From: a virus
Taxonomy: Duplodnaviria; Caudoviricetes
Virus record (IMG/VR): IMGVR_UViG_3300033067_000445
Span: 1 to 54,615 of that record
Length of the DNA: 54,615 bases
Direction: 5' to 3' (one strand)
In this document: piece after piece, positions 1 to 54,615 of the stretch
Layout of the letters: each line of letters opens with the position of its first letter
Numbering within the stretch: the stretch's first letter is position 1
Notes under the pieces: model-generated
Told to the model about the DNA's origin: nothing
The model's input: the letters and a program-made list of their open reading frames with translations, nothing else
Databases searched by the model: none
Position numbers and translations under genes: made by a program

Positions 1-329
1 TGCTTTACATTTTTCTCGGCTTTAGATTTTCTGCCGTTGCCCATAAAGTCGACAGCGGCGTCTTCCTTGGCCTTCAGTTTTGCAGCCTTCTCGTCTTCCT
101 TGGCTTGCTTGGCAGCGTTCTTTTCCGCTTCCTTGGCAGCTTTCTTGCCTTCAGCTTCAGCCTTCTTGGCAGCGACGGCAGCTTCTTTGTCAGCTTTCTT
201 CTTGGCAGCGGCTTCAGCTTTGGCGGTGGCCTTGGCTTCGGCTTCAGCGGCCTTCAGCTTCGCAGCGGTTTCGGCAGCGGCCTTTTGTTCTTCGGTTTGC
301 TCAGCGGGAGCAGCGGTCTTGGCATTCAT
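1..329 (-). CDS. Ala/Lys/Glu-rich early protein, N-terminal part (runs off the left edge; probably continues in 54430-54615)
   Basis: ATG at 329 with AAGGA upstream; open frame MNAKTAAPAEQTEEQKAAAETAAKLKAAEAEAK... to the window edge; sigma70-like promoter upstream. Confidence 0.75.
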   Translation of the reverse strand, partial: MNAKTAAPAEQTEEQKAAAETAAKLKAAEAEAKATAKAEAAAKKKADKEAAVAAKKAEAEGKKAAKEAEKNAAKQAKEDEKAAKLKAKEDAAVDFMGNGRKSKAEKNVK

Positions 330-389
330 GATGAAATCCTTCAGTGGGTGAGTTAATTGAACGGGAACGTCCTTGCGAACGCAGAACGC

Positions 390-418
390 ACTATAAGGGC
401 GCTCTTACCTGTATGCAA
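390..418 (-). promoter_or_regulatory. sigma70-like early promoter
   Basis: TTGCAT-17 nt-TATAGT on the minus strand. Confidence 0.7.
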
Positions 419-432
419 GAGGGTTCGTTTAG

Positions 433-609
433 TCAAACTGGAATGCGCGATTTTTGCCAATCGCCCAGCGCAGTTGATGAAGTGGTCTTCTTGATGTTAT
501 GTTCGGACTCGAGGGTGCTCATCATCTGCTTGCGTAGCGCGAGCACGGCCTTGACGTCAACAGGCTTACCCGCTGCACCCCACAGCTGATCCGCTACCGA
601 CCAGATCAC
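433..609 (-). pseudogene. C-terminal fragment of the early gene starting at 2143, separated from it by the 605-1631 insertion
   Basis: VIWSVADQLWGAAGKPV...WQKSRIPV* joins in frame to ...GGNRAVI when 605-1631 is removed. Confidence 0.8.
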
Positions 610-642
610 TGTACTTTTAGGGGGTATCCGTAATCCGTTGTT
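605..642 (+). repeat. 38-bp inverted repeat, left copy
   Basis: ATCACTGTACTTTTAGGGGGTATCCGTAATCCGTTGTT is the exact reverse complement of 1549-1586. Confidence 0.95.
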
Positions 643-652
643 GATGACGGAT

Positions 653-865
653 TTAAGACTTGTGCGCAATGAGCGCAGTCTTGATTTTCAAAAGCTCCCA
701 GAAAGCCGGGTGCATGGCTCGCGCGCCAGTCTCCCATTGTTGAAATGATCGACGGGACGTGTGCAGAGCCGTTGCACACCAGTCCTGAGCCGCAGTTATG
801 CCCAGCTCAGCATCAGCTTGCACGGACTCTCGGACCTGTTTAACCTGCTCTGGCGTAGGAGTCAT
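653..865 (-). CDS. XRE-type HTH regulator, Aca-like
   Basis: 70 aa, PTPEQVKQVRE...TSRRSFQQWETGARAMHPAFWELL; last gene of a small-gene operon; ATGA overlap with the upstream gene. Confidence 0.75.
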   Translation of the reverse strand: MTPTPEQVKQVRESVQADAELGITAAQDWCATALHTSRRSFQQWETGARAMHPAFWELLKIKTALIAHKS

Positions 866-1128
866 TGGTTCGCCAGCAAGTTCATTACATCCGTTTCCAG
901 TTGCGCGCGTCCCGCACTGACCTTTGGGTCATAGGGCTGGCCGGGCTTGGATGGGGCATCATGGGCCGCGCTGTAGCGGGCGTAGGGCATCTTGTGCTCT
1001 TGGTACTTGCGGCCACTGATGACGCTCTCGGGCGTGTATACCACAGTGCCGTCCCGGCGCTGGGTCAATTTCAGGCCGGTGTTGCGTCCGTCAATCAGGA
1101 TGCTGTCGCTGGTGTCGATTTGAAGCAT
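862..1128 (-). CDS. Small hypothetical protein (candidate anti-defence/Acr)
   Basis: 88 aa from the ATG at 1128 preceded by GGAG; directly upstream of the HTH gene. Confidence 0.7.
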   Translation of the reverse strand: MLQIDTSDSILIDGRNTGLKLTQRRDGTVVYTPESVISGRKYQEHKMPYARYSAAHDAPSKPGQPYDPKVSAGRAQLETDVMNLLANQ

Positions 1129-1167
1129 GGTGCTCTCCGAAATGCCCACTGTGGCGGGCGGGTTGAT

Positions 1168-1428
1168 TTACTTGGATGCGAGGGCCAGCAGGTCGGCGAA
1201 CAGCTTGATGCGCTTGCCTGCGGCTTGATTGATGACGCGCTCTGCGTCGTTGATAGTGTTGCCCATTTCAGAACGGTTCCGGTTCGAATTGACAGCCACG
1301 ATACGGATCGTGTCGCCGAAAGAATCAGCGGCCTGTTCCTCTGCCCAGACCTTTGTGGAACCGAAACCGTTGATGTAGATGCGGATTGCGCCAGTGGCTG
1401 GGTGAGTCCAAGTGCTGAATGTTGTCAT
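1168..1428 (-). CDS. Small hypothetical protein (candidate anti-defence/Acr)
   Basis: 86 aa, AAGGA RBS, first gene after the cassette promoter. Confidence 0.75.
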   Translation of the reverse strand: MTTFSTWTHPATGAIRIYINGFGSTKVWAEEQAADSFGDTIRIVAVNSNRNRSEMGNTINDAERVINQAAGKRIKLFADLLALASK

Positions 1429-1499
1429 GTTGTGATCCTTGTGGAACGCCCGGAATCTGCCGGGACTCAGAGGACTGCTTATTTGCTGTCCATGCTTGA

Positions 1500-1538
1500 A
1501 TTATACGCGCATTGCGCACAACATCAAGAATTATTTTT
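1500..1538 (-). promoter_or_regulatory. Strong sigma70-like promoter with palindromic operator and AT-rich UP element
   Basis: TTGATG-16 nt-TATAAT; palindrome GCGCATTGCGC (1507-1517) in the spacer; AAAAATAAT upstream. Confidence 0.75.
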
Positions 1539-1548
1539 CATAGCAATA

Positions 1549-1586
1549 AACAACGGATTACGGATACCCCCTAAAAGTACAGTGAT
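1549..1586 (-). repeat. 38-bp inverted repeat, right copy
   Basis: AACAACGGATTACGGATACCCCCTAAAAGTACAGTGAT. Confidence 0.95.
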
Positions 1587-1627
1587 GTACCGAAGCCGGG
1601 GTATATCCCCGGCTAGGGACATACGGA

Positions 1628-2143
1628 CTATATCACCGCACGATTGCCGCCGCTAGGGGCCGCGATCGGTTTAGCCTGTACGGTAGGAGCGGCCTGCACG
1701 CTTGCGGGCAGCACGGGGGCAACTGGTAAAGCTGCGCCCGGCTGTAGCGCCATGGGCTCTGGTTCGAAGAGTTCTTGCAGGCGGACAGGGGTCGTGGAGC
1801 CTTTCACGTATCGGTAGAAACCCTGATCCTCCATGCTGATCTTGCGTGCCTGTACTTCAACCTCGAAAGCGTTAAACACCGATTCGGGAAGAGCCATGCC
1901 TAGCGCCATCACGCTGCGAACGAGGTGATCCCGGCTGAATCCAATGTGGTCAACCCCTGCCGTGTTGCGGTGCAGGAGCTTCAATTCCAGGTCCGTGAAC
2001 CTCGAATAAGATGCCAAGTGGTCGACGGGGAAGATAGCGACCGCCGAGTGCGCCACTTCGATGTGGGCAAGGTTGCCCAGAGCGGTGTTGTTGAGGTGTT
2101 TGTATGCGAACACCATTTTGTCGCAGTTCACTAGAACGTACAT
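1628..2143 (-). pseudogene. N-terminal part of the interrupted early protein (171 aa as truncated; about 227 aa when rejoined)
   Basis: ORF stops 1 codon after the GTGAT junction; the Pro/Ala linker leads into the missing domain found at 433-609. Confidence 0.75.
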
Positions 2144-2150
2144 GAGCGAC

Positions 2151-2321
2151 TCATCCTAACAGATCAAAAATGTAATCGGGTTCGAGTCCGAAGTCTTCAT
2201 GAAGAAGCTCTTCAGGATCCTCACCTTGGGCGACACGCTCGCGAGCGTCCTGGACAGCTTCCTCAGCAGCCTCGCGAGTCATGTCATCCCGCTGCATAAG
2301 CACTTCTACGATCGTTTGCAT
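2151..2321 (-). CDS. Small acidic hypothetical protein
   Basis: MQTIVEVLMQRDDMTREAAEE...EDFGLEPDYIFDLL; AAGGA RBS. Confidence 0.75.
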   Translation of the reverse strand: MQTIVEVLMQRDDMTREAAEEAVQDARERVAQGEDPEELLHEDFGLEPDYIFDLLG

Positions 2322-2365
2322 AGTGGTTCCTTGTTGGCGGGGAGGGTGACTCCCGCACTGCTGAT

Positions 2366-3082
2366 TCACTTAGCTTGACGACCGCGGATACCATTGAATT
2401 TTCTCCAGACATAGAATTCGCAGGACACGTTATTCTTGTTCCAGCCGTGTGCTTCAGCAAGTGCGGGCAGCTCCTTGGCGGTGACGGTAGGCTGTGCATC
2501 GAATGCGGCCCACACTTGACCACACACCGTCCCAGACGAAGGGCGCGTCACGCCGTTTTGCTTTGGGCGATCCTTCTCGATGTTGTAACCCTTGCTGACG
2601 TTCTCGCGGGTGTAGCCTGTGCGGATTTCCTTTCCGGTGTTGGCGCTGTAAGTGGTGGAACAGTGGTGGCAGAACAAGCTCACGCCTTCGTTGGCCCAGG
2701 TCTGGTCGACTTCGGTGCTGCACTTCGGGCACTTATGGACGTTCGTATGGTTGTATCCTTCCAGCTTCTCGGTCTTTTCAACTGCCTTCGGTGCAGCCTG
2801 TTGGACACGCTTGCCGTCACGGACGACCGTCACGTTCTTAGGAGGTGCAGGAGGTGCAGGAGGATTGATCAGGTTAGCGAACACATTGCTGTGAGTCGGT
2901 GCAGGAGCAACAATTTCTTCAGCGACGGGTTCCTGCACAGCGACAGTGGCGGTGGCTGCGACCAGTGCAGCACGCATTCCGTCATTGTTCATCTTGCCGT
3001 AGTTCTTGACGCCGTGTTGCTTGCACGCTTCGCGGAGTTCCGTCTTGCCCATTGCGTCGAATTGGTTGTTTGTTGATTGCAT
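2366..3082 (-). CDS. Early protein: Rho-N/SAP-like N-terminus, zinc ribbon, conserved C-terminal paralogous domain
   Basis: MGKTELREACKQHGVKNYGKMN; CPKC...CHHC; NGVTRPSSGTVCGQVW...GWNKNNVSCEFYVWRKFNG; AGGAG RBS. Confidence 0.8.
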   Translation of the reverse strand: MQSTNNQFDAMGKTELREACKQHGVKNYGKMNNDGMRAALVAATATVAVQEPVAEEIVAPAPTHSNVFANLINPPAPPAPPKNVTVVRDGKRVQQAAPKAVEKTEKLEGYNHTNVHKCPKCSTEVDQTWANEGVSLFCHHCSTTYSANTGKEIRTGYTRENVSKGYNIEKDRPKQNGVTRPSSGTVCGQVWAAFDAQPTVTAKELPALAEAHGWNKNNVSCEFYVWRKFNGIRGRQAK

Positions 3083-3147
3083 TTGATTTCTCCTAAAGAG
3101 GTTGAGGTACTTGGTTAATGGGCGTCTTCTTGTTACCCATGACCTCA

Positions 3148-3176
3148 ATTATGTGATGGAAATAAACCCGATGCAA
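3148..3176 (-). promoter_or_regulatory. sigma70-like promoter
   Basis: TTGCAT-17 nt-CATAAT. Confidence 0.7.
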
Positions 3177-3237
3177 GCGATTTTTGGGCTTGCCCACAAA
3201 TTTTTTACTTCTAGTCATAAATGTCTTGTTTTTGCGA

Positions 3238-4962
3238 CTAGAAGGGAATGTCATCGTCCGTGTCGAAGTCCGTGCTGGGCTTGGCGCTTCCAGGCGTATG
3301 CAGGGAGCGGGACGATGCAGCGGTGTCCACTGTAGGCGCAGCAAGGTCGTCGGGGGCTTGCGTGCTGAAGGCAGTTCCATCGAAGCAGTGGGCAAGGATC
3401 TCAGGATACTTCTTGTTGACCCATATACGCAAGTGACCGGCAGCTTGAAGCGTCTCAGCCTGCTCCAGCGCGAGGGCAGTGCTCTCCGGGAACGGTGCGC
3501 CGTTGCTACGCTGAGTCCACCACTGCCGAGCCTTGCGCTGTGCGAAGCCCTCATGCTGGATGCAGACGTACTCCTGGAACATGCGTAGGCCGCAATAGTA
3601 GCTCACCTTCATCATAGGAGGCGCACCGATCTTCTCATGCGCTGAGTAGGTGATGTGATCGACCTTGAACACCTCAACGATGGGAGCTTCACCTTTGATC
3701 AGCTCTTGCGTGCTGGCATACTCTTTCAACTTAGTCGTGAAATGGAACTCCGCTCCGCAGCAGATGCAGTGAGTCACGCTCGCGTGATTGTAGGTCGCAC
3801 AGCTTCCGCACAGTTTGACAGGTGCCTCCCCGCCTTTCTGACCCTTCTTACGAGGTATGACAGGATCGTTGATAGGCCCCAGGCGACGGGTGTTGCCTGC
3901 AAAGTCCAGAACAAGACAGTTCTCTTTCATGTGGAACGGACGTGTCCCACGGCCAAGCATCTGCACCCACAGCACGGGCGACGCGGTAGGCCGAAGCATG
4001 ACAATGAGGTCGATGCCTGGGAAGTCGAATCCTGTGGTCAGGACATTATTGTTCACCGCTGCCTTGTACTTACCAGACTTGAATCCTGCGATTCCCTCGT
4101 CGCGTTCATTGTCGCTCATTTTGCTATGAATGACCACAGTTGGCACGCCAAGCGAGTTCAGCATCGCGCCGACGTTCTCCGCATGTTGCACCCCTGACGC
4201 AAAGATCAGCCAATGGTTTCGGTCGCCCGCCTGTTCCATTGTTTCTTTTAGAGCTGCGAACGTGATTTCGTCTTTGTCGACTGCCAGCTGGAGCTCGGAC
4301 TGGACAAACTCGCCACCCCTCATGTGGATGCCGTTTGTGTCAAGGATCGCCTTTGTCTGCTTGGGCACCAGTGGGCACAAATATCCTTCGGCGATCAAGC
4401 GGTTGAACGCTGCCATGCCTGTAATGTCAAAGCACACGTCGGTGAAGATCCCGTCCTCAGTTATGCGACCATGCCCTAGGCGCCAAGGAGTGGCGGTAAG
4501 ACCAACCACCTTCAGGTTAGGATTGATAGATCGCAACGTGCCCAGGAGTGCCTGATACATGGTCTCCTCACTAGGGCTTACGAGGTGCGCCTCGTCAATG
4601 ATCAGAAGGTCGATTCTACCGAACAGGTGCGCCTTCTTTGCGACGGACGCAATACCCGCGAACGTGATAGGCATGTACGCTTCGCGCCTGTTCAGCCCTG
4701 CGCTGTAGATGCCAGCTGGCGCAGTAGGCCAGAAGCTCATCAGCTTGTCATAGTTCTGTTGAATCAGTTCCTTGACGTGCGTCAGCACCATAACCCGCTG
4801 ATTCGGGAAGTACCGAAACACGGATTCAAGGAACATTGCAATGACGACAGACTTACCCGTGCCCGTCGGAAGCGCCAGCACAGGATTCCCCTGCTGGCTT
4901 CCGAAATAGTCATAGATACTCTTGACCGCCTCCACCTGATAGGACCGGGGCTGTAGCAGCAT
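3238..4962 (-). CDS. SF2 DEAH-box DNA helicase (RadD/YejH-like) with zinc finger and acidic DDIPF tail
   Basis: PTGTGKS, DEAH, TAT, QMLGRGTR, CGSC/CICC. Confidence 0.92.
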   Translation of the reverse strand: MLLQPRSYQVEAVKSIYDYFGSQQGNPVLALPTGTGKSVVIAMFLESVFRYFPNQRVMVLTHVKELIQQNYDKLMSFWPTAPAGIYSAGLNRREAYMPITFAGIASVAKKAHLFGRIDLLIIDEAHLVSPSEETMYQALLGTLRSINPNLKVVGLTATPWRLGHGRITEDGIFTDVCFDITGMAAFNRLIAEGYLCPLVPKQTKAILDTNGIHMRGGEFVQSELQLAVDKDEITFAALKETMEQAGDRNHWLIFASGVQHAENVGAMLNSLGVPTVVIHSKMSDNERDEGIAGFKSGKYKAAVNNNVLTTGFDFPGIDLIVMLRPTASPVLWVQMLGRGTRPFHMKENCLVLDFAGNTRRLGPINDPVIPRKKGQKGGEAPVKLCGSCATYNHASVTHCICCGAEFHFTTKLKEYASTQELIKGEAPIVEVFKVDHITYSAHEKIGAPPMMKVSYYCGLRMFQEYVCIQHEGFAQRKARQWWTQRSNGAPFPESTALALEQAETLQAAGHLRIWVNKKYPEILAHCFDGTAFSTQAPDDLAAPTVDTAASSRSLHTPGSAKPSTDFDTDDDIPF

Positions 4963-5876
4963 CAGAACACCTCGTATTCAGCGCATCCAGTAAGCTGAAC
5001 CTCTTTGCTCAGCACCTCACCCGCACCGCCACCGTCAGGTTGAGTCGGTCGGTTGCAATACCACTTCCCGTCTTCCATAGGCTCACTATGTCTGCAGGTG
5101 CGGCAGTTACGCTCAGGCGCCAGCTTCAAGTGGCAGACTGGTTTGTGGTCACACCATTGGCAAGCAAACCAGCCAGGGGACTCGCTTACCTTGGACGGAG
5201 CTTGCTTCAGCATAATCAGCGTCCGACCACGATCAAGAAACTGGTCTGCAATCGGCGTGTCCAAGTGGATAATTTCGCCGTAGATCTCGTCGTTGTTTTT
5301 GTTCACCGCCATGTAGAGGGCGCACGCAATGCCCATCTTTCGCATGTAGGTATTCATCTGAACATAGTGCTCAAACTTAGCAGCGCGAACACCTTCCTTC
5401 GCCAACTTCTTGAACGATGCATCGTTGTGAGTCTTGAACTCCAACAGGCAGGCCGTGCCTTCCGGGACGTCTGGAATACCAATGGCCACACCGTCACCGC
5501 TGCCGCCAAGGTGACCGCCCACGTCGCTGATGCGGAACTGGTTCCCGTTCTCGTCCTGCTGATACACCGTGCAACCGATTGCCAGCAGCATTGCGATGAA
5601 ACGTGCTTCCTCCAGGTGCCCGCGGTTAAACAGGCGCAGGATGCGACCTCCAAACTTCGGCATGGTGGCCCATCGGAAGCTGTACCAGATAGCACGACCA
5701 CATTCACCGCCCAGGATCGACGCGCCCAAGTGGGTGCGGAAGGGTGCATCGTGCCCCCGAAAAGCGTCACCCATATGAGGAATGACTTTGCCAAGGAATT
5801 GTCGGAAAGCTGCACCCTGATCGGATGCGATTTGTTGCTCTATGAGCTTCAAGGTTTTCGTTGCAAGTTGGACCAT
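4962..5876 (-). CDS. Cas4-like PD-(D/E)XK exonuclease
   Basis: GASILGGEC, GSGDG, LEFKT, QMNTY, C-terminal Cys cluster. Confidence 0.85.
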   Translation of the reverse strand: MVQLATKTLKLIEQQIASDQGAAFRQFLGKVIPHMGDAFRGHDAPFRTHLGASILGGECGRAIWYSFRWATMPKFGGRILRLFNRGHLEEARFIAMLLAIGCTVYQQDENGNQFRISDVGGHLGGSGDGVAIGIPDVPEGTACLLEFKTHNDASFKKLAKEGVRAAKFEHYVQMNTYMRKMGIACALYMAVNKNNDEIYGEIIHLDTPIADQFLDRGRTLIMLKQAPSKVSESPGWFACQWCDHKPVCHLKLAPERNCRTCRHSEPMEDGKWYCNRPTQPDGGGAGEVLSKEVQLTGCAEYEVF

Positions 5877-5923
5877 TTCAGACCTCTGTTCTTTAGAATT
5901 TAGTACCGGATTCTACAGGACAT

Positions 5924-6322
5924 TCACGCGGGAACCCTGTAGAACTTATGATTACCCCATTGGCCAACATAGGCCAAAGACTTTGCCCAATACGGACGAA
6001 TGGACTTTTCGTGAAAGAAGGTGGCGCCACCAGTCCGATCGCGCACTAGCATGGAAACCCGTGCAATTGCAAGGCAGTCATTCCACACACGGGAACGAAA
6101 GTCAGGCATGGCGGTCTTCTTGACTTTGCCATGCCTGACGTCTGTTATCGTCCATGAAAATTGCTTGCGTGCGAATACCACTTCGCAGACTGGTTTGTCC
6201 TGTTTCTTGGATCGATTGAGCGTCACCATTGCGACCGCCATCTTACCCTCAACAGGTTCTCCGCGTGCTTCCTTATAGACGTTGAGCGCCAAGCACATTA
6301 GCGCAGTCGTGAAAATAGCCAT
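5924..6322 (-). CDS. SleB-like cell wall hydrolase (Hydrolase_2)
   Basis: CLALNVYKEARGE, AVAMVTLNR, QFSW, GATFFH, GNHKFY. Confidence 0.88.
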   Translation of the reverse strand: MAIFTTALMCLALNVYKEARGEPVEGKMAVAMVTLNRSKKQDKPVCEVVFARKQFSWTITDVRHGKVKKTAMPDFRSRVWNDCLAIARVSMLVRDRTGGATFFHEKSIRPYWAKSLAYVGQWGNHKFYRVPA

Positions 6323-6329
6323 CCGCACC

Positions 6330-6521
6330 TCACGGTAGTTTGTGCCGGTCGCGGCACGGTGCGCAGACACTCTTGACCAGTCGTTGTGAAAATTCCCCAC
6401 ATAGGTCGCACTCTCCAGGAGAACCCGCGGGCATGTTTGCAACCCGCTGACGTATCACGTTGACGTCCGCCTCCAGCAATGGTTCTGCCAGGTCTTGTGC
6501 GCGATCTACTTCATCTGCCAT
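6330..6521 (-). CDS. TraR/DksA C4 zinc-finger protein
   Basis: MADEVDRAQ...CDLCGE...CAPC. Confidence 0.85.
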   Translation of the reverse strand: MADEVDRAQDLAEPLLEADVNVIRQRVANMPAGSPGECDLCGEFSQRLVKSVCAPCRDRHKLP

Positions 6522-6540
6522 TGTTCTTGTTCCTCGTTGT

Positions 6541-6562
6541 AAGGGAGCCCGAAGGCTCCCTT
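6541..6562. terminator. Hairpin, putative terminator
   Basis: AAGGGAGCC-CGAA-GGCTCCCTT. Confidence 0.6.
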
Positions 6563-6565
6563 AGT

Positions 6566-7174
6566 TCAGTGAACCAGCTTGAGCTGGAATTGTTCAGGCT
6601 CTGCTTTGTCAGCGCGAGCTAACGCATCCGCGTCGCTGTACTTGTCAGGGTAACGCTTCTGGAGCTTTTCGACGTTATGCTTCAGGGTCACTTCCTCGAA
6701 GCTGAAACCGTGCAAGTCGCTCAGGAGGCTCAATGTGGTCACATAGAGGCTCAGCTGGCGCTTCATGATCTCGTGGTCCAGTTCCTTGCCGTAGATGGCG
6801 TGAGCTTTGACCACAGTCAGCACCTCGCCCGCGTAGTGTGAAGCCAGCATTGTCAGCGCCACAGGGTTGCGGCCCAGAACTGCGACAGCCAATTCAGATG
6901 CGATCTCGCTTGCCAGACCAGGCTCAAGAATCAAATCTTCAAACTTCCAGCCCATGACATCGGACAGATAGGCGGAATACCAGCACGCATCGCCCATCTC
7001 TTCCGGGAGGTTTTTGGGGTCAAACGGCAGCTTCATCCAGGCGCACGCTACCGTCAACGCCAGCTCGCCAGCTTCGCTACCAAGGCCCAGGGCAGCGTGA
7101 ATGAGGTTTTCTTTCAGTGTCGGAAAAATCTTTGCCGTCCGCATTGCGAGGGCTTGATATTGGTTCAATTCCAT
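6566..7174 (-). CDS. MazG-like nucleotide pyrophosphohydrolase (tandem domain)
   Basis: YQALAMRT, LGLGSEAGEL, EEMGDACWY, NVEKLQKRYP. Confidence 0.82.
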   Translation of the reverse strand: MELNQYQALAMRTAKIFPTLKENLIHAALGLGSEAGELALTVACAWMKLPFDPKNLPEEMGDACWYSAYLSDVMGWKFEDLILEPGLASEIASELAVAVLGRNPVALTMLASHYAGEVLTVVKAHAIYGKELDHEIMKRQLSLYVTTLSLLSDLHGFSFEEVTLKHNVEKLQKRYPDKYSDADALARADKAEPEQFQLKLVH

Positions 7175-7190
7175 TTCGGGTCTCCAAAGT

Positions 7191-7212
7191 AAAGGAGCCC
7201 GAAGGCCCCTTT
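7191..7212 (-). terminator. Hairpin, putative terminator (near-copy of 6541-6562)
   Basis: AAAGGAGCCCGAAGGCCCCTTT. Confidence 0.55.
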
Positions 7213-7221
7213 GAGGGTTAA

Positions 7222-7434
7222 TTACAGCAGGGCTCGCAATTGGCTGATCAGCGGAGCGATTTGCGACACCACGAAGGAGCCCATCTCGTTTGCTTTCGCT
7301 TCGATGTCATCCAAGACACGGTGGCCCGGATGAACCGTCACTTCTTCAGCGGGTGCGGTATTGGCTGTGACGGAAGTATCCGCCACAGCGGTCGCGGTGT
7401 CTGCCGGAGCAGAGGTGTTTTCAGCTTGATCCAT
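7222..7434 (-). CDS. Hypothetical protein
   Basis: 70 aa, AGGAG RBS, in operon orientation. Confidence 0.7.
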   Translation of the reverse strand: MDQAENTSAPADTATAVADTSVTANTAPAEEVTVHPGHRVLDDIEAKANEMGSFVVSQIAPLISQLRALL

Positions 7435-7499
7435 TTTGGAATCTCCTAAGGGTTACAGGTCAAAAGAAAGAGCGGGCGAACCCGCTCTGGAACGGGAAA

Positions 7500-8345
7500 T
7501 TACTGAGCAGGCTGAGCCCAGGGCGGAACTGCACCAGCGGGCTGAGCGGGCTGAGCGGGTGCGTATTGCTGCGGCGCTGCCTGTTGCGGGGCAGGTTGAG
7601 CAGCGGGAGCCTGTTGCATCCAGGGCGGTGTCGGAGCGGCTTGCTGTGGAGCTTGCTGCTGAACTGGTGCCTGTTGCTGGACCGGAGCTTGCTGCTGAGG
7701 GGCTTGCTGCCAGGGTTGTGCAGCGGCCGGAGCTTGCCATGCAGGGGGAGCAGCTTGCGGAGCGGGCTGCACAGGCGGCGCATACTGCTGAGCCGGTGCA
7801 ACTGGTGCGGGTGCAAATTGCGGGGCCTGTTGCTGAGGCTGTGCGCCCCATGCTTGCGGCGCTGCCTGTTGCGGGAACTGGTGAGCGGGAGCTTGCGGAG
7901 GTGGCTGGAATGCAGCAGGTGCAGCCGCGTGAGCTTGTTCAACCTGCTCGTTGATGTTCTTGAAAGCGTTGATTTCGTTGGACGCTTCGTAGTCACCGCT
8001 GGCGGCACGAACCTTCACCTTGATCTTCAGGGGACGGTTATGCAGCATGGACGAGTCCGCGATTTGCAGGATACCCACAGCGTGAGCAATCGCGCTCAGT
8101 TGTTTGTATGCGATTTCCTGCGCCACGGGGTTGCCGTTGCGGATGTTTAAGCGAGAGAACACCTTGCGATTGACAAACTGGCCGTCGATCACGTTGAAGC
8201 GGAGTTCGAGATAAGCGCCCGAACCGTCCTTCGTGGGTTTCAGTTCAGACTGGTCGATTGCCGCGTTATACCAGCCGGCGGGAATCGCCTCCAGTACGCC
8301 AGCATCCGGTGTGACTTGCGATGCATCAAAATTCAATTGTGCCAT
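7500..8345 (-). CDS. Single-stranded DNA-binding protein (DUF669-like) with long Q/P/A-rich tail
   Basis: IPAGWYNAAI, GAYLELRF, NEINAFK; located next to the Sak4-like ATPase. Confidence 0.8.
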   Translation of the reverse strand: MAQLNFDASQVTPDAGVLEAIPAGWYNAAIDQSELKPTKDGSGAYLELRFNVIDGQFVNRKVFSRLNIRNGNPVAQEIAYKQLSAIAHAVGILQIADSSMLHNRPLKIKVKVRAASGDYEASNEINAFKNINEQVEQAHAAAPAAFQPPPQAPAHQFPQQAAPQAWGAQPQQQAPQFAPAPVAPAQQYAPPVQPAPQAAPPAWQAPAAAQPWQQAPQQQAPVQQQAPVQQQAPQQAAPTPPWMQQAPAAQPAPQQAAPQQYAPAQPAQPAGAVPPWAQPAQ

Positions 8346-8386
8346 GGTTTAAGCTCCTGAGTTGGGCGTTAGATGCGGTGCCCGAA

Positions 8387-9226
8387 TTACCGCGTAAAAA
8401 GATCGATGCCAGAAGACTTATACAGTGCTTCAGCGAAACTGTTCCAGCCGTTAGCAGGCGGGGCGGGAATTGGTAACTCGCCCAGCATACCAAACCGATT
8501 TCCGGCGGTATAGGAAGGCGTTCTTGACAGTGCAAGGACTCGACCTTTATTCTGAGACACACCGCGAGTCATGTTACTCTTGTCAGCGGTCATCAGATAG
8601 ATCGGTTCATACAGAAAGCCAATAACGTCTGCCCATTGCGTGATCAACTCACGCTTACCGTAGGTTTTCTGATTCTTTGGGGAATGCAGTAGCAAGTCCC
8701 AAGAGTCATACTCACCGCTCGTTGGATCCATAATTTTGGAACTAAAGACGTGGCAGGTCAACACGATGTTAATCCCGCCAAAGACTGCCAGTTGATCCAA
8801 CTGCTTGAGCAGTCCTTCGAACACCGCGTTCGCAAGATTGTAGGACTTTCCGTATCCACCATGAGCGGATTCCATGGTGACAGTCTTGTTTGATCCCGGT
8901 TTGTATGTCGGGTCCAGGCGCAAGACATGCTCGTGGATGTGACGCTCCAGTGCGGTGGCGCTGTCAAATACGATGGTCTTATATGGGAACTGACCACGCT
9001 GAGCCGCTGCCGTTACTTCGGTTAGCAATTGCTGCACCTCGTCGAAGCTCTGGAGCATGGGTGTCTTCTGCACGTTGACACCAGCGTATCCAACCTCCAG
9101 CGGCACCAGCAGCGAAGCGGGTGCGCCTGCGCTGAGGGTTGTCTTACCCATCTTTTCTTGACCCGCAATTACCATGCGAATGCCTGTGCGAGCAACTCCG
9201 CTCGTCACGTTCTGCAGTATGCTCAT
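8387..9226 (-). CDS. Sak4-like AAA ATPase / ssDNA annealing protein
   Basis: GQEKMGKTT, IVFDSATALE, GGYGK, QWADVIGF. Confidence 0.85.
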   Translation of the reverse strand: MSILQNVTSGVARTGIRMVIAGQEKMGKTTLSAGAPASLLVPLEVGYAGVNVQKTPMLQSFDEVQQLLTEVTAAAQRGQFPYKTIVFDSATALERHIHEHVLRLDPTYKPGSNKTVTMESAHGGYGKSYNLANAVFEGLLKQLDQLAVFGGINIVLTCHVFSSKIMDPTSGEYDSWDLLLHSPKNQKTYGKRELITQWADVIGFLYEPIYLMTADKSNMTRGVSQNKGRVLALSRTPSYTAGNRFGMLGELPIPAPPANGWNSFAEALYKSSGIDLFTR

Positions 9227-10116
9227 GAACTTTCTCCATTGTCAAAATTGTCCGCGAGCTTCTGCAAGCGGGCCTTGATGCCATCAATCTTCTCGAGCTT
9301 CGCGTCCCAGACATTGTGGTCAATGTACTCGTTCACGTGTTGGCTGACAAGGTCGTGCAGGTACTGAGGTGACAGAGCATCAAGCTCCCAGCTTTCATCA
9401 CCGTACTGGCGCCGATATTCTGCATAACGACTGTCAGTGACTTTCGCAGGATTAGGAGGGGGCGCCTGTTCTTCAATCTGGTCCATGTTCAGCGCAATGC
9501 GACGGAAGTCGATGCTGATCTGGTGCCGACTGAAAAGAGACAACCTTTCCTCAAGATCTCTTGTCATATCCATACCGCTAGGATCGTGATCTCCAAGGTG
9601 CAGGATCACAATTCTCTGGCAAGCCCTCATTATACGGGTCTTGGCAAACTCTCGCAACGTTGTCGCACTTGGATATCCACGCGCAGGAAGCAAAGGAACG
9701 TCAAACTCTTTGCAGGTACGCTCAAGCACGCCTGCCAAGGCTTCTTTTTCAACGACGCAGAAAATGCGGGTTTCTTGCCCGTCCCACAAATCCTCATGAT
9801 ATTGGCTTGCGACAGCGTGAAGGATTTGCGAACCGCTTGTCCAGTGGTTGCGTTCTAGGAATCCGCGTGTACGGTCTTCGATCGCATCCCAATCAATAAG
9901 ACCTGCCAACCGTGCATTCGTCAACAGTGCTACGATGTTATCATAGCTACGAACACTGTTTTCGATATGCCCACGGGCCACGAGTTGGTAGTAGAGCTGG
10001 CGAATGGTCAGCAGGTAGCCAGCTGCCTTGTATTCGTCAATGACACCGTCAACGATGCCGATCAGGTCAAGGCTTGCCTTGTGAAAGCGGGGAGCTTCAC
10101 CGTAGGACTCTTTCAT
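9223..10116 (-). CDS. Toprim-domain protein (Topo VI-A/DUF2399/JetD-like)
   Basis: TIRQLYYQL, VEKEAL, RGYPS, GDHDPSG, WELDAL. Confidence 0.78.
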   Translation of the reverse strand: MKESYGEAPRFHKASLDLIGIVDGVIDEYKAAGYLLTIRQLYYQLVARGHIENSVRSYDNIVALLTNARLAGLIDWDAIEDRTRGFLERNHWTSGSQILHAVASQYHEDLWDGQETRIFCVVEKEALAGVLERTCKEFDVPLLPARGYPSATTLREFAKTRIMRACQRIVILHLGDHDPSGMDMTRDLEERLSLFSRHQISIDFRRIALNMDQIEEQAPPPNPAKVTDSRYAEYRRQYGDESWELDALSPQYLHDLVSQHVNEYIDHNVWDAKLEKIDGIKARLQKLADNFDNGESS

Positions 10117-10268
10117 ACTGCCACCCATGTATCGCAGACGTCGTAATAACCTGTCTGCCCCTGAACGGTGAACGTAAGGGTTCCAGGGCTTTCAAGCCAC
10201 AAGGTTTGACCGTTATATGGTCCACCCTTCATGACGTGCGGACGCTTCACTACTTTCTTTAATCTCAT
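10113..10268 (-). CDS. Small hypothetical protein (51 aa)
   Basis: Read by hand: MRLKKVVKRPHVMKGGPYNGQTLWL...; ATGA overlaps at both ends. Confidence 0.6.
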   Translation of the reverse strand: MRLKKVVKRPHVMKGGPYNGQTLWLESPGTLTFTVQGQTGYYDVCDTWVAV

Positions 10269-11161
10269 TTCGGTTCTCCAATATCAATCTGGTCGCGGAA
10301 TCCAAGCCATACGGGGAAGCGGGGAGCTTCCTTCACGCCAACCTCGAAATGCTTGTATTTCGTAATCTTGCCCAGCAGCGTGTCACGTGTGTTCCACAAT
10401 TGCTGGCGCTGTGCCGCGCTGTAGCCGGTTCCAATGCTGAACTCAATACCCGTGCCACAGTCCCGGACCTTCAGCGCCCCTAGTGTGTTCATAGGCACCT
10501 TGCCCTCCGCGTGACTGCTTCGCTTTGTGTGGCCGAGTTCGTCCAGTGTAGCTTCGTTGGCATTGTGCATCAGCTCTTCGAAGCCAATAACCACAGCTTC
10601 CGAGTCTGCGAACCGCTTCAGCTTCAGCAGGTGGCCTTCTCGTGCGGTACTGCGCCCGAACTTATAGATGCCTTCTACGTTGCGCAGCATCACGCCTTCA
10701 AACCCTTGGGCCAGCGTTTCCTGTTCAAACAGATCCAGTTCTTCTTGGCCCTTCACCAGTAGCTGAGGAAGCAGTTTGACACGGGGAAACTGTGCGAGGT
10801 ATTCTGTGTCGAGTGCAAGCTGCAAACGGCGCAGGCGCGTCGCATATGGTATCGCAGGGTCTGTCCAGTAGTCAAAGACCCAGAAAGAGAAGTCCGGTTC
10901 ACCGTCACGGGACATGACGCCAGAGGTTGTTGCCTGCATCACGTTCTTGTCGTTTGCAGGGCCTACCGTGAGCTCACCGTCCAAACCTTCCAGCATCAGA
11001 TTTCCAAGGCAGTCCTGGACGTAAGCATTCGGAATGAGCTTGAGGCTACGGGAAACCAGAACGGCGTCTTTGACTACTGCCCGGACGCCGTCCAGCTTCG
11101 CGCTCGCGTACATGGGAAACCGAAGCACCTTAGGCGCCTCGACCGCGAGCATTGGCTTCAT
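10265..11161 (-). CDS. ATP-dependent DNA ligase
   Basis: KLDGVR, LDGEL, FD, EGVMLR, LLKLK, GTG, PRFP. Confidence 0.93.
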   Translation of the reverse strand: MKPMLAVEAPKVLRFPMYASAKLDGVRAVVKDAVLVSRSLKLIPNAYVQDCLGNLMLEGLDGELTVGPANDKNVMQATTSGVMSRDGEPDFSFWVFDYWTDPAIPYATRLRRLQLALDTEYLAQFPRVKLLPQLLVKGQEELDLFEQETLAQGFEGVMLRNVEGIYKFGRSTAREGHLLKLKRFADSEAVVIGFEELMHNANEATLDELGHTKRSSHAEGKVPMNTLGALKVRDCGTGIEFSIGTGYSAAQRQQLWNTRDTLLGKITKYKHFEVGVKEAPRFPVWLGFRDQIDIGEPK

Positions 11162-11319
11162 AGATTCACCATCTGCTGAAACACCCGCTTCGTCCTCAGG
11201 TTGACAAGCGTCAACAACATAGGAGGAATCGGTGAACCATACATGGCAGCAATTGTCACAGGCAGGAACTTAGGTCGCAGAGCCTGCACGATCTGGATGT
11301 TGTCCTTAGGGCGGTTCAT
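11158..11319 (-). CDS. Small hypothetical protein (53 aa)
   Basis: Read by hand: MNRPKDNIQIVQALRPKF...; ATGA overlaps at both ends. Confidence 0.55.
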   Translation of the reverse strand: MNRPKDNIQIVQALRPKFLPVTIAAMYGSPIPPMLLTLVNLRTKRVFQQMVNL

Positions 11320-12011
11320 GCTTGCTCCTTAAATGCTTGCACAGAGTAAGGAACAATCGGTTCCACCAGTTTCAGCAGGGCTTCCGCATAGACACGGATT
11401 TCCATCTGAGCGTGTTCGTGCAAGCGAAGGCGCAGGAAGTGGAACAGGTTGTGAAGGTCCACACTCGCAAACATGCGCGAGTAAGTGGCACAAGGCAGCA
11501 CAGTTCGAGCAAGCTCACGCGCCACACCCTGCTCCAGGAGCGTCTTATAGAGCGCGAATGCGTCCATGTTTGCTTTGCGCATGTAGGACTGAATCAGCAA
11601 AGCGTTCTCATGCTGCACATCGTCACGCATCTGCTTGTTCGATGTGTGTTGATGGGTAATGACCGCCAGCTCAGGAACGTAGAACTCTTCAGGGAGCTCG
11701 CTGTAACGTGCGCTGACTTCGTTGTAAGACCATGTCCGGTGACGGTGCCACTGGCGGAACACAAACAACGGAGCCTTGATTTCAAAGGTGAACGACACCG
11801 CCTCGAAAGGACTGGTGTGATGGTTCTTCAGCAGATACGCGATCAGCTTTTCATCCTTGCCAGCGTCGTCACCAGTGCGCCAGTCAGCGTCGTAGCTGAC
11901 ACGAGCAGCGCGAACGATACTCAGGTCGCTGCCCATGTGGTCAACAAGGCGCACCAGACCGTGATCCAGCACGGGGATGAAGTCCAGGGAGTGGATTCCG
12001 ATGTTGCTCAT
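11316..12011 (-). CDS. thyX: Flavin-dependent thymidylate synthase
   Basis: AARVSY, HTSPFE, RQWHRHRTWSYNEVSARY, HAQMEIR. Confidence 0.96.
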   Translation of the reverse strand: MSNIGIHSLDFIPVLDHGLVRLVDHMGSDLSIVRAARVSYDADWRTGDDAGKDEKLIAYLLKNHHTSPFEAVSFTFEIKAPLFVFRQWHRHRTWSYNEVSARYSELPEEFYVPELAVITHQHTSNKQMRDDVQHENALLIQSYMRKANMDAFALYKTLLEQGVARELARTVLPCATYSRMFASVDLHNLFHFLRLRLHEHAQMEIRVYAEALLKLVEPIVPYSVQAFKEQA

Positions 12012-12445
12012 GCTTGCACTCCTGCGGCCTTTGCAGCCTTAGCGGGGAGCACAATTTCCAGGGCGGGTGAACCGGGCTTGACAATCAAGCACTGATCAAA
12101 GAGGTGCGTCTGCTCTTCTGTCAGCGTGCGGTATTCCTTCACAACGAGTGAGGGTTTATACTGCACCATGGCGTCAGCGGTGATACCGGCCTTGAGGAAC
12201 TGTTCCTTCAACGCACCAAAGGCGCCAGGGTCCACTTCTCGGCTGATTGTGTGCTTACCCTTCAGCACCCATCCAGCGTCGAGCGGGACGGTGTTTGTGC
12301 CTTCTTTGGGGGCAGGGAAATAGAAGCCGAAGATCTTCTGACGGAGCAGCATTTCTGCCGCCTTCAGTTTCTTCAACTGCTCTTGCATTTGATACCAAGA
12401 CGACATATCTTCTGCCGTCACGGTGTTGGGAGGAATCAGGGTCAT
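12008..12445 (-). CDS. Conserved phage hypothetical protein
   Basis: 145 aa, GGAG RBS, promoter upstream. Confidence 0.75.
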   Translation of the reverse strand: MTLIPPNTVTAEDMSSWYQMQEQLKKLKAAEMLLRQKIFGFYFPAPKEGTNTVPLDAGWVLKGKHTISREVDPGAFGALKEQFLKAGITADAMVQYKPSLVVKEYRTLTEEQTHLFDQCLIVKPGSPALEIVLPAKAAKAAGVQA

Positions 12446-12481
12446 TTACAGGCTCCAGAGTTGGTTTGTGGTACGAGCGTT

Positions 12482-12510
12482 AATTTAACGCAACGGTGAA
12501 AGATCTGCAA
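12482..12510 (-). promoter_or_regulatory. sigma70-like promoter
   Basis: TTGCAG-17 nt-TAAATT. Confidence 0.55.
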
Positions 12511-12523
12511 GCCCGCATTCTGA

Positions 12524-14884
12524 TTATTTAAGGTCTGAGGGTAGATCCAGCACGCGGAAAGCCTTGCCGTGGAATCCGTGATCAGTCAGGAGTTTGTCTT
12601 TGGGGATTTCAACGATATAACCGCTATCAACCAGACTGCGAACAGTATCATCAAGCGCCTTTGATGCTCCGAATTTGTGTTGCTGGAAGGTCGGAACCCT
12701 CTGCGTTCGAATCTGGAGGTACTTACGGGGCACGATACCATCCTTCACCATGCTTGACGGGACGTTGTAACCCGTGCCCACCTTGCCTGCGATGTACTCA
12801 GCAATGAAGAATAGAATCTTGCGCTCCCGTGTGTGGTCATTGATACCGACGTCACCAGTCACCAGACGTCTTGTCATGATGGCAATGTCACGGCGCACCA
12901 CTTGCAGAGCCCAATCGACATATTCTGCATTGACTACAGGACTCTCTGGTCTGTCCGCAACTGCCAGCAATGCAGCAATTCGGCAAACCTTCAAGTGAGC
13001 ACGGTTCCACATCTGCCTCCAGGACTCGTCCGCAGTGCTATTGATCTGGATGTCGCATTCCTTGTCAAACGATTGCAGCATCTGCCGCGCCCGCTCGTCA
13101 AGCCCAACACCATACACCATGGACGCACCCTTCGCCACGACCGCTGTATGCACCACATAGAGCAGCTGATTGAGTTCTTCCGTGTTGAGGTTTGTCTTCG
13201 GGTTTTCGTTATGTGCAGGGCGCTCACCGTCGTATTCAATGACAATAAAGCGTGACAGAAAACCGTCTTCCATCATCGACTCAGTAAGCGACTCGTAGAA
13301 TGTGCCAGGGGTCGTTTCGCCAATCATACTATAGGCAACACCTGTCACAGACGCGACCGTCTTTTCCTTGTCGCTGTATCCAATACCGCCAACGACACTG
13401 GTCGACGATGACTTCTGATACAGGTTTGTCATGATGGTACGCAAAGAAGCGAGCGATCCGTCCCTGCCTTCTTCTGCCGCTAGGCGCTTCAGCTTGCGTC
13501 CCCACTCACCAGACACGTTCACAAACGACGGGTTGAACGCCACCGCCTTAGCAAGTGCAGGCCCTGACGCAAAGTCTGCAAAGTCCACAAACTCGGAAAT
13601 CTTGTTCCCGTTCGTTGTCAGGCCCATGCACTGATGGATGATCTTGCTGATCCCGCTGTGCATTGCTTCCTTACCGATAGCACTACGAGCGATGAGAATG
13701 ATATACAGGTTGAGGCCTGATTGCGGGATGTTCCACGTCTTACCGCACAGCCCAGCAAACAACCCGAGCGCAGACACAATGCCCACCTCCCGCACGGGAC
13801 GCGGTGCGGAGTCATAGATGTAGCGTGCAATGACGCCAACAAAGCCTGGAGGCCACGGGAGTTCTGCCGTTGGCTGCATACCTGCTGACGTGATAGCGCC
13901 CACGGGTGCCCGCGGTGCCTGTACTGGTGCAGCTTCCGCAGCGATCGCGGCCTGTGGGGCCCGCATATTCTGCAGCAATGCACCCGCCAACGCTTCACCG
14001 TGTTCTTCCGCTGCAATTTCCCGTGACTGCCTACCGCGAATGATCCGCAATGTGCGATTCAGGTAGACATCGTCCTTCGTTGCTTTGTCCCGCTTGCCCA
14101 AACCCGACAACCTGAACAACCTGCGGCACTGTGCATTCGACCGCGAGTGAAATGTAAACATGGACATGAGCGCCAAGTCTGCTTCCGACTGCGACGGGTA
14201 TCCCATAGCGGTCCAGTCTCCTTTGCACAGTTCATTGAACTTGTCAGCATTCACCGCATTCATTAGCATGGACAGGATCTCGTCGTCCTCAAGCTCTTCA
14301 CCGAACTCTTCTAGTTCAACGACGCTGTCCCTGTTCTTCCGTATCTCCTGCACCAGTAACTCAATGAGCTCCTGCTTCTCGCGCAATGGGCGGTCCAGGA
14401 TGGTGTCACCCGTGCAGACAATGAACCTCTCTTGTGAATACACTTCCACAAAGTCACGCCGGGCGCCTGCCCCGATCTGCGCCTTGATCCATATGTGCAA
14501 CCCTTGCCCCGATTGCGACCGCTCTGTGTAGCTGTCGAATGTGGTCATTATCATGCCGTGCCGCTCAATCGCGGTAGCCGGTGTCCACTTAGCAGGGTCT
14601 TTCTCGTTCGTTGCGTTCTTGACATCCAAGTCAATACAGCAGAACGGGTCAGCCTTAGCCAACACAAACCCGATCCCGAGTTTGTAGTGCCATGCGGCTT
14701 GGCACGCCATTTCGAATGACAACCATGTGGCAGGGTCAGTCGTACTGCCTGGGCGTAATTGTCCAAGTGAGTCCAGAGACGTCGGAACCTTCAAATCTCC
14801 CTTAGTGTCTGGTGACGCCAGGAGCCATTGTTTCGCGCTTTGCAGCTCCGCAGGGATGCGTCCCCATTGTGGGGTTTCCTTCAT
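12524..14884 (-). CDS. Primase/polymerase fused to a DUF3987-like helicase domain
   Basis: [42 protein letters not shown]. Confidence 0.85.
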
Positions 14885-15111
14885 GCCGCGACACCCCGAC
14901 GCACATTCAGGATCACACGCCAGGCGTCGAGGTAAGGAGTGACGGTAGCACGCTCCCAGATAAAGAGCTGCCCGTCATTGACCACAATAGGGTCCGGCAG
15001 TAAGCCTCGCTGGCGTGCATATAGCAGACCCGCTCGACTAACAGACAAGTCACGCATTATCTGCGTGGAGGTGATATAGGTGTTATCAAAGTTCTTTTGG
15101 GCGGGAGACAT
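14881..15111 (-). CDS. AlpA/excisionase-like HTH DNA-binding protein
   Basis: [30 protein letters not shown]...FIWER. Confidence 0.7.
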
Positions 15112-15142
15112 AGCGGTTCCAGTAGGGATGCAAAGCCTGCAC

Positions 15143-15172
15143 AGTATAAGTGCGGCCATTAACGCCTTGCAA
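15143..15172 (-). promoter_or_regulatory. sigma70-like promoter
   Basis: TTGCAA-18 nt-TATACT. Confidence 0.55.
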
Positions 15173-15184
15173 CGGGTGTTAATA

Positions 15185-15793
15185 TCAGAAAGGTTTAATC
15201 GGCGGTAATGGTGCAGGCTCATTTATCAAAAGCGCGAACTCAGCTTCAACCTCCGCAATCCGTGCATCCCGACGCATTGTTGCGTCCTTAATACGCTCCC
15301 GACGCAAACGACATGCCTCCATATAATCTGCGTATTCCTTTTTGAATTGCAGGGTGGCAGCTTTGCGCGAACTTATGTCCATCTTCTGCGCCTCCTTGGA
15401 ATCCCGTTCAGCATACTTTTCAATCATGTGAACAGGCACAGGATTCTGAACGCGGTACTCGACAAGCGTACTTTCCACCGTGTCGAAATAGTGTTCTGTC
15501 CCGTCCTCGTCAGTGGATGCAATGTGCCCCGCAATGGCGTTGAACTGCACAGGCTTAATATCGGGGAAACGAACCATCAGTTGACGGAGCTCTTCTTTCC
15601 ATTCCGCAGTGCCTGTGATCTGCCCATTGCGCACCCAATAGGCGTCGGTTTGCTCTTGGGTCAGAACCTTCATTGTGGGGATGGGTACTGGCGTGGCAGT
15701 GTTACCGCTACCCGCTCCCCATGCGTCGTAGAAGTCATTAGACGGTAGCTGGGGCGGCTTCTCGCCCCAGAAAGTGATCGGATCGTTGCTCAT
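15185..15793 (-). CDS. Hypothetical protein
   Basis: 202 aa, AGGAG RBS. Confidence 0.75.
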   Translation of the reverse strand: MSNDPITFWGEKPPQLPSNDFYDAWGAGSGNTATPVPIPTMKVLTQEQTDAYWVRNGQITGTAEWKEELRQLMVRFPDIKPVQFNAIAGHIASTDEDGTEHYFDTVESTLVEYRVQNPVPVHMIEKYAERDSKEAQKMDISSRKAATLQFKKEYADYMEACRLRRERIKDATMRRDARIAEVEAEFALLINEPAPLPPIKPF

Positions 15794-15899
15794 TATGTGG
15801 CTCCTATTAAGAATGGGTGGATGCTACATTAGCGCCGATGCAGAGTAAAGCTGATGAGGGTGGTGGAGGCCCGAGCTCGGGGTGGCCCTTGTGAGTAGT

Positions 15900-16160
15900 G
15901 CGTTAGCCACCCGTTTAACCCCGAAAAATAGCCAAAATAGCCCAGGGGCCCTACCCCTTAGAGGTATATATATGGAGGGCCCGGCGCGATCCCCTCTCTA
16001 CCCCGATATCACACTCATACCCTGTATATAATTTTACTAATTTACTAATTACCCTTATAAGTGGTTGTTCTATATAGGTTTTTGCCATTAGCCAAATGTT
16101 AATTTATGACTATAGAGCTATGGACGATCGTCATGTGTCTATATTCGAGTTAATGAGCGG
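15900..16160. other. AT-rich non-coding divergence region, candidate replication origin
   Basis: Tandem AAAATAGCC x2 (15925-15942), TTTACTAA x2 (16033-16048) and TATA runs; near the primase gene; at the strand switch. Confidence 0.45.
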
Positions 16161-16427
16161 TGAATTTATTGGTCCGCGCTGCACATATACAAGGTGGCGC
16201 CACTGCGGAGCGTGCTGGTGTGGTTAGCTTGATATCTTAACATCGCTTGCATAATCAAATTCGGGTGTCCTACATTACAAATCACCAAACAGAACCGCAA
16301 CCATAGCCCATGAGCTGCCACCCTGTTTGTAAGATGCATCGATGTCTGACATTGATACTCTTGCGAGCGCAGTACATGGGACACCCCTTCACGTGGGGCA
16401 GGTGACGACATAATGCACGTGACGAAC

Positions 16428-16582
16428 CTGTAACGGGGCGCCCAGCCCGAGATTAAACCTTCACAGGCTCAAACAGGGACGCAACCATTGAGCTGACTTG
16501 TTCGGCAGGACAAGAAGGCATCCTGCACGCTGCCGCGTGCCTGCCATGTAGAGGGTTGGCTTAGTATGGCGAGCCGTTACCG
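16428..16582 (+). ncRNA. Candidate multi-stem structured RNA
   Basis: Nested complementary segments GTAACGG/CCGTTAC, GGCTCAA/TTGAGCT, GGCAGG/CCTGCC, GCACGC/GCGTGC. Confidence 0.35.
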
Positions 16583-16635
16583 TGTGTTCCTAGGATATGC
16601 GGAGCCCTTTGCATTCTTAATCTCTAGGAGTTATT

Positions 16636-16872
16636 ATGTTTGGAGTCATGAATCATTTGGATGTCACCGTCTGCAAGAACGCCGAGGAAGCCGCTGCGAA
16701 GGGTTTCTTTTATCGCGACGGTATTAAGCCCATTGAAATCGAGAAAGTCGTTGTCGTGCAGGACGGCACGAAAAACAACAATTCCACCGTGGATCTGGTC
16801 ATGAAGGATGAACATGGAAACCGCTTTGTCGTGATGGTTACTGGTGCGCTGATTAAATCAATTCCCTGTTAG
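16636..16872 (+). CDS. Hypothetical protein
   Basis: 78 aa, AGGAG RBS. Confidence 0.75.
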   Translation: MFGVMNHLDVTVCKNAEEAAAKGFFYRDGIKPIEIEKVVVVQDGTKNNNSTVDLVMKDEHGNRFVVMVTGALIKSIPC

Positions 16873-16880
16873 GAGCTGCC

Positions 16881-17255
16881 ATGTGTAATAAAGACAGCGT
16901 GTGCAACGTACCCGAAGGTGAATGCTCCGGAGCGTGCGTACCCACAGCGCCGGCACAGGCCGCGATCAGCGACTCACCCTCGCAAGCTATTGGGCGCGGC
17001 GTGCGATCGCCTGTAGCGAGGCCTCACAGCCATTATTTCCGTCCCTGCCCGTATGACAGCATTGACGTCTATCGCGTGCTGGACATATTCAGAGTGACTG
17101 ATCCGTGCCTGCAACATGCGGTGAAGAAGTTGCTGGTGGCTGGAGGTCGTGGTCATAAGGACATCCGTCGCGACATCCAGGACAGCATTGACACGCTCAT
17201 TCGCTGGCAGGAGATGCGAGCCGAAGAACCTTCGCGTGACAGTTTGCAGCCATGA
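16881..17255 (+). CDS. Conserved phage protein (possibly DUF3310-related)
   Basis: HYF...IDVYRVL...QHAVKKLLVAGGRGHKD. Confidence 0.65.
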   Translation: MCNKDSVCNVPEGECSGACVPTAPAQAAISDSPSQAIGRGVRSPVARPHSHYFRPCPYDSIDVYRVLDIFRVTDPCLQHAVKKLLVAGGRGHKDIRRDIQDSIDTLIRWQEMRAEEPSRDSLQP

Positions 17256-17467
17256 TCCATACGCCAGCTCAAGACATGGTGCTCGCACGTGAAATGCAGC
17301 GCCAGCAGAATGCTCGTATTCACGCTCAGCGTGAACTATTCAAGGAGCTCGACCCGAACTTTATCAATGCAGGGTTCAGGGGAGGTTTGCGATGCCGTGC
17401 AATGCGGGACGGACACTACTGCCCAAGCGAAGATCTTGAGTTCATTATGATGTGGAGCGGTACATGA
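17252..17467 (+). CDS. Hypothetical protein
   Basis: 71 aa, ATGA overlaps. Confidence 0.6.
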   Translation: MIHTPAQDMVLAREMQRQQNARIHAQRELFKELDPNFINAGFRGGLRCRAMRDGHYCPSEDLEFIMMWSGT

Positions 17468-17973
17468 GCAATCGAGTCTTCATTATCTCTGACACGCATT
17501 TCGGCCACAAGAAGATCTGCGAGTTTGAACCCGTGGCGCGTCCGTTCGCTAGTGTGCAAGAACACGATGGCGAACTGGTGCGGCGCTGGAATAGTGTTGT
17601 TCGCAAGAATGACACGGTCTGGCACTTGGGCGACGTTCTGTTCGGTGAAGAATCGTTTGACACGATTGCACGCCTTAACGGTGTCAAGAAGCTGGTAATG
17701 GGCAACCATGACAGCTACCCGATTGAACGATACGCCCAGCACTTCAGCCGGATATGCGGGTCCGCGAAAGTGCGTAACTGCATACTGACGCACATACCAA
17801 TCCACCCGAACCAGTTCTATCGGTTCAAGGCCAACATTCACGGGCACCTCCATTCGAACAGACTGGATGACCCGCGATACATCAATGTGAGCGCGGAACA
17901 GGTCAACTTGACACCCGCCTTGCTGGACACTGTTCTATTGAAACTCAAGGAGACGCAAGATGCACCAGTCTAA
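17464..17973 (+). CDS. Calcineurin-like metallophosphoesterase
   Basis: SDTHFGH, LGD, GNHD, HGHLH. Confidence 0.9.
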   Translation: MSNRVFIISDTHFGHKKICEFEPVARPFASVQEHDGELVRRWNSVVRKNDTVWHLGDVLFGEESFDTIARLNGVKKLVMGNHDSYPIERYAQHFSRICGSAKVRNCILTHIPIHPNQFYRFKANIHGHLHSNRLDDPRYINVSAEQVNLTPALLDTVLLKLKETQDAPV

Positions 17974-18310
17974 ACTCGGATCATTCCTGGAAGCTGTGGT
18001 CAACACGGCCATAGGCCTAGTCATTGCAATGGGTGCCACTGCGATCATTGCGTATTGCTACGATATTCCTATCACGACACGGAATAACTTTATTCTGACC
18101 GCATGGATGACGGTGATTAGCGTCTTGCGTTCATACCTGCTCCGTAGACTGTTCAATCGCTGGCATAAAGTCCGGGAACGTCTGTCAGTGTGGTGGATAC
18201 TACACAGGCCTGGCATCATCTCTGCAATAGACCGAATATGCGACGCCCATGCTAAGTACGGCAGAGGACGCCCCCGGGCGGTTTTGACTATAGAGCTCAG
18301 CTTGCAATAG
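17960..18310 (+). CDS. Small membrane protein
   Basis: QSKLGSFLEAVVNTAIG..., two hydrophobic helices, RSYLLRRLFN. Confidence 0.7.
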   Translation: MHQSKLGSFLEAVVNTAIGLVIAMGATAIIAYCYDIPITTRNNFILTAWMTVISVLRSYLLRRLFNRWHKVRERLSVWWILHRPGIISAIDRICDAHAKYGRGRPRAVLTIELSLQ

Positions 18311-18377
18311 GGTGGCGTCTTGTTGTAGATGACCAGTTTGATCTCATATCATAGGTGTTTCACAAAGGAGTCTCCGC

Positions 18378-20276
18378 ATGGATCTTTATCAACAATACAT
18401 TCACATTTCACGTTACTCACGATGGAGGGATGACTTAGGGCGACGCGAGACATGGGGAGAGACTGTTCAGCGTTACGTTGATTTCTTTGACGCCCGAACA
18501 GACAAACAATTCACTGACGTGTTTCAAGGCATGGTGAAGCAGTACATCACTGATTTGAAGGTCATGCCTTCCATGCGTGCGCTCATGACTGCGGGCGAAG
18601 CATTAGACCGTGAAAACCTCGCGGGCTTCAACTGTTCGTATCTTGCAGTCAATACGAAGCGTTCATTCGCAGAGGCTCTCTATATCCTCATGTGCGGCAC
18701 TGGTGTTGGCTTCTCCTGCGAGCGGCAAGAGGTCACGAAGCTGCCACAGGTGCCCAACGAACTCACCAAGACCGAAGACGTCATTATGGTCGCGGACAGT
18801 AAGGAAGGATGGGCCAAGGCATACCATGCACTAATGAGCCATCTGTGGAACGGTGACATTCCGAAGGTTGATTACAGCAAGGTCCGACCCGCTGGTGCCC
18901 GTCTCAAGGTGTTCGGTGGCCGTGCGTCCGGTCCTGCACCGCTGAAGCGTCTGTTTGACTTCACTGTGGATACCTTCAAGAAAGCTCGCGGACGAAAGCT
19001 GAACAGTATTGAGGTCCATGACCTGCTTTGCATGATTGGTGAAATCGTGGTCGTGGGTGGCGTGCGTCGCAGTGCGTTGATCAGTCTATCCAACCTGTCC
19101 GACCAACGAATGCGCGATGCAAAGTCCGGTCAATGGTGGAACGAGAATCCTCAGCGTGCGCTGTCTAACAACTCGGTCGCATATACGGAGAAACCGAGTG
19201 CTGAGATATTCATGGAAGAGTGGCTGTCTCTTGTGAAGTCCAAGTCTGGTGAGCGTGGCATCTTTAACCGTGTCGCAGCCGCGAATCAGGCGTCAAAATG
19301 GGGTCGACGTTCTAAGGACGTGTCCTACGGGTGCAACCCTTGTTCCGAGATCATTTTGAAGGACAAGCAACTCTGCAACCTGTCCGAAGTCGTCGTTCGT
19401 GAAGACGACACGCTGGAGACATTGCTGGAGAAGGTGGAAGTCGCAACCATTTTGGGCACGCTGCAATCCACGCTGACTGACTTCAAGTTCGTGTCAGAAG
19501 CATGGGCCCGCAATACAGCCGACGAAGCATTGCTGGGCGTTAGCCTGACAGGCATCATGGACAACAAACTGACGTCAGGTGCGTTAGGGAACGAAGCTCT
19601 TACGCACGCCCTCAACACGATGCGTGAATATGCACGAGCGGTCAATAGCGTATGGGCCAAGCGCCTAGGCGTCAAAGAATCCGCTGCCATCACATGCGTC
19701 AAACCTAGTGGCACAGTCAGCCAACTGTGCAACACGGCAAGCGGTATTCATGCACGCCATAATCGGAACTACATCCGCACCGTCCGCGTTGACAAGAAAG
19801 ACCCGCTCTATCACTTCATGGTCGGAAAAGGCTTTGTCGTTGAAGACGATGTGATGCGTCCGGAGAGCACAGCGGTCGTGAGCTTTGCAATGACTGCACC
19901 CGATAGCGCAGTGACCCGTGAGCAGGTGAGCGCACAGAAGGCGCTTGAGCTGTGGTTACTGTATCAGCGGGAATGGTGCGAGCATAAGCCTTCCGTGACG
20001 GTCACTGTTCGGGATGAAGAATGGTTGTCCGTTGGCGCATGGGTCTATGATCATTTTGACGAGGTGTCCGGGATCAGTTTCCTGCCACACACTGACCACA
20101 CTTATCAACAGGCGCCTTATCAAGACTTGACTGCTGAAGAGTTTGCGCAGTGGGTCAAGGATCACCCTGTACCCGCTATTGACTGGCGTGAGCTTTCCGA
20201 GTTTGAAAAGACGGACAATACCATCGCAATGCAGACCCTGGCGTGCGTAGGAAACGTCTGCGACTTGGCCAACTAG
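18378..20276 (+). CDS. nrdJ: Class II (B12-dependent) ribonucleotide reductase
   Basis: PSMRAL, FNCSY, GTGVGFS, GGVRRSA, NPCSE, CNLSE, KPSGTVS, C-terminal CxxxxC; no beta subunit gene. Confidence 0.92.
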   Translation: MDLYQQYIHISRYSRWRDDLGRRETWGETVQRYVDFFDARTDKQFTDVFQGMVKQYITDLKVMPSMRALMTAGEALDRENLAGFNCSYLAVNTKRSFAEALYILMCGTGVGFSCERQEVTKLPQVPNELTKTEDVIMVADSKEGWAKAYHALMSHLWNGDIPKVDYSKVRPAGARLKVFGGRASGPAPLKRLFDFTVDTFKKARGRKLNSIEVHDLLCMIGEIVVVGGVRRSALISLSNLSDQRMRDAKSGQWWNENPQRALSNNSVAYTEKPSAEIFMEEWLSLVKSKSGERGIFNRVAAANQASKWGRRSKDVSYGCNPCSEIILKDKQLCNLSEVVVREDDTLETLLEKVEVATILGTLQSTLTDFKFVSEAWARNTADEALLGVSLTGIMDNKLTSGALGNEALTHALNTMREYARAVNSVWAKRLGVKESAAITCVKPSGTVSQLCNTASGIHARHNRNYIRTVRVDKKDPLYHFMVGKGFVVEDDVMRPESTAVVSFAMTAPDSAVTREQVSAQKALELWLLYQREWCEHKPSVTVTVRDEEWLSVGAWVYDHFDEVSGISFLPHTDHTYQQAPYQDLTAEEFAQWVKDHPVPAIDWRELSEFEKTDNTIAMQTLACVGNVCDLAN

Positions 20277-20280
20277 GATA

Positions 20281-20311
20281 TGAGCCGGTTATCAAGCGAA
20301 TAACCGGCTCA
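20281..20311 (+). terminator. Hairpin after nrdJ
   Basis: TGAGCCGGTTAT...ATAACCGGCTCA, 12-bp stem. Confidence 0.55.
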
Positions 20312-20371
20312 AGTTCCTGGGCGCAGGAATACGCGGTAGCATTGTTTTCTTACTGTATCTGGAGAATGAGC

Positions 20372-20518
20372 ATGGCTCAAAAGAATCGTAGTGTGGGCAG
20401 TGTTGTCAGCGGTATTACCGCTCTGATTGTTTTCTATACCATCTTTCTGGTGGGCATGGGATGGGTGGCAGGAGCGTCATGGCGCCTGCTGAAGATTGGT
20501 TTTGATTTTTGGAATTAA
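20372..20518 (+). CDS. Small membrane protein
   Basis: GGAG RBS, hydrophobic segment. Confidence 0.55.
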   Translation: MAQKNRSVGSVVSGITALIVFYTIFLVGMGWVAGASWRLLKIGFDFWN

Positions 20519-20520
20519 CT

Positions 20521-20649
20521 ATGTGCAATCATAATTGCAATCAGGGGCGGAGCTGTGACTGCGGGCCTCGGCAGGTGACTATACCGATCGGATTCATTGT
20601 CGTGATGGCGGTGTGTTTTTGCGTCTTGGTTTTGAGGAGCTGCTCATGA
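20521..20649 (+). CDS. Small Cys-rich membrane protein
   Basis: Read by hand: MCNHNCNQGRSCDCGPRQVTIPIGFIVVMAVCFCVLVLRSCS. Confidence 0.55.
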   Translation: MCNHNCNQGRSCDCGPRQVTIPIGFIVVMAVCFCVLVLRSCS

Positions 20650-20906
20650 AGATATTCAAGTACCCATTAACTCTCGACCAATGGTCTAAAGTAGCGATCC
20701 CAATGGGCGGGGAAGTGCTTTCATGCCAGGAGCAAAATGGGGCGCCTTACCTGTGGGTACTGGTGAACGAATCTGCTCCTGTGCAGGTCCGCAAGTTCCA
20801 CATCTACGGCACTGGTCACAACATTGATAACGATATTCCGATGGTGTTCATTTCCACGGTACAGGTCGGACCGTTCGTGTGGCATGTATTCGAGGAGACG
20901 CTATGA
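20646..20906 (+). CDS. Conserved phage hypothetical protein
   Basis: MKIFKYPL...IYGTGH...FVWHVFE. Confidence 0.7.
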   Translation: MKIFKYPLTLDQWSKVAIPMGGEVLSCQEQNGAPYLWVLVNESAPVQVRKFHIYGTGHNIDNDIPMVFISTVQVGPFVWHVFEETL

Positions 20907-21361
20907 CTATCAACGTCGTCACAAAAGGCAAAGAAGGCGAGCGCGAAGTCGTGCGAATGCTCAACGCAGAACTGGAGCGTCTAATTGCGTCCGAAGGGTA
21001 CGGTGAAGAAATTATCAACGTCCTTCGCGGTGTTGCACAGCGCAACCAGAACCAGTCGGCAGTCGGTGGAGGAGACATCAATCTATTCAACCTGAGCATT
21101 GAAGTCAAGCGCCAGGAGACCTCGTCTGTGGAGCAATGGTGGCGCCAGGCTTGCACCAGTGCCCAGCGGAACGCTGACAAGCCCGTGCTGATCTACCGCC
21201 AGAACCGTAAGGCGTGGCATGTGGTCATGGACGGTTATGTGCCCCTGCCCTCAGGTGCCCAGCTAGGCGCACGGGTCGAGATCCACATCGAGGAGTTCCG
21301 AAGCTGGTTCCGTGCATGGGTGCAGGACAAGATTCGTTCCGGTGAACTGTCAAGAGTTTGA
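20903..21361 (+). CDS. Holliday junction resolvase (PD-(D/E)XK)
   Basis: KGKEGEREV, GGGDI, IEVKRQE, WWRQ, PVLIYRQNRKAW. Confidence 0.82.
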   Translation: MTINVVTKGKEGEREVVRMLNAELERLIASEGYGEEIINVLRGVAQRNQNQSAVGGGDINLFNLSIEVKRQETSSVEQWWRQACTSAQRNADKPVLIYRQNRKAWHVVMDGYVPLPSGAQLGARVEIHIEEFRSWFRAWVQDKIRSGELSRV

Positions 21362-21366
21362 TGGAC

Positions 21367-21395
21367 TTGCATGGTTCGTTCTAGTGTCCCATACT
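21367..21395 (+). promoter_or_regulatory. sigma70-like promoter of the SGNH lipoprotein gene
   Basis: TTGCAT-17 nt-CATACT. Confidence 0.6.
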
Positions 21396-21424
21396 TCATC
21401 ACCTTTTAACCACTGGAGCGAACC

Positions 21425-22144
21425 ATGAAACATCTTATCACCCTTGCCTTTGCGCTGATCCTTACTGCCTGCGGAGGTGGCGGCGGTGATGCGCCTTCAC
21501 CTGCCCCTACCTGCACTCCTGTTCAGCAGGTCCGAATCCAACTCTTTGGTGATTCAACTCAAGCGGGTTACGACGGTTCCAATAATCAAATTGGCCCGAA
21601 TAATCCAACATCCGCACTCCAGGCGGAACTCGACCTGCGATATGGAAGGGGCGTCACCTTCGTCATTAGCAGTGCAATGGGCGGAACGACCTCTCAAGAG
21701 CTACTCGCAGGGACAGATGGAAAGAATCCACCATGGCCCAAATCTGTGACGTCCAATATCGTCGTGATTAACCATGGAATAAATGATGCGACCCATTATG
21801 GCGGAGCACGTTTTTCTGAATATGGGAAGACCTTGGAAACCCTTGTGAACCTGCTTCCACCTGACGTGACTTTGATTTTTGAAACACCTAACATCGTCAA
21901 GGGATGGGATCTTGTGCCCTATGCCCAGGAGCTGCGAAACGTCGCAGCCAGGCACGGGTTACGCATTGCTGACACATACGCCTACACGTCAAGCCTTCCT
22001 GACTGGAATACCCTTATTCCGGATTGGGCGCACCCATCGGACGCACTCTACGCAATGATTGTGAAGAATAGCCTTGCTCCTGTGGTAATTGCTGAAACTG
22101 ATAAACTCCTTTGTAAGCGCCCTAGGCCCAAACTATCAAACTAG
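21425..22144 (+). CDS. SGNH/GDSL hydrolase lipoprotein
   Basis: Lipobox LTAC; blocks GDS, G, GIND, DWAHP. Confidence 0.85.
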   Translation: MKHLITLAFALILTACGGGGGDAPSPAPTCTPVQQVRIQLFGDSTQAGYDGSNNQIGPNNPTSALQAELDLRYGRGVTFVISSAMGGTTSQELLAGTDGKNPPWPKSVTSNIVVINHGINDATHYGGARFSEYGKTLETLVNLLPPDVTLIFETPNIVKGWDLVPYAQELRNVAARHGLRIADTYAYTSSLPDWNTLIPDWAHPSDALYAMIVKNSLAPVVIAETDKLLCKRPRPKLSN

Positions 22145-22153
22145 AAAGGGAAC

Positions 22154-22183
22154 TTGCTAGACTGACGCCTGCTACCCTATACT
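22154..22183 (+). promoter_or_regulatory. Putative promoter upstream of terminase
   Basis: TTGCTA-18 nt-TATACT. Confidence 0.45.
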
Positions 22184-22233
22184 CCGAATCATTCGTCGGA
22201 GCTTTCCGGCCGTTTTAGGATATAGGTGAAAAG

Positions 22234-22722
22234 GTGTCAGTTGATAAAGCTCAATTAGATTCGTGGACCTTACAGGCCATGAGTCCAGAACTCTCGGAGC
22301 AGGAACGCACGTTCCGCGACGAGTTTGTTCGTGAGTTCCTGATTGACTATAACCCGTTTGAAGCTGCACTCCGCCTGGGCTTCAGCAAGGAATATGCGAC
22401 CGAGTACGCTGCCAAGTTCATGAATGAGCCTTATGTGCAGAAGCGCATCAAGGAAATGGAGCTCGACGGCGGTATCGAAGACGATGCTGACCGAAACAAG
22501 AAGAAGGTCATGGCAGCATTGTTCCGCGAGGCCAATTACAAGGGCCCTGGAAGCTCTCACTCTGCACGGGTGTCCGCATTGTCCAAGCTGTCCACCATCT
22601 TTGGCATGGAAGCGCCTGTCAAAACCAAGACTGAACTCACGGTCACCTCACCTGTCACCTTCTACATCCCGAGCAATGGACGCGAGGACGTCGTGCCTAC
22701 GCCTGCAACGGGTGCAGCATGA
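22234..22722 (+). CDS. terS: Terminase small subunit
   Basis: FVREFLIDYNPFEAALRLGFS HTH-type motif; directly upstream of terL. Confidence 0.82.
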   Translation: MSVDKAQLDSWTLQAMSPELSEQERTFRDEFVREFLIDYNPFEAALRLGFSKEYATEYAAKFMNEPYVQKRIKEMELDGGIEDDADRNKKKVMAALFREANYKGPGSSHSARVSALSKLSTIFGMEAPVKTKTELTVTSPVTFYIPSNGREDVVPTPATGAA

Positions 22723-24188
22723 GCGATGGTTCGAAGGCTATAAGGCCGCAGCCTGGGCCGCAAGAAGATTTCCTTAGTACCCCTGCAGACATAGCAATTT
22801 ACGGCGGCGCTGCCGGCGCTGGTAAGACGTGGGCCGTGTTGCTGGAGCCCCTGCGGCACGTCTGTCACAATAAAGAGTTCGCAGCGGTGTTTTTCCGCCG
22901 CACTACCGTCCAAGTGAAGAACGTGGGCGGTCTGTGGGACGAGTCAATGAAGCTGTACCCGCTTACAGGTGCGCAACCTACAGCGCACGTCCTGGAATGG
23001 AACTGGCCCGAAGGTGGCAAGGTCAAATTCGCGCACCTTGAGCACGAGTCCACGAAGCTGGAATGGCAGGGGTCGCAGATCTCGCTTATCGTATTTGACG
23101 AACTGACTCACTTTTCGATGAGTCAGTTCTTCTACTTGATATCACGGAACCGTTCTATGAGCGGTGTCAAGCCTTATATCCGTGCAACCACAAACCCTGA
23201 CGCTGACTCATGGGTGGCGGAATTCCTTGCATGGTGGATCGACCAGAAGACAGGGTTCCCAATCCCTGAACGTGCCGGGAAGGTAAGATGGTTCATCCGC
23301 ATTAACGACATTATGCTCTGGGCTGATTCACGCCAAGAGCTGGTGGACAAATATGGTGACCCGACGCTTCCTCTTGAGCACGAGAAGCAGGTGCAGCCTA
23401 AGAGCGTCACGTTCATACCGGGCAAGCTGAGCGATAACCCAGCCTTGATGAAAGCGGATCCAGGCTACCTCGCCAATTTGAAGTCGCTTCCTGTAGTGGA
23501 ACAAGCTCGCCTCTTGGGCGGTAACTGGAAGATCCGTCCCGCGGCTGGTCTGTACTTCAAGCGGTCTTGGATTGAAGTAGTTGACGCGGTTCCAGCGAAC
23601 CTTGATATCGTGCGATATTGGGATTTGGCTGCTACCGAGAAGACCGATAATAACGACCCTGACTGGACAGTTGGCGTCAAGTTGGGCCGGGACCGGAAGT
23701 CAGGGTTATACTACTGGCTAGATACTGTCAGGGTTCGTGTGAGCCCGCTGAAGGTGGAGCAGACAATCGAGAACACGGCGTCGATGGACGGTGTGGTCAT
23801 TCGAATCGGTCTGCCACAGGATCCAGGCCAAGCAGGTAAGTCGCAAGCCCAGACGTTCGTTCGGAATCTGGCAGGCTACACTGTAAGGGCTAGACCTGAA
23901 CGAGGCGACAAGATTGTTCGCTTCGGACCATTCAGCGCACAGTGCCAGGCAGGGAATGTGAAGGTGTTGCGAGGTGCATGGAATGAAGAGGCGTTTACCG
24001 CCCTGGAAGCATTCCCATCCGCTGCACACGATGACGACGTTGACGCATGTAGCGGAGCCTTCGCAATGCTCAACGACGGGAATACAGGTCTGCTTGATTT
24101 CTACAGAGAGCAAGCGGAAGAGGTGCAGAAGGAACAGACCGCTCCTAAGAGTGCTGGACCATCTGCGTTCTATAGTGCTTTCAGCTAA
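22719..24188 (+). CDS. terL: Terminase large subunit
   Basis: GGAAGAGKT, FDELTHF, ATTNP, WDLA, HDDDVDA. Confidence 0.95.
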   Translation: MSDGSKAIRPQPGPQEDFLSTPADIAIYGGAAGAGKTWAVLLEPLRHVCHNKEFAAVFFRRTTVQVKNVGGLWDESMKLYPLTGAQPTAHVLEWNWPEGGKVKFAHLEHESTKLEWQGSQISLIVFDELTHFSMSQFFYLISRNRSMSGVKPYIRATTNPDADSWVAEFLAWWIDQKTGFPIPERAGKVRWFIRINDIMLWADSRQELVDKYGDPTLPLEHEKQVQPKSVTFIPGKLSDNPALMKADPGYLANLKSLPVVEQARLLGGNWKIRPAAGLYFKRSWIEVVDAVPANLDIVRYWDLAATEKTDNNDPDWTVGVKLGRDRKSGLYYWLDTVRVRVSPLKVEQTIENTASMDGVVIRIGLPQDPGQAGKSQAQTFVRNLAGYTVRARPERGDKIVRFGPFSAQCQAGNVKVLRGAWNEEAFTALEAFPSAAHDDDVDACSGAFAMLNDGNTGLLDFYREQAEEVQKEQTAPKSAGPSAFYSAFS

Positions 24189-24199
24189 GGAGATTCAAC

Positions 24200-24472
24200 A
24201 TGACCACACGAGTTCACCCGCCCGCAGGCGGCGCAGTCACAACCCTTTTTGACGTTACCTATCGTGGCATTCCAGGCACGCCCTTGGATGTACCAGATAA
24301 CGTCGCTTGGATTCTGATGGCGAATGACTGGACAGCGGTAGGCACTGTGAACACCACTGCACTCCGCCCGACTGCACCTTACAAGGGGCAGACGTTCATG
24401 GACACGACCTTGGGCTACCTGATTCACTACGACGGCAAGACCTGGCGCAATCCTGCTGGCACCGCTGTCTAA
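24200..24472 (+). CDS. Hypothetical virion-associated protein
   Basis: 90 aa, AAGGAG RBS, RPTAPYKGQTFMDTTLG motif. Confidence 0.7.
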   Translation: MTTRVHPPAGGAVTTLFDVTYRGIPGTPLDVPDNVAWILMANDWTAVGTVNTTALRPTAPYKGQTFMDTTLGYLIHYDGKTWRNPAGTAV

Positions 24473-24490
24473 CTAACCTGAGGGCGGACC

Positions 24491-26770
24491 GTGGCTGACG
24501 CAGAAAAGAAACCAATCGATCAGGGCATCATTGCCCGGGTCACAGGGGCGCTGAAGGTGCTTACTGGACAGCGCCAAGCGGTCGACACTGCATGGTTCGG
24601 CCCGCTCACACCTCTTCAGCCTAACGTCCCGGCTGAGCAGCAAGAAAGCGTCCAAGGACGTGCGTTCGACTTTCCGGCAGGTTACAACACCCGCCTGACA
24701 CCACGAGCAGGTGAGAACGTCACGTTCCCTCAGATGCGTGCGTTGGCTGATAGTTGCGACATTTTGCGTTTAGTGATTGAAACCCGTAAGGACCAGATCG
24801 CCAAGATGAAGTTCAGCATCAGTCCGATCAATGACGACATTGACCACGACGACCGCTGCAAAGAGATCGAGGCGTTCCTACGCTTGCCTGACGGTGAGAA
24901 TACTTGGAACGACTGGCTCCGCATGGTGATGGAGGAAATGCTGGTGACAGATGCGCTGGCAATTTACCCGTGGCTGAACAATGACGGCAGTCCGTATCGC
25001 TTTGACCTCCTTGACGGTGCAACTATTAAGCGAGTGATTGACGAGCATGGGCGCACCCCTGCCCCGCCTTACCCTGCATATCAGCAAATCTTGAAGGGTG
25101 TTGTGGCGGTCGACTACACGGGTGACGAGCTGGTGTATGCACCGCGGAACAAGCGTATCCATAAGATCTACGGATACAGTCCTGTAGAACAAATCATTAT
25201 GACGGTGAATATCGCCCTGCGACGTTCGCTGCATCAACTTCAGTATTACACCGAAGGCAGTGTGCCTGATCTGTTGTTCCAAGTGCCCGCTGACTGGAAC
25301 ATGACGCAGATTAAGGAATTCAACGACTGGTGGCAGAACAGTCTTGCTGGCAATACTTCGGCACGCCGAAAAGTCCAGTTCGTTCCTAACGGCGTGACAC
25401 CCATCAACACGAAGGAAGGGATTCTGAAAGATCCTTACGACGAGTGGCTGGCACGGATTATCTGTTACGCATTCAACGTGAGTGCGCAACCCTTCATTAA
25501 AGAAAATAACCGTTCGACCGCGGAAACTGCTCAAGCGATGGCGCTTGAAGAGGGCCTCTATCCGATCATGCTGTGGGTCAAAGGCGTGATGGACATGCTT
25601 ATCTGGAAATACTTCGGTTATCGTGACCTGGAGTTCAAATGGGAAGATCAAGAGGCTACCGATCCAAAGGATCAGAACGAGATGGACGACAGGAACGTGA
25701 AGAACGGGACTTCGACTATCAACGAGATCCGCGCAAAGAGGGGCGATGCCCCTGTGGAGGGCGGAGACGTTGCAATGGTGCTCACTGCGAGTGGTTACGT
25801 CCCGATTATTCCGAAGGAACCGGAACCGACACCTCCCCAATTGTTGCCCCCGACTGACCCGAACGCTTCAAATCCCCCGCAAGGCCCCACGGGCGACGAT
25901 CCTACTGTGGACGCTAGTAAGGAAGGGCAAGCCCCGCAAAGCGGCGCAGACGACAAACAAGGGGTCTACAAGCGGTTCCGCAAGGCTGCAAAGAGCAAGA
26001 AGGTCAAACCGATCAACAAGAACACCCCTGCTCACAAGAAGATTGAGGCAGACCTCGCGAAAGGTGTGCACGACCTCCTGCAGAAGCAGATGAAGAAGCT
26101 GGTGGAAGCTGTGGTCAGCAAGGTTGCCAAGGACGACCGTGTAGACACCGATCCCATGGACAACATTGAGTGGCAAGGATGGGAAGAATTCCAAGACTTG
26201 TTTGGAGATCAGTTAGCTCTTGCAGGCAAGAAGGGTGTCATTGATGCATATGCTCAAATTGACATTGATAATCCTGACGCCCTGGAGCTTGCAAACGACG
26301 AGGCTATTGCATACGCAAAGGATCGCGCTGCTGAGCTGGTTGGCAAGAAGGTTGAGGAGAATGGGGATATTGTTGACAACCCTAATTCCGCATATAGTAT
26401 TGAGGACAGCACAAGAGAGATGATTCGATCTGATGTTGCTCAAGCGATGGAGCAGGGTCTTTCGAATGATGACCTTGCTGCGATGCTGGAAGAGAATTAT
26501 GCGTTCAGTGCAACACGAGCGGAAACGATAGCTCGAACAGAAACTGCTCAGGCAGACTGTCAAGGAAACTTGGCCCTGTATAACAAGTCGGGGCAGGTTG
26601 ATTCGAAGCAGTGGATCACTGGCGCTGGATGTTGTGAAGATTGTCAAGAAGTGGATGGGGAAGTGGTGGCACTTGACGGGATGTTTTCAATCGGAGTAGA
26701 TGCTCCGCCTGCTCACCCGAATTGCCGTTGCGACTTTGTTCCTGTACTTACAGAAGATGAGGCTGATTGA
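24491..26770 (+). CDS. Portal protein fused to a MuF/SPP1 gp7-like head morphogenesis domain
   Basis: Portal motifs (YGYSPVE, TINEIRAKRG), Pro-rich linker, RAETIARTE and HPNCRC. Confidence 0.88.
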   Translation: MADAEKKPIDQGIIARVTGALKVLTGQRQAVDTAWFGPLTPLQPNVPAEQQESVQGRAFDFPAGYNTRLTPRAGENVTFPQMRALADSCDILRLVIETRKDQIAKMKFSISPINDDIDHDDRCKEIEAFLRLPDGENTWNDWLRMVMEEMLVTDALAIYPWLNNDGSPYRFDLLDGATIKRVIDEHGRTPAPPYPAYQQILKGVVAVDYTGDELVYAPRNKRIHKIYGYSPVEQIIMTVNIALRRSLHQLQYYTEGSVPDLLFQVPADWNMTQIKEFNDWWQNSLAGNTSARRKVQFVPNGVTPINTKEGILKDPYDEWLARIICYAFNVSAQPFIKENNRSTAETAQAMALEEGLYPIMLWVKGVMDMLIWKYFGYRDLEFKWEDQEATDPKDQNEMDDRNVKNGTSTINEIRAKRGDAPVEGGDVAMVLTASGYVPIIPKEPEPTPPQLLPPTDPNASNPPQGPTGDDPTVDASKEGQAPQSGADDKQGVYKRFRKAAKSKKVKPINKNTPAHKKIEADLAKGVHDLLQKQMKKLVEAVVSKVAKDDRVDTDPMDNIEWQGWEEFQDLFGDQLALAGKKGVIDAYAQIDIDNPDALELANDEAIAYAKDRAAELVGKKVEENGDIVDNPNSAYSIEDSTREMIRSDVAQAMEQGLSNDDLAAMLEENYAFSATRAETIARTETAQADCQGNLALYNKSGQVDSKQWITGAGCCEDCQEVDGEVVALDGMFSIGVDAPPAHPNCRCDFVPVLTEDEAD

Positions 26771-28242
26771 TGAAACAGTATTTCGCGATTAACAAAGTAG
26801 ATGAAGAGCTCCGCATGGTGTGGGGCTACGCATCGACTGAGTCGGTGGACTCGCAAGGCGAGACTGTCACCAAAGACGCCATGAAAGCAGCTTGGGCAGA
26901 CTATATGCAGTTCGCCAACGTGCGCGAAATGCATCAGCCTTGGGCCGCTGGTGTTGTCAAGGAATATGAATTTGACGACGTTGGCGTCAAAATTGGCGCG
27001 AAGATTGTTGACGACTCTGCATGGCAGAAGGTTGTTGAGGGCGTCTATAAAGGGTTCAGCATCGGAGGCAAGAAATTGCCTCGTGGATATGACGCAACTA
27101 CCAAGACCATCACGGCCTTGAAGTTGACGGAAATCAGTCTCGTGGATCGTCCCGCCAATCCTGAGGCTCTGATCGAAATGTTCAAGGCGGATAACACGGA
27201 GAACGACACGATGAAAACTGCAGGCGCTTCGCCTGTCGACAAGGTTGCGGAGCTGATCAGCAAGGGCTCAATGACGCCCGAGCGCCTGCTCGAACTTGTC
27301 GAACAGGACATTACCAAGAGTTCTACTGAAACCAGTGCGCCGAGCGCATCTGGCGATGGTGTGAATACTACGACCAATCCGCAAACTGACGCAAGCGACA
27401 AGCCCGCAGTCGAAAAGACTGTGGAACCTTCTGCCTTGCAAAAGACCATCCGTGTCTTGGGCACTGGCGGCGACGAGCTGAAGAAATGTCTGTATGACGT
27501 CAGCTGGTTCAGTGATCTGGTGCAATCCCTCGCATGGCTTCAACGCTCCACAGCGTACGAAGCAGAAGCTGAGGGCGACGGTAGCACTATGCCTGCCAAG
27601 TTGGCGGCAGCGGTGCAAGCCTTGGGTGACCTGCTTCTGCAGATGGCCCAGGAAGAAATTAGCGAGCTGATGGCGACGTTGGAAGTTCCTGAAGGCACCG
27701 TTGATTCCCTGACCACACTGACATCGGTTGTGGCTATGGCGGACAAGGGCGGTGACTTGAAGAAGGTCAACGATCTGATTGATGTGCTGAAGGCTGGTGC
27801 TCGCAATAGCACAGCTGACATGGAACGCATCCAAAAGGCGCACGACCTGCTCATGGAATTGGGCGCCGCGTGCGGTGACGGGACGGAAAAAGTATCGAAG
27901 GCTGACGTCGCAGGCAAGCTGAACAAAGCTGTCAACGATAGCGACATTCACAAAGCCCTTGGGCTGGTTGAAAAGGTCAGCGGCGAAATGGCTGCTTTGC
28001 GCAAGTCGTTCGACAAACTCAATGGCGAGCATGACACCCTGAAGAAAGCAGTTGGCAAAATGCCTACCGCTCCCAAGGGTGCCTTGAAGGCTATCGAGAA
28101 GGGCGATGATGTGGGTGGACAGTCTCCGGCAGCGGAGAATCTGGAACCCGTATTCAAAGCAGACGGCACGATCGACGAAGTGGCCACAGCCATTCGGAAG
28201 GTTCATGCAGGCGGCGGACGTCCAATCTTTGGACCACGCTAA
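26770..28242 (+). CDS. Prohead protease plus scaffold
   Basis: VWGYAS, DSQGE, REMH, GFSIGG, EISLVDRPAN; coiled-coil C-terminus. Confidence 0.88.
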   Translation: MKQYFAINKVDEELRMVWGYASTESVDSQGETVTKDAMKAAWADYMQFANVREMHQPWAAGVVKEYEFDDVGVKIGAKIVDDSAWQKVVEGVYKGFSIGGKKLPRGYDATTKTITALKLTEISLVDRPANPEALIEMFKADNTENDTMKTAGASPVDKVAELISKGSMTPERLLELVEQDITKSSTETSAPSASGDGVNTTTNPQTDASDKPAVEKTVEPSALQKTIRVLGTGGDELKKCLYDVSWFSDLVQSLAWLQRSTAYEAEAEGDGSTMPAKLAAAVQALGDLLLQMAQEEISELMATLEVPEGTVDSLTTLTSVVAMADKGGDLKKVNDLIDVLKAGARNSTADMERIQKAHDLLMELGAACGDGTEKVSKADVAGKLNKAVNDSDIHKALGLVEKVSGEMAALRKSFDKLNGEHDTLKKAVGKMPTAPKGALKAIEKGDDVGGQSPAAENLEPVFKADGTIDEVATAIRKVHAGGGRPIFGPR

Positions 28243-28309
28243 TTTCAACCAATGGACAAACCAAGGCATCCGCCGCAAGTCCGAATTTAACTTTTAGGAG
28301 CTCACCACT

Positions 28310-29785
28310 ATGAACCCGACACAAGACACCCTGGCCCTCGTCAAGGCCGCACTCGGAGCTGACGACATCTCCAAGAGCATCACTACCGCGAATGGCCTGG
28401 TCGCTTATGACCTGCAAGCCCCCGCGAAAAACCTGTACCCTGTCTTCACGCCGCTACGGAACCGCATTCCCCGCGTCGCTGGTGGCAAGGGCGTCGCAAC
28501 GAACTGGAAAGTGATCAGTTCCATTGTGGGCTCCGGCTTCGACAATGGTGCATGGATCCCTGAAGGTCAACGCTCCGGCCGTATGTCGTATTCGACCGCC
28601 CCCAAGGCTGCGAACTACGTGACGATCGGTGAAGAAGACAGCGTGACGTTCGAAGCTGTCAACGCTGGCAAGACGTTCGAAGACGTCCGCGCCACGATGG
28701 CTGTGCGTCTGCTCCAGAAGCTGATGCTGAAGGAAGAAAACGCGATCATCGGTGGCAATGCATCTTTGCAATTGGGCACTCCGACCGCTGCTACCCTGAC
28801 CGCCACCGGCACTGGTGCAACCCTGCCCGCACTGACCTACAGCGTGATCGTTGTGGCCCTCACTCAAGAAGGCTACTTCAACAGCTCGCTGGCTGGCGGT
28901 GTTGCAACTACCAAGACCGTGACCGGCGCTGACGGTGCTACCTACACGCTCAATGGCGGTTCGTCCATGAAGAGCGCATCCGCTACGCAAGCGATCACCC
29001 TCGGTCAGATCCTGGGCGCTACCGTTCCGCTGATCAGTGGTGCCGTGGCTTACGCCTGGTTCGTGGGTGGCGCTGGTTCGGAAAAGCTGGAAGCCATCAC
29101 CACTACCAACACCGTGACGTTCAGCGCCCCGCTGGTTGGCGGTGCTCGTCAAGCTGCTACCGCAATCACCATCGATGCCTCCGCCAACCCTAGCCTGGCT
29201 TACGACGGTCTGTTGACCGCTGCTTTGAACCCTGCCAACGCGGCCTATGTCGCTAAGCTGGCACCGGGCGGCACGCTGACCAGTTCGGGCCGCGGTTCTG
29301 TGGTGGAAATCGACACGCTGCTCCGCAGTATGTGGGACGCCTACCAACTGAGCCCGACGGTGATCTACATGAACTCGCAAGAGATCAACAACGTCACCCA
29401 GAAGTGCATGACTTCCGCTCAGGGTTCTTTGGTTCGTATGAACGCGAACGCTCAGAACATGAACGAGCCCTATGCAGTTATCGCAGGCGGTGTGGTCAAC
29501 AGCTACTTCAACCCGTTCATGCCTGACGGTGGCGCAGTGATTCCGGTCAAGATTCACCCGAAGCTTCCTCCGGGCACCCTGATCGCTTACTGCGAAAACC
29601 TGCCGATCTACTACCAGAACAACGAAGTGACGAACGTCGCCGAAATCAAGTGCCGCCAGGACTACTACCAAGTTGACTGGCCTCTGCGTACCCGCCAATA
29701 TGAGACCGGCGTGTATTCGGAAGAAGTGCTGGCGATCTACGCACCCTTCGCGCTGGGCGTGATCTCCAACATCACCAACGGCTAA
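28310..29785 (+). CDS. Major capsid protein
   Basis: Position after protease, AGGAG RBS, TPLRNRIPRV, EENAIIGG, highly biased codons. Confidence 0.85.
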   Translation: MNPTQDTLALVKAALGADDISKSITTANGLVAYDLQAPAKNLYPVFTPLRNRIPRVAGGKGVATNWKVISSIVGSGFDNGAWIPEGQRSGRMSYSTAPKAANYVTIGEEDSVTFEAVNAGKTFEDVRATMAVRLLQKLMLKEENAIIGGNASLQLGTPTAATLTATGTGATLPALTYSVIVVALTQEGYFNSSLAGGVATTKTVTGADGATYTLNGGSSMKSASATQAITLGQILGATVPLISGAVAYAWFVGGAGSEKLEAITTTNTVTFSAPLVGGARQAATAITIDASANPSLAYDGLLTAALNPANAAYVAKLAPGGTLTSSGRGSVVEIDTLLRSMWDAYQLSPTVIYMNSQEINNVTQKCMTSAQGSLVRMNANAQNMNEPYAVIAGGVVNSYFNPFMPDGGAVIPVKIHPKLPPGTLIAYCENLPIYYQNNEVTNVAEIKCRQDYYQVDWPLRTRQYETGVYSEEVLAIYAPFALGVISNITNG

Positions 29786-29795
29786 GCAAGCAGAC

Positions 29796-29819
29796 AGCAC
29801 GGGAGTTCGCTCCCGTGCT
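29796..29819 (+). terminator. Hairpin after the capsid gene
   Basis: AGCACGGGAG-TTCG-CTCCCGTGCT. Confidence 0.65.
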
Positions 29820-29836
29820 CCTTTCTGGAGAAGAAA

Positions 29837-30151
29837 ATGGAAAAGCTCGAAACCGTGCAAAAACTGGATGGCGTGCGTCTTAGCGCACCCGCTGGAACCA
29901 CGAGCGTGAATCACCAAGGATTTGAATTCACAGCTGACGAAGATGGCACCATTGTCGTGCCCGCTTCAGCTGTGCCTATGCTGGGCGTGCATGGCTTCAC
30001 CGCGTATGTGCCCAAAGCCGAGGACGACACCATCGCAAAGCGTGCAGCGGACCCCGAAGCGGGCGGCGCAGGCAGCGATCAGGGTGCGGCCAATACTACC
30101 GCACCGGCTACGCAAGCGACGGCCTCTGCCGCCCCTTGGGCCAAGAAATAA
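29837..30151 (+). CDS. Hypothetical head-region protein
   Basis: 104 aa, GGAG RBS. Confidence 0.7.
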   Translation: MEKLETVQKLDGVRLSAPAGTTSVNHQGFEFTADEDGTIVVPASAVPMLGVHGFTAYVPKAEDDTIAKRAADPEAGGAGSDQGAANTTAPATQATASAAPWAKK

Positions 30152-30166
30152 CCGGAGCGAACTGCA

Positions 30167-30775
30167 ATGACGACACCGATCGCAACACTAGCTGACCTGA
30201 AGACGTTCGCTGGCATCACTGGAAACAACACCGACGCGGTGTTGACCATGCTGCTGACGTCTTCGTTGGCTGCGATCGGTGCTTTCTGCAACCGAGATTT
30301 CACCAGTGCTCAGCGAACTGAATATCGCGACGGAAATGACGCCACCAAGATGCAGACGGTGGGCTATCCGATCACAGCGTTCAGCTCATTGACTATTGAC
30401 GGACGAATTATTCCCGCCTCTGTCAACGGTGGCTCCGGATACATCTTTGTTCCGAATGGGCGGATGCTGATCCTGAAGGGCTACAGCTTCACCCAGGGCG
30501 ACCGCAATGTGGTTATGAACTACACGGCAGGGTTCGGTGATGCTGGTGGGCTTGCACCTTGGCCTGAAGACCTTAAGATGGCGCTGCTGATGTACGTGAC
30601 CACACGGTTCAAAGAACGCGACCGCTTGGGCATTGGCAGCAAGTCGCTCGCGGGTGAGTCTATCACGTTCACTGACGGACCGTCGGGAACGTCCTCGTCC
30701 AGCGGCGGTATCCCGTCAGCTGCCCGCGATGTGTTGTTCAACTACCTGAACACCGTACCGGAGAGCGGCCAATGA
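30167..30775 (+). CDS. Head-tail adaptor
   Basis: TLADLKTF...FCNRDF...YTAGF...PEDLKMA; synteny. Confidence 0.8.
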   Translation: MTTPIATLADLKTFAGITGNNTDAVLTMLLTSSLAAIGAFCNRDFTSAQRTEYRDGNDATKMQTVGYPITAFSSLTIDGRIIPASVNGGSGYIFVPNGRMLILKGYSFTQGDRNVVMNYTAGFGDAGGLAPWPEDLKMALLMYVTTRFKERDRLGIGSKSLAGESITFTDGPSGTSSSSGGIPSAARDVLFNYLNTVPESGQ

Positions 30776-31290
30776 CGATAACTGCAACCATTCGCGGGGA
30801 TAGGCAACTCCGTCGGCGTCTGTCCGACGTTGAGGTAAAGGCTTTCGCCAGCGTCGAAACTGCTGTGAAGCGTGAGGCGTTGAGCCTTGTAGCATACATC
30901 AAAGCCAACAAACTATCTGATCAGGTGCTCAAGGTTCGCACTGGGCGTCTTCGCCGTTCAATCACAGCTCGTTTCGAGGGCGAGGGAACGGGAAACTTTC
31001 GAGCATTCGTCGGAACGAATGTGAAGTACGCGAGGGCGCACGAACTCGGATTCGAGGGTGCGGTGAAAGTCTCGGAACACCCTGTTCGGGAGTTCCAGAG
31101 AATGCAATCGATAGCATTCGGCAAGCCAATGAAGGCTCCTCGGATGGTAACGGTAAGGGCGCACACTGTGAAGGCGCACTCGATGAACATGAAGGTTCCA
31201 GCTCGTCCGTTTTTGTCCACTTCGTTGGAAGAAAATAAGGACCGCATCACAGGGAACCTTCGGAAAGCTATTGCGGGGGCCTTGCGATGA
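30772..31290 (+). CDS. Tail completion/neck protein (HK97 gp10-like)
   Basis: RTGRLRRSI, VGTNVKYARAHELG, PARPFL. Confidence 0.8.
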   Translation: MTITATIRGDRQLRRRLSDVEVKAFASVETAVKREALSLVAYIKANKLSDQVLKVRTGRLRRSITARFEGEGTGNFRAFVGTNVKYARAHELGFEGAVKVSEHPVREFQRMQSIAFGKPMKAPRMVTVRAHTVKAHSMNMKVPARPFLSTSLEENKDRITGNLRKAIAGALR

Positions 31291-31718
31291 ACTTGATTCC
31301 TAATCGCGAGACCGCTTATGTGGCTCTGTTCAACAGGCTGACCGGGATTGCAATGCTGAAGAGCTGCACCCGTAGGCTGAAACACTGGCAGGACGTAGCC
31401 GCTGAAGATCAGCCCGCGCTCTACATGGAGCACACAGGCGAGTCAACTTCTATCGTTCGCGGACAACCCTCTCGCATTGTGCTTGAGGTTAATCTTTGGA
31501 TCTATGCACGAAGCGAAGGCAATCCGGTTGGCCCGGTGATCAATCCGGTGCTAGATGCGATTGAGGCGGCTTTGCTGCCACAAAATGAAGGAGACCACAC
31601 TCTGACCCTCGGTGGGCTCGTTCATCACTGCTGGATCGAGGGTTCAACGCAAATCTTTGAGGGCGACTTGGGAGAAGAGGCTGTGGCCATTATTCCAGTC
31701 AAACTTCTTGTCACTTAA
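31287..31718 (+). CDS. Tail terminator
   Basis: Synteny; LDAIEAAL, TLGGLV. Confidence 0.72.
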   Translation: MNLIPNRETAYVALFNRLTGIAMLKSCTRRLKHWQDVAAEDQPALYMEHTGESTSIVRGQPSRIVLEVNLWIYARSEGNPVGPVINPVLDAIEAALLPQNEGDHTLTLGGLVHHCWIEGSTQIFEGDLGEEAVAIIPVKLLVT

Positions 31719-31729
31719 AGGAGCACATC

Positions 31730-32491
31730 ATGCAATTTATGTTCGGTTCAGGCGTCTTCTGGGGCACTCCGCTTCAGGATGCAAGCGGTAACGCTATCAC
31801 CAATCCCACTCCCGTTCAATTGGGCGTCATGCAGGACATCTCGATCGACATCAGCTTCGACATCAAAGAGCTGTACGGTCAGAGCCAGTTTCCCGTGGCA
31901 GTGGGTCGCGGCAAAGGAAAGATGACCGGCAAAGCAAAGGTGGCTCAGGTCAACGGCGCGGCGCTGAACTCTTTGTTCTTCGGTCAGACCACTACGGCAG
32001 GCCTGACTGCTGATTATTACGACGTGACCGGCGCTGCAATTCCGACCACTCCGTTCACTATCACCATCGTTCCTCCGAATTCTGGTGTGTGGGCTTACGA
32101 TTTGGGTGTGCGCGATCAGAATGGTGTACCGATGACCCGCGTGGCGTCCGCCCCTGCGACTGGTCAGTATAGTGTTGCCGCGGGTGTCTACACCTTTGCC
32201 GCTGCGGACACGGCCAAGACCGTGTTCATCAGCTACCAATACACGGCCACCAGTACCACGGCGCTCAAGAGCACTGTGAAGAATCTGGTTATGGGTCAGG
32301 CCCCCGTGTTCAAGGGTGACCTCTATGTGCCTTACGCTGGCAAGTCGATGATCTTGACGATCCCGAACTGCATTGCTTCCAAGTGGACGCTGGCTACGAA
32401 ACAGGATGACTTCGTTATTCCTGAATTCGACTTCAGTGGCTTTGCGGACGCCGCTGGTAATGCGCTCTACTGGTCGTCCACCGATCAATAA
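31730..32491 (+). CDS. Major tail tube protein
   Basis: Synteny, AAGGAG RBS, KELYGQSQFPVAVGRGK. Confidence 0.82.
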   Translation: MQFMFGSGVFWGTPLQDASGNAITNPTPVQLGVMQDISIDISFDIKELYGQSQFPVAVGRGKGKMTGKAKVAQVNGAALNSLFFGQTTTAGLTADYYDVTGAAIPTTPFTITIVPPNSGVWAYDLGVRDQNGVPMTRVASAPATGQYSVAAGVYTFAAADTAKTVFISYQYTATSTTALKSTVKNLVMGQAPVFKGDLYVPYAGKSMILTIPNCIASKWTLATKQDDFVIPEFDFSGFADAAGNALYWSSTDQ

Positions 32492-32502
32492 TCTGTAACC
32501 AC

Positions 32503-32529
32503 AGCAAGCGGGTTCGCCGCCCGCTTGCT
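32503..32529 (+). terminator. Hairpin after the tail tube gene
   Basis: AGCAAGCGGG...CCCGCTTGCT. Confidence 0.55.
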
Positions 32530-32549
32530 CAACATTCCTGGAGAATAAA

Positions 32550-32882
32550 ATGGCTGAAACCAAAGACGTGAAAGTGCAAGGGGAAGTGATTACCCTTGGC
32601 AGTGAAGAATATGTTCTTCCTCCCCTGCCCCTGATCAAGATGTCTTCGATCAAGCGGCTGATGTCCGGTGGCGATTTCACCGAGGACGAAGAGTATGTCG
32701 GTTCTTTGGTGGACGCCATTTACTGGAGTCTGAAACGTAATTATCCGCAGATGGACCGCGAGACCGTGGAACTGAACTTGGATATGGCAAACTTCCAAGC
32801 TGTGATGGATGCGTTCATGAAGACGAACAAGATGACCCCGAAAGCTGGTGCTCCGGCAACGGGGGAAGCTACGGCGAGCTGA
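32550..32882 (+). CDS. Tail assembly chaperone (G-like)
   Basis: Lies between tube and tape measure genes; slippery GGGGGAA near its end. Confidence 0.8.
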   Translation: MAETKDVKVQGEVITLGSEEYVLPPLPLIKMSSIKRLMSGGDFTEDEEYVGSLVDAIYWSLKRNYPQMDRETVELNLDMANFQAVMDAFMKTNKMTPKAGAPATGEATAS

Positions 32883-33193
32883 TCGACTGGGACGAGGTCA
32901 TTACCCATGTGGCCATCAGTACCGGATGGACTTTGGACTATGTGGGCTGGCATGTCGATCTTCCTCGCCTGGAGACGCTGAACAAGTATTGGAAGAAATT
33001 CCCTCCCGTCCATGTTCTTGTGGCGTCGTATGTCGGTTACGAAGCGCCTGCGGATGCTGGTCTTAAACCTGAAGAGGTTAAGGCATCGCAGGATGATATG
33101 ATGCAGGAATTCATGGCGAGTGTCCCGACCCGTGTATTCCAGAAACCAGTGGTGAAGCATGGCGACGGATCAGAACTTAGAACTTCTAATTAG
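32861..33193 (+). CDS. Tail assembly chaperone extension (T-like), reached by -1 frameshift
   Basis: The -1 frame is open from GGGGGAA (32861-32867) to 33193. Confidence 0.7.
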   Translation, partial: GGSYGELIDWDEVITHVAISTGWTLDYVGWHVDLPRLETLNKYWKKFPPVHVLVASYVGYEAPADAGLKPEEVKASQDDMMQEFMASVPTRVFQKPVVKHGDGSELRTSN

Positions 33194-35801
33194 TGCGGAC
33201 AGCTCCGGTGTCAAAACCGGAATGGCCGATGCTAAGCAGACCGTCCAATCATCGACGGAAGCAATTAAACAATCAACTCAGCAGATGGCGGACCAAACGA
33301 AGTCCGCCATGCAGCAGATGCGAGACGCATTCAAGAACATGGCTTCAGGTTCGTCCGAGGCGATGAAAGATGGTGCGTCCGCTACTGCGGCCCATGCTCA
33401 GACAATTGGTAACTCTCTCACGGGTGCAGTAAGCGGCATCCAGAGCCAGCTGGGCGGGCTGTCTTCTGCGATTGGTTTTATCACCAAGAACTTCGCAGCT
33501 CTTGCAGCCATCACAGCGGGTGTCGTTGTCTTCAAGGAAGGCATCAGCGCCACAAAAGAGTTCACAAGCGAAGCCAATAAGCTAGCTCGAGCATTCAACA
33601 TCAGCGCGACGGAAGCGTCCACGCTAAATGTGGCTCTAGGCGACATCTATACGGATGCTGAAACAATGGTGGGCGCATCTCAGCAGCTTTCTCGCCAACT
33701 GCGGAATAACGAGGAAGGCCTGAAGTCCATGGGTCTGCAAACCCGTGACAGCTCAGGTGAATACCGAAACCTCAAAGACCTGATGTTAGATGCGGCCAAG
33801 GTGCTGGGCGACTACAAAGAAGGCACCGATCGCGCTCTTGCGGGGCAAGTGCTTTTCGGAAAGGGTGCAGGGGATGCCGCTGCACTGATGCGCCTCAATA
33901 CAGGGGTCATGGAAGCGGCTCGTCAGAAGCAGGAAGAGCTCGGGCTCACTGTGGGTAAAGAGAACGTCGAAGCCCTCAAAGCGTACAAAGCAGCAATGAA
34001 TGACGTCGGTGACGTCATGTTGGCGTTGAAAAAGACCATCGGTGACGCGGTGATGCCCATCTTCACTAAGTTCGGCGAATGGTTGTCATCTATTGGCCCG
34101 GCGGCAGTAACGATTCTCAAGGGTGCCATCGGAGGCCTTGCAGCCACATTCTGGTTCGTGAAGAATGGTGTGACGGTGCTGTGGGAAACAATCAACGCCA
34201 TGATCGTCAGCGTTACTGAGCCTATCCGCGCCCTTGCGGCTGCATTGGCAAAGGCGCTCACAGGTGATTGGGCTGGCGCAAAGAACGAGCTTGGAAATAT
34301 CGGCACGGTGATCAAAACCACTTGGGCCGGTGCGATGGACGAGATGTATAAGTCCAGCGAAGAGACGAATGCTCGAGTGGCTGCACTGTTTAACAAGCCT
34401 ACTGACACGAAGGCGACAGACAACAAAGGCAAGAAGGATTTCGTAGACCCGAAAGATAAGAGCAAGCCTGAGAAGTCCCAGATGAAGGACTACGAAGCTG
34501 AGTTGGCTGAAAAGAAAGTTGCCTACCAAGAGCAGCAACGAATTGAAGGTTCGTTCCGCGAGTTCAGCAAGCAACAAGAACTCGACTTCTGGGAAACAAA
34601 GCTGAACACGGTAGCCAAGGGGACGGATGACGAAAAGACACTGAGGCTCAAAGTGGCCACAACGAAGCTCGCTATCGACAAATCGTCGTTCGAGGCGGAG
34701 GTCGCAAACCTTAAATCGTCAATGGCAGAGTTCAAGAATAACGCTTCCGCAAGGCTTGAGATTGCTCAGCAGCTTGCGGAACGCATGAAGAAAGCATATG
34801 GCGAGGACAGCAAGGAATATGCCCTTGCTCAAAAGGATATTCTTGCGGCCAAAAGACAAGTCGCGGATCAACTGAAGCAGATTGAAACTGAGCAAGTCAA
34901 GACCGCGATGAATCGCAATATGGATCTGATTGCACAGGAACAAGAGATTTCCGACATGCGCTATCAGCTGGGCATTCAATCTGCTCAGCAGACTTTCGCG
35001 CTTGAGCAAGACTTCGAATCCCGTCGCTATCAGTTACAAGCCAAGTCGCTGCAAGACCAGTTAGAGCTGGCCAAACTGAATCCCGACAAGAACCCTGTCG
35101 AAGTTGAAAAGATTAACGCCCAGCTTGAAGAGTTGGAGATGAAGCATCAGGCAACGATGCGGGGCATCCAGCACAAAGCAACAATGGAACAGATGAAGGA
35201 CTGGAAGGGCATGTTTGACGCCATCCAGAATTCACTTGCCAGTGTGGTCAAAGGCCTTATGAACGGGACAATGACCATGGGCAAAGCGATCAAGACTCTG
35301 TTCGCTGGTGTCCTGGATGCAGTAGTGAACACGCTTGCACAGATGGCAGCGAAATGGATCATGCAGAAGGTCATTGAAATGATCTGGGGCAAGACTGCGG
35401 CCATCAGCGGTGTGGCAGCGAATGCAGCGGTGGCAGGGTCGGGCGCATACGCGGCTACAGCGTCGATTCCATACGTTGGGCCGTTTATGGCACCCGCTGC
35501 GGCTGCGACGGCCTACGCCGGCGCTATGTCGTTCGGTGCGGGGCTTGCTGCTGAGAAGGGTTTTGACGTGCCAGCGGGCATGAACCCGATCACGCAACTC
35601 CACCAGAAAGAAATGGTTCTGCCCGCAAACATTGCCCAGCCCTTGCGTGACAGCTTGGACGGTGGCGGAGGTATTGGCGGCGGTGACTATCACCTCCACG
35701 TTCACGCCACCGATTCGGATAGCGTGAAGCGTCTGTTCCAGAACAATGGTTCTGCACTGATGGAAGTTCTTCGCCAGCAGCACCGAAACTTTGCAGGATA
35801 A
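33159..35801 (+). CDS. Tape measure protein
   Basis: 880 aa, Ala-rich helical protein following the chaperones. Confidence 0.92.
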   Translation: MATDQNLELLISADSSGVKTGMADAKQTVQSSTEAIKQSTQQMADQTKSAMQQMRDAFKNMASGSSEAMKDGASATAAHAQTIGNSLTGAVSGIQSQLGGLSSAIGFITKNFAALAAITAGVVVFKEGISATKEFTSEANKLARAFNISATEASTLNVALGDIYTDAETMVGASQQLSRQLRNNEEGLKSMGLQTRDSSGEYRNLKDLMLDAAKVLGDYKEGTDRALAGQVLFGKGAGDAAALMRLNTGVMEAARQKQEELGLTVGKENVEALKAYKAAMNDVGDVMLALKKTIGDAVMPIFTKFGEWLSSIGPAAVTILKGAIGGLAATFWFVKNGVTVLWETINAMIVSVTEPIRALAAALAKALTGDWAGAKNELGNIGTVIKTTWAGAMDEMYKSSEETNARVAALFNKPTDTKATDNKGKKDFVDPKDKSKPEKSQMKDYEAELAEKKVAYQEQQRIEGSFREFSKQQELDFWETKLNTVAKGTDDEKTLRLKVATTKLAIDKSSFEAEVANLKSSMAEFKNNASARLEIAQQLAERMKKAYGEDSKEYALAQKDILAAKRQVADQLKQIETEQVKTAMNRNMDLIAQEQEISDMRYQLGIQSAQQTFALEQDFESRRYQLQAKSLQDQLELAKLNPDKNPVEVEKINAQLEELEMKHQATMRGIQHKATMEQMKDWKGMFDAIQNSLASVVKGLMNGTMTMGKAIKTLFAGVLDAVVNTLAQMAAKWIMQKVIEMIWGKTAAISGVAANAAVAGSGAYAATASIPYVGPFMAPAAAATAYAGAMSFGAGLAAEKGFDVPAGMNPITQLHQKEMVLPANIAQPLRDSLDGGGGIGGGDYHLHVHATDSDSVKRLFQNNGSALMEVLRQQHRNFAG

Positions 35802-35804
35802 CTC

Positions 35805-36464
35805 ATGGGAAACTCAATCTTTCCAACACTGCCAGGGCTGGGCTTCAGCGTTACCAAGAAGCCCCAATTCATTACCAAGATTCAGAAGTCTGTCAACGGG
35901 CGTGAGCTTCGGGCAAAGTATTCAACAAGCCCGCTCTGGAACTATTCACTCAGCTTCGAATTCCTTCGCGATACAGTATGGCAAAGCGAGCTCGACAGCT
36001 TGGCAGGGTTCTTCCTGCAAAGATTCGGATCCTGGGATTCTTTCCTATTCCAAGACCCTGATGACTATATAGCCAGCGGGTCTCAGTTTGGCGTTGGCGA
36101 TGGGGCAACGACTTCATTTCAATTAACTCGTTCCTTCGGAGGGTTCAGCGAGCCCATTTATAACGTCGCAAGCCTAGTTGATCTCACCGCTTCTATGTGG
36201 ACCACTGGGGCAGCTTATTTCTGGCCCCGTAAGAAGTCGACCCCGAAAATGTGGTCATACACGCCTCCGCCATATACGATCAGCTCGACGGGCATGATTA
36301 CATTTTCATATCCGCCAACCGCTGGTCAGCCCCTGTACTGGAACGGAACATTTTATTATCGAGCAAGGTTTCTCCACGATGATCAGGAATACGAAAAATT
36401 CATGTATCAGTTATGGACGAACAAGAAATGTGAATTGCTTGCGTCTTTAGGGAACAAGATATGA
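35805..36464 (+). CDS. Distal tail protein (DUF2460-like)
   Basis: FFLQRFGSWDSFLFQDPDD, GDGATTSFQL. Confidence 0.8.
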   Translation: MGNSIFPTLPGLGFSVTKKPQFITKIQKSVNGRELRAKYSTSPLWNYSLSFEFLRDTVWQSELDSLAGFFLQRFGSWDSFLFQDPDDYIASGSQFGVGDGATTSFQLTRSFGGFSEPIYNVASLVDLTASMWTTGAAYFWPRKKSTPKMWSYTPPPYTISSTGMITFSYPPTAGQPLYWNGTFYYRARFLHDDQEYEKFMYQLWTNKKCELLASLGNKI

Positions 36465-37318
36465 AGACCGCTAGTGCAGCATTAAAAAGCCTATTGTCCC
36501 GCCAGCAGTTCATAATGGCGGATCTATATACGATAACCACAATCTACGGGAATCAGTATTTCTATACGACGTATGATTACGATCTGGTCGTAGGCGGAAA
36601 CACTTTCAATTCAAGCGGTCTAGTTATTGAACGAAGTAGCGTCCGAATCGTTATAGGTGTTGAGGTGGACACGCTGGAAGTCACGGTAAAGGCTGACAAT
36701 TCACCTTCCAGTTTGTTATCAGGAACGCCATTCATTCAGGTTGTTCATAATGGGGGACTTGACGGCGCTCGCATTAAACTCGAAAGAGTATTTATGGGCA
36801 CGCCCGGCGACACCAGTGCGGGCACCGTGCTTCTGTTTGAAGGCCGTGTTGCAGACGTTGAGTGCAGTAGAACTATGGCACGCCTCAAAGTAAATTCGGA
36901 CCTAGAGTTATTGAACATTCAGATGCCCCGAAACCTGTATCAGCCGGGATGCATTCATAACCTGTACGACACAGGATGCGCTCTGACTAAATCAAGCTGG
37001 GCCGTTGGAGGTAGTGTTTCGTCAGTGGTAAACTACACAGGAGTGGCCTCAGGTTTGTCGCAACCGAATGGGTATTTTGACAACGGCGTATTGATATTCA
37101 ATTCAGGTACGAATGCTCAAGTGCGCAGAACAGTGAAAAAATATGTGTCGGGGATCTTTACATTCTCAACACCTTTGAAGGTTCTTCCCTCAATTGGGGA
37201 CAGCTTTACAGCCTATCCCGGATGTGACAAGACTCAGGCCACATGCACTAACAAATTCAACAATGTAATCCATTTTCGCGGGTATCCCTATATCCCGATC
37301 CCTGAAACTGCAATATAG
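36461..37318 (+). CDS. Tail hub protein (DUF2163-like)
   Basis: YQPGCIHNLYDTGC, GCDKTQATC..KFNNVIHFRGYPYIP. Confidence 0.85.
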   Translation: MKTASAALKSLLSRQQFIMADLYTITTIYGNQYFYTTYDYDLVVGGNTFNSSGLVIERSSVRIVIGVEVDTLEVTVKADNSPSSLLSGTPFIQVVHNGGLDGARIKLERVFMGTPGDTSAGTVLLFEGRVADVECSRTMARLKVNSDLELLNIQMPRNLYQPGCIHNLYDTGCALTKSSWAVGGSVSSVVNYTGVASGLSQPNGYFDNGVLIFNSGTNAQVRRTVKKYVSGIFTFSTPLKVLPSIGDSFTAYPGCDKTQATCTNKFNNVIHFRGYPYIPIPETAI

Positions 37319-37332
37319 AACTGGAGCCAACA

Positions 37333-39201
37333 ATGCCATCAACCCTCCCCACAGCGTTATCGTTTACCGATCCGAATACGACGGAAGCCCAGTTTCAATC
37401 TTCTCTCACCGCACTGATTTCCTATCTGCAAGGGCTTCTTGGGACTTCGGGTTTGCCTGTGGACGCACGCTCTGCATTAGGGCTGTCAGGGGTTGTCGTT
37501 AACTACATTAACCGAGGCGCATGGGTCACCGCTACGTCTTACGCGGTGAACGACCTTGTGACACAAAGCTCAATCGTGTATGTGTGTCAAACGTCTCACA
37601 CTGCTGGCACGTTCGCAACTGACTTGGCCGCAGGTAAGTGGACAATTCAGCAAGGTGTGACTCAATCCCAATTAGCCGCGGGCAGTGGTTCGGCAGCGAT
37701 AGGACACCTTCCTTCGACGCCAGGAGCGGTACTCACGACACTGGCTAATCTGGCAAAGCCCACAGACATGCGAATCTTTGGAGTGGTGTCAGACGGTGTC
37801 ACTGACGATTACACCGCGTTCAACAAAGCGGCAACCAGTGGTGAAAAGTTAATCGACGCTCGTGGGTTGAATTGCGTTCTCGGCGGTACGATCAACATTC
37901 CGACAGGACAGATCTGGATGCTCGAAGGCACCAACATCAAGATTACGGGAACTACACTGACCGCATTCAGCGCCAATGTGGTTAATGACTGGGCGTTACT
38001 TGGTCCTTTCACCATCACTGGTGACGGGTCAACTGTGGGCACTGCAAAGGGTATCTATATAAACGACTGTGCGAACTTCTATGTAGATCGACCTATCCTG
38101 AAAACGATCCGCGGATGGGGCATTTACCGCACTCCCGGATCTAGCTCTACCGCTCGCGGAATGCACGGTACGATCAACAACCCACGGGCGATAGACTGCT
38201 GGATAGGATACGAAGATGTGGATGGCACGGGCGCTGAGTATGTCACAGTCATTAACCCTCATATCACAGGCTGCTCTGTTGGCCTGATAACTGCGGCGGG
38301 TAATGTGCTCGTCCATGGTGGGCAAATCGTTGACAATGTGGACGGAGTACACGTTGACAAGAACGGCGGAAACAATTCGAACCACGGCGGATTCTTTGGC
38401 GTCAACATTAACCACAATACACAGTTCAATCTTGTCACGAACAACGTGCTAAACGGGGAATCTTTCATCGGGTGCCATTTCTACGGATTGGGGACTACGG
38501 GCCAGAGTTCTATCTTCTTGAACATGAGTAAGGGTATTCTGATCAGCGGAGGCGTACTGGATTGTCAAATCTACAATTACAAAGACGTGAACTCCGGCAT
38601 GAACGTTATTGAGAATATGTACTGCCCCGGCGGATATGGTGTGGCGCGTCGCAGTGGCGCTAACGACGGACACGATCAACTCATTATCCGAAATTGCTTC
38701 GGTCCGGGCAGCTATAGCATGGCGGGCTCTGGAGGCGGTGTTGACGTCGACGGGATCAATATCAACGACCCGTCCGTCGTGTTCGCTACCATGACGCGGG
38801 ATCCCGGAGTTTACCAATCCCTCACAAGCGGTGCGAATGCAACACTGCTCTTCCCCTCCGTGCCATTCAAGGACCGTCGATTGGCCCTAGCATTGGCGTC
38901 AGGCACATTCACCGTTCCTACTGGTCAGGCGGGACTGTACCGTATCACGTTTGACGCACTGTTCAGCGGCACCGCAATGACAGCGGGAACCAGTTATATT
39001 TCACTCCGAGTCAATGAAGTTAATAAGCGACTATTCCTGGCCAATATGTTCGGGACAACCAAGTGCAGCATCACAGGGGATGTCACGCTCTACCTAGCCG
39101 CAGGAGACTTCATTGACCTGTATGCGACCATCTACGGCACGTCACTGACTTTCGGTGACTCGACGTGGGGATCAGGTGTCACATTCACAAAGTTGGCATA
39201 A
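37333..39201 (+). CDS. Tailspike/receptor-binding protein (CBM-like motif, beta-helix, C1q-like C-terminus)
   Basis: GAWVTATSYAVNDLV; FGVVSDGVTDDYTAF; Asn/Gly-rich repeats; GTFTVP..GLY...LAAGDFIDL. Confidence 0.78.
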   Translation: MPSTLPTALSFTDPNTTEAQFQSSLTALISYLQGLLGTSGLPVDARSALGLSGVVVNYINRGAWVTATSYAVNDLVTQSSIVYVCQTSHTAGTFATDLAAGKWTIQQGVTQSQLAAGSGSAAIGHLPSTPGAVLTTLANLAKPTDMRIFGVVSDGVTDDYTAFNKAATSGEKLIDARGLNCVLGGTINIPTGQIWMLEGTNIKITGTTLTAFSANVVNDWALLGPFTITGDGSTVGTAKGIYINDCANFYVDRPILKTIRGWGIYRTPGSSSTARGMHGTINNPRAIDCWIGYEDVDGTGAEYVTVINPHITGCSVGLITAAGNVLVHGGQIVDNVDGVHVDKNGGNNSNHGGFFGVNINHNTQFNLVTNNVLNGESFIGCHFYGLGTTGQSSIFLNMSKGILISGGVLDCQIYNYKDVNSGMNVIENMYCPGGYGVARRSGANDGHDQLIIRNCFGPGSYSMAGSGGGVDVDGININDPSVVFATMTRDPGVYQSLTSGANATLLFPSVPFKDRRLALALASGTFTVPTGQAGLYRITFDALFSGTAMTAGTSYISLRVNEVNKRLFLANMFGTTKCSITGDVTLYLAAGDFIDLYATIYGTSLTFGDSTWGSGVTFTKLA

Positions 39202-39614
39202 TGACACTCGCAGTCATAACCGAAGCGATGACGTGGCTTAATACGCCATATCACCATCAGGGTCGAATCAAGGGCGCGGGCACAGACTGCGCGATGATAC
39301 TGTGCGAGGTCTATGAAAAGGCGGGAATGATTCCGCACATAGACCCTCGCCCTTACCCTCCTGACTGGCACTTGCACAGAAGTGAGGAGCGTTACCTTCG
39401 ATGGATTGAAGACTATGCCGACAAAGTCGACACGCCACTTCCTGGTGACGTCGCACTGTACCAATTCGGGCGCACGATCAGCCACGGGGCAATTGTGGTC
39501 AGTTGGCCTACTATCATTCACGCATACCGAGGCGAAGGGGTTGTTCTTGCTGACGGTACGCAAGGCGCACTCGCGGGACGCTTGGCAGGGTTCTGGCGCA
39601 TAAGGGGAAAATAA
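39201..39614 (+). CDS. NlpC/P60 tail peptidase
   Basis: WLNTPYHHQGR..GAGTDC, PGDV, HGAI, IIHA. Confidence 0.88.
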   Translation: MTLAVITEAMTWLNTPYHHQGRIKGAGTDCAMILCEVYEKAGMIPHIDPRPYPPDWHLHRSEERYLRWIEDYADKVDTPLPGDVALYQFGRTISHGAIVVSWPTIIHAYRGEGVVLADGTQGALAGRLAGFWRIRGK

Positions 39615-42386
39615 ATGGGCGGTCTATTTGGTGGCGGGGGAACAATCAGTATGTCGGAGCCTCGCATTGGGGCGCTCAACGTACAGACGTCGGCTTACGG
39701 CATGGTCATTCCTCTCGTGTGGGGTTGCCAGCGCATACCTGCGAATATGATGTGGTATAGCGATTTCACATCCGTTGCGCATACAACGACACAGAGCTCT
39801 GGAGGTAAAGGTGGCGGAGTTTCGCAATCGAGCACGTCCTACACCTACACCACAGCGGTCGCGATGGGTTTGTGCGAAGGGCCTATCGTTGACATTGGCA
39901 GCGTATGGAAGGACAAGACTCAGCTGACCACACAGGTCAAGCCCGCGACGAACGTCACTGTCAACAATGAGCCCAACACTGTACCCGCGTCACCTTATCA
40001 AATCTCGGTAGTCTATGCGGCCAACTTCGTCTCAGATGCAGGGGTGATGGATGCATACGGAAACCCCTTCACGAATGTGTCACCGTCAACACCGTCAGCG
40101 ACTGGACAATACAAAGTCGCGGGCGGAACATATACATTCTATTCAGGAGACGTAGGAACAGGGGTTCAGATTAGCTACGTTTACAATCAACCGACGCAGA
40201 CAATCAGCCCTCTGTCACAGCTGAACTTCAGTTTGTTCCAAGGTACGTCGAGCCAGGCTGCTTGGGGCTATCTGACAAGCAAACATCCGACAGAAGCTAT
40301 CGGATATCAATTCACCGCGTATGTCGCCAGCGGGTCATACGACCTCGGCAGTTCAGCGGCAATGTCAAATCACAGTTTCGAGATCCTTGGCTCTTACCAA
40401 TACGGATCAGGAATTGTTGATTGCAATCCTAAAGACGTAGTGATTGACTATTTGACGAACCCTAGATATGGAGTCGGGTTCAATGTTGCTCAGTTGGGCG
40501 ATTACACACAGTTCTCGAACTATTGTGTGTCAGCTGGTTTGTTCTATTCTCCAGCATTCACGGATCAGACTAATGCATCCAGCCATATTACAGACCTGCT
40601 AGAGTCCGTTAACTGCGCCCCTGTATTCTCTGAAGGAAAGCTGAAGATTATTCCATATGGTGATCAGGCGATGATCGGTAACGGTGCAACCTACACGCCT
40701 TCCGTGACACCACTTTACGATCTAACAGACGACGACTTTCAGGGTATGGGCGAAGATCCAATTCAAGTATCCCGGACACGCTCTGCTGATGCTTTCAATC
40801 AGGTGCAGATTGAATTCTTAAACCGATTGAACCAATACAACATTCAGATCGCTGAAGCAAAGGATCAGGCAGATGTCGAGCTCAATGGATTGCGACCGTC
40901 AACGGTTTTTTCCTATCATATGTTCTGCGACCCAAACATTGCACAGCTAGTGGCTCAGCTCAAGCTACAACGACTCCTGAACATTCGCAACTCATACAGA
41001 TTCAAGCTGGGCTGGAATTATTGCTTGCTTGAACCGATGGACATTGTGACGCTGACAGATTCGGGATTGGGTCTGAATAGGTTTGCGGTTCGTATTACTG
41101 ACATAGACGAAGACTCCGACGGTCTGTTGACGGTGACCGCTGAGGAGTTCCCGGCTGGTGTGGCCACTGCTGCCCTATACAGTTTCCAAGATTCTGGTGG
41201 CTACGGTGACGGGCAGAACATTCTTCCAGGATCGGTCAACGCTCCTTTGTTGTTTGAACCTCCCCTGGCGGTAACGAACGGAGACAGTCAACTCTGGGCA
41301 GCGGTGAGCGGCGGCGCTACTTGGGGAGGGTGCAACGTGTGGGTGAGCCTAGATGGCCAGAGCTACCAACGAGTCGGACAGATTAATGGGTCGGCTCGGT
41401 ATGGCACGTTGAACGCTACGATGGGAGCCCCGTCCGCTGACCCAGATATCACGAACACTGTGGTCGCACTTCTTAACGCAGACGGTCAGCTGCTATCGGG
41501 CACACAGGCCGACGTTCTCGCTTTCACTACCCTATGCTATGTGGGGGGCGAATTGGTGGCCTACCGCGACGCTACGCTCCAGGCGGTGCGGCAATACGGG
41601 CTCACGTATTTGAAGCGGGGCCTGTACGGCACCGCAACGTCTAGTCACCTGTCTGGAACTAGCTTTGCAAGGCTCGATCAAGCGATCTTTAAGTATTCGT
41701 TCCCGTCCAACCTTGTTGGCAAGAACCTGTATCTGAAATTCACAAGTTTCAACGTCTATGGCAAGGAGGAACAGAACCTCGCGGAAGTGTCCGCCTACAG
41801 CTATACCGTCATCGGAGGCCTTCCCGCTGGCCCTGCAAACCTTACACTCCAGGCACCGTTCACGGGAACCGATTTCACTGCACAGTGGTCACCCGCTGCC
41901 GGTGCGTCCTCCTATAACGTGCAGGTCTGGAGTCAGGGCGTTCAGCGTCGCGCATTCAGTACGACAATCACGTCATTCCTTTACACATTGGAAATGGCAA
42001 CGAATGACGGTGGGCCTTGGAGGGATTGGACACTCAAAGTGCAGACGGTGAGCGGCTCACAGGTGTCGGGATTCTCTCAACTGAATATCTCGAATCCTGT
42101 TCCCGCTGCACCGACAGGCATCACAACTGACTCAACGACAACCAGTGTGACGATCAACTGGGCTGCAAACACAGAAACCGACTTGCAAGATTATCAAGTT
42201 TGGCTATCCACGACTAACGGCTTCACACCTGGCGCAGGAACCCTGAAATATACAGGCACCGCGTTGACGACCACTGTCACAGGGTTGACCACAGGAACGA
42301 CGTATTATCTCCGCGTCGCTGCCCGCGATAAGTGGGGAGCAGGAACCCTGAACTATTCTTCACAGATTACTAAGGCGACACTTTGA
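39615..42386 (+). CDS. Tail tip/central fibre protein (GTA megatron-like) with FN3 domains
   Basis: QTSAYG..IPLVWG, GGKGG, LCEGPI, LEPMDIV, RGLYGT, C-terminal FN3 (YYLRVAARD). Confidence 0.85.
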   Translation: MGGLFGGGGTISMSEPRIGALNVQTSAYGMVIPLVWGCQRIPANMMWYSDFTSVAHTTTQSSGGKGGGVSQSSTSYTYTTAVAMGLCEGPIVDIGSVWKDKTQLTTQVKPATNVTVNNEPNTVPASPYQISVVYAANFVSDAGVMDAYGNPFTNVSPSTPSATGQYKVAGGTYTFYSGDVGTGVQISYVYNQPTQTISPLSQLNFSLFQGTSSQAAWGYLTSKHPTEAIGYQFTAYVASGSYDLGSSAAMSNHSFEILGSYQYGSGIVDCNPKDVVIDYLTNPRYGVGFNVAQLGDYTQFSNYCVSAGLFYSPAFTDQTNASSHITDLLESVNCAPVFSEGKLKIIPYGDQAMIGNGATYTPSVTPLYDLTDDDFQGMGEDPIQVSRTRSADAFNQVQIEFLNRLNQYNIQIAEAKDQADVELNGLRPSTVFSYHMFCDPNIAQLVAQLKLQRLLNIRNSYRFKLGWNYCLLEPMDIVTLTDSGLGLNRFAVRITDIDEDSDGLLTVTAEEFPAGVATAALYSFQDSGGYGDGQNILPGSVNAPLLFEPPLAVTNGDSQLWAAVSGGATWGGCNVWVSLDGQSYQRVGQINGSARYGTLNATMGAPSADPDITNTVVALLNADGQLLSGTQADVLAFTTLCYVGGELVAYRDATLQAVRQYGLTYLKRGLYGTATSSHLSGTSFARLDQAIFKYSFPSNLVGKNLYLKFTSFNVYGKEEQNLAEVSAYSYTVIGGLPAGPANLTLQAPFTGTDFTAQWSPAAGASSYNVQVWSQGVQRRAFSTTITSFLYTLEMATNDGGPWRDWTLKVQTVSGSQVSGFSQLNISNPVPAAPTGITTDSTTTSVTINWAANTETDLQDYQVWLSTTNGFTPGAGTLKYTGTALTTTVTGLTTGTTYYLRVAARDKWGAGTLNYSSQITKATL

Positions 42387-42522
42387 TATGAACACCGGCC
42401 TCAAGCATACAGAAGACTCAAACTTAGGTATGCTTTCCGCTTACAGCCCTCAACCCTCAGACACTCGGGAGTCCTATCTTGATAATCAAAACAACAATGA
42501 ACGAAATTTGGATGGTGAATCC

Positions 42523-42966
42523 ATGAGCGCGGAGCAAGACCTCGCCGTTCAAATGGCTGCTCTGCGTGAGCAGATGAAGAACATGGCATCCAGCGTGGAA
42601 GCGATTAAAATTTCAGTCGCCCAAATTGTTCCGCTCGACAAGACGATTGCAGAGCTTAGCATCCACAAAGACTCGACGCAACGAGATCTTGACCTCTTGT
42701 GGCAGCGACACGACCAGGGCAAGGAACGAGACGACAAGCTCAAGACCGACATTGATAACGTCGACACCAAGATCGAAGCGTTTCAGAACTCGTTCAACGG
42801 GGGCATGAAAGTCTTTCTCACCATGTTCGGCCTTGTGCAGGCTTGCATCATGGGTTCGGTTATATGGGTTTTCACTCATGTCAACGATGCAGACATGGTG
42901 AACATGCTGCAAGATCAACGCATCCAACAGATCGAGCAACAAATGATGAAGGAGCCACGGAAATGA
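42523..42966 (+). CDS. Coiled-coil membrane protein preceding the lysis genes
   Basis: Coiled coil plus one TM helix; start uncertain (42388 or 42523). Confidence 0.65.
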   Translation: MSAEQDLAVQMAALREQMKNMASSVEAIKISVAQIVPLDKTIAELSIHKDSTQRDLDLLWQRHDQGKERDDKLKTDIDNVDTKIEAFQNSFNGGMKVFLTMFGLVQACIMGSVIWVFTHVNDADMVNMLQDQRIQQIEQQMMKEPRK

Positions 42967-43226
42967 GCAGACGCGACAAAATACGAATGTCTCAATGGCT
43001 GGTGCTGGCCATGGCGTTCTATCTGATGGCGATGTATATTGCGATCCAGCCCCAACTCCAGACCGCACTGTGGAAGTGTGGTCATATCACCGTCGGTGCC
43101 TTTGCTGGCTATTGGATAGATCGGAATTTGTACGGTCGCCTGGAAGCTGAAGCGCAACATGGGCGCATCGTTGCACGGGCGATCGTTGTGGCCGCTGCCA
43201 TACTAGGGATGGCGTTCGGGCTATGA
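42963..43226 (+). CDS. Holin
   Basis: 87 aa with 2-3 TM segments, GYWIDR, RAIVVAAAILG; directly upstream of the endolysin. Confidence 0.78.
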   Translation: MSRRDKIRMSQWLVLAMAFYLMAMYIAIQPQLQTALWKCGHITVGAFAGYWIDRNLYGRLEAEAQHGRIVARAIVVAAAILGMAFGL

Positions 43227-43828
43227 AGGCCTACGCGGCCATTGTGTGCCTGCTGTGGGGTGTTGCTGCACTTGCGGCGCCCCCACAGGCCGCGCTCAGA
43301 TACCGTAGTCAGCTGACTCGCGAGGCTCAGTTCGTTCATGGCCTCGACGCACCCGTGCCCATGTTTGCTGCACAGATTGAACAGGAAAGCGGTTGGCGTC
43401 CTGGGATCACTGCCTGGGACAATGGACGGGGGCTTGCACAGTTCATGGATCCCACAGCGGACACCATTGTCCGTCTGTATCCAGAACTCCAAACCCCTCA
43501 GCCTTATAACCCTGCCTGGGCCATTCGTGCGCTCGTTCGCTACGACCAATGGATCTGGAAGCAGGTCAAAGGTGACACCGCTTGCGACCATTGGGCAGCA
43601 TCTCTCAAAGGATATAACGCTGGAACTGGATATGTGCTACAGGCCCAACGGAAAGCCGGCAAGCCCGGAATCTGGTTCGGTGAAACTGAGTTCGTACTTA
43701 CCCGCCAGAGCTCTAAGAATTTTGAGTATTCACGCCTCTACCCGAGGTGGATCCTGCTGAAGGGTCAGCGGAACTATGTCGGATGGGGTTCCTACACTTG
43801 CGAGGGGATTCCTTATGCTGATAGATAA
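43223..43828 (+). CDS. Endolysin, SLT lytic transglycosylase with signal peptide
   Basis: QIEQESGW, GLAQFM, YNAG. Confidence 0.88.
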   Translation: MKAYAAIVCLLWGVAALAAPPQAALRYRSQLTREAQFVHGLDAPVPMFAAQIEQESGWRPGITAWDNGRGLAQFMDPTADTIVRLYPELQTPQPYNPAWAIRALVRYDQWIWKQVKGDTACDHWAASLKGYNAGTGYVLQAQRKAGKPGIWFGETEFVLTRQSSKNFEYSRLYPRWILLKGQRNYVGWGSYTCEGIPYADR

Positions 43829-44330
43829 CATCAAGAGCGCCTTGATTGCGCTCATTGTGGGTCTGCTTGTCGGTGCGCTAGGCGCATGGGTGCTCACTGG
43901 TCGCTACAAAGACGCCCAGTGGCAACACGCTATTGACAAACAGAAAAGCGAAGCAGCAACGGAACTCAAGGCGCTGACCGACAAAGCTATCGCCAAGGAC
44001 AAAGAAGTCGCAACCCTGAAAGACCAATTGGAGAAAAATGATGTTCAAGCACAGCAAACCATTTCCAGCACTCTTACTGATAACCGTCGTCTCGCTGCTC
44101 AGCTTGGCGGGTTGCGCGACCCAGGACGTCGGGCGAGTTGTCCAGGCACCGTGCCCGCAAGTCCCTCCACCCCCAGCATCGATCCAGCTTCCGCCACCGG
44201 AAGTCAACTTTCAGAAGAGGCTTCGCAGTTTCTTCTTGACTTCGCAGCCGACGCAGACCGTGCCGCCCAGTACGCTCGCACCTGTCACGACTGGGCAGTA
44301 AAGCTCCCACAGGCCTATCAATTGCACTGA
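43815..44330 (+). CDS. i-spanin (Rz-like)
   Basis: N-terminal TM, coiled coil, GLRDPG, AADADRAA. Confidence 0.82.
   Translation: MLIDNIKSALIALIVGLLVGALGAWVLTGRYKDAQWQHAIDKQKSEAATELKALTDKAIAKDKEVATLKDQLEKNDVQAQQTISSTLTDNRRLAAQLGGLRDPGRRASCPGTVPASPSTPSIDPASATGSQLSEEASQFLLDFAADADRAAQYARTCHDWAVKLPQAYQLH
44038..44301 (+). CDS. o-spanin (Rz1-like lipoprotein) embedded in the i-spanin gene
   Basis: Lipobox LAGC, Pro-rich, in a shifted frame inside Rz. Confidence 0.75.
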   Translation: MMFKHSKPFPALLLITVVSLLSLAGCATQDVGRVVQAPCPQVPPPPASIQLPPPEVNFQKRLRSFFLTSQPTQTVPPSTLAPVTTGQ

Positions 44331-44575
44331 ACATTCGAAGAGGCCCCGCCATGCGCAAAGCAGGCGACAGGTTTCTTCGTGCATTGCGCCTTGAACGTAC
44401 CATCGTAATCTGGCCACCCCTTTGACGGGTCTTTTTGGTGTTCACGCACCATGTCGCAGTAGAGCTGAGACTGAGCTTCCTCGTCTTCCATGTCCATGTG
44501 GCCTACTGCGCCCAGGATGACCACAATGGTCACAGCGCCTAACACGATCTTCCAGAATGGGTCTTCTCTAGTCAT
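44318..44575 (-). CDS. Small membrane protein
   Basis: TM segment, YCDMV...GWPDYDG. Confidence 0.7.
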   Translation of the reverse strand: MTREDPFWKIVLGAVTIVVILGAVGHMDMEDEEAQSQLYCDMVREHQKDPSKGWPDYDGTFKAQCTKKPVACFAHGGASSNVQCN

Positions 44576-45078
44576 TTGAATGCTCCTTCTTTGCGCATGG
44601 TGCGACGGGCACGTTCAAGGTTCAGGACTGCCGTGTCGCGTTTCTGAAAACCCTTTTCGGAAGGGACGCCGTTCAACTGGTAATGCCAGTCACCGAACTC
44701 ATTGCGGAACACCTTGTCACCGCCCAGCGGGATGTCGCTGAACTTAGCGGGCCCATATGCAGCTTCCAGGCGTGCCCGGCAATCAGGACACCGGCGAGCA
44801 AGTTCGCGCTGATTGTGGTCAACAGCGACGGACACCGCCACACGGTACTCGGGATTCACATCCATGGGCGACAGGTGCTTCATTCCGCGTGCGGTCAGCT
44901 CGTCTGCCAACTGGTCGTGGCGCTTCTTGATGTCAGCGGTGTCAACCAGTCCGTCACGGATAAACCCTTCGATAGACTTTCCGTCACGCAACGTACCGAC
45001 GAACATATGCATCTCGCTATGTTCGCCCAGGAGGTGCTTTCTGCACATCAGCGAGGGATCGATATTCCACATTCTCAT
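44572..45078 (-). CDS. Pyrimidine dimer DNA glycosylase/endonuclease V-like protein
   Basis: MRMW.IDP..MCRKHLLGEHSEMH, RHDQLADELTARGMKHLSP. Confidence 0.7.
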   Translation of the reverse strand: MRMWNIDPSLMCRKHLLGEHSEMHMFVGTLRDGKSIEGFIRDGLVDTADIKKRHDQLADELTARGMKHLSPMDVNPEYRVAVSVAVDHNQRELARRCPDCRARLEAAYGPAKFSDIPLGGDKVFRNEFGDWHYQLNGVPSEKGFQKRDTAVLNLERARRTMRKEGAFK

Positions 45079-45341
45079 GACGAGTATCCTTGTTTCTTGA
45101 GCCAACCTTGGAAAGACGAAACGTCACCCCGATGAACTTTTCCACGGTGTTGCCACTTGTTCGACGGAGGGTAATACATCACCGCACCGTGCGCAGTGTC
45201 CACGCGAAACACGTTCTTTGATTGCTCGCGTGCGGGAATGCCGAGCTCTTGCAGGCGTGCAATGTTCACCACTGCCTTCTCCTGACGCTTCTCTTTATGG
45301 TACGCCTTCAGCGCATTCATTTCTTCTGCCATATCACCCAT
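45075..45341 (-). CDS. Hypothetical protein
   Basis: MGDMAEE...YYPPSNKW. Confidence 0.7.
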   Translation of the reverse strand: MGDMAEEMNALKAYHKEKRQEKAVVNIARLQELGIPAREQSKNVFRVDTAHGAVMYYPPSNKWQHRGKVHRGDVSSFQGWLKKQGYSS

Positions 45342-45441
45342 TGTGTTCACCTTGTTTCATATGCTGCGCGGCGCTACGGGGCCGCGTGGGCCGTTTGTGC
45401 AGTGCGGTCGCTGTACTGGTATTGGCCGCACTGCGCTCTGT

Positions 45442-45864
45442 TTAAACCGCCTCCACAGCGGCCCGAGCTGTCTGCAGAAGTGCTTCAAGTTTGGCAACCT
45501 GTTCCAGCATGTATTCTTTCGAATATGTGGAACGGATGGTCTCAATTTTTACGTCATTTAGTGCGCTTGCTGCAAGCTGTGCGCGAGCGGTGCGGTCTGA
45601 CTTGTTACGCCAAGCGGCGACGTCAGTGTCAATGCGAGCTCCATAGCTCTTAACTTTTCCGTTCATGTTACCTTCTACCTGATAGCCCTGTGCGTTGAAG
45701 TAGCGCACCACGGAACCATCGTGCCCAGCAGTGACTTCGAACTTGCCGCTAGGGCTTACACGAGTGACAGTCCATCCGAAGTTTGCGCGAGTTTCATGGT
45801 TCGTCCAAGGCAGGTAGACCACTTCTTGCCCGACGGTGACATTCAGTTTGGCTGGTGCATTCAT
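45442..45864 (-). CDS. Hypothetical early protein
   Basis: GGAG RBS, promoter upstream. Confidence 0.72.
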   Translation of the reverse strand: MNAPAKLNVTVGQEVVYLPWTNHETRANFGWTVTRVSPSGKFEVTAGHDGSVVRYFNAQGYQVEGNMNGKVKSYGARIDTDVAAWRNKSDRTARAQLAASALNDVKIETIRSTYSKEYMLEQVAKLEALLQTARAAVEAV

Positions 45865-45894
45865 TTCATTCTCCATTGCGTTAAACATGATGCA

Positions 45895-45947
45895 AGTATA
45901 GGATAGAAATAATCCGGTCTGTCAATAGACTTTGCAAATTATTTTTG
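45895..45947 (-). promoter_or_regulatory. Early promoter
   Basis: TTGACA...TATACT (19-nt spacer), AAAAATAAT upstream; shares an 18-bp block with 46865-46882. Confidence 0.55.
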
Positions 45948-45973
45948 TTGTAAATAAACAACTATAGAAACAT

Positions 45974-46010
45974 GACTGGTCCAGTGGTGCAAGGACTTTC
46001 TGGACCAGTC
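45974..46010 (-). terminator. Hairpin
   Basis: GACTGGTCCAG/CTGGACCAGTC, 11-bp stem. Confidence 0.5.
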
Positions 46011-46015
46011 TTCAA

Positions 46016-46315
46016 TCAAGCTACAGCACGACGGGATTCGTGTCTGCGCTCAGTGGTGGCAGCACGGGGACGCGCCTTGCGCACCCTGCGATCAGCGTGA
46101 CGCTTTTCATCGACCTGATCTTGCAGGATCTTTCCGTACCCGTGGAAGTGGCGCCACTGGTAGAACTCGATCCGCGTGTTGTTGAGGTTCCATCCGTTCG
46201 CCTCTGCGATGCCCAATGCTTGCCTCAGTGTGGGCTGCGCACCCTTGCCCACCAGCTTGTCCAGTTCGGCCCACACGGTCCAGCACTTACCGCCCTCCGC
46301 AGGTGCTTTGACGCC
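46016..46315 (-). pseudogene. Start-less remnant of a paralogue of the early-protein C-terminal domain
   Basis: GVKAPAEGGKCWTVWAELD...GWNLNNTRIEFYQWRHFHG; no credible start codon or RBS. Confidence 0.65.
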
Positions 46316-46619
46316 CGACAAAGCAGTGTTTGTCCTTGCCGCTGGTGTTCGTGCGTGAATAGAAATACTTGCAGAAGAACAGTTTAGCCACAGCTTGCGC
46401 CAAGCTCCGCGACCACTTGTCAGCACTGATCACCGTGTCTTGACGCTCGCGAACTTCTTTGTTCTCGTCGGTAGGCAGATCCGACATGCTGAGGTTATGC
46501 TTCGCCAACAAGTTGTAAGACATGCGTAAAGCATTGTCGCGCTCACCTTCGGTTGCACCAGCGTCGTTGGCGATTGCCAACATCTTCTTGACACGGTCCA
46601 GGATCTTTTCGATAGACAT
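46287..46619 (-). CDS. DUF2786-domain protein, probably C-terminally truncated
   Basis: KILDRVKKMLAIA...EGERDNALRMSYNLLAKHNL; stops soon after FVGR. Confidence 0.7.
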   Translation of the reverse strand: MSIEKILDRVKKMLAIANDAGATEGERDNALRMSYNLLAKHNLSMSDLPTDENKEVRERQDTVISADKWSRSLAQAVAKLFFCKYFYSRTNTSGKDKHCFVGRQSTCGGR

Positions 46620-46638
46620 TTCGTTCTTCCGTTTAAGT

Positions 46639-46842
46639 TTAGAAATTGGCGACTGCTGCTTCAGCTTTGTAACCGCATCCAGCTTCAATATCAATCTGTT
46701 TGCCGCAGACTTCAACATAAGTACGAACCGTCTTACCAACAGCGCGAAGACCATTTGACGACCCTACAGACTTAACATTCCACACGGTAGCAATGTTCCC
46801 TGAACTTGTCTTAAAGGATCGGTTCTTGATGGTTGTTGTCAT
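46639..46842 (-). CDS. Small hypothetical early protein
   Basis: AGGAG RBS, promoter upstream. Confidence 0.7.
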   Translation of the reverse strand: MTTTIKNRSFKTSSGNIATVWNVKSVGSSNGLRAVGKTVRTYVEVCGKQIDIEAGCGYKAEAAVANF

Positions 46843-46875
46843 TTCTTTCTCCTGCATTACGTTGAACATGATGCA

Positions 46876-46914
46876 AGTATAGCAGAACAGTTCTACTCTG
46901 CAACAATTATTTTT
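46876..46914 (-). promoter_or_regulatory. Early promoter
   Basis: TTGCAG-16 nt-TATACT, AAAAATAAT upstream. Confidence 0.6.
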
Positions 46915-46922
46915 CTATCGAA

Positions 46923-48911
46923 CTATTCTTTGAGATAGGCAATGTCCCGAAGCATCCGTTCAGCCTCTCTTTCATACCAATCATAATCGACATCTTGTGG
47001 GAACACCGTAGGCAAGTCCATCAGCGGTCGCGCACCTTCGCTCCTGGGTACTTTGTTCCCGCTGTCCGCATACACAATTTCACCGTCCTCACCTGCCTTG
47101 TAATACCAGCGAATGGACTTGCCCAGGAAGGTTCCATCCTTCACCGCGCCACCCTTAACGGTACGCACTGACACGAACTTGCGAATGTCTGTGCAGCTCC
47201 GAATTGTGTGGTGCAGGGGTGCGCCCTTTGTTAGCAGTGCAATGACTGCATCGACACAGATCTGGTTCGTCGGGTTCTTGTGAAGCTGGTCGGAGGGCTT
47301 CTCCGGGCTCGCATAGGCGCCTTTCGTCTTGACCTTGCCGTCGGGTTTCACTGCAATGTAGTTATTCACGTCACGCGAATAGACTGCTGTGTAGGTTGTT
47401 TCCTCGGTCTCGAACGCTGTGTCCTGTTCCCACTGTTTAATGATCGCTTCCATCTCTGCGTGGCGCACCTTGGGACACTTGATCACGATGCCGTCCGTGT
47501 TGGCGCTGACCACATTGATTCCGCGTATCTCCAACCTCTCGATCAGCATCAGCAAGGATAGCTGACCTGTCACCGTTACCTGAATCAACAGGTCAGGGGA
47601 ATACAAGACAGACCACTTGCTTCCGAGCTTACCGAACGAACCGTTGATCGTAATCTTGAGGGAGTCCGCGACGACCTTGTTCCCTGCACGCTTGGCGTCC
47701 AGACGCTTATTCACAAGCTGCTGATAGACGCGAAGGAAGTTTGTGCTGAGGTGATGCGGGTACAGGCCCAAGTTCAAGATGATTGCAGGGTAGTACGAGG
47801 TGACGTCCCTATCAACGATGATAGTGTGGTCATCTGCTTTATGCGCTGTGCATTGCTCGGAGCTGTGCAGCCCACCAATTCCCATTCGGTAGATGCCACC
47901 AGCGATCTGTAGCTTGAGCTCTTTGAGCTCTGCAGGCATACCGATGTTCCCGTCCTCGCTCACAATGAAGTCAGCTTGACGAACAATGTCGAGCGCCCAG
48001 TTCATAAGCGGTGACTCGTACTTAATGAACGTGGGCACCCTGTACCGATAGCGCGTCCCAGGCTCAATCGTTGGGCGCTGCACCCTGCACCCGTTCAGCT
48101 TCTCGATCTCCTGGGCAATCACGGACTCAGCAATCTGTGCATCGGACTTAGAACGCAGATCCACCCCGTATTCGGCGCTGAGGGTTTCCCGGAGGGAAAT
48201 CTGTTCCTTCAAAGACTCATGCAGAATGGCGGTGTTAGTCAAGTCGTTCACGCAATACCAGCGAACGATCGCAATCTGTTCTTCGCTCAGGAATGTTTCA
48301 GGGTGGAATGGTAGATCCTGCATCTTGGGGGCGTGCAACCTGCCACCGTAGATTTTCAGGCTTGCCCTCAGTGGTGCAACCTCGATCAGGTCAATGTGAT
48401 CTACTTGGAGCTTCTTGACCTTGTATTGTTTCAGCACGTCAGAAGGTCTTGCACCTTCCAAAATAATCTGGTTCGTTGCGTGCTTCAGCAATGCGTTCGG
48501 CTTACCTGCCAGCGCGAGGGCGGTGATTGGTAAGTCGAAGTTGATACTATTGAACCCGACAGTCGTAAAGTTCTGCATCACCCACAGCATCTTGGCGACG
48601 TCCAAACCCCTTGAGGGTGTCATCTCGAAATAGATCACCTTGCCCGAAACAATGGAAGTGAACGCGGCCAGAAAGTAGTTCTCATAGACCTCAATGTCAA
48701 ATATGAGCCTTTCGCGGTTCATGCACGCTTGCACCAGTTCGTGATCAGTGAACAATGGTACAGGGAACAGACGCGCCTGCTCTAGCCCTGGCAGGTAGTC
48801 GGGGCGCTCCCATGTACGCTCAGGAGGTGTTCGCTTTGGCTTTTCAGCCTTAGGGGGCTTGACGACTGGCATGTCCTGCCAGAAGAAGCCGATTGAATCA
48901 CTGCGAGCCAT
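46923..48911 (-). CDS. DNA polymerase (family B-like) with 3'-5' exonuclease
   Basis: FDIE, GFNSINFD, YCVND; DVTSYYP, KITINGSFGK, SANTDG. Confidence 0.92.
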   Translation of the reverse strand: MARSDSIGFFWQDMPVVKPPKAEKPKRTPPERTWERPDYLPGLEQARLFPVPLFTDHELVQACMNRERLIFDIEVYENYFLAAFTSIVSGKVIYFEMTPSRGLDVAKMLWVMQNFTTVGFNSINFDLPITALALAGKPNALLKHATNQIILEGARPSDVLKQYKVKKLQVDHIDLIEVAPLRASLKIYGGRLHAPKMQDLPFHPETFLSEEQIAIVRWYCVNDLTNTAILHESLKEQISLRETLSAEYGVDLRSKSDAQIAESVIAQEIEKLNGCRVQRPTIEPGTRYRYRVPTFIKYESPLMNWALDIVRQADFIVSEDGNIGMPAELKELKLQIAGGIYRMGIGGLHSSEQCTAHKADDHTIIVDRDVTSYYPAIILNLGLYPHHLSTNFLRVYQQLVNKRLDAKRAGNKVVADSLKITINGSFGKLGSKWSVLYSPDLLIQVTVTGQLSLLMLIERLEIRGINVVSANTDGIVIKCPKVRHAEMEAIIKQWEQDTAFETEETTYTAVYSRDVNNYIAVKPDGKVKTKGAYASPEKPSDQLHKNPTNQICVDAVIALLTKGAPLHHTIRSCTDIRKFVSVRTVKGGAVKDGTFLGKSIRWYYKAGEDGEIVYADSGNKVPRSEGARPLMDLPTVFPQDVDYDWYEREAERMLRDIAYLKE

Positions 48912-49864
48912 TATTTGTGCATCCCAATGATTGCACCACGCAATCTGTCTCCGAAGAACATGCACGGGCCTGGATACATGGTCCAGTCTATTTTCGACAC
49001 GGGGCCGTCAAGCAGGCCCAGCATCTCGAAGCTATAGACGCCCTCGTGCTGTAGGTCGGGCACTTCGTAACTCGCACCCTCGTTCGGTTCTACGTGAGTG
49101 CTGAGCATACCATCGCCAAAGAATATGCGGCCCAGCTTGTCTGTGAAAGGTTTGACAGACTGTAGCGCAGTGAATAATCGCGGGTCAATTGGTAGCGGGT
49201 TTGACGGTCTGTCTAACACTTTGGCAAGATTGGGCCACTCTACGCTATAAAGCTGAGTCCGAATCCAGCGTCCGTCGCTGTAGTGGAAGGTGATGCTATT
49301 GTCCGTCACTTGAGCGGAAACGGGAGCTTCGTTGATTCGTAGCATTTCTTTGACGCAAGCTCGGGGCACGTTGAGCCGTTTCGGGAAGGTGTGGCCAAGC
49401 CAATACTCTGCCAGAATGATGTTGTTTGTTGCGAACAAGCTCTGTCCGTCCAGCAGGACACCATTCGACCATGGACGGGACGCATCGTCTCCAATGAACG
49501 GAGCCACGGTCTTTAGCCCGTCCAGTAGCGCCTGCCCATTCAGCTCAACTGGTTCACCCTCGGGCTCAACGTGAGGGGTGTCGCCTTCAATGCAGTCAAC
49601 GAACGCCTTGAACGCACCGGAGCGAATGCTAAGTCTGCCAGCGGGTGTCATGCTCAACTGCACCGTGTCTGTGCAGTTTGCAATGGCACGGACTAGGGGC
49701 TCAGCTTTAGGCTTGCAAGAAATGTCGAAGGGGATAGGGCTGCACAGCGCCAGCGTCCCGTTATACCCTCGCACGCGACCGTCGTCAATTACAAAGTGAG
49801 TTAGAGCGGGCAGGAAATCTTTCTTGGCGACCGCCCCCATGGCGAATTTCAGTTTGGATAACAT
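48911..49864 (-). CDS. DNA sliding clamp (DnaN/beta-like)
   Basis: 317 aa next to the polymerase; DASRPWSNGVLL, ATN; clamp-like pattern. Confidence 0.7.
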   Translation of the reverse strand: MLSKLKFAMGAVAKKDFLPALTHFVIDDGRVRGYNGTLALCSPIPFDISCKPKAEPLVRAIANCTDTVQLSMTPAGRLSIRSGAFKAFVDCIEGDTPHVEPEGEPVELNGQALLDGLKTVAPFIGDDASRPWSNGVLLDGQSLFATNNIILAEYWLGHTFPKRLNVPRACVKEMLRINEAPVSAQVTDNSITFHYSDGRWIRTQLYSVEWPNLAKVLDRPSNPLPIDPRLFTALQSVKPFTDKLGRIFFGDGMLSTHVEPNEGASYEVPDLQHEGVYSFEMLGLLDGPVSKIDWTMYPGPCMFFGDRLRGAIIGMHK

Positions 49865-50788
49865 CTAAAAGAGCTCCTGGATTCGGTTTGTGAATTGTTC
49901 GTAATTGTTTTGAGCGTTCATCATTTCGTTAATGACGCCATATCCCCATAGGTTAAACGCGGCACGCGATTCATAGACAGTTGACAGGCGCTCATAAGTA
50001 AACCCCTCGCGTTCCAACATCTGCAGAACGAGGTCTTGTTCGATCGCTGTCAACGTGCTGACGTGCTGACCCGCATCATGCCTGGCAGGTGACTTCTCTG
50101 ACACGGACAGCGGCCCCCATTGCGGTGTCACAATACTACCGAAGGCAGCAGATTGGATCCAGGAAGACGAGTCAACCGAATACCATGGATATCGCTCCAT
50201 GATTGGTACAGCGGTGATCCCGAACCCGTGTACCTTGAGGCGAGGGCGCCCACTCCCGTCGGTCAGGTAGCGTTCCCACATACGATCCAACCAGATGCAG
50301 AGCTGCTTCGTAGAACTTCCGACCATACCTCCGAGGGTAATGTATTCATAGTTCTGAACGTAATACTCAAGATATCGTTCGTCTTCACCAGCGTGGAAAC
50401 ACGGTAAAGGCTTGGCCCCGAGTTGCTCCATTGCCATCTGGTTCTGCCACGTCTTTAACGGGTCACCAATACCGTCCAGCACGGACGCCATGACCACACC
50501 GTCTTCCACGCGCCAAAGGTCCATGTTCCGCTTGATATAATCGCAGTATGTAGGCAGGTCAATATCTACGCCCAAGGTGAACGCGGAGAACGCACCTGAG
50601 TCAAGAAAAACTTTGGCATCGTCTGCACGCATCTGGTCGATAAACTTCTGCGACCCGATATAGTGGTAAGACTCAAGGATATTGGGAATCTGGTGAACGA
50701 TCTCACGCTCACGGTCGTTCAGCTTTAGATAGCGGTTCTGTCCCTTCATATAGGAGTTCGTATAAACCGCGGCACAGTAAAGATGCAT
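49865..50788 (-). CDS. dpdA: 7-deazaguanine DNA transglycosylase (TGT fold)
   Basis: FLDSGAFSA, PCFHAGE, LGGMV, VHGFG, YPWYSVDSSSW; clustered with que genes. Confidence 0.82.
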   Translation of the reverse strand: MHLYCAAVYTNSYMKGQNRYLKLNDREREIVHQIPNILESYHYIGSQKFIDQMRADDAKVFLDSGAFSAFTLGVDIDLPTYCDYIKRNMDLWRVEDGVVMASVLDGIGDPLKTWQNQMAMEQLGAKPLPCFHAGEDERYLEYYVQNYEYITLGGMVGSSTKQLCIWLDRMWERYLTDGSGRPRLKVHGFGITAVPIMERYPWYSVDSSSWIQSAAFGSIVTPQWGPLSVSEKSPARHDAGQHVSTLTAIEQDLVLQMLEREGFTYERLSTVYESRAAFNLWGYGVINEMMNAQNNYEQFTNRIQELF

Positions 50789-50802
50789 CTGTCTCTCCAT
50801 TC

Positions 50803-50834
50803 GTAAGTGCAGGGCCAGCAGGCCCTGCACTTAC
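50803..50834. promoter_or_regulatory. 14-bp stem hairpin between folE and dpdA
   Basis: GTAAGTGCAGGGCC-AGCA-GGCCCTGCACTTAC, next to the dpdA RBS. Confidence 0.55.
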
Positions 50835-50856
50835 CTACATTTTAACGCCCGGCGGG

Positions 50857-51762
50857 TTAATGAGCAAGCCGAAGGAATTCAGCTCGCGCCTGCTCGTCGT
50901 CCTTGATAGCGCCACGAAGAGCTGTGGTCAGTGTGTGGTGTCCTTGCTGGCAGATGCCACGGGATTCCATGCAGAGGTGACGCGCCTTAATCAACACGCC
51001 GACGCCCACGGGTTGTAAGTGTTCCATGAGTGCATCTGCGATCTGGTCTGTCAGTCGCTCCTGCACTTGCAAACGACGGGCAAACATATCCGCAAGGCGT
51101 GACAATTTGCTCAAGCCTGCGATCTTACCGTTCGGGATGTAAGCGATGCTCACTGTGCCGAAGATAGGCGCCAAGTGGTGTTCGCAATGCGAATAGATGG
51201 GGATGTCCTTGACGATCACCATCTGGTCATATTTCTCTGCACCATCTTCGAACACCTTCAAGATGTCCTTTGCGTTCTTACCATAGCCACCGCACCAGTG
51301 GCGCCACGCTTTGGCGACCCGTGCAGGAGTTTCCAGGAGCCCTTCGCGGGTGGAATCTTCGCCGACGAATTGCAACAGACGGACAATGTTGTCTTCGATA
51401 GAACCTGCTCCATCTTGCTCCCAAGGAAACACGAGCCACTGATTGTGATAAGGGCCTTCCTCGCGCTTGTCGATGAGTGCAAAGAAAGGACGCTCAGGGT
51501 ACTGGTCGCAGTAACGCTCGCAAGTAGAACCGCTGTCGATCAAGTCGTCAATGAACAACTCCGCGTCAGCAGGGTTGTCAACGAGCAGCAAACCGGGCAC
51601 CAATGGGGCCAGCAGGTACGCAACAGGCACGCCGCCACGTGGTACTGCATACGCTGCCAAACGTCGCCCAGCGGGCCCGCTTGCGCCGTATGCCACGATT
51701 TGCTTTGCGAGTGCGGCGGCAAGTGTGCCGATTGTTTCATGGGTGAGGGTAATCTGTTTCAT
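50857..51762 (-). CDS. folE: GTP cyclohydrolase I with an N-terminal phosphoribosyltransferase-like domain
   Basis: C-term REGLLETPARV, CEHHLAP, GLSKL.R, RLQVQERLT, HLCMESRG; N-term VPRGG, FIDDLIDSGST, WLVFPWE. Confidence 0.92.
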   Translation of the reverse strand: MKQITLTHETIGTLAAALAKQIVAYGASGPAGRRLAAYAVPRGGVPVAYLLAPLVPGLLLVDNPADAELFIDDLIDSGSTCERYCDQYPERPFFALIDKREEGPYHNQWLVFPWEQDGAGSIEDNIVRLLQFVGEDSTREGLLETPARVAKAWRHWCGGYGKNAKDILKVFEDGAEKYDQMVIVKDIPIYSHCEHHLAPIFGTVSIAYIPNGKIAGLSKLSRLADMFARRLQVQERLTDQIADALMEHLQPVGVGVLIKARHLCMESRGICQQGHHTLTTALRGAIKDDEQARAEFLRLAH

Positions 51763-51772
51763 GTGACGGTCC

Positions 51773-52192
51773 TTAGAGTGAGAAAGATGCGCTGCATTTG
51801 CGGGTCTCTTCCACAATGCAATTGACGAGGGTGATGCCTGTGCCCGCAAGCTGCTGAGGAGCGATCACCTTGACCAGATGCTCAGCGACGTTTTCAGCAG
51901 TAGGGTTGAATGGCACAATGACCACAGACGGGTCGATGGTGATCAGTGACTGTGCAAGCGGGTCACCTTCCCAGATGAGCATCTTGTGATCCCAATTGTC
52001 TTCGAGCCACATGCACAGACGCGCCTTGATGTCGCTGAAGTCAATCACGCGCCCCACAGTGTCGAGCTTGTCAGCTTCGCAGTGGAAATGGACGCGGTAG
52101 TTATGTCCGTGAAGGTGACGACATTTGCCTTCGTGACCGTGAACACGGTGTCCGCAGGAAATGTCGTGATATCGTTGGGCTTGCCAGGTCAT
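51773..52192 (-). CDS. queD: 6-carboxy-tetrahydropterin synthase
   Basis: GHRV...CRHLHGHNY, IDFSDIK, NPTAENVA, VEET. Confidence 0.93.
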   Translation of the reverse strand: MTWQAQRYHDISCGHRVHGHEGKCRHLHGHNYRVHFHCEADKLDTVGRVIDFSDIKARLCMWLEDNWDHKMLIWEGDPLAQSLITIDPSVVIVPFNPTAENVAEHLVKVIAPQQLAGTGITLVNCIVEETRKCSASFSL

Positions 52193-53574
52193 TGCTTTTC
52201 TCCTTGTTGGCCGTCAGTATATTGAATGACTTCGGGCAGGTTGTTAATCTCAAACGCTTTGCGTCGCATGTAGCACGGTCCGCAAGTTCCGCAGTGCAGC
52301 TCACCGGCACGGTAGCAGCTCCACGTCAGGTCCATAGGTGCGCCCAATTGGTTGCCCAGCGCGACAATCTCATGCTTCATAAGGTTGCCAACAGGCATTA
52401 TCACACGCATCCGCTTTCCATCACCAACGGCGAAAGAAAGAAGGTCGTTGAAGCGTGCAATGAACTCAGGCTCGTTGTCAGGGTAGGCACCAGCTTCCTC
52501 AAGGTTGTTTCCAAGAACGATAGTGCTGATTCCGCGTGCCTCTGCAAAGGCTGTGGCAACACTTAACAGAAGCAAGTTCCGGGCAGGAACCCATTCGTGG
52601 GCAAACTCAGCACCAGCTTCACCGCCCGCGACCTTGCTGTCAGGGTCAAGCAACGGTGAGTCACCCTTTGAATAGACGTTCAGTGGGAACAGTGTCAGCT
52701 CCGCGTCTAGTGCTTCAGCGACCGCTTGCACCGCCTTCACTTCGGGGCCTTCTGCGCGACTACCGTACAGGAAGTGAATAAGGTGAACACCCATGCCCAG
52801 CGCCTGCTTCACATATGCAGCACTGACCACACTATCCAGGCCACCGCTACACACCACAAGAGCTCGTTCGTCTAGTCCCGGCTTGTAAAGCGAATCCGAA
52901 ACGATATCACCAGACGCGGTGAAGCGTGCAACGGTATAGGGCGTCAACATGCGGGGCGCCCATTGCGAAGGCAGGTAGTCCCGAGCACTTGCGAAGAAGT
53001 ACCCGTAAGGCGTGTCGACGTACCAGACAGGACGATAGTTCGCTGCGACGTACATGGTGTCGGTTTGTCCGTCAAAGGTAGCGAGAATCGCGAAGCTGCC
53101 TTTCAGTTTGCGCACCACTTCGGCAAAGCTCTCCAGCGTAGGCGGCAAGGGGGCCAGCTGCTCGGCGATCGCTGCGCTGTCAATGGTAGTGGGAAGGCTA
53201 CCCGTGCGAAGCGCCTTGTCGTTGGCGATGGTGCCATTATGCACGATAGTCCATGGGCCGTCTGTGTAGGGCTGCTGATCAGTGAGACGTTTCTCCAAGA
53301 CGAACTCGGTCGTGGGCTCAGCGCGAAGGTTCCCCACGACCACAGCAGAGCGGCAGGGTTTGAACAGGATAGGAGGGCGAACGCGGAAACCATCGCTTCG
53401 GGAGGTCTCACGGTAGGACTGAGACTCGTCTTCGCTGCTCGAGTTGATGACATACCCGCGACCGTCACGTCCACGCTCGTGGCTCTTGGTCCAGATGCTG
53501 TCCAAGATCACATTGACTTCTTCCATCTGGTTAGCGTCCAAACGACGCACCAGTGCTCCGACTATTGAACACAT
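52189..53574 (-). CDS. queC: Gat-QueC: class II glutamine amidotransferase fused to preQ0 synthase
   Basis: N-terminal MC, RGRDG, HNGTI; SGGLDS, VPARN, YPD, SCY...CGTCGPC. Confidence 0.93.
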   Translation of the reverse strand: MCSIVGALVRRLDANQMEEVNVILDSIWTKSHERGRDGRGYVINSSSEDESQSYRETSRSDGFRVRPPILFKPCRSAVVVGNLRAEPTTEFVLEKRLTDQQPYTDGPWTIVHNGTIANDKALRTGSLPTTIDSAAIAEQLAPLPPTLESFAEVVRKLKGSFAILATFDGQTDTMYVAANYRPVWYVDTPYGYFFASARDYLPSQWAPRMLTPYTVARFTASGDIVSDSLYKPGLDERALVVCSGGLDSVVSAAYVKQALGMGVHLIHFLYGSRAEGPEVKAVQAVAEALDAELTLFPLNVYSKGDSPLLDPDSKVAGGEAGAEFAHEWVPARNLLLLSVATAFAEARGISTIVLGNNLEEAGAYPDNEPEFIARFNDLLSFAVGDGKRMRVIMPVGNLMKHEIVALGNQLGAPMDLTWSCYRAGELHCGTCGPCYMRRKAFEINNLPEVIQYTDGQQGEKQ

Positions 53575-53577
53575 AGA

Positions 53578-54321
53578 TCACTCCATTCCGATGTATTTGT
53601 GGGTCTGCAATTGCAGAACGAAACCGTGTTGAATTACATTCACGACACACTCGTCCACGTTGAGCCTGTTCTGCCTGTCGTCCTTGTCATCGCAAGGTTG
53701 CAAATAGATTGGCCCTTTGTATGCTTCCGGAGGTCGCGCCAGGAACGGGTGGGCAGTGTGGTCAAGCGCACGTGAAGGCAGACCGTCATCCATGGTGTCG
53801 CCGCAGGTTGCGACGTACTTGAAAGCGCACGCAATGGCACCGATCACAGGATTCACTTTTCCGGTCTTGGGACTGCACACGACAAACACTGCATCACGAC
53901 GGGTCGTGTCTTTAGCGCAAAGCTCAAGGAATGCAATGTTAGGAGGTGCCAGCGTGCCGTTAGTTTCAATCTGAACGAAGAAACCCGCTTTGAGCAAAGC
54001 CTCGCACAGCGGAAAGATGTCTTGCCGAAAAGGTTCACCGCCTGTAATGACCACGAGCCTGAGGCCTGATCCCTGCGACCATGTCTGCGCCGCTCGCACC
54101 AGCATGTCGACTGGAATGCGCTCGCGAGTCGACGTGTAGTCTGTGTCGCATTTAGGACATTGGAGGTTGCACCCTGCAAGGCGAATGAACAGTGCAGGGA
54201 ATCCGGTGAAGGGGCCTTCACCTTGAATGGTACGGAAGACGGAATGTACGTCTAGCGCACCGTCGGCAGGGGTGTCAAGTCCTGGGACTTGTCGTTTTTC
54301 AATGGGTTGATTGTTCATCAA
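53578..54321 (-). CDS. queE: 7-carboxy-7-deazaguanine synthase (radical SAM)
   Basis: TIQGEG, GCNLQCPKCDT, TGGEP, IETNG, LQTHK. Confidence 0.95.
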   Translation of the reverse strand: MMNNQPIEKRQVPGLDTPADGALDVHSVFRTIQGEGPFTGFPALFIRLAGCNLQCPKCDTDYTSTRERIPVDMLVRAAQTWSQGSGLRLVVITGGEPFRQDIFPLCEALLKAGFFVQIETNGTLAPPNIAFLELCAKDTTRRDAVFVVCSPKTGKVNPVIGAIACAFKYVATCGDTMDDGLPSRALDHTAHPFLARPPEAYKGPIYLQPCDDKDDRQNRLNVDECVVNVIQHGFVLQLQTHKYIGME

Positions 54322-54367
54322 GGCTCCGATAGGTTGCGGGCATTGCCCGGAGGTTGCGGATTAGTCC

Positions 54368-54394
54368 AAAAACAAGGCGCCTGAGCGCCTTGTT
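54368..54394 (-). terminator. Rho-independent terminator
   Basis: AACAAGGCGC/GCGCCTTGTT stem followed by a T-run on the minus strand. Confidence 0.7.
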
Positions 54395-54429
54395 ATGGGG
54401 TAGCAGAGAGCAGTTTAACGCTCTGCGGG

Positions 54430-54615
54430 TTACGCGGCAGCTTGAGCCGTTTCCGTAGCAGCCGGAGCAGGCTTGCTCACGCGACCTTCAATGCCGTGGA
54501 ACTTCTTCCAGCGAGCGTATTCGGTGCGGATGTTGCCAGCGTTCAGACCGCGAGCTTCGCCCACAGGCAGCGCATCGCCGACAGGGACGGGTTGGCCCAG
54601 CTTGGAGCTCAGCTC
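54430..54615 (-). CDS. C-terminal part of an early protein carrying the paralogous domain (enters from the right edge)
   Basis: Read by hand: ELSSKLGQPVPVGDALPVGEARGLNAGNIRTEYARWKKFHGIEGRVSK...*. Confidence 0.75.
   Translation of the reverse strand, partial: ELSSKLGQPVPVGDALPVGEARGLNAGNIRTEYARWKKFHGIEGRVSKPAPAATETAQAAA

Follow-up and report, generated by a model that had tools for sequence, protein, structure and literature searches.

MIC231 of the Bacillus cereus group, a derivative of IS231, belongs to the mobile insertion cassettes (MICs), which carry genes other than a transposase between terminal inverted repeats (IRs) of insertion-sequence type, duplicate their target on insertion and are mobilised in trans. 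Other described systems that resemble the locus studied here are transposons of the Tn3 type, whose signature is a 38-bp IR with a 5-bp duplication; the mycobacteriophage mobile elements (MPMEs), which are small (about 440 bp, with IRs of 11 bp and one ORF), occur in phage genomes and are exposed by relatives lacking them; and the morons of phages, accessory genes that bring a promoter of their own. Transposable elements as such are uncommon in phage genomes. With respect to the ISL3 family, PMC3735179 describes imperfect 24-bp IRs for ISPpu12, and reports that composite transposons flanked by it are bordered on the outside by direct repeats of 8 bp.

The window, by which I mean the whole stretch of 54,615 nucleotides of Caudoviricetes DNA under analysis, contains an insert of 1027 bp (605-1631) that splits a phage gene of the phrog_7864 family, encoding 227 aa, into a fragment of 171 aa and a remnant of 56 codons, both on the minus strand. 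The 5' fragment (1628-2143) ends in ...GGNRAVI and matches phrog_7864 with E 2.7e-27 (E 5.4e-50 for the intact homologue P0002); the insert junction crosses or contains its last two codons and stop. The 3' remnant (433-604) comprises the final 56 codons (IWSVADQLW...SRIPV) and the stop, within the listed ORF 433-669, where VIWSVADQLW is found, and it aligns to the C-terminus of the intact 227-aa P0002 as well as to L005. Among 150 candidates, 15 homologues of the split protein were found at E <= 0.001, one of them the window's own; 12 of the other 14 measure 227-250 aa and two are shorter (142 and 170 aa), and ...AVIW... is uninterrupted in all five whose sequences were examined. In two related phage contigs, L004 and L005, the gene is intact and a lone GTGAT stands at the insertion site (in L005 the empty site reads GCGGTGATCTGGTCGG, with one GTGAT). 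The window's flanks map in both contigs to 4521-4508 and 4512-4494 and overlap by exactly 5 nt, and the ATCAC at 1632-1636 is, by this comparison, the phage's own pentamer, which on the minus strand reads as the one GTGAT of the empty site. An earlier note on this DNA had claimed a precise insertion and had proposed a search for intact homologues of the rejoined protein; the relatives bear out the former and show the insert to be derived, and the 12 full-length proteins answer the latter. A blastn search of 400-2200 against phages gave no match.

A precise interruption with the reading frame preserved across the insert would also suit a self-splicing intron or a like element whose removal from the RNA makes the gene whole again. 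However, the insert holds three ORFs and a promoter of its own, the same cassette lies elsewhere in intergenic DNA with target duplications (see below), and for neither strand of 300-2000 was an Rfam match obtained at E <= 1. Group I introns have a U before the 5' cut and a G at the 3' end; read by eye, none of the six cut registers yields the end bases of group I or group II introns, and I consider the probability of an intron negligible.

The structure could further be suspected to be a mis-join of phage and host reads, as the window is a metagenome-assembled contig and a de Bruijn graph cannot tell which way round the segment inside an IR lies. Contigs were compared for four of the 24 listed metagenome runs (X1, X7, X13 and X24); the shares listed for the other 20 (0.19-0.39) are given no weight as a sign of spread. 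Separate Logan unitigs of X24 cross the two outer junctions (records 245-634 and 1557-2600, depths 6.35 and 9.98), at depths near those of the phage flanks, and a 38-nt unitig at 1549-1586 has a depth of 23.8 against 6-10 in its neighbours, more than twofold. A second assembler, perhaps on the same sample, thus agrees; as 0.99 of the sampled words are present in X24, which may be the window's source sample, this supports the assembly and does not count as an independent sample. An assembly artefact, which the earlier note had listed as a condition to check, is therefore very improbable. Positions 88-174 of the window are without cover in X24. In the contigs of the four runs no empty-site, circular or inverted joints were reported, though contigs cannot show absence.

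At the ends of the insert, two arms of 41 nt (605-645 and 1546-1586) are 98% complementary with one mismatch. Their perfect 38-nt part (605-642 versus 1586-1549) and the pentamer ATCAC at 605-609 and 1632-1636 were described correctly in the earlier note; the reverse complement GTGAT lies at 1582-1586. A 31-mer of the arm has two copies in the window and occurs in none of 100 shuffles. Between the right arm and the phage's pentamer stand 45 nt (1587-1631) that are missing from the L005 empty site and belong to neither cassette nor phage; they contain a hairpin, GCCGGGG-TATAT-CCCCGGC, at 1596-1614 (DNA fold z-score -4.1, with 0 of 200 shuffles folding as well).

The long arms are composite, as becomes apparent from other copies of the element. 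Contigs from three other metagenomes (X1, X7 and X13) match 622-1569 at more than 99% and then diverge; the left-hand limit is 622 in all three, and the match ends at 1569 in X1 and X7, X13 being matched over its covered part. In the X7 contig (2529 nt) there are 8 differences in 948 matched bases. In this context an 8-bp direct repeat, AAATCTTA, ends the left flank and begins the right one, and the flanks of the three contigs are identical, so that they represent one insertion and not three. A 35-kb phage contig (L026, 96% complete by CheckV) carries an element of 724 bp with a perfect 8-bp duplication, GAAAAAAC, which keeps the IR, the promoter and a helix-turn-helix (HTH) gene and differs from the window's in its two cargo ORFs. 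An element of 713 bp in a bacterial MAG (L022) has flanks ATTGAAGC and ATTGAAGT, alike at 7 of 8 positions, and a MazF-type toxin pair as cargo (PemK/MazF, E 8.5e-11); in L025 a single cassette end lies at the contig edge. Over the seven ends compared, these included, the 24-bp IR is identical at 20-24 of 24 positions. In the window the left terminal IR (GGGTATCCG...GTTGAT) occupies 622-645 on the plus strand, recurring in L026, L022 and L025, and the right one, 23/24 identical to it, 1546-1569 on the minus strand.

As a 24-bp IR bounds elements with differing cargo and the matches stop at 622 and 1569, the mobile unit, judged by these comparisons of sequence, is a 948-bp mobile insertion cassette (622-1569) without a transposase. 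It has IS-type terminal IRs, non-transposase genes inside, and independent insertions with target-site duplications elsewhere, and is accordingly not a new class of element; it fits the known category of MICs. It differs from the described MICs in that its ends are of ISL3 and not of IS4/IS231 type, in that the family pairs an exchangeable cargo slot with a fixed chassis, whose promoter and HTH gene lie at opposite ends, and in that phage contigs, namely the window, L026 and L068, make up three of the six places with such ends. The earlier note's suggestion that the repeats might flank variable cargo elsewhere is borne out by L026 and L022, for the 24-bp ends.

What remains of each long arm lies outside this unit. 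On the left it is a 17-nt extension (605-621, ATCACTGTACTTTTAGG), the first 5 nt of which are the left ATCAC. Reverse-complementing 1570-1586 (CCTAAAAGTACAGTGAT), the first 17 nt of a foreign right flank, yields exactly this extension. The 8 nt flanking the window's cassette, CTTTTAGG and CCTAAAAG, are mirrored and not direct, and hence no duplication is present. The 31-mer from the long arm and a 22-mer of the spacer were not found in viral_contigs or genome_contigs, neither outer arm nor spacer had a copy among 401 genomes from the likely host order, 1540-1640 gave nothing by blastn against plasmids and phages at E <= 10, and outer arm and spacer have no other copy within the window.

These results bear on the proposal that the whole 1027-bp unit, with its 38-41-bp IRs and 45-bp spacer, is mobile through a trans-acting recombinase or transposase at ATCAC, and that the IR-spacer-IR junction of an excised circle forms an att-like site. 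The insertion is precise and has a 5-bp direct repeat, the pentamer doubles as the tip of the long IR, and the spacer hairpin is strong. However, the homology of other copies stops 17 nt inside each long arm and is followed there by 8-bp duplications, the outer parts recur in none of the collections just named, 610-1631 does not have ends that form an inverted repeat, and a recombinase is present neither in the insert nor among the scanned ORFs of the window. I regard this proposal as improbable. The 38-bp repeats thus fail as functional ends, and ATCAC as a recombination core, both of which the earlier note had favoured, since other copies are bounded by 24-bp ends and 8-bp repeats; and as the outer 17 nt and the spacer are matched nowhere else, nothing supports its att-like site or a site-specific recombinase. 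A site-specific integrative element was rejected on the same two grounds, the lack of a recombinase and of recurring outer ends and spacer.

Several named systems were likewise set aside. The apparent 38-bp IR with a 5-bp repeat mimics Tn3, and the cassette resembles Tn3-type derivatives in being non-autonomous, IR-bounded and passenger-carrying; however, its real ends measure 24 bp and go with 8-bp duplications, the 38-bp arms are confined to the window's copy, and the right arm is separated from the 5-bp repeat. A single-strand element of the IS200/IS605 type with GTGAT as cleavage site was rejected by eye because the subterminal hairpins are dissimilar and copies bearing target-site duplications argue against it. 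For Xer-dependent elements (IMEX), the match of the HTH protein to NF040522 (XafT-type activator) reaches 21.2 bits, far short of the cut-off of 70, the target is a coding sequence and not dif, and no dif-like 28-mer was seen by eye. The likeness to MPMEs drawn in the earlier note is only loose, as the cassette measures 948 bp, has 24-bp ISL3-like IRs and a three-gene operon, and occurs in bacterial MAGs as well.

The ends point towards ISL3. ISPpu12 (3372 bp; PF01610 match with E 5.9e-69), with its IR sequences taken directly from pWW0, shares 17/24 positions with the cassette IR at its left end and 16/24 at the other. An element of Paucibacter soli (L033; 3811 bp, ISL3 transposase with E 6.8e-62) shares 15-17/24, and an unrelated ISL3 copy 7-9/24. 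An identity of 16-17/24 is modest, since in the window's 109,184 24-mers four reach 16/24 with the ISPpu12 IR, of which two are the cassette ends and two are chance matches. Both reference elements have 24-bp IRs that start with GGGTA, as in the cassette, and the ISPpu12 IRs end with GTTGAT, as the cassette's do; the interior of the IR differs. Elements of this kind make 8-bp duplications (CTGAATTG in P. soli; the pWW0 copy has none, with flanks TCTTAAAT and AAAATTGA) and carry passenger genes including toxin-antitoxin pairs, in P. soli a HepT and nucleotidyltransferase pair. A further link is provided by L068, the third phage contig, where a gene is 94% identical to the final 31 aa of the cassette's HTH protein, and the IR behind this HTH-like gene is 23/24 identical to the P. 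soli ISL3 IR. The cassette thus shows two traits of ISPpu12-like ISL3 elements, IRs of about 24 bp resembling those of transposase-bearing members and, in other copies, the 8-bp target duplication. However, PF01610 (DDE_Tnp_ISL3) is lacking in all four phage records, the window included, and since the cassette has no ISL3 transposase I do not class it with the ISL3 insertion sequences themselves; it is probably a transposase-less derivative of one, in which this lack is to be expected.

The earlier note had seen no transposase or recombinase among the three ORFs of the insert and no integrase elsewhere, and both statements stand: the insert's ORFs match no such family in Pfam, PHROGs, NCBIfam or PADLOC, and neither transposase nor integrase was found among the 32 scanned window ORFs of at least 150 aa (64 listed). 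Its general explanation, a non-autonomous element moved in trans, is of the right kind. By the normal route, a host DDE transposase of the ISL3 family would move the cassettes in trans, recognising the 24-bp ends and making the 8-bp target duplications that the other copies display. No autonomous partner with matching IRs was found in genome_contigs or viral_contigs with an exact 19-mer or a degenerate 21-mer, which retrieved only cassettes and chance matches in coding DNA (L023 and L024 with the 19-mer and L041 with the 21-mer lie within ordinary genes), and a 24-mer with up to 3 mismatches occurred in none of 201 genomes of the P. soli family. Three ISL3 copies considered as partners (L032, L035 and L036, in G403 and G002) have, unlike L033, no cassette-like IR within 8-9 mismatches, and the own IRs of L035 are unrelated to that of the cassette. 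Matches to a relaxed IR pattern in G403 and G404 fell inside a conserved ORF of 829 aa, Lon-like by eye. A lone cassette-type end (L039) adjoins a TonB receptor gene.

The genes of the cassette form an operon on the minus strand. Its promoter, of sigma-70 type (TTGATG-16-TATAAT, 1500-1527), agrees at 10 of 12 positions, is the sole site within 400-1800 in the promoter scan and is also kept in the L026 element; the palindrome GCGCAATGCGC in its spacer is a putative operator. In the 5' leader of the operon a hairpin (1448-1466, GTCCCGGCAGATTCCGGGC on the minus strand) is identical in the window, L007 and L019, the upstream sequences of which otherwise differ. The first cargo gene, ORF86 (1168-1428, 86 aa), has 26 unnamed homologues and no family match in Pfam, PHROGs, NCBIfam or PADLOC, barring one NCBIfam match far below cut-off (E 0.089, 12.1 bits against 300); its model has a pLDDT of 93 and no PDB or BFVD match at E <= 0.001 in Foldseek, and the protein atlas offered nothing usable. 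The second, ORF95 (862-1128; 88 aa counted from the ATG behind GGAGAG), has 46 unnamed homologues and no family in the same four collections; its AlphaFold2 model (pLDDT 92) found nothing in the PDB with Foldseek at E <= 0.001, and its top score in the protein atlas, 0.76, is to an unnamed viral cluster. The last gene (653-865) encodes the HTH protein of 70 aa, which belongs with the promoter to the conserved chassis: family matches are weak (HTH_31, E 0.044; phrog_955, E 0.0069), and 61 of the 70 residues are identical in its L026 counterpart. It probably represses the cassette promoter. Relatives of the cargo pair lie free, without IRs, in phage or prophage loci (L007, L008, L009 and L019-L021). 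As a self-contained transcription unit of small accessory genes the cassette resembles a moron, but it is packaged between transposon ends and interrupts a gene instead of lying between genes.

As to how this copy reached the phage gene, I propose that the insert consists of the 948-bp cassette and 79 bp of accompanying foreign DNA, captured by snap-back copying and microhomology. The setting would be phage replication inside a host that carries the cassette. The growing minus strand would leave the phage template just past GTGAT and copy donor DNA through the cassette; at the far cassette end it would snap back on the complementary terminal repeat, copy 17 nt of its own flank until a second GTGAT is reached, and re-anneal through these 5 nt to the phage pentamer left earlier. 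The stretch 1570-1586 would then be the template of the mirrored left extension, and a single snap-back path would explain at once why the IR has grown from 24 to 41 bp, why a 5-bp direct repeat is present and why the insert is asymmetric. In support of such a capture, the window's copy has no duplication, its left flank mirrors the right over 17 nt, 45 further donor bases follow on the right, the outer sequences recur in no collection searched, the empty site holds one pentamer, and both phage junctions lie at the same pentamer; a true 5-bp target duplication, however, would also look like a 5-bp direct repeat. As no donor for the right flank (62 nt) turned up in the collections searched, the order of the template switches and the origin of the mirror, in the donor or during capture, are inferred from this one structure. 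I put the probability of the ISL3 derivation and the capture taken together at roughly 60%.

Alternatively, a miniature element of about 79 bp with two hairpins could have entered the phage gene with a 5-bp duplication, and the 948-bp cassette could later have transposed into the first of these hairpins, at its tip. Were the cassette removed, what lies outside it would indeed be a perfect palindrome of 17+17 nt followed by a second hairpin and flanked by 5-bp direct repeats, and other cassette copies lie in A/T-rich sites beside hairpins. However, such an insertion should have left an 8-bp direct duplication, whereas CTTTTAGG and CCTAAAAG are mirror images, impossible from a palindromic target; moreover, no free miniature element occurs in any collection searched, and the empty site of L004 and L005 is clean and without one. 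I therefore think a nested insertion unlikely.

The gain of small accessory operons by phages is usually inferred from mosaic boundaries alone. Here a defined vehicle is seen, with 24-bp ends of identical type and a promoter-regulator chassis around cargo that differs across phages and bacteria. It is conceivable, though I suggest it tentatively, that these cassettes constitute an undescribed family of ISL3-type "moron shuttles", transposase-less and built of a fixed chassis (24-bp ends, operator-bearing promoter, HTH repressor) with an open slot, in which toxin-antitoxin pairs and two-gene modules that also occur free in prophages might be swapped, and that they may move between bacteria and phages, including the phage of the window. 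As the vehicle is visible and one cargo pair lies free in phage and prophage loci, the exchange of cargo between host, prophage and phage is directly testable, and it is at issue here for an apparently virulent phage. If the proposed capture is true, the window's copy records the remaking of an element, in which a snap-back error lengthened the repeats from 24 to 41 bp and the added, hairpin-bearing end would be raw material for an element with new ends. This copy would then keep both junctions of a capture other than by transposition, a rare readable example of microhomology and snap-back in phage DNA. The cassette family as a whole could serve in the search for new small genes of phage-host interaction.

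The 1027-bp insert at 605-1631 lies within a phage gene of the phrog_7864 family. Its inverted repeat arms (605-645 and 1546-1586) agree at 98% over 41 nt and are perfect over 38 nt, as the earlier note had described, and a 31-mer from the arm occurs twice in the window, against 0 of 100 shuffles. The pentamer ATCAC is likewise real, at 605-609 and 1632-1636, with its complement at 1582-1586. On the minus strand, a 5' fragment of the split gene (1628-2143, 171 aa) ends in GGNRAVI, and the list of open reading frames also holds, on this strand, one of 78 aa with a TTG start (433-669), which contains VIWSVADQLW and, from inside the cassette just downstream of its HTH gene, continues across the left repeat and into what is left of the phage gene's 3' part. 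The remnant could be expressed as a predicted fusion, by read-through from the cassette operon. Of 150 candidate homologues, 15 matched at E <= 0.001, the window's own protein included; the other 14 proteins measure 227-250 aa in 12 cases and are shorter in two, and AVIW is unbroken in all five intact homologues fetched, so that the rejoined protein proposed earlier does have intact counterparts. Two related phage contigs, L004 and L005, encode an 89% identical protein from an uninterrupted site; in L005 this reads GCGGTGATCTGGTCGG, with a single pentamer, and the window's flanks mapped on either contig overlap by exactly 5 nt. Given the intact homologues, the single-pentamer empty site and this overlap, the insert is derived and precise over its 1027 bp, and it splits one gene. 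Both outer junctions are spanned by unitigs of metagenome run X24, possibly the source sample of the window, in which the unitig of the repeat is more than twice as deep as those beside it.

The earlier note had taken the whole insert for the mobile unit, but that unit is shorter. When four metagenome runs were compared with window 1-2600, the match of contigs from X1, X7 and X13 was confined to 622-1569, the sequence beyond being unlike the window; the X7 contig (2529 nt) shows 8 differences over the 948 bases matched. In these contigs AAATCTTA ends the sequence before 622 and begins the sequence after 1569, which is an 8-bp target duplication. As the flanks are common to all three runs, I count them as one further insertion only. 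Scans with the inner repeat located further copies. In L026, a phage contig of 35 kb (96% complete), an element of 724 bp is bordered left and right by GAAAAAAC; the MAG contig L022 has one of 713 bp, with flanks that agree at 7/8 positions; and at the edge of contig L025 there is a single element end. The remaining matches lay in ordinary genes or were lone ends. At 69-1500 of L027 (= L025, a MAG contig), the cassette end is located directly downstream of a Mrr-type restriction endonuclease gene and, by eye, inside a stretch whose translation resembles a DDE transposase N-terminus.

The elements of the window and L026 share a common chassis. One end (about 105 bp) contains the inverted repeat together with the promoter TTGATG-16-TATAAT, which includes the palindrome GCGCAATGCGC; at the opposite end (about 250 bp) are the gene for a 70-aa HTH protein (61/70 identical) and the other inverted repeat. 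The slot between them is occupied by ORF86 and ORF95 in the window and by two unrelated small ORFs in L026. In the L022 element, which lacks the promoter/HTH chassis, a 73-aa ORF is followed by the gene of a PemK/MazF toxin (E 8.5e-11). Variable cargo between the repeats, which the earlier note proposed to look for, is seen with the inner 24-bp repeat (L026, L022) and not with the outer arm and the spacer, of which no other copy was found anywhere searched. Free of inverted repeats, the cargo pair of the window is present elsewhere too: in L019 and L020 at 92% nucleotide identity next to ORFs that look terminase-like by eye, in L007 at 67-73% amino-acid identity beside a LexA-like ORF (by eye), and, in more distant form, in a MAG of Roseateles and a contig of Paucibacter. 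Judging from these loci, the hosts would belong to the Burkholderiales. ORF86 and ORF95 gave no match in the family search, except for an NCBIfam match of ORF86 far below cut-off, and have 26 and 46 unnamed homologues, respectively. Their predicted folds are confident (pLDDT 93 and 92), with no significant structural match for either model; for ORF86 this includes BFVD.

The window is a 54,615-bp IMG/VR virus record with a completeness estimate of 90%. Among its 32 ORFs of at least 150 aa scanned, of 64 listed, none is a transposase or integrase, in agreement with the earlier reading. The scanned ORFs include helicase, ligase, ThyX, primase-polymerase, terminase, portal and tail genes, and also a 7-deazaguanine synthesis set on the minus strand (50857-54321; GTP cyclohydrolase I, a fusion of a QueC domain and a glutamine amidotransferase, and a radical SAM protein), which suggests DNA modification by this phage. 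The primase-polymerase type replication protein (12524-14884, minus strand, 786 aa) combines a DUF3987 domain with an NrS-1 polymerase helix-bundle domain. The open-ended ORF at 3-329 (minus strand, 109 aa) is built almost wholly from repeats of Ala, Lys and Glu; in L005, a gene of the same kind comes after the uninterrupted phrog_7864 gene. Positions 88-174 are without contig cover in X24.

The ends of the cassette resemble those of ISL3 elements. No ISL3 transposase is encoded in the insert, elsewhere in the window or in three further phage records. ISPpu12, an ISL3 family member on pWW0 (3372 bp, PF01610 transposase, E 5.9e-69), has 24-bp inverted repeats, described as imperfect (PMC3735179), and composite transposons flanked by it are described with 8-bp direct repeats at their edges (PMC3735179). 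The cassette repeat is identical to the two ISPpu12 repeats at 17/24 and 16/24 positions, to those of a 3811-bp Paucibacter soli ISL3 element at 15-17/24, and to an unrelated ISL3 copy at 7-9/24; as a control, 4 of 109,184 window 24-mers reach 16/24 with the ISPpu12 repeat, and two of these four are the cassette ends. The copy of ISPpu12 on pWW0 (L060 3398-6769) has 8-nt flanks TCTTAAAT and AAAATTGA, with no matching duplication; near its right end, part of the repeat recurs internally. The P. soli element (L061 2505-6315, G002:C16) lies in an 8-bp duplication, CTGAATTG, and encodes, next to the transposase, a HepT-like RNase and a nucleotidyltransferase, as well as an ORF of 515 aa without family. 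A third phage contig, L068 (IMG/VR, 22,873 bp), starts inside an element (1-127), the rest being cut off; it holds the last 31 aa of a cassette-type HTH gene (94% identical), followed by a repeat matching that of the P. soli element at 23/24, a combination that forms the strongest link to ISL3. Scans for the window's own type of repeat found no transposase-bearing element.

The copy in the window lacks a target duplication; its 8-nt flanks, CTTTTAGG and CCTAAAAG, mirror each other, and the mirror extends 17 nt and stops exactly at the pentamer. Beyond it, on the right side, are 45 further foreign bases (1587-1631) with a strong hairpin; the donor of the captured DNA was not found. Insertion of the cassette into an earlier palindromic insert in the phage gene fails as an explanation, because a palindromic target cannot yield mirrored flanks and an 8-bp direct duplication together. 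From this one structure I infer that copy-choice during phage replication would be the simplest path to all features. The minus strand would quit the phage template after GTGAT, copy donor DNA through the cassette, snap back at the far 24-nt repeat onto its own complementary repeat, copy 17 nt of its own flank as far as the second GTGAT, and re-anneal to the phage pentamer left earlier. DDE transposases leave a 3'-OH exactly at the end of their element, so that an abortive nick by such an enzyme may account for the mirror beginning at exactly this point.

What the earlier note observed is confirmed, and its interpretation holds in part. The non-autonomous nature proposed there stands; the 38-bp repeats, the 45-bp spacer and the 5-bp repeat are best read as traces left by an unusual capture and not as an att site. 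The element belongs to the non-autonomous mobile insertion cassettes and is of ISL3 type. Elements of this kind are already known; this variant, with its promoter-regulator chassis and exchangeable cargo, is new and turned up repeatedly in phages.

Follow-up and report, generated by a model that had tools for sequence, protein, structure and literature searches.

A complete acr-aca-type operon on an ISL3-type cassette inside a phage gene, with two candidate inhibitors of bacterial defence

The locus raises the question of whether two small genes, lying between a strong promoter and a gene for a helix-turn-helix (HTH) protein, encode anti-defence proteins that are delivered as a portable and self-regulated unit. 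This was the original prediction for the window (the whole stretch of 54,615 nucleotides that was analysed), and it rested on the resemblance of the locus to anti-CRISPR (acr) operons that end in a regulator (aca) gene. We examined in turn the operon and its regulator, the leader RNA and related loci, the DNA element that carries the operon, and the cargo proteins.

The operon and its Aca10-like regulator

The strong promoter, the pair of small ORFs and the last-gene HTH that had been predicted are all present on the minus strand: one promoter comes first, and three ORFs, which are 86, 88 and 70 aa long, lie behind it. The features are as follows.

1500-1527, minus strand: sigma-70-type promoter, with -35 TTGATG (1527-1522), 16-nt spacer and -10 TATAAT (1505-1500)
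1503-1521, minus strand: predicted Aca10-type operator, 19 nt, reading TTGTGCGCAATGCGCGTAT on the minus strand; it occupies the whole spacer and extends into the -10
1168-1428, minus strand: ORF86, cargo gene 1, 86 aa
862-1128, minus strand: ORF88, cargo gene 2, 88 aa
653-865, minus strand: aca10-like gene for a probable HTH repressor (HTH70), 70 aa, its start overlapping the ORF88 stop
660-678, no strand assigned: second operator-like site or hairpin, located in the aca gene at its 3' end; 15/16 positions complement the promoter site

The promoter agrees with the consensus at 10/12 positions and is the sole sigma-70-like site in 300-2400. Since shuffled sequences yield a mean of 1.2 such sites, the count of one is not significant by itself. 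The stop of ORF88 and the start of the HTH gene overlap in the sequence ATGA. A GTG at 1149 would give ORF88 an alternative start and a length of 95 aa; the start at 1128 is in agreement with 45 homologues that begin with MLQID or MIQID. The homologues found for the three ORFs (26 for ORF86, 46 for ORF88 and 130 for the HTH), together with confident fold predictions, show them to be genes and not chance reading frames.

The last gene had been described as an XRE-type HTH. In Pfam this call stays under threshold, with an HTH_31 hit (E 0.044, 14.5 bits) that does not reach the cut-off of 27. What firmly supports an HTH is a phmmer match of HTH70 to PDB entry 7XI5_A (E 9.8e-10 and 41.4 bits), in which residues 22-66 align with 17-61. 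Aca10 is listed as an HTH_31 protein of 65 aa, a size that HTH70 fits. According to the portions of PMC9410881 available to us, 7XI5 is Aca10, a solved anti-CRISPR-associated repressor in which R44 binds DNA and G49 lies at the dimer interface. By our own count 20/45 aligned residues are identical; Arg49 of HTH70 stands at the position of R44 and is kept, whereas Ala54, also a small residue, replaces G49.

The inner 11 nt of the operator (5+1+5) form a perfect palindrome. By our own count, 13/19 positions are identical to the minimal 19-bp Aca10 site printed in PMC9410881, the outer positions being those that differ, and the placement between -35 and -10 is the same as that of Aca10 IR2. The promoter inverted repeat expected of an acr-aca operon is thus real. 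Related sites were found in three other loci (L020, L031 and L034), with L031 having an 18/19 copy together with an HTH that is 66% identical. Ralstonia phage Hyacinthe has an 18/19 site and a Marinobacter plasmid a 16/19 site, in each case followed by small ORFs of unknown function and by a last gene that is Aca10-like. The homology to Aca10, the conserved DNA-binding Arg and the Aca10-like operator at the equivalent promoter position argue for the proposed role of the last gene, and on this sequence evidence HTH70 is very probably an Aca10-type autorepressor. The neighbourhoods of its homologues were less favourable to the original prediction: no known acr gene adjoins the Aca10-like homologue in any of the three annotated loci, namely Hyacinthe, the Marinobacter plasmid and a Klebsiella plasmid.

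The closest described counterpart for comparison is the acrIC7-acrIC6-aca10 operon of Pseudomonas citronellolis, which, as far as the available text of PMC9410881 and PMC7913775 describes it, shares with the window two small genes, a last-gene HTH of roughly 65-70 aa that is homologous to HTH70, and an odd-centred palindrome in the -35/-10 spacer. In contrast, the window cargo has no detected named relatives and is not acidic, and the operon resides in a lytic-type NP1/JG054-like metagenome phage and inside a transposon-like cassette. As a side observation, the 660-678 site also scored as terminator-like on the plus strand.

A structured leader and a family of ORF88 operons

Between the promoter and ORF86 lies a leader with the following features.

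1429-1493, minus strand: 5' leader with putative transcription start, aligned with others in an alignment of 20 leaders (A5)
about 1491-1472, minus strand: 5'-proximal leader hairpin
1464-1449, minus strand: covarying leader hairpin
1447-1434, minus strand: GCGUUCC, short loop and Shine-Dalgarno; pairing is possible and would hide the ribosome site

The hairpin at 1464-1449 has five pairs that are 100% paired across A5, and four of these are altered on both sides. Its covariation score was reached by 0/500 shuffles. A search of the leader against Rfam gave no match. The available text of PMC13551039 (NAR 2026) reports that the 5' UTRs of aca10 operons are predicted to contain a covarying RNA motif, to which purified Aca10 did not bind and which did not co-evolve with Aca10. 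Both this motif and the window leader have a covarying hairpin just past the predicted transcription start, with constant spacing to the start codon, the two being matched by text description alone. The leader described here tracks the ORF88 operon regardless of the regulator (HTH_3, KorA-like and RHH-like types as well), and this independence from regulator type fits the reported lack of co-evolution and binding.

In 21/21 distinct loci the same structured leader precedes the ORF88 relative, and ORF88 is the constant gene of this operon family. ORF86 is exchangeable: the first gene belongs to the ORF86 family in six loci, is DUF5710-like in seven and of another kind in six, one of which is fused in frame to ORF88, and two loci have none. 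The DUF5710-like motif in one alternative first gene (E 8e-5 and 5e-4) is below Pfam's cut-off, and we know of no link between this domain and defence. The last-gene regulator also varies, with at least four unrelated types and sometimes another gene in between, and the operator palindromes differ along with it. In L009, a one-gene cassette, and in L017, no recognisable regulator is present among the ORFs listed beside the ORF88 relative. The predicted acr-aca architecture stands as small genes upstream of an aca-type gene in a single operon, with neighbours that are variable across loci.

These loci bear directly on whether the operon could be a toxin-antitoxin or addiction module, with ORF88 (or ORF86) as the toxin and a HigA2-like HTH as antitoxin and autorepressor stabilising the cassette. 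HTH70 does show weak likeness to HigA-2 (E 0.21-1.3), as does Aca10, and to MqsA-type antitoxins (E 0.012). A small gene whose stop overlaps the start of an HTH autorepressor gene is also the arrangement seen in higBA, and the order is shared with HigBA2-type type II systems, and the plasmid homologue H62 is annotated as 'antitoxin VbhA family protein'. However, neither ORF matches a toxin family or a toxin fold, and ORF88 relatives are not obligately paired with any single regulator; a toxin should not tolerate loci such as L009 and L017 in which no adjoining regulator is recognisable. A constant leader with interchangeable first genes and repressors is the pattern of acr-aca loci and speaks against a toxin-antitoxin pair. 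Such a pair had been named beforehand as an outcome that would overturn the original prediction, and with the range of regulators found we consider it very unlikely.

A transposase-less cassette and its insertion

The whole operon is contained in a mobile element, E1, that interrupts a phage gene.

622-1569, minus strand: E1, 948-bp mobile cassette with the whole operon, delimited by its recurrence in other flanks and by ISL3-type ends
622-645 and 1546-1569: 24-nt terminal inverted repeats of E1, 1 mismatch
605-1636, no strand assigned: entire insert as judged against the empty site; 1,022 bp (610-1631) between ATCAC repeats
605-609 and 1632-1636: 5-bp direct repeats ATCAC
605-621 and 1570-1586: 17-nt palindromic extensions of the repeats
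1587-1631: 45-bp piece with a hairpin
1628-2143, minus strand: phage gene split by the insertion (phrog_7864), N-terminal piece of 171 aa
433-612, minus strand: C-terminal piece of the same gene (phrog_7864)

In the related viral contigs L021 and L022 the target gene is intact, and these represent empty sites. Exactly 622-1569 was found at >99% identity in wastewater and lake metagenome contigs with other flanks. In this second insertion context the element is surrounded by an 8-bp direct repeat, and its loose ends are identical in X2, X8 and X10. ISL3 elements generate an 8-bp target duplication; around E1 in the window such a repeat is absent. The E1 ends agree at 20/24 and 18/24 positions with the two ends of the L177 element and at 17/24 with an end in L176, and both L176 and L177 encode PF01610 transposases (E 3.5e-57 for the L177 element). 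The inverted-repeat pattern occurred in 26/401 genomes, compared to 6 control matches in all for the reversed pattern. Within E1 itself there is no transposase, and the ORF list gives only the three small genes, which makes E1 a mobile insertion cassette or a MITE-like derivative. The claim of a portable, self-contained unit is supported by the empty sites, by the same 948 bp in other metagenomes and flanks, and by the ISL3-type ends. We regard E1, with a high degree of confidence, as a mobile ISL3-derived cassette.

Passenger genes, 24-nt ends and, at one insertion, an 8-bp repeat are shared with ISL3-family transposons that carry passengers (ISPpu12a, PMC4447125; the L177 element). Unlike these, E1 is without a transposase and carries a regulated acr-aca-type operon as its passenger. 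The window copy also differs from the outcome expected of simple transposition, having a palindromic context, a 1,022-bp insert, a 5-bp repeat and 45 extra bases. The association of acr genes with transposases has precedent in the available text of PMC7913775.

Other kinds of element were considered and rejected. Ends of the Tn3 family do not fit, as the GGGG run does not lie at the terminus and identity between the repeats continues outward beyond it. Ends of Tn7 or Tn402 type do not fit, as a TGT start is present at just one end of the 1,022-bp insert. An invertible segment does not fit, with no invertase nearby and the entire operon inside. DNA searches against phages (window 1-3200) and plasmids (600-1590) returned no match to the cassette, and the 60-nt left end had no match among plasmids. 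When viral contigs were scanned for exact seeds taken from the inverted repeats, the outcome was nothing or single matches, and these matches showed no extended similarity on BLAST with the element. In support of mobility, between 0.22 and 0.34 of the words were found in 16 DNA runs from 9 studies. Run X18 is labelled RNA; it is probably DNA and is present as contigs, and so it is uninformative on expression.

The cargo proteins and their possible role

ORF86 (pI 9.4) has a predicted fold of four strands followed by two helices, and ORF88 (pI 8.0) a predicted beta-rich fold with a C-terminal helix. As had been proposed, we obtained structure predictions for both; the models are confident (pLDDT 93 and 90) and without a match to a solved fold, with Foldseek searches against PDB and BFVD giving best E values of 0.25-1.1. 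The family median pI is 8.2 for ORF86 and 7.0 for ORF88. Neither protein is acidic, whereas most AcrIC proteins are acidic in the account of PMC7913775 available to us, and this counts against an anti-defence role. The ORF88 family comprises 156 cluster representatives.

Sequence searches with both proteins gave no family match in Pfam, PHROGs, NCBIfam or PADLOC, no match to PDB sequence profiles and a negative result in the ESM Atlas, and a literature search with peptide strings of the ORFs also returned no match. In profile-profile comparison ORF86 was unrelated to the DUF5710-like first genes and to ORF88. Ten longer members of the ORF88 family had no informative fused domain in Pfam, and the clusters of ten distant ORF88 relatives, when looked up, carried no names. 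In the databases searched, no described Acr or anti-defence protein resembled either protein in sequence or fold. The statement that neither is a known Acr thus holds for the searches made, with AcrIC6, AcrIC7 and AcrIF17 set apart by their descriptions only.

This last point concerns the possibility that ORF86 and ORF88 are diverged homologues of the Aca10-linked AcrIC7, AcrIC6 and AcrIF17. As described in the available text, the published acrIC7-acrIC6-aca10 operon has the same layout of two small genes and then aca10 (PMC9410881), and AcrIC6 is transposase-associated and occurs widely across Alpha-, Beta- and Gammaproteobacteria (PMC7913775). AcrIC6 (WP_080050315.1) and AcrIC7 (WP_003294373.1) have NCBI accessions, whereas none of the 26 ORF86 or 46 ORF88 matches is NCBI-derived. 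AcrIC6 is also reportedly common in phages and has many Salmonella homologues, yet tblastn against 50,697 phage records detected no relative of either ORF86 or ORF88, and against 72,556 plasmids none of ORF88; here too the Acrs were compared by description only. We consider a known cargo of this kind highly improbable.

A different reading gives the operon no part in defence: it would be a regulated moron or serve host takeover, and the Aca10-like protein would be a generic early-gene repressor. The payload might then alter the physiology of the host or the development of the phage, acting for instance on transcription, replication or superinfection exclusion. Several points would suit this reading: Aca-like HTH genes are reportedly widespread and not always acr-linked, the cargo is neutral to basic, one alternative first gene is DUF5710-like (below Pfam's cut-off), and the module is also present in a Roseateles genome, where the region is inovirus-like. 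Against it, a strong promoter, tight autorepression as predicted here, small swappable cargo, shuffling of regulators and carriage on a transposon are together the signature of a counter-defence locus, and one would not expect a gene needed for phage development to sit on a mobile cassette that close relatives lack. We therefore regard a moron without defence function as possible and somewhat unlikely.

In our preferred reading, a complete acr-aca-type operon is carried on a small non-autonomous transposon with a payload that most likely consists of defence inhibitors: a known kind of operon on an unusual vehicle. On entry into a repressor-free cell the strong promoter would fire, and the structured leader with its occluded ribosome site may set the translation of ORF86 and ORF88, the putative inhibitors of host defence. 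The last gene, probably translationally coupled, would yield the Aca10-family HTH dimer, and this dimer on the palindrome between -35 and -10 would turn the operon off. With its 24-nt ISL3-type ends, E1 would be moved in trans by an ISL3-family transposase, by which it may have landed in at least two genomes, in the window inside a conserved early phage gene. The chances of this explanation as a whole are about evenly balanced, because the anti-defence function is the weakest link that matters. ORF86 and ORF88 are good candidates for new inhibitors of bacterial defence; by analogy with acr-aca loci, we would put an anti-defence activity of at least one of them at roughly an even prospect, and a specifically anti-CRISPR activity is a good deal more doubtful.

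A broader proposal, which we offer tentatively and do not expect to hold in full, is that ORF88 stands for a widespread effector family, new to science, with which phages counter defence, and that ORF86 is one among several partners that can be exchanged. The family would always be expressed behind one conserved structured leader, and miniature ISL3-type cassettes would ferry the whole repressor-controlled operon among phages that are not related and among other mobile elements, even where this splits a phage gene. If ORF86 or ORF88 does inhibit a defence system, they would constitute new inhibitor families with new folds, the ORF88 family having no relative of known function, and the inhibitors would come supplied with a ready set of regulator, operator and leader for controlled expression. 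In either case the window offers a clean natural case of an acr-aca-type operon on a transposase-less ISL3-type cassette in a lytic-type phage, in which the empty site can be compared. The cassette suggests a route by which counter-defence genes may pass between phages whose shared sequence is insufficient for recombination; if true, this would be a 'plug-and-play' lateral spread for which homologous recombination is not required. The leader and the inverted repeats provide a search handle for more cargo of this kind. Exchange is also visible on a smaller scale as mosaicism, since the 92% DNA identity between the window and the loci L023/L024 is limited to the leader, ORF86 and ORF88.

Operon anatomy and regulator

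Homologues were found for all three genes of the minus-strand operon (26 for ORF86, 46 for ORF88 and 130 for HTH70), and these are genuine genes. The original observation of a promoter, two small ORFs and an HTH protein as the last gene is confirmed.

Features of the operon
1527..1500, minus strand: sigma-70-like promoter TTGATG-16-TATAAT, 10/12 consensus positions
1503-1521: putative operator of 19 nt, occupying the -35/-10 spacer, 13/19 identical to the minimal Aca10 site
1428..1168, minus strand: ORF86, 86 aa, cargo gene 1
1128..862, minus strand: ORF88, 88 aa, cargo gene 2
865..653, minus strand: HTH70, 70 aa, last gene, with an ATGA overlap with ORF88

The sigma-70-like site is the only one in 2.1 kb, a count that equals the shuffle expectation and is not significant by itself. 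In Pfam, HTH70 matched only HTH_31, below threshold (E 0.044). Among all PDB sequences it matched 7XI5_A (E 9.8e-10), an entry that belongs to 'Molecular basis of anti-CRISPR operon repression by Aca10' (PMC9410881). A hand count of the alignment gave 20/45 identical residues, with Arg49 and Ala54 of HTH70 corresponding to R44 and G49 of Aca10, respectively. According to that paper, R44 is critical for DNA binding, G49 lies in the dimer interface, and the minimal Aca10 operator is a 19-bp palindrome obscuring the promoter. The window operator shares odd-centred symmetry with it. Similar pairs of site and regulator were seen elsewhere: one ORF88 locus (L031) has a site 18/19 identical to that of the window and an HTH protein 66% identical to HTH70; in Ralstonia phage Hyacinthe, four small unknown ORFs precede a 37%-identical HTH, and the site agrees with the Aca10 operator at 18/19 positions; and a Marinobacter plasmid combines a 16/19 site and a 64%-identical HTH with a pair of small, acidic ORFs of unknown function. 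Because of the 7XI5 match and the operator likenesses in the window and in homologous loci, we filed HTH70 as a putative repressor of the Aca10 family, which supports the earlier reading of the HTH as an Aca-type regulator. The operator half-sequence recurs at 660-678, within the 3' end of the aca gene, where it is complementary to 1506-1521 at 15/16 positions and can form a hairpin; it could serve as another Aca site or as a terminator.

Of the known systems, the acrIC7-acrIC6-aca10 operon is the nearest. The window regulator and operator belong to the same family; the cargo is unassigned in the families and folds searched.

Cargo proteins and the ORF88 operon family

Neither ORF86 nor ORF88 has a match in Pfam, PHROGs, NCBIfam or PADLOC or among PDB sequence profiles, and the ESM Atlas gave no usable match for either. 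The AlphaFold models are confident (ORF86: pLDDT 93.0, pTM 0.79, four strands then two helices; ORF88: pLDDT 90.3, pTM 0.77, beta-rich with a C-terminal helix), but Foldseek matched them to no known fold, with best E-values against PDB of 0.55 (ORF86) and 1.1 (ORF88) and, for ORF88 only, 0.25 against BFVD. The earlier statement that neither was recognised as a known Acr stands for the families and folds searched. There were no NCBI-sourced proteins in the 26 ORF86 or the 46 ORF88 matches, and by tblastn ORF88 was absent from phage and plasmid records and ORF86 from phage records. This database distribution is indirect evidence against identity with the known Aca10-linked Acrs (AcrIC6, AcrIC7 and AcrIF17). 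Neither is acidic (pI 9.4 for ORF86 and 8.0 for ORF88). An exhaustive profile search for the ORF88 family returned 156 cluster representatives at E <= 0.001, of which 91 remain at E <= 1e-10; almost all are stand-alone proteins of 70-100 aa; ten longer members had no informative additional domain, and none of ten clusters looked up was named.

Relatives of ORF88 came from 11 loci on viral contigs, 11 on metagenome contigs and a single genome (a MAG of Roseateles). Duplicates were merged (L010 and L026 into L004, L012 into L005, L016 into L015, and L024 into L023), which left 21 distinct loci, window included. A common leader precedes the first gene in all 21, detected by regex in 18 loci, by eye in L015 and L030, and later in L025. 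The first gene is an ORF86 relative in six loci, a DUF5710-like protein of ~80 aa in seven (Pfam E 8e-5 and 5e-4, under cut-off) and a different small protein in six (L013, L014, L025, L027, L028 and L033); it is missing in L009 and L017. A 202-aa ORF of L033 (2653-3261) is seemingly an in-frame fusion of the first gene with the ORF88 homologue. The window, L005 and L031 have an Aca10-like last gene, and L004 has a weaker relative; in L023 the last gene is HTH_3 (E 4e-5), in L030 KorA/TrfB-like (E 1.2e-7), and in L011, L013, L015, L018 and L029, by eye, a small, basic, putative ribbon-helix-helix protein. The promoter-spacer palindrome differs with regulator type, and the DNA of L023/L024 is 92% identical to the window across leader, ORF86 and ORF88 only, promoter and regulator being different. 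Combinatorial gene/regulator patterns of this kind are described for acr-aca loci (PMC13551039), and the mixing of first genes and regulators in the 21 loci supports the proposed acr-aca architecture. The same loci speak against a toxin-antitoxin pair as the alternative reading of the small genes, since ORF88 accepts any regulator type and no regulator was recognisable among the listed neighbour ORFs of L009 and L017. For ORF86 and ORF88 themselves, an anti-defence function is a well-founded prediction that we consider about as probable as its opposite.

In the Roseateles MAG (L008, 3400-8700), the module begins with a DUF5710-like gene, lacks an evident regulator and lies, by eye, between Zot-like genes (filamentous-phage assembly) and a ParB-like gene in a region resembling an inovirus. 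Because of this context, the ORF88 operon family is one that extends beyond tailed phages. The L004/L026 module adjoins a putative lexA, assigned by eye (L004 7453-8127); as its source contig is 324 kb, the L026 copy probably belongs to a bacterial chromosome or lies at the edge of a prophage.

The mobile cassette and the interrupted phage gene

The viral record (54.6 kb) has an estimated completeness of 90%. Its replication-region genes are akin to those of a Variovorax phage and of Pseudomonas siphoviruses of the NP1/JG054 type (Queuovirinae, Nipunavirus in the case of JG054), and a close homologue of HTH70 with a named source is from Rhodoferax. From these likenesses we infer a predicted host in Burkholderiales.

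Features of the interrupted gene and of the flanks of E1, the 948-bp cassette at 622-1569
1628-2143, minus strand: N-terminal piece of the phrog_7864 gene, matching one end of phrog_7864
433-669, minus strand: C-terminal piece of the phrog_7864 gene, matching the other end
605-621 and 1570-1586: perfect inverted-repeat extension beyond E1, 17 nt
1587-1631: foreign 45-bp piece, on one side only, hairpin with a 7-bp stem

In JG054 (246 aa) and VPv62, phrog_7864 is one undivided gene. Two viral contigs with the uninterrupted gene (89% protein identity) served as empty-site references, against which the window has a 1,022-bp insert (610-1631) with a 5-bp direct repeat on either side. The cassette breaks this conserved early phage gene: the N-terminal piece terminates one codon inside the insert, and the C-terminal domain is now without its own start. 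The phage may tolerate this loss, or it may produce the C-terminal domain by read-through out of the cassette.

Copies of exactly 622-1569 were found in contigs from wastewater, lake and freshwater runs; that in the X8 contig (2,529 nt) differs at 8/948 nt. Their flanks are identical across the three runs, unlike those of the window, and have one identical 8-letter sequence at their start and at their end. Nine studies contributed 16 DNA runs in which a fraction of 0.22-0.34 of the sampled words was present. An 8-bp target duplication is typical for ISL3 elements. E1 terminates in inverted repeats of 24 nt that mismatch at one position. The 21-nt end pattern (<=3 mismatches) occurred in 26/401 genomes from the order to which the Roseateles genome belongs; a control with the reversed pattern gave 6 matches in total. 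In genome G060, a 4,401-bp contig (L177, G060:C44, 1-4401) is bounded by repeats 18/24 and 20/24 identical to those of E1 and encodes a PF01610 ISL3 transposase (E 3.5e-57); in G330, a 17/24 repeat comes after an ISL3 transposase gene. Because of the recurrent copies, the 24-nt ends and their likeness to ISL3-element ends, we conclude that E1 is a probable transposase-less ISL3-derived cassette with the entire operon as passenger. ISPpu12a is an ISL3 element described as carrying a passenger gene (PMC4447125), and acr genes close to transposases have been noted previously (PMC7913775). Among the literature titles listed on anti-CRISPR with ISL3 or miniature inverted elements, none was on an acr-aca operon in a miniature cassette. 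The empty sites and the presence of E1 in other flanks with the 8-bp repeat show the mobility behind the proposed portable unit, and the acr-aca reading is supported for regulator and architecture.

The window copy itself has no 8-bp repeat at its flanks, the whole insertion being delimited by the 5-bp repeat. This arrangement does not fit simple transposition; it may reflect a nested insertion, or microhomology capture of E1 with donor flanks.

The ISL3 group related to E1 appears to move defence genes too. The L177 transposon is complete and has as passengers a 338-aa ORF and a gene for an N6-adenine methylase of 631 aa, and on another contig of G060 (L162) an E1-type repeat lies directly 3' of an Abi_2 gene. 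A 146-aa prophage protein (L164, G006:C1, ~1032-1521) has an Aca2/YdiL-like domain below the Pfam cut-off, and its gene is ~30 nt from a sequence that agrees with the E1 end at 19/21 positions. In 8/21 loci (L005, L009, L017, L025, L027, L028, possibly L008, and the window at 1559-1573), the first gene has a TAGGG...CCTA box 111-145 nt to its 5' side. In L009 a second, inverted copy directly after ORF88 gives a ~390-bp one-gene cassette bounded by inverted repeats of 15 nt. Such boxes could be ISL3-type ends that have decayed.

Leader RNA

Across 20 aligned leaders, pairing of the hairpin at 1464-1449 is kept in 100% of cells, and both sides vary in 4/5 pairs. Its covariation score was reached by 0/500 shuffles, and all slid controls collapse. 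A GCGUUCC motif 3' of the hairpin is able to pair with the Shine-Dalgarno region; this helix is nearly invariant. In L030, with a one-column shift by eye, both of its sides seemingly co-vary. The leader has no Rfam match. A 2026 paper (PMC13551039) describes a covarying RNA motif immediately after the start site in aca10 5' UTRs, which purified Aca10 failed to bind; the window hairpin may be the same motif. A comparable hairpin was found in the Marinobacter operon, which is without ORF88.
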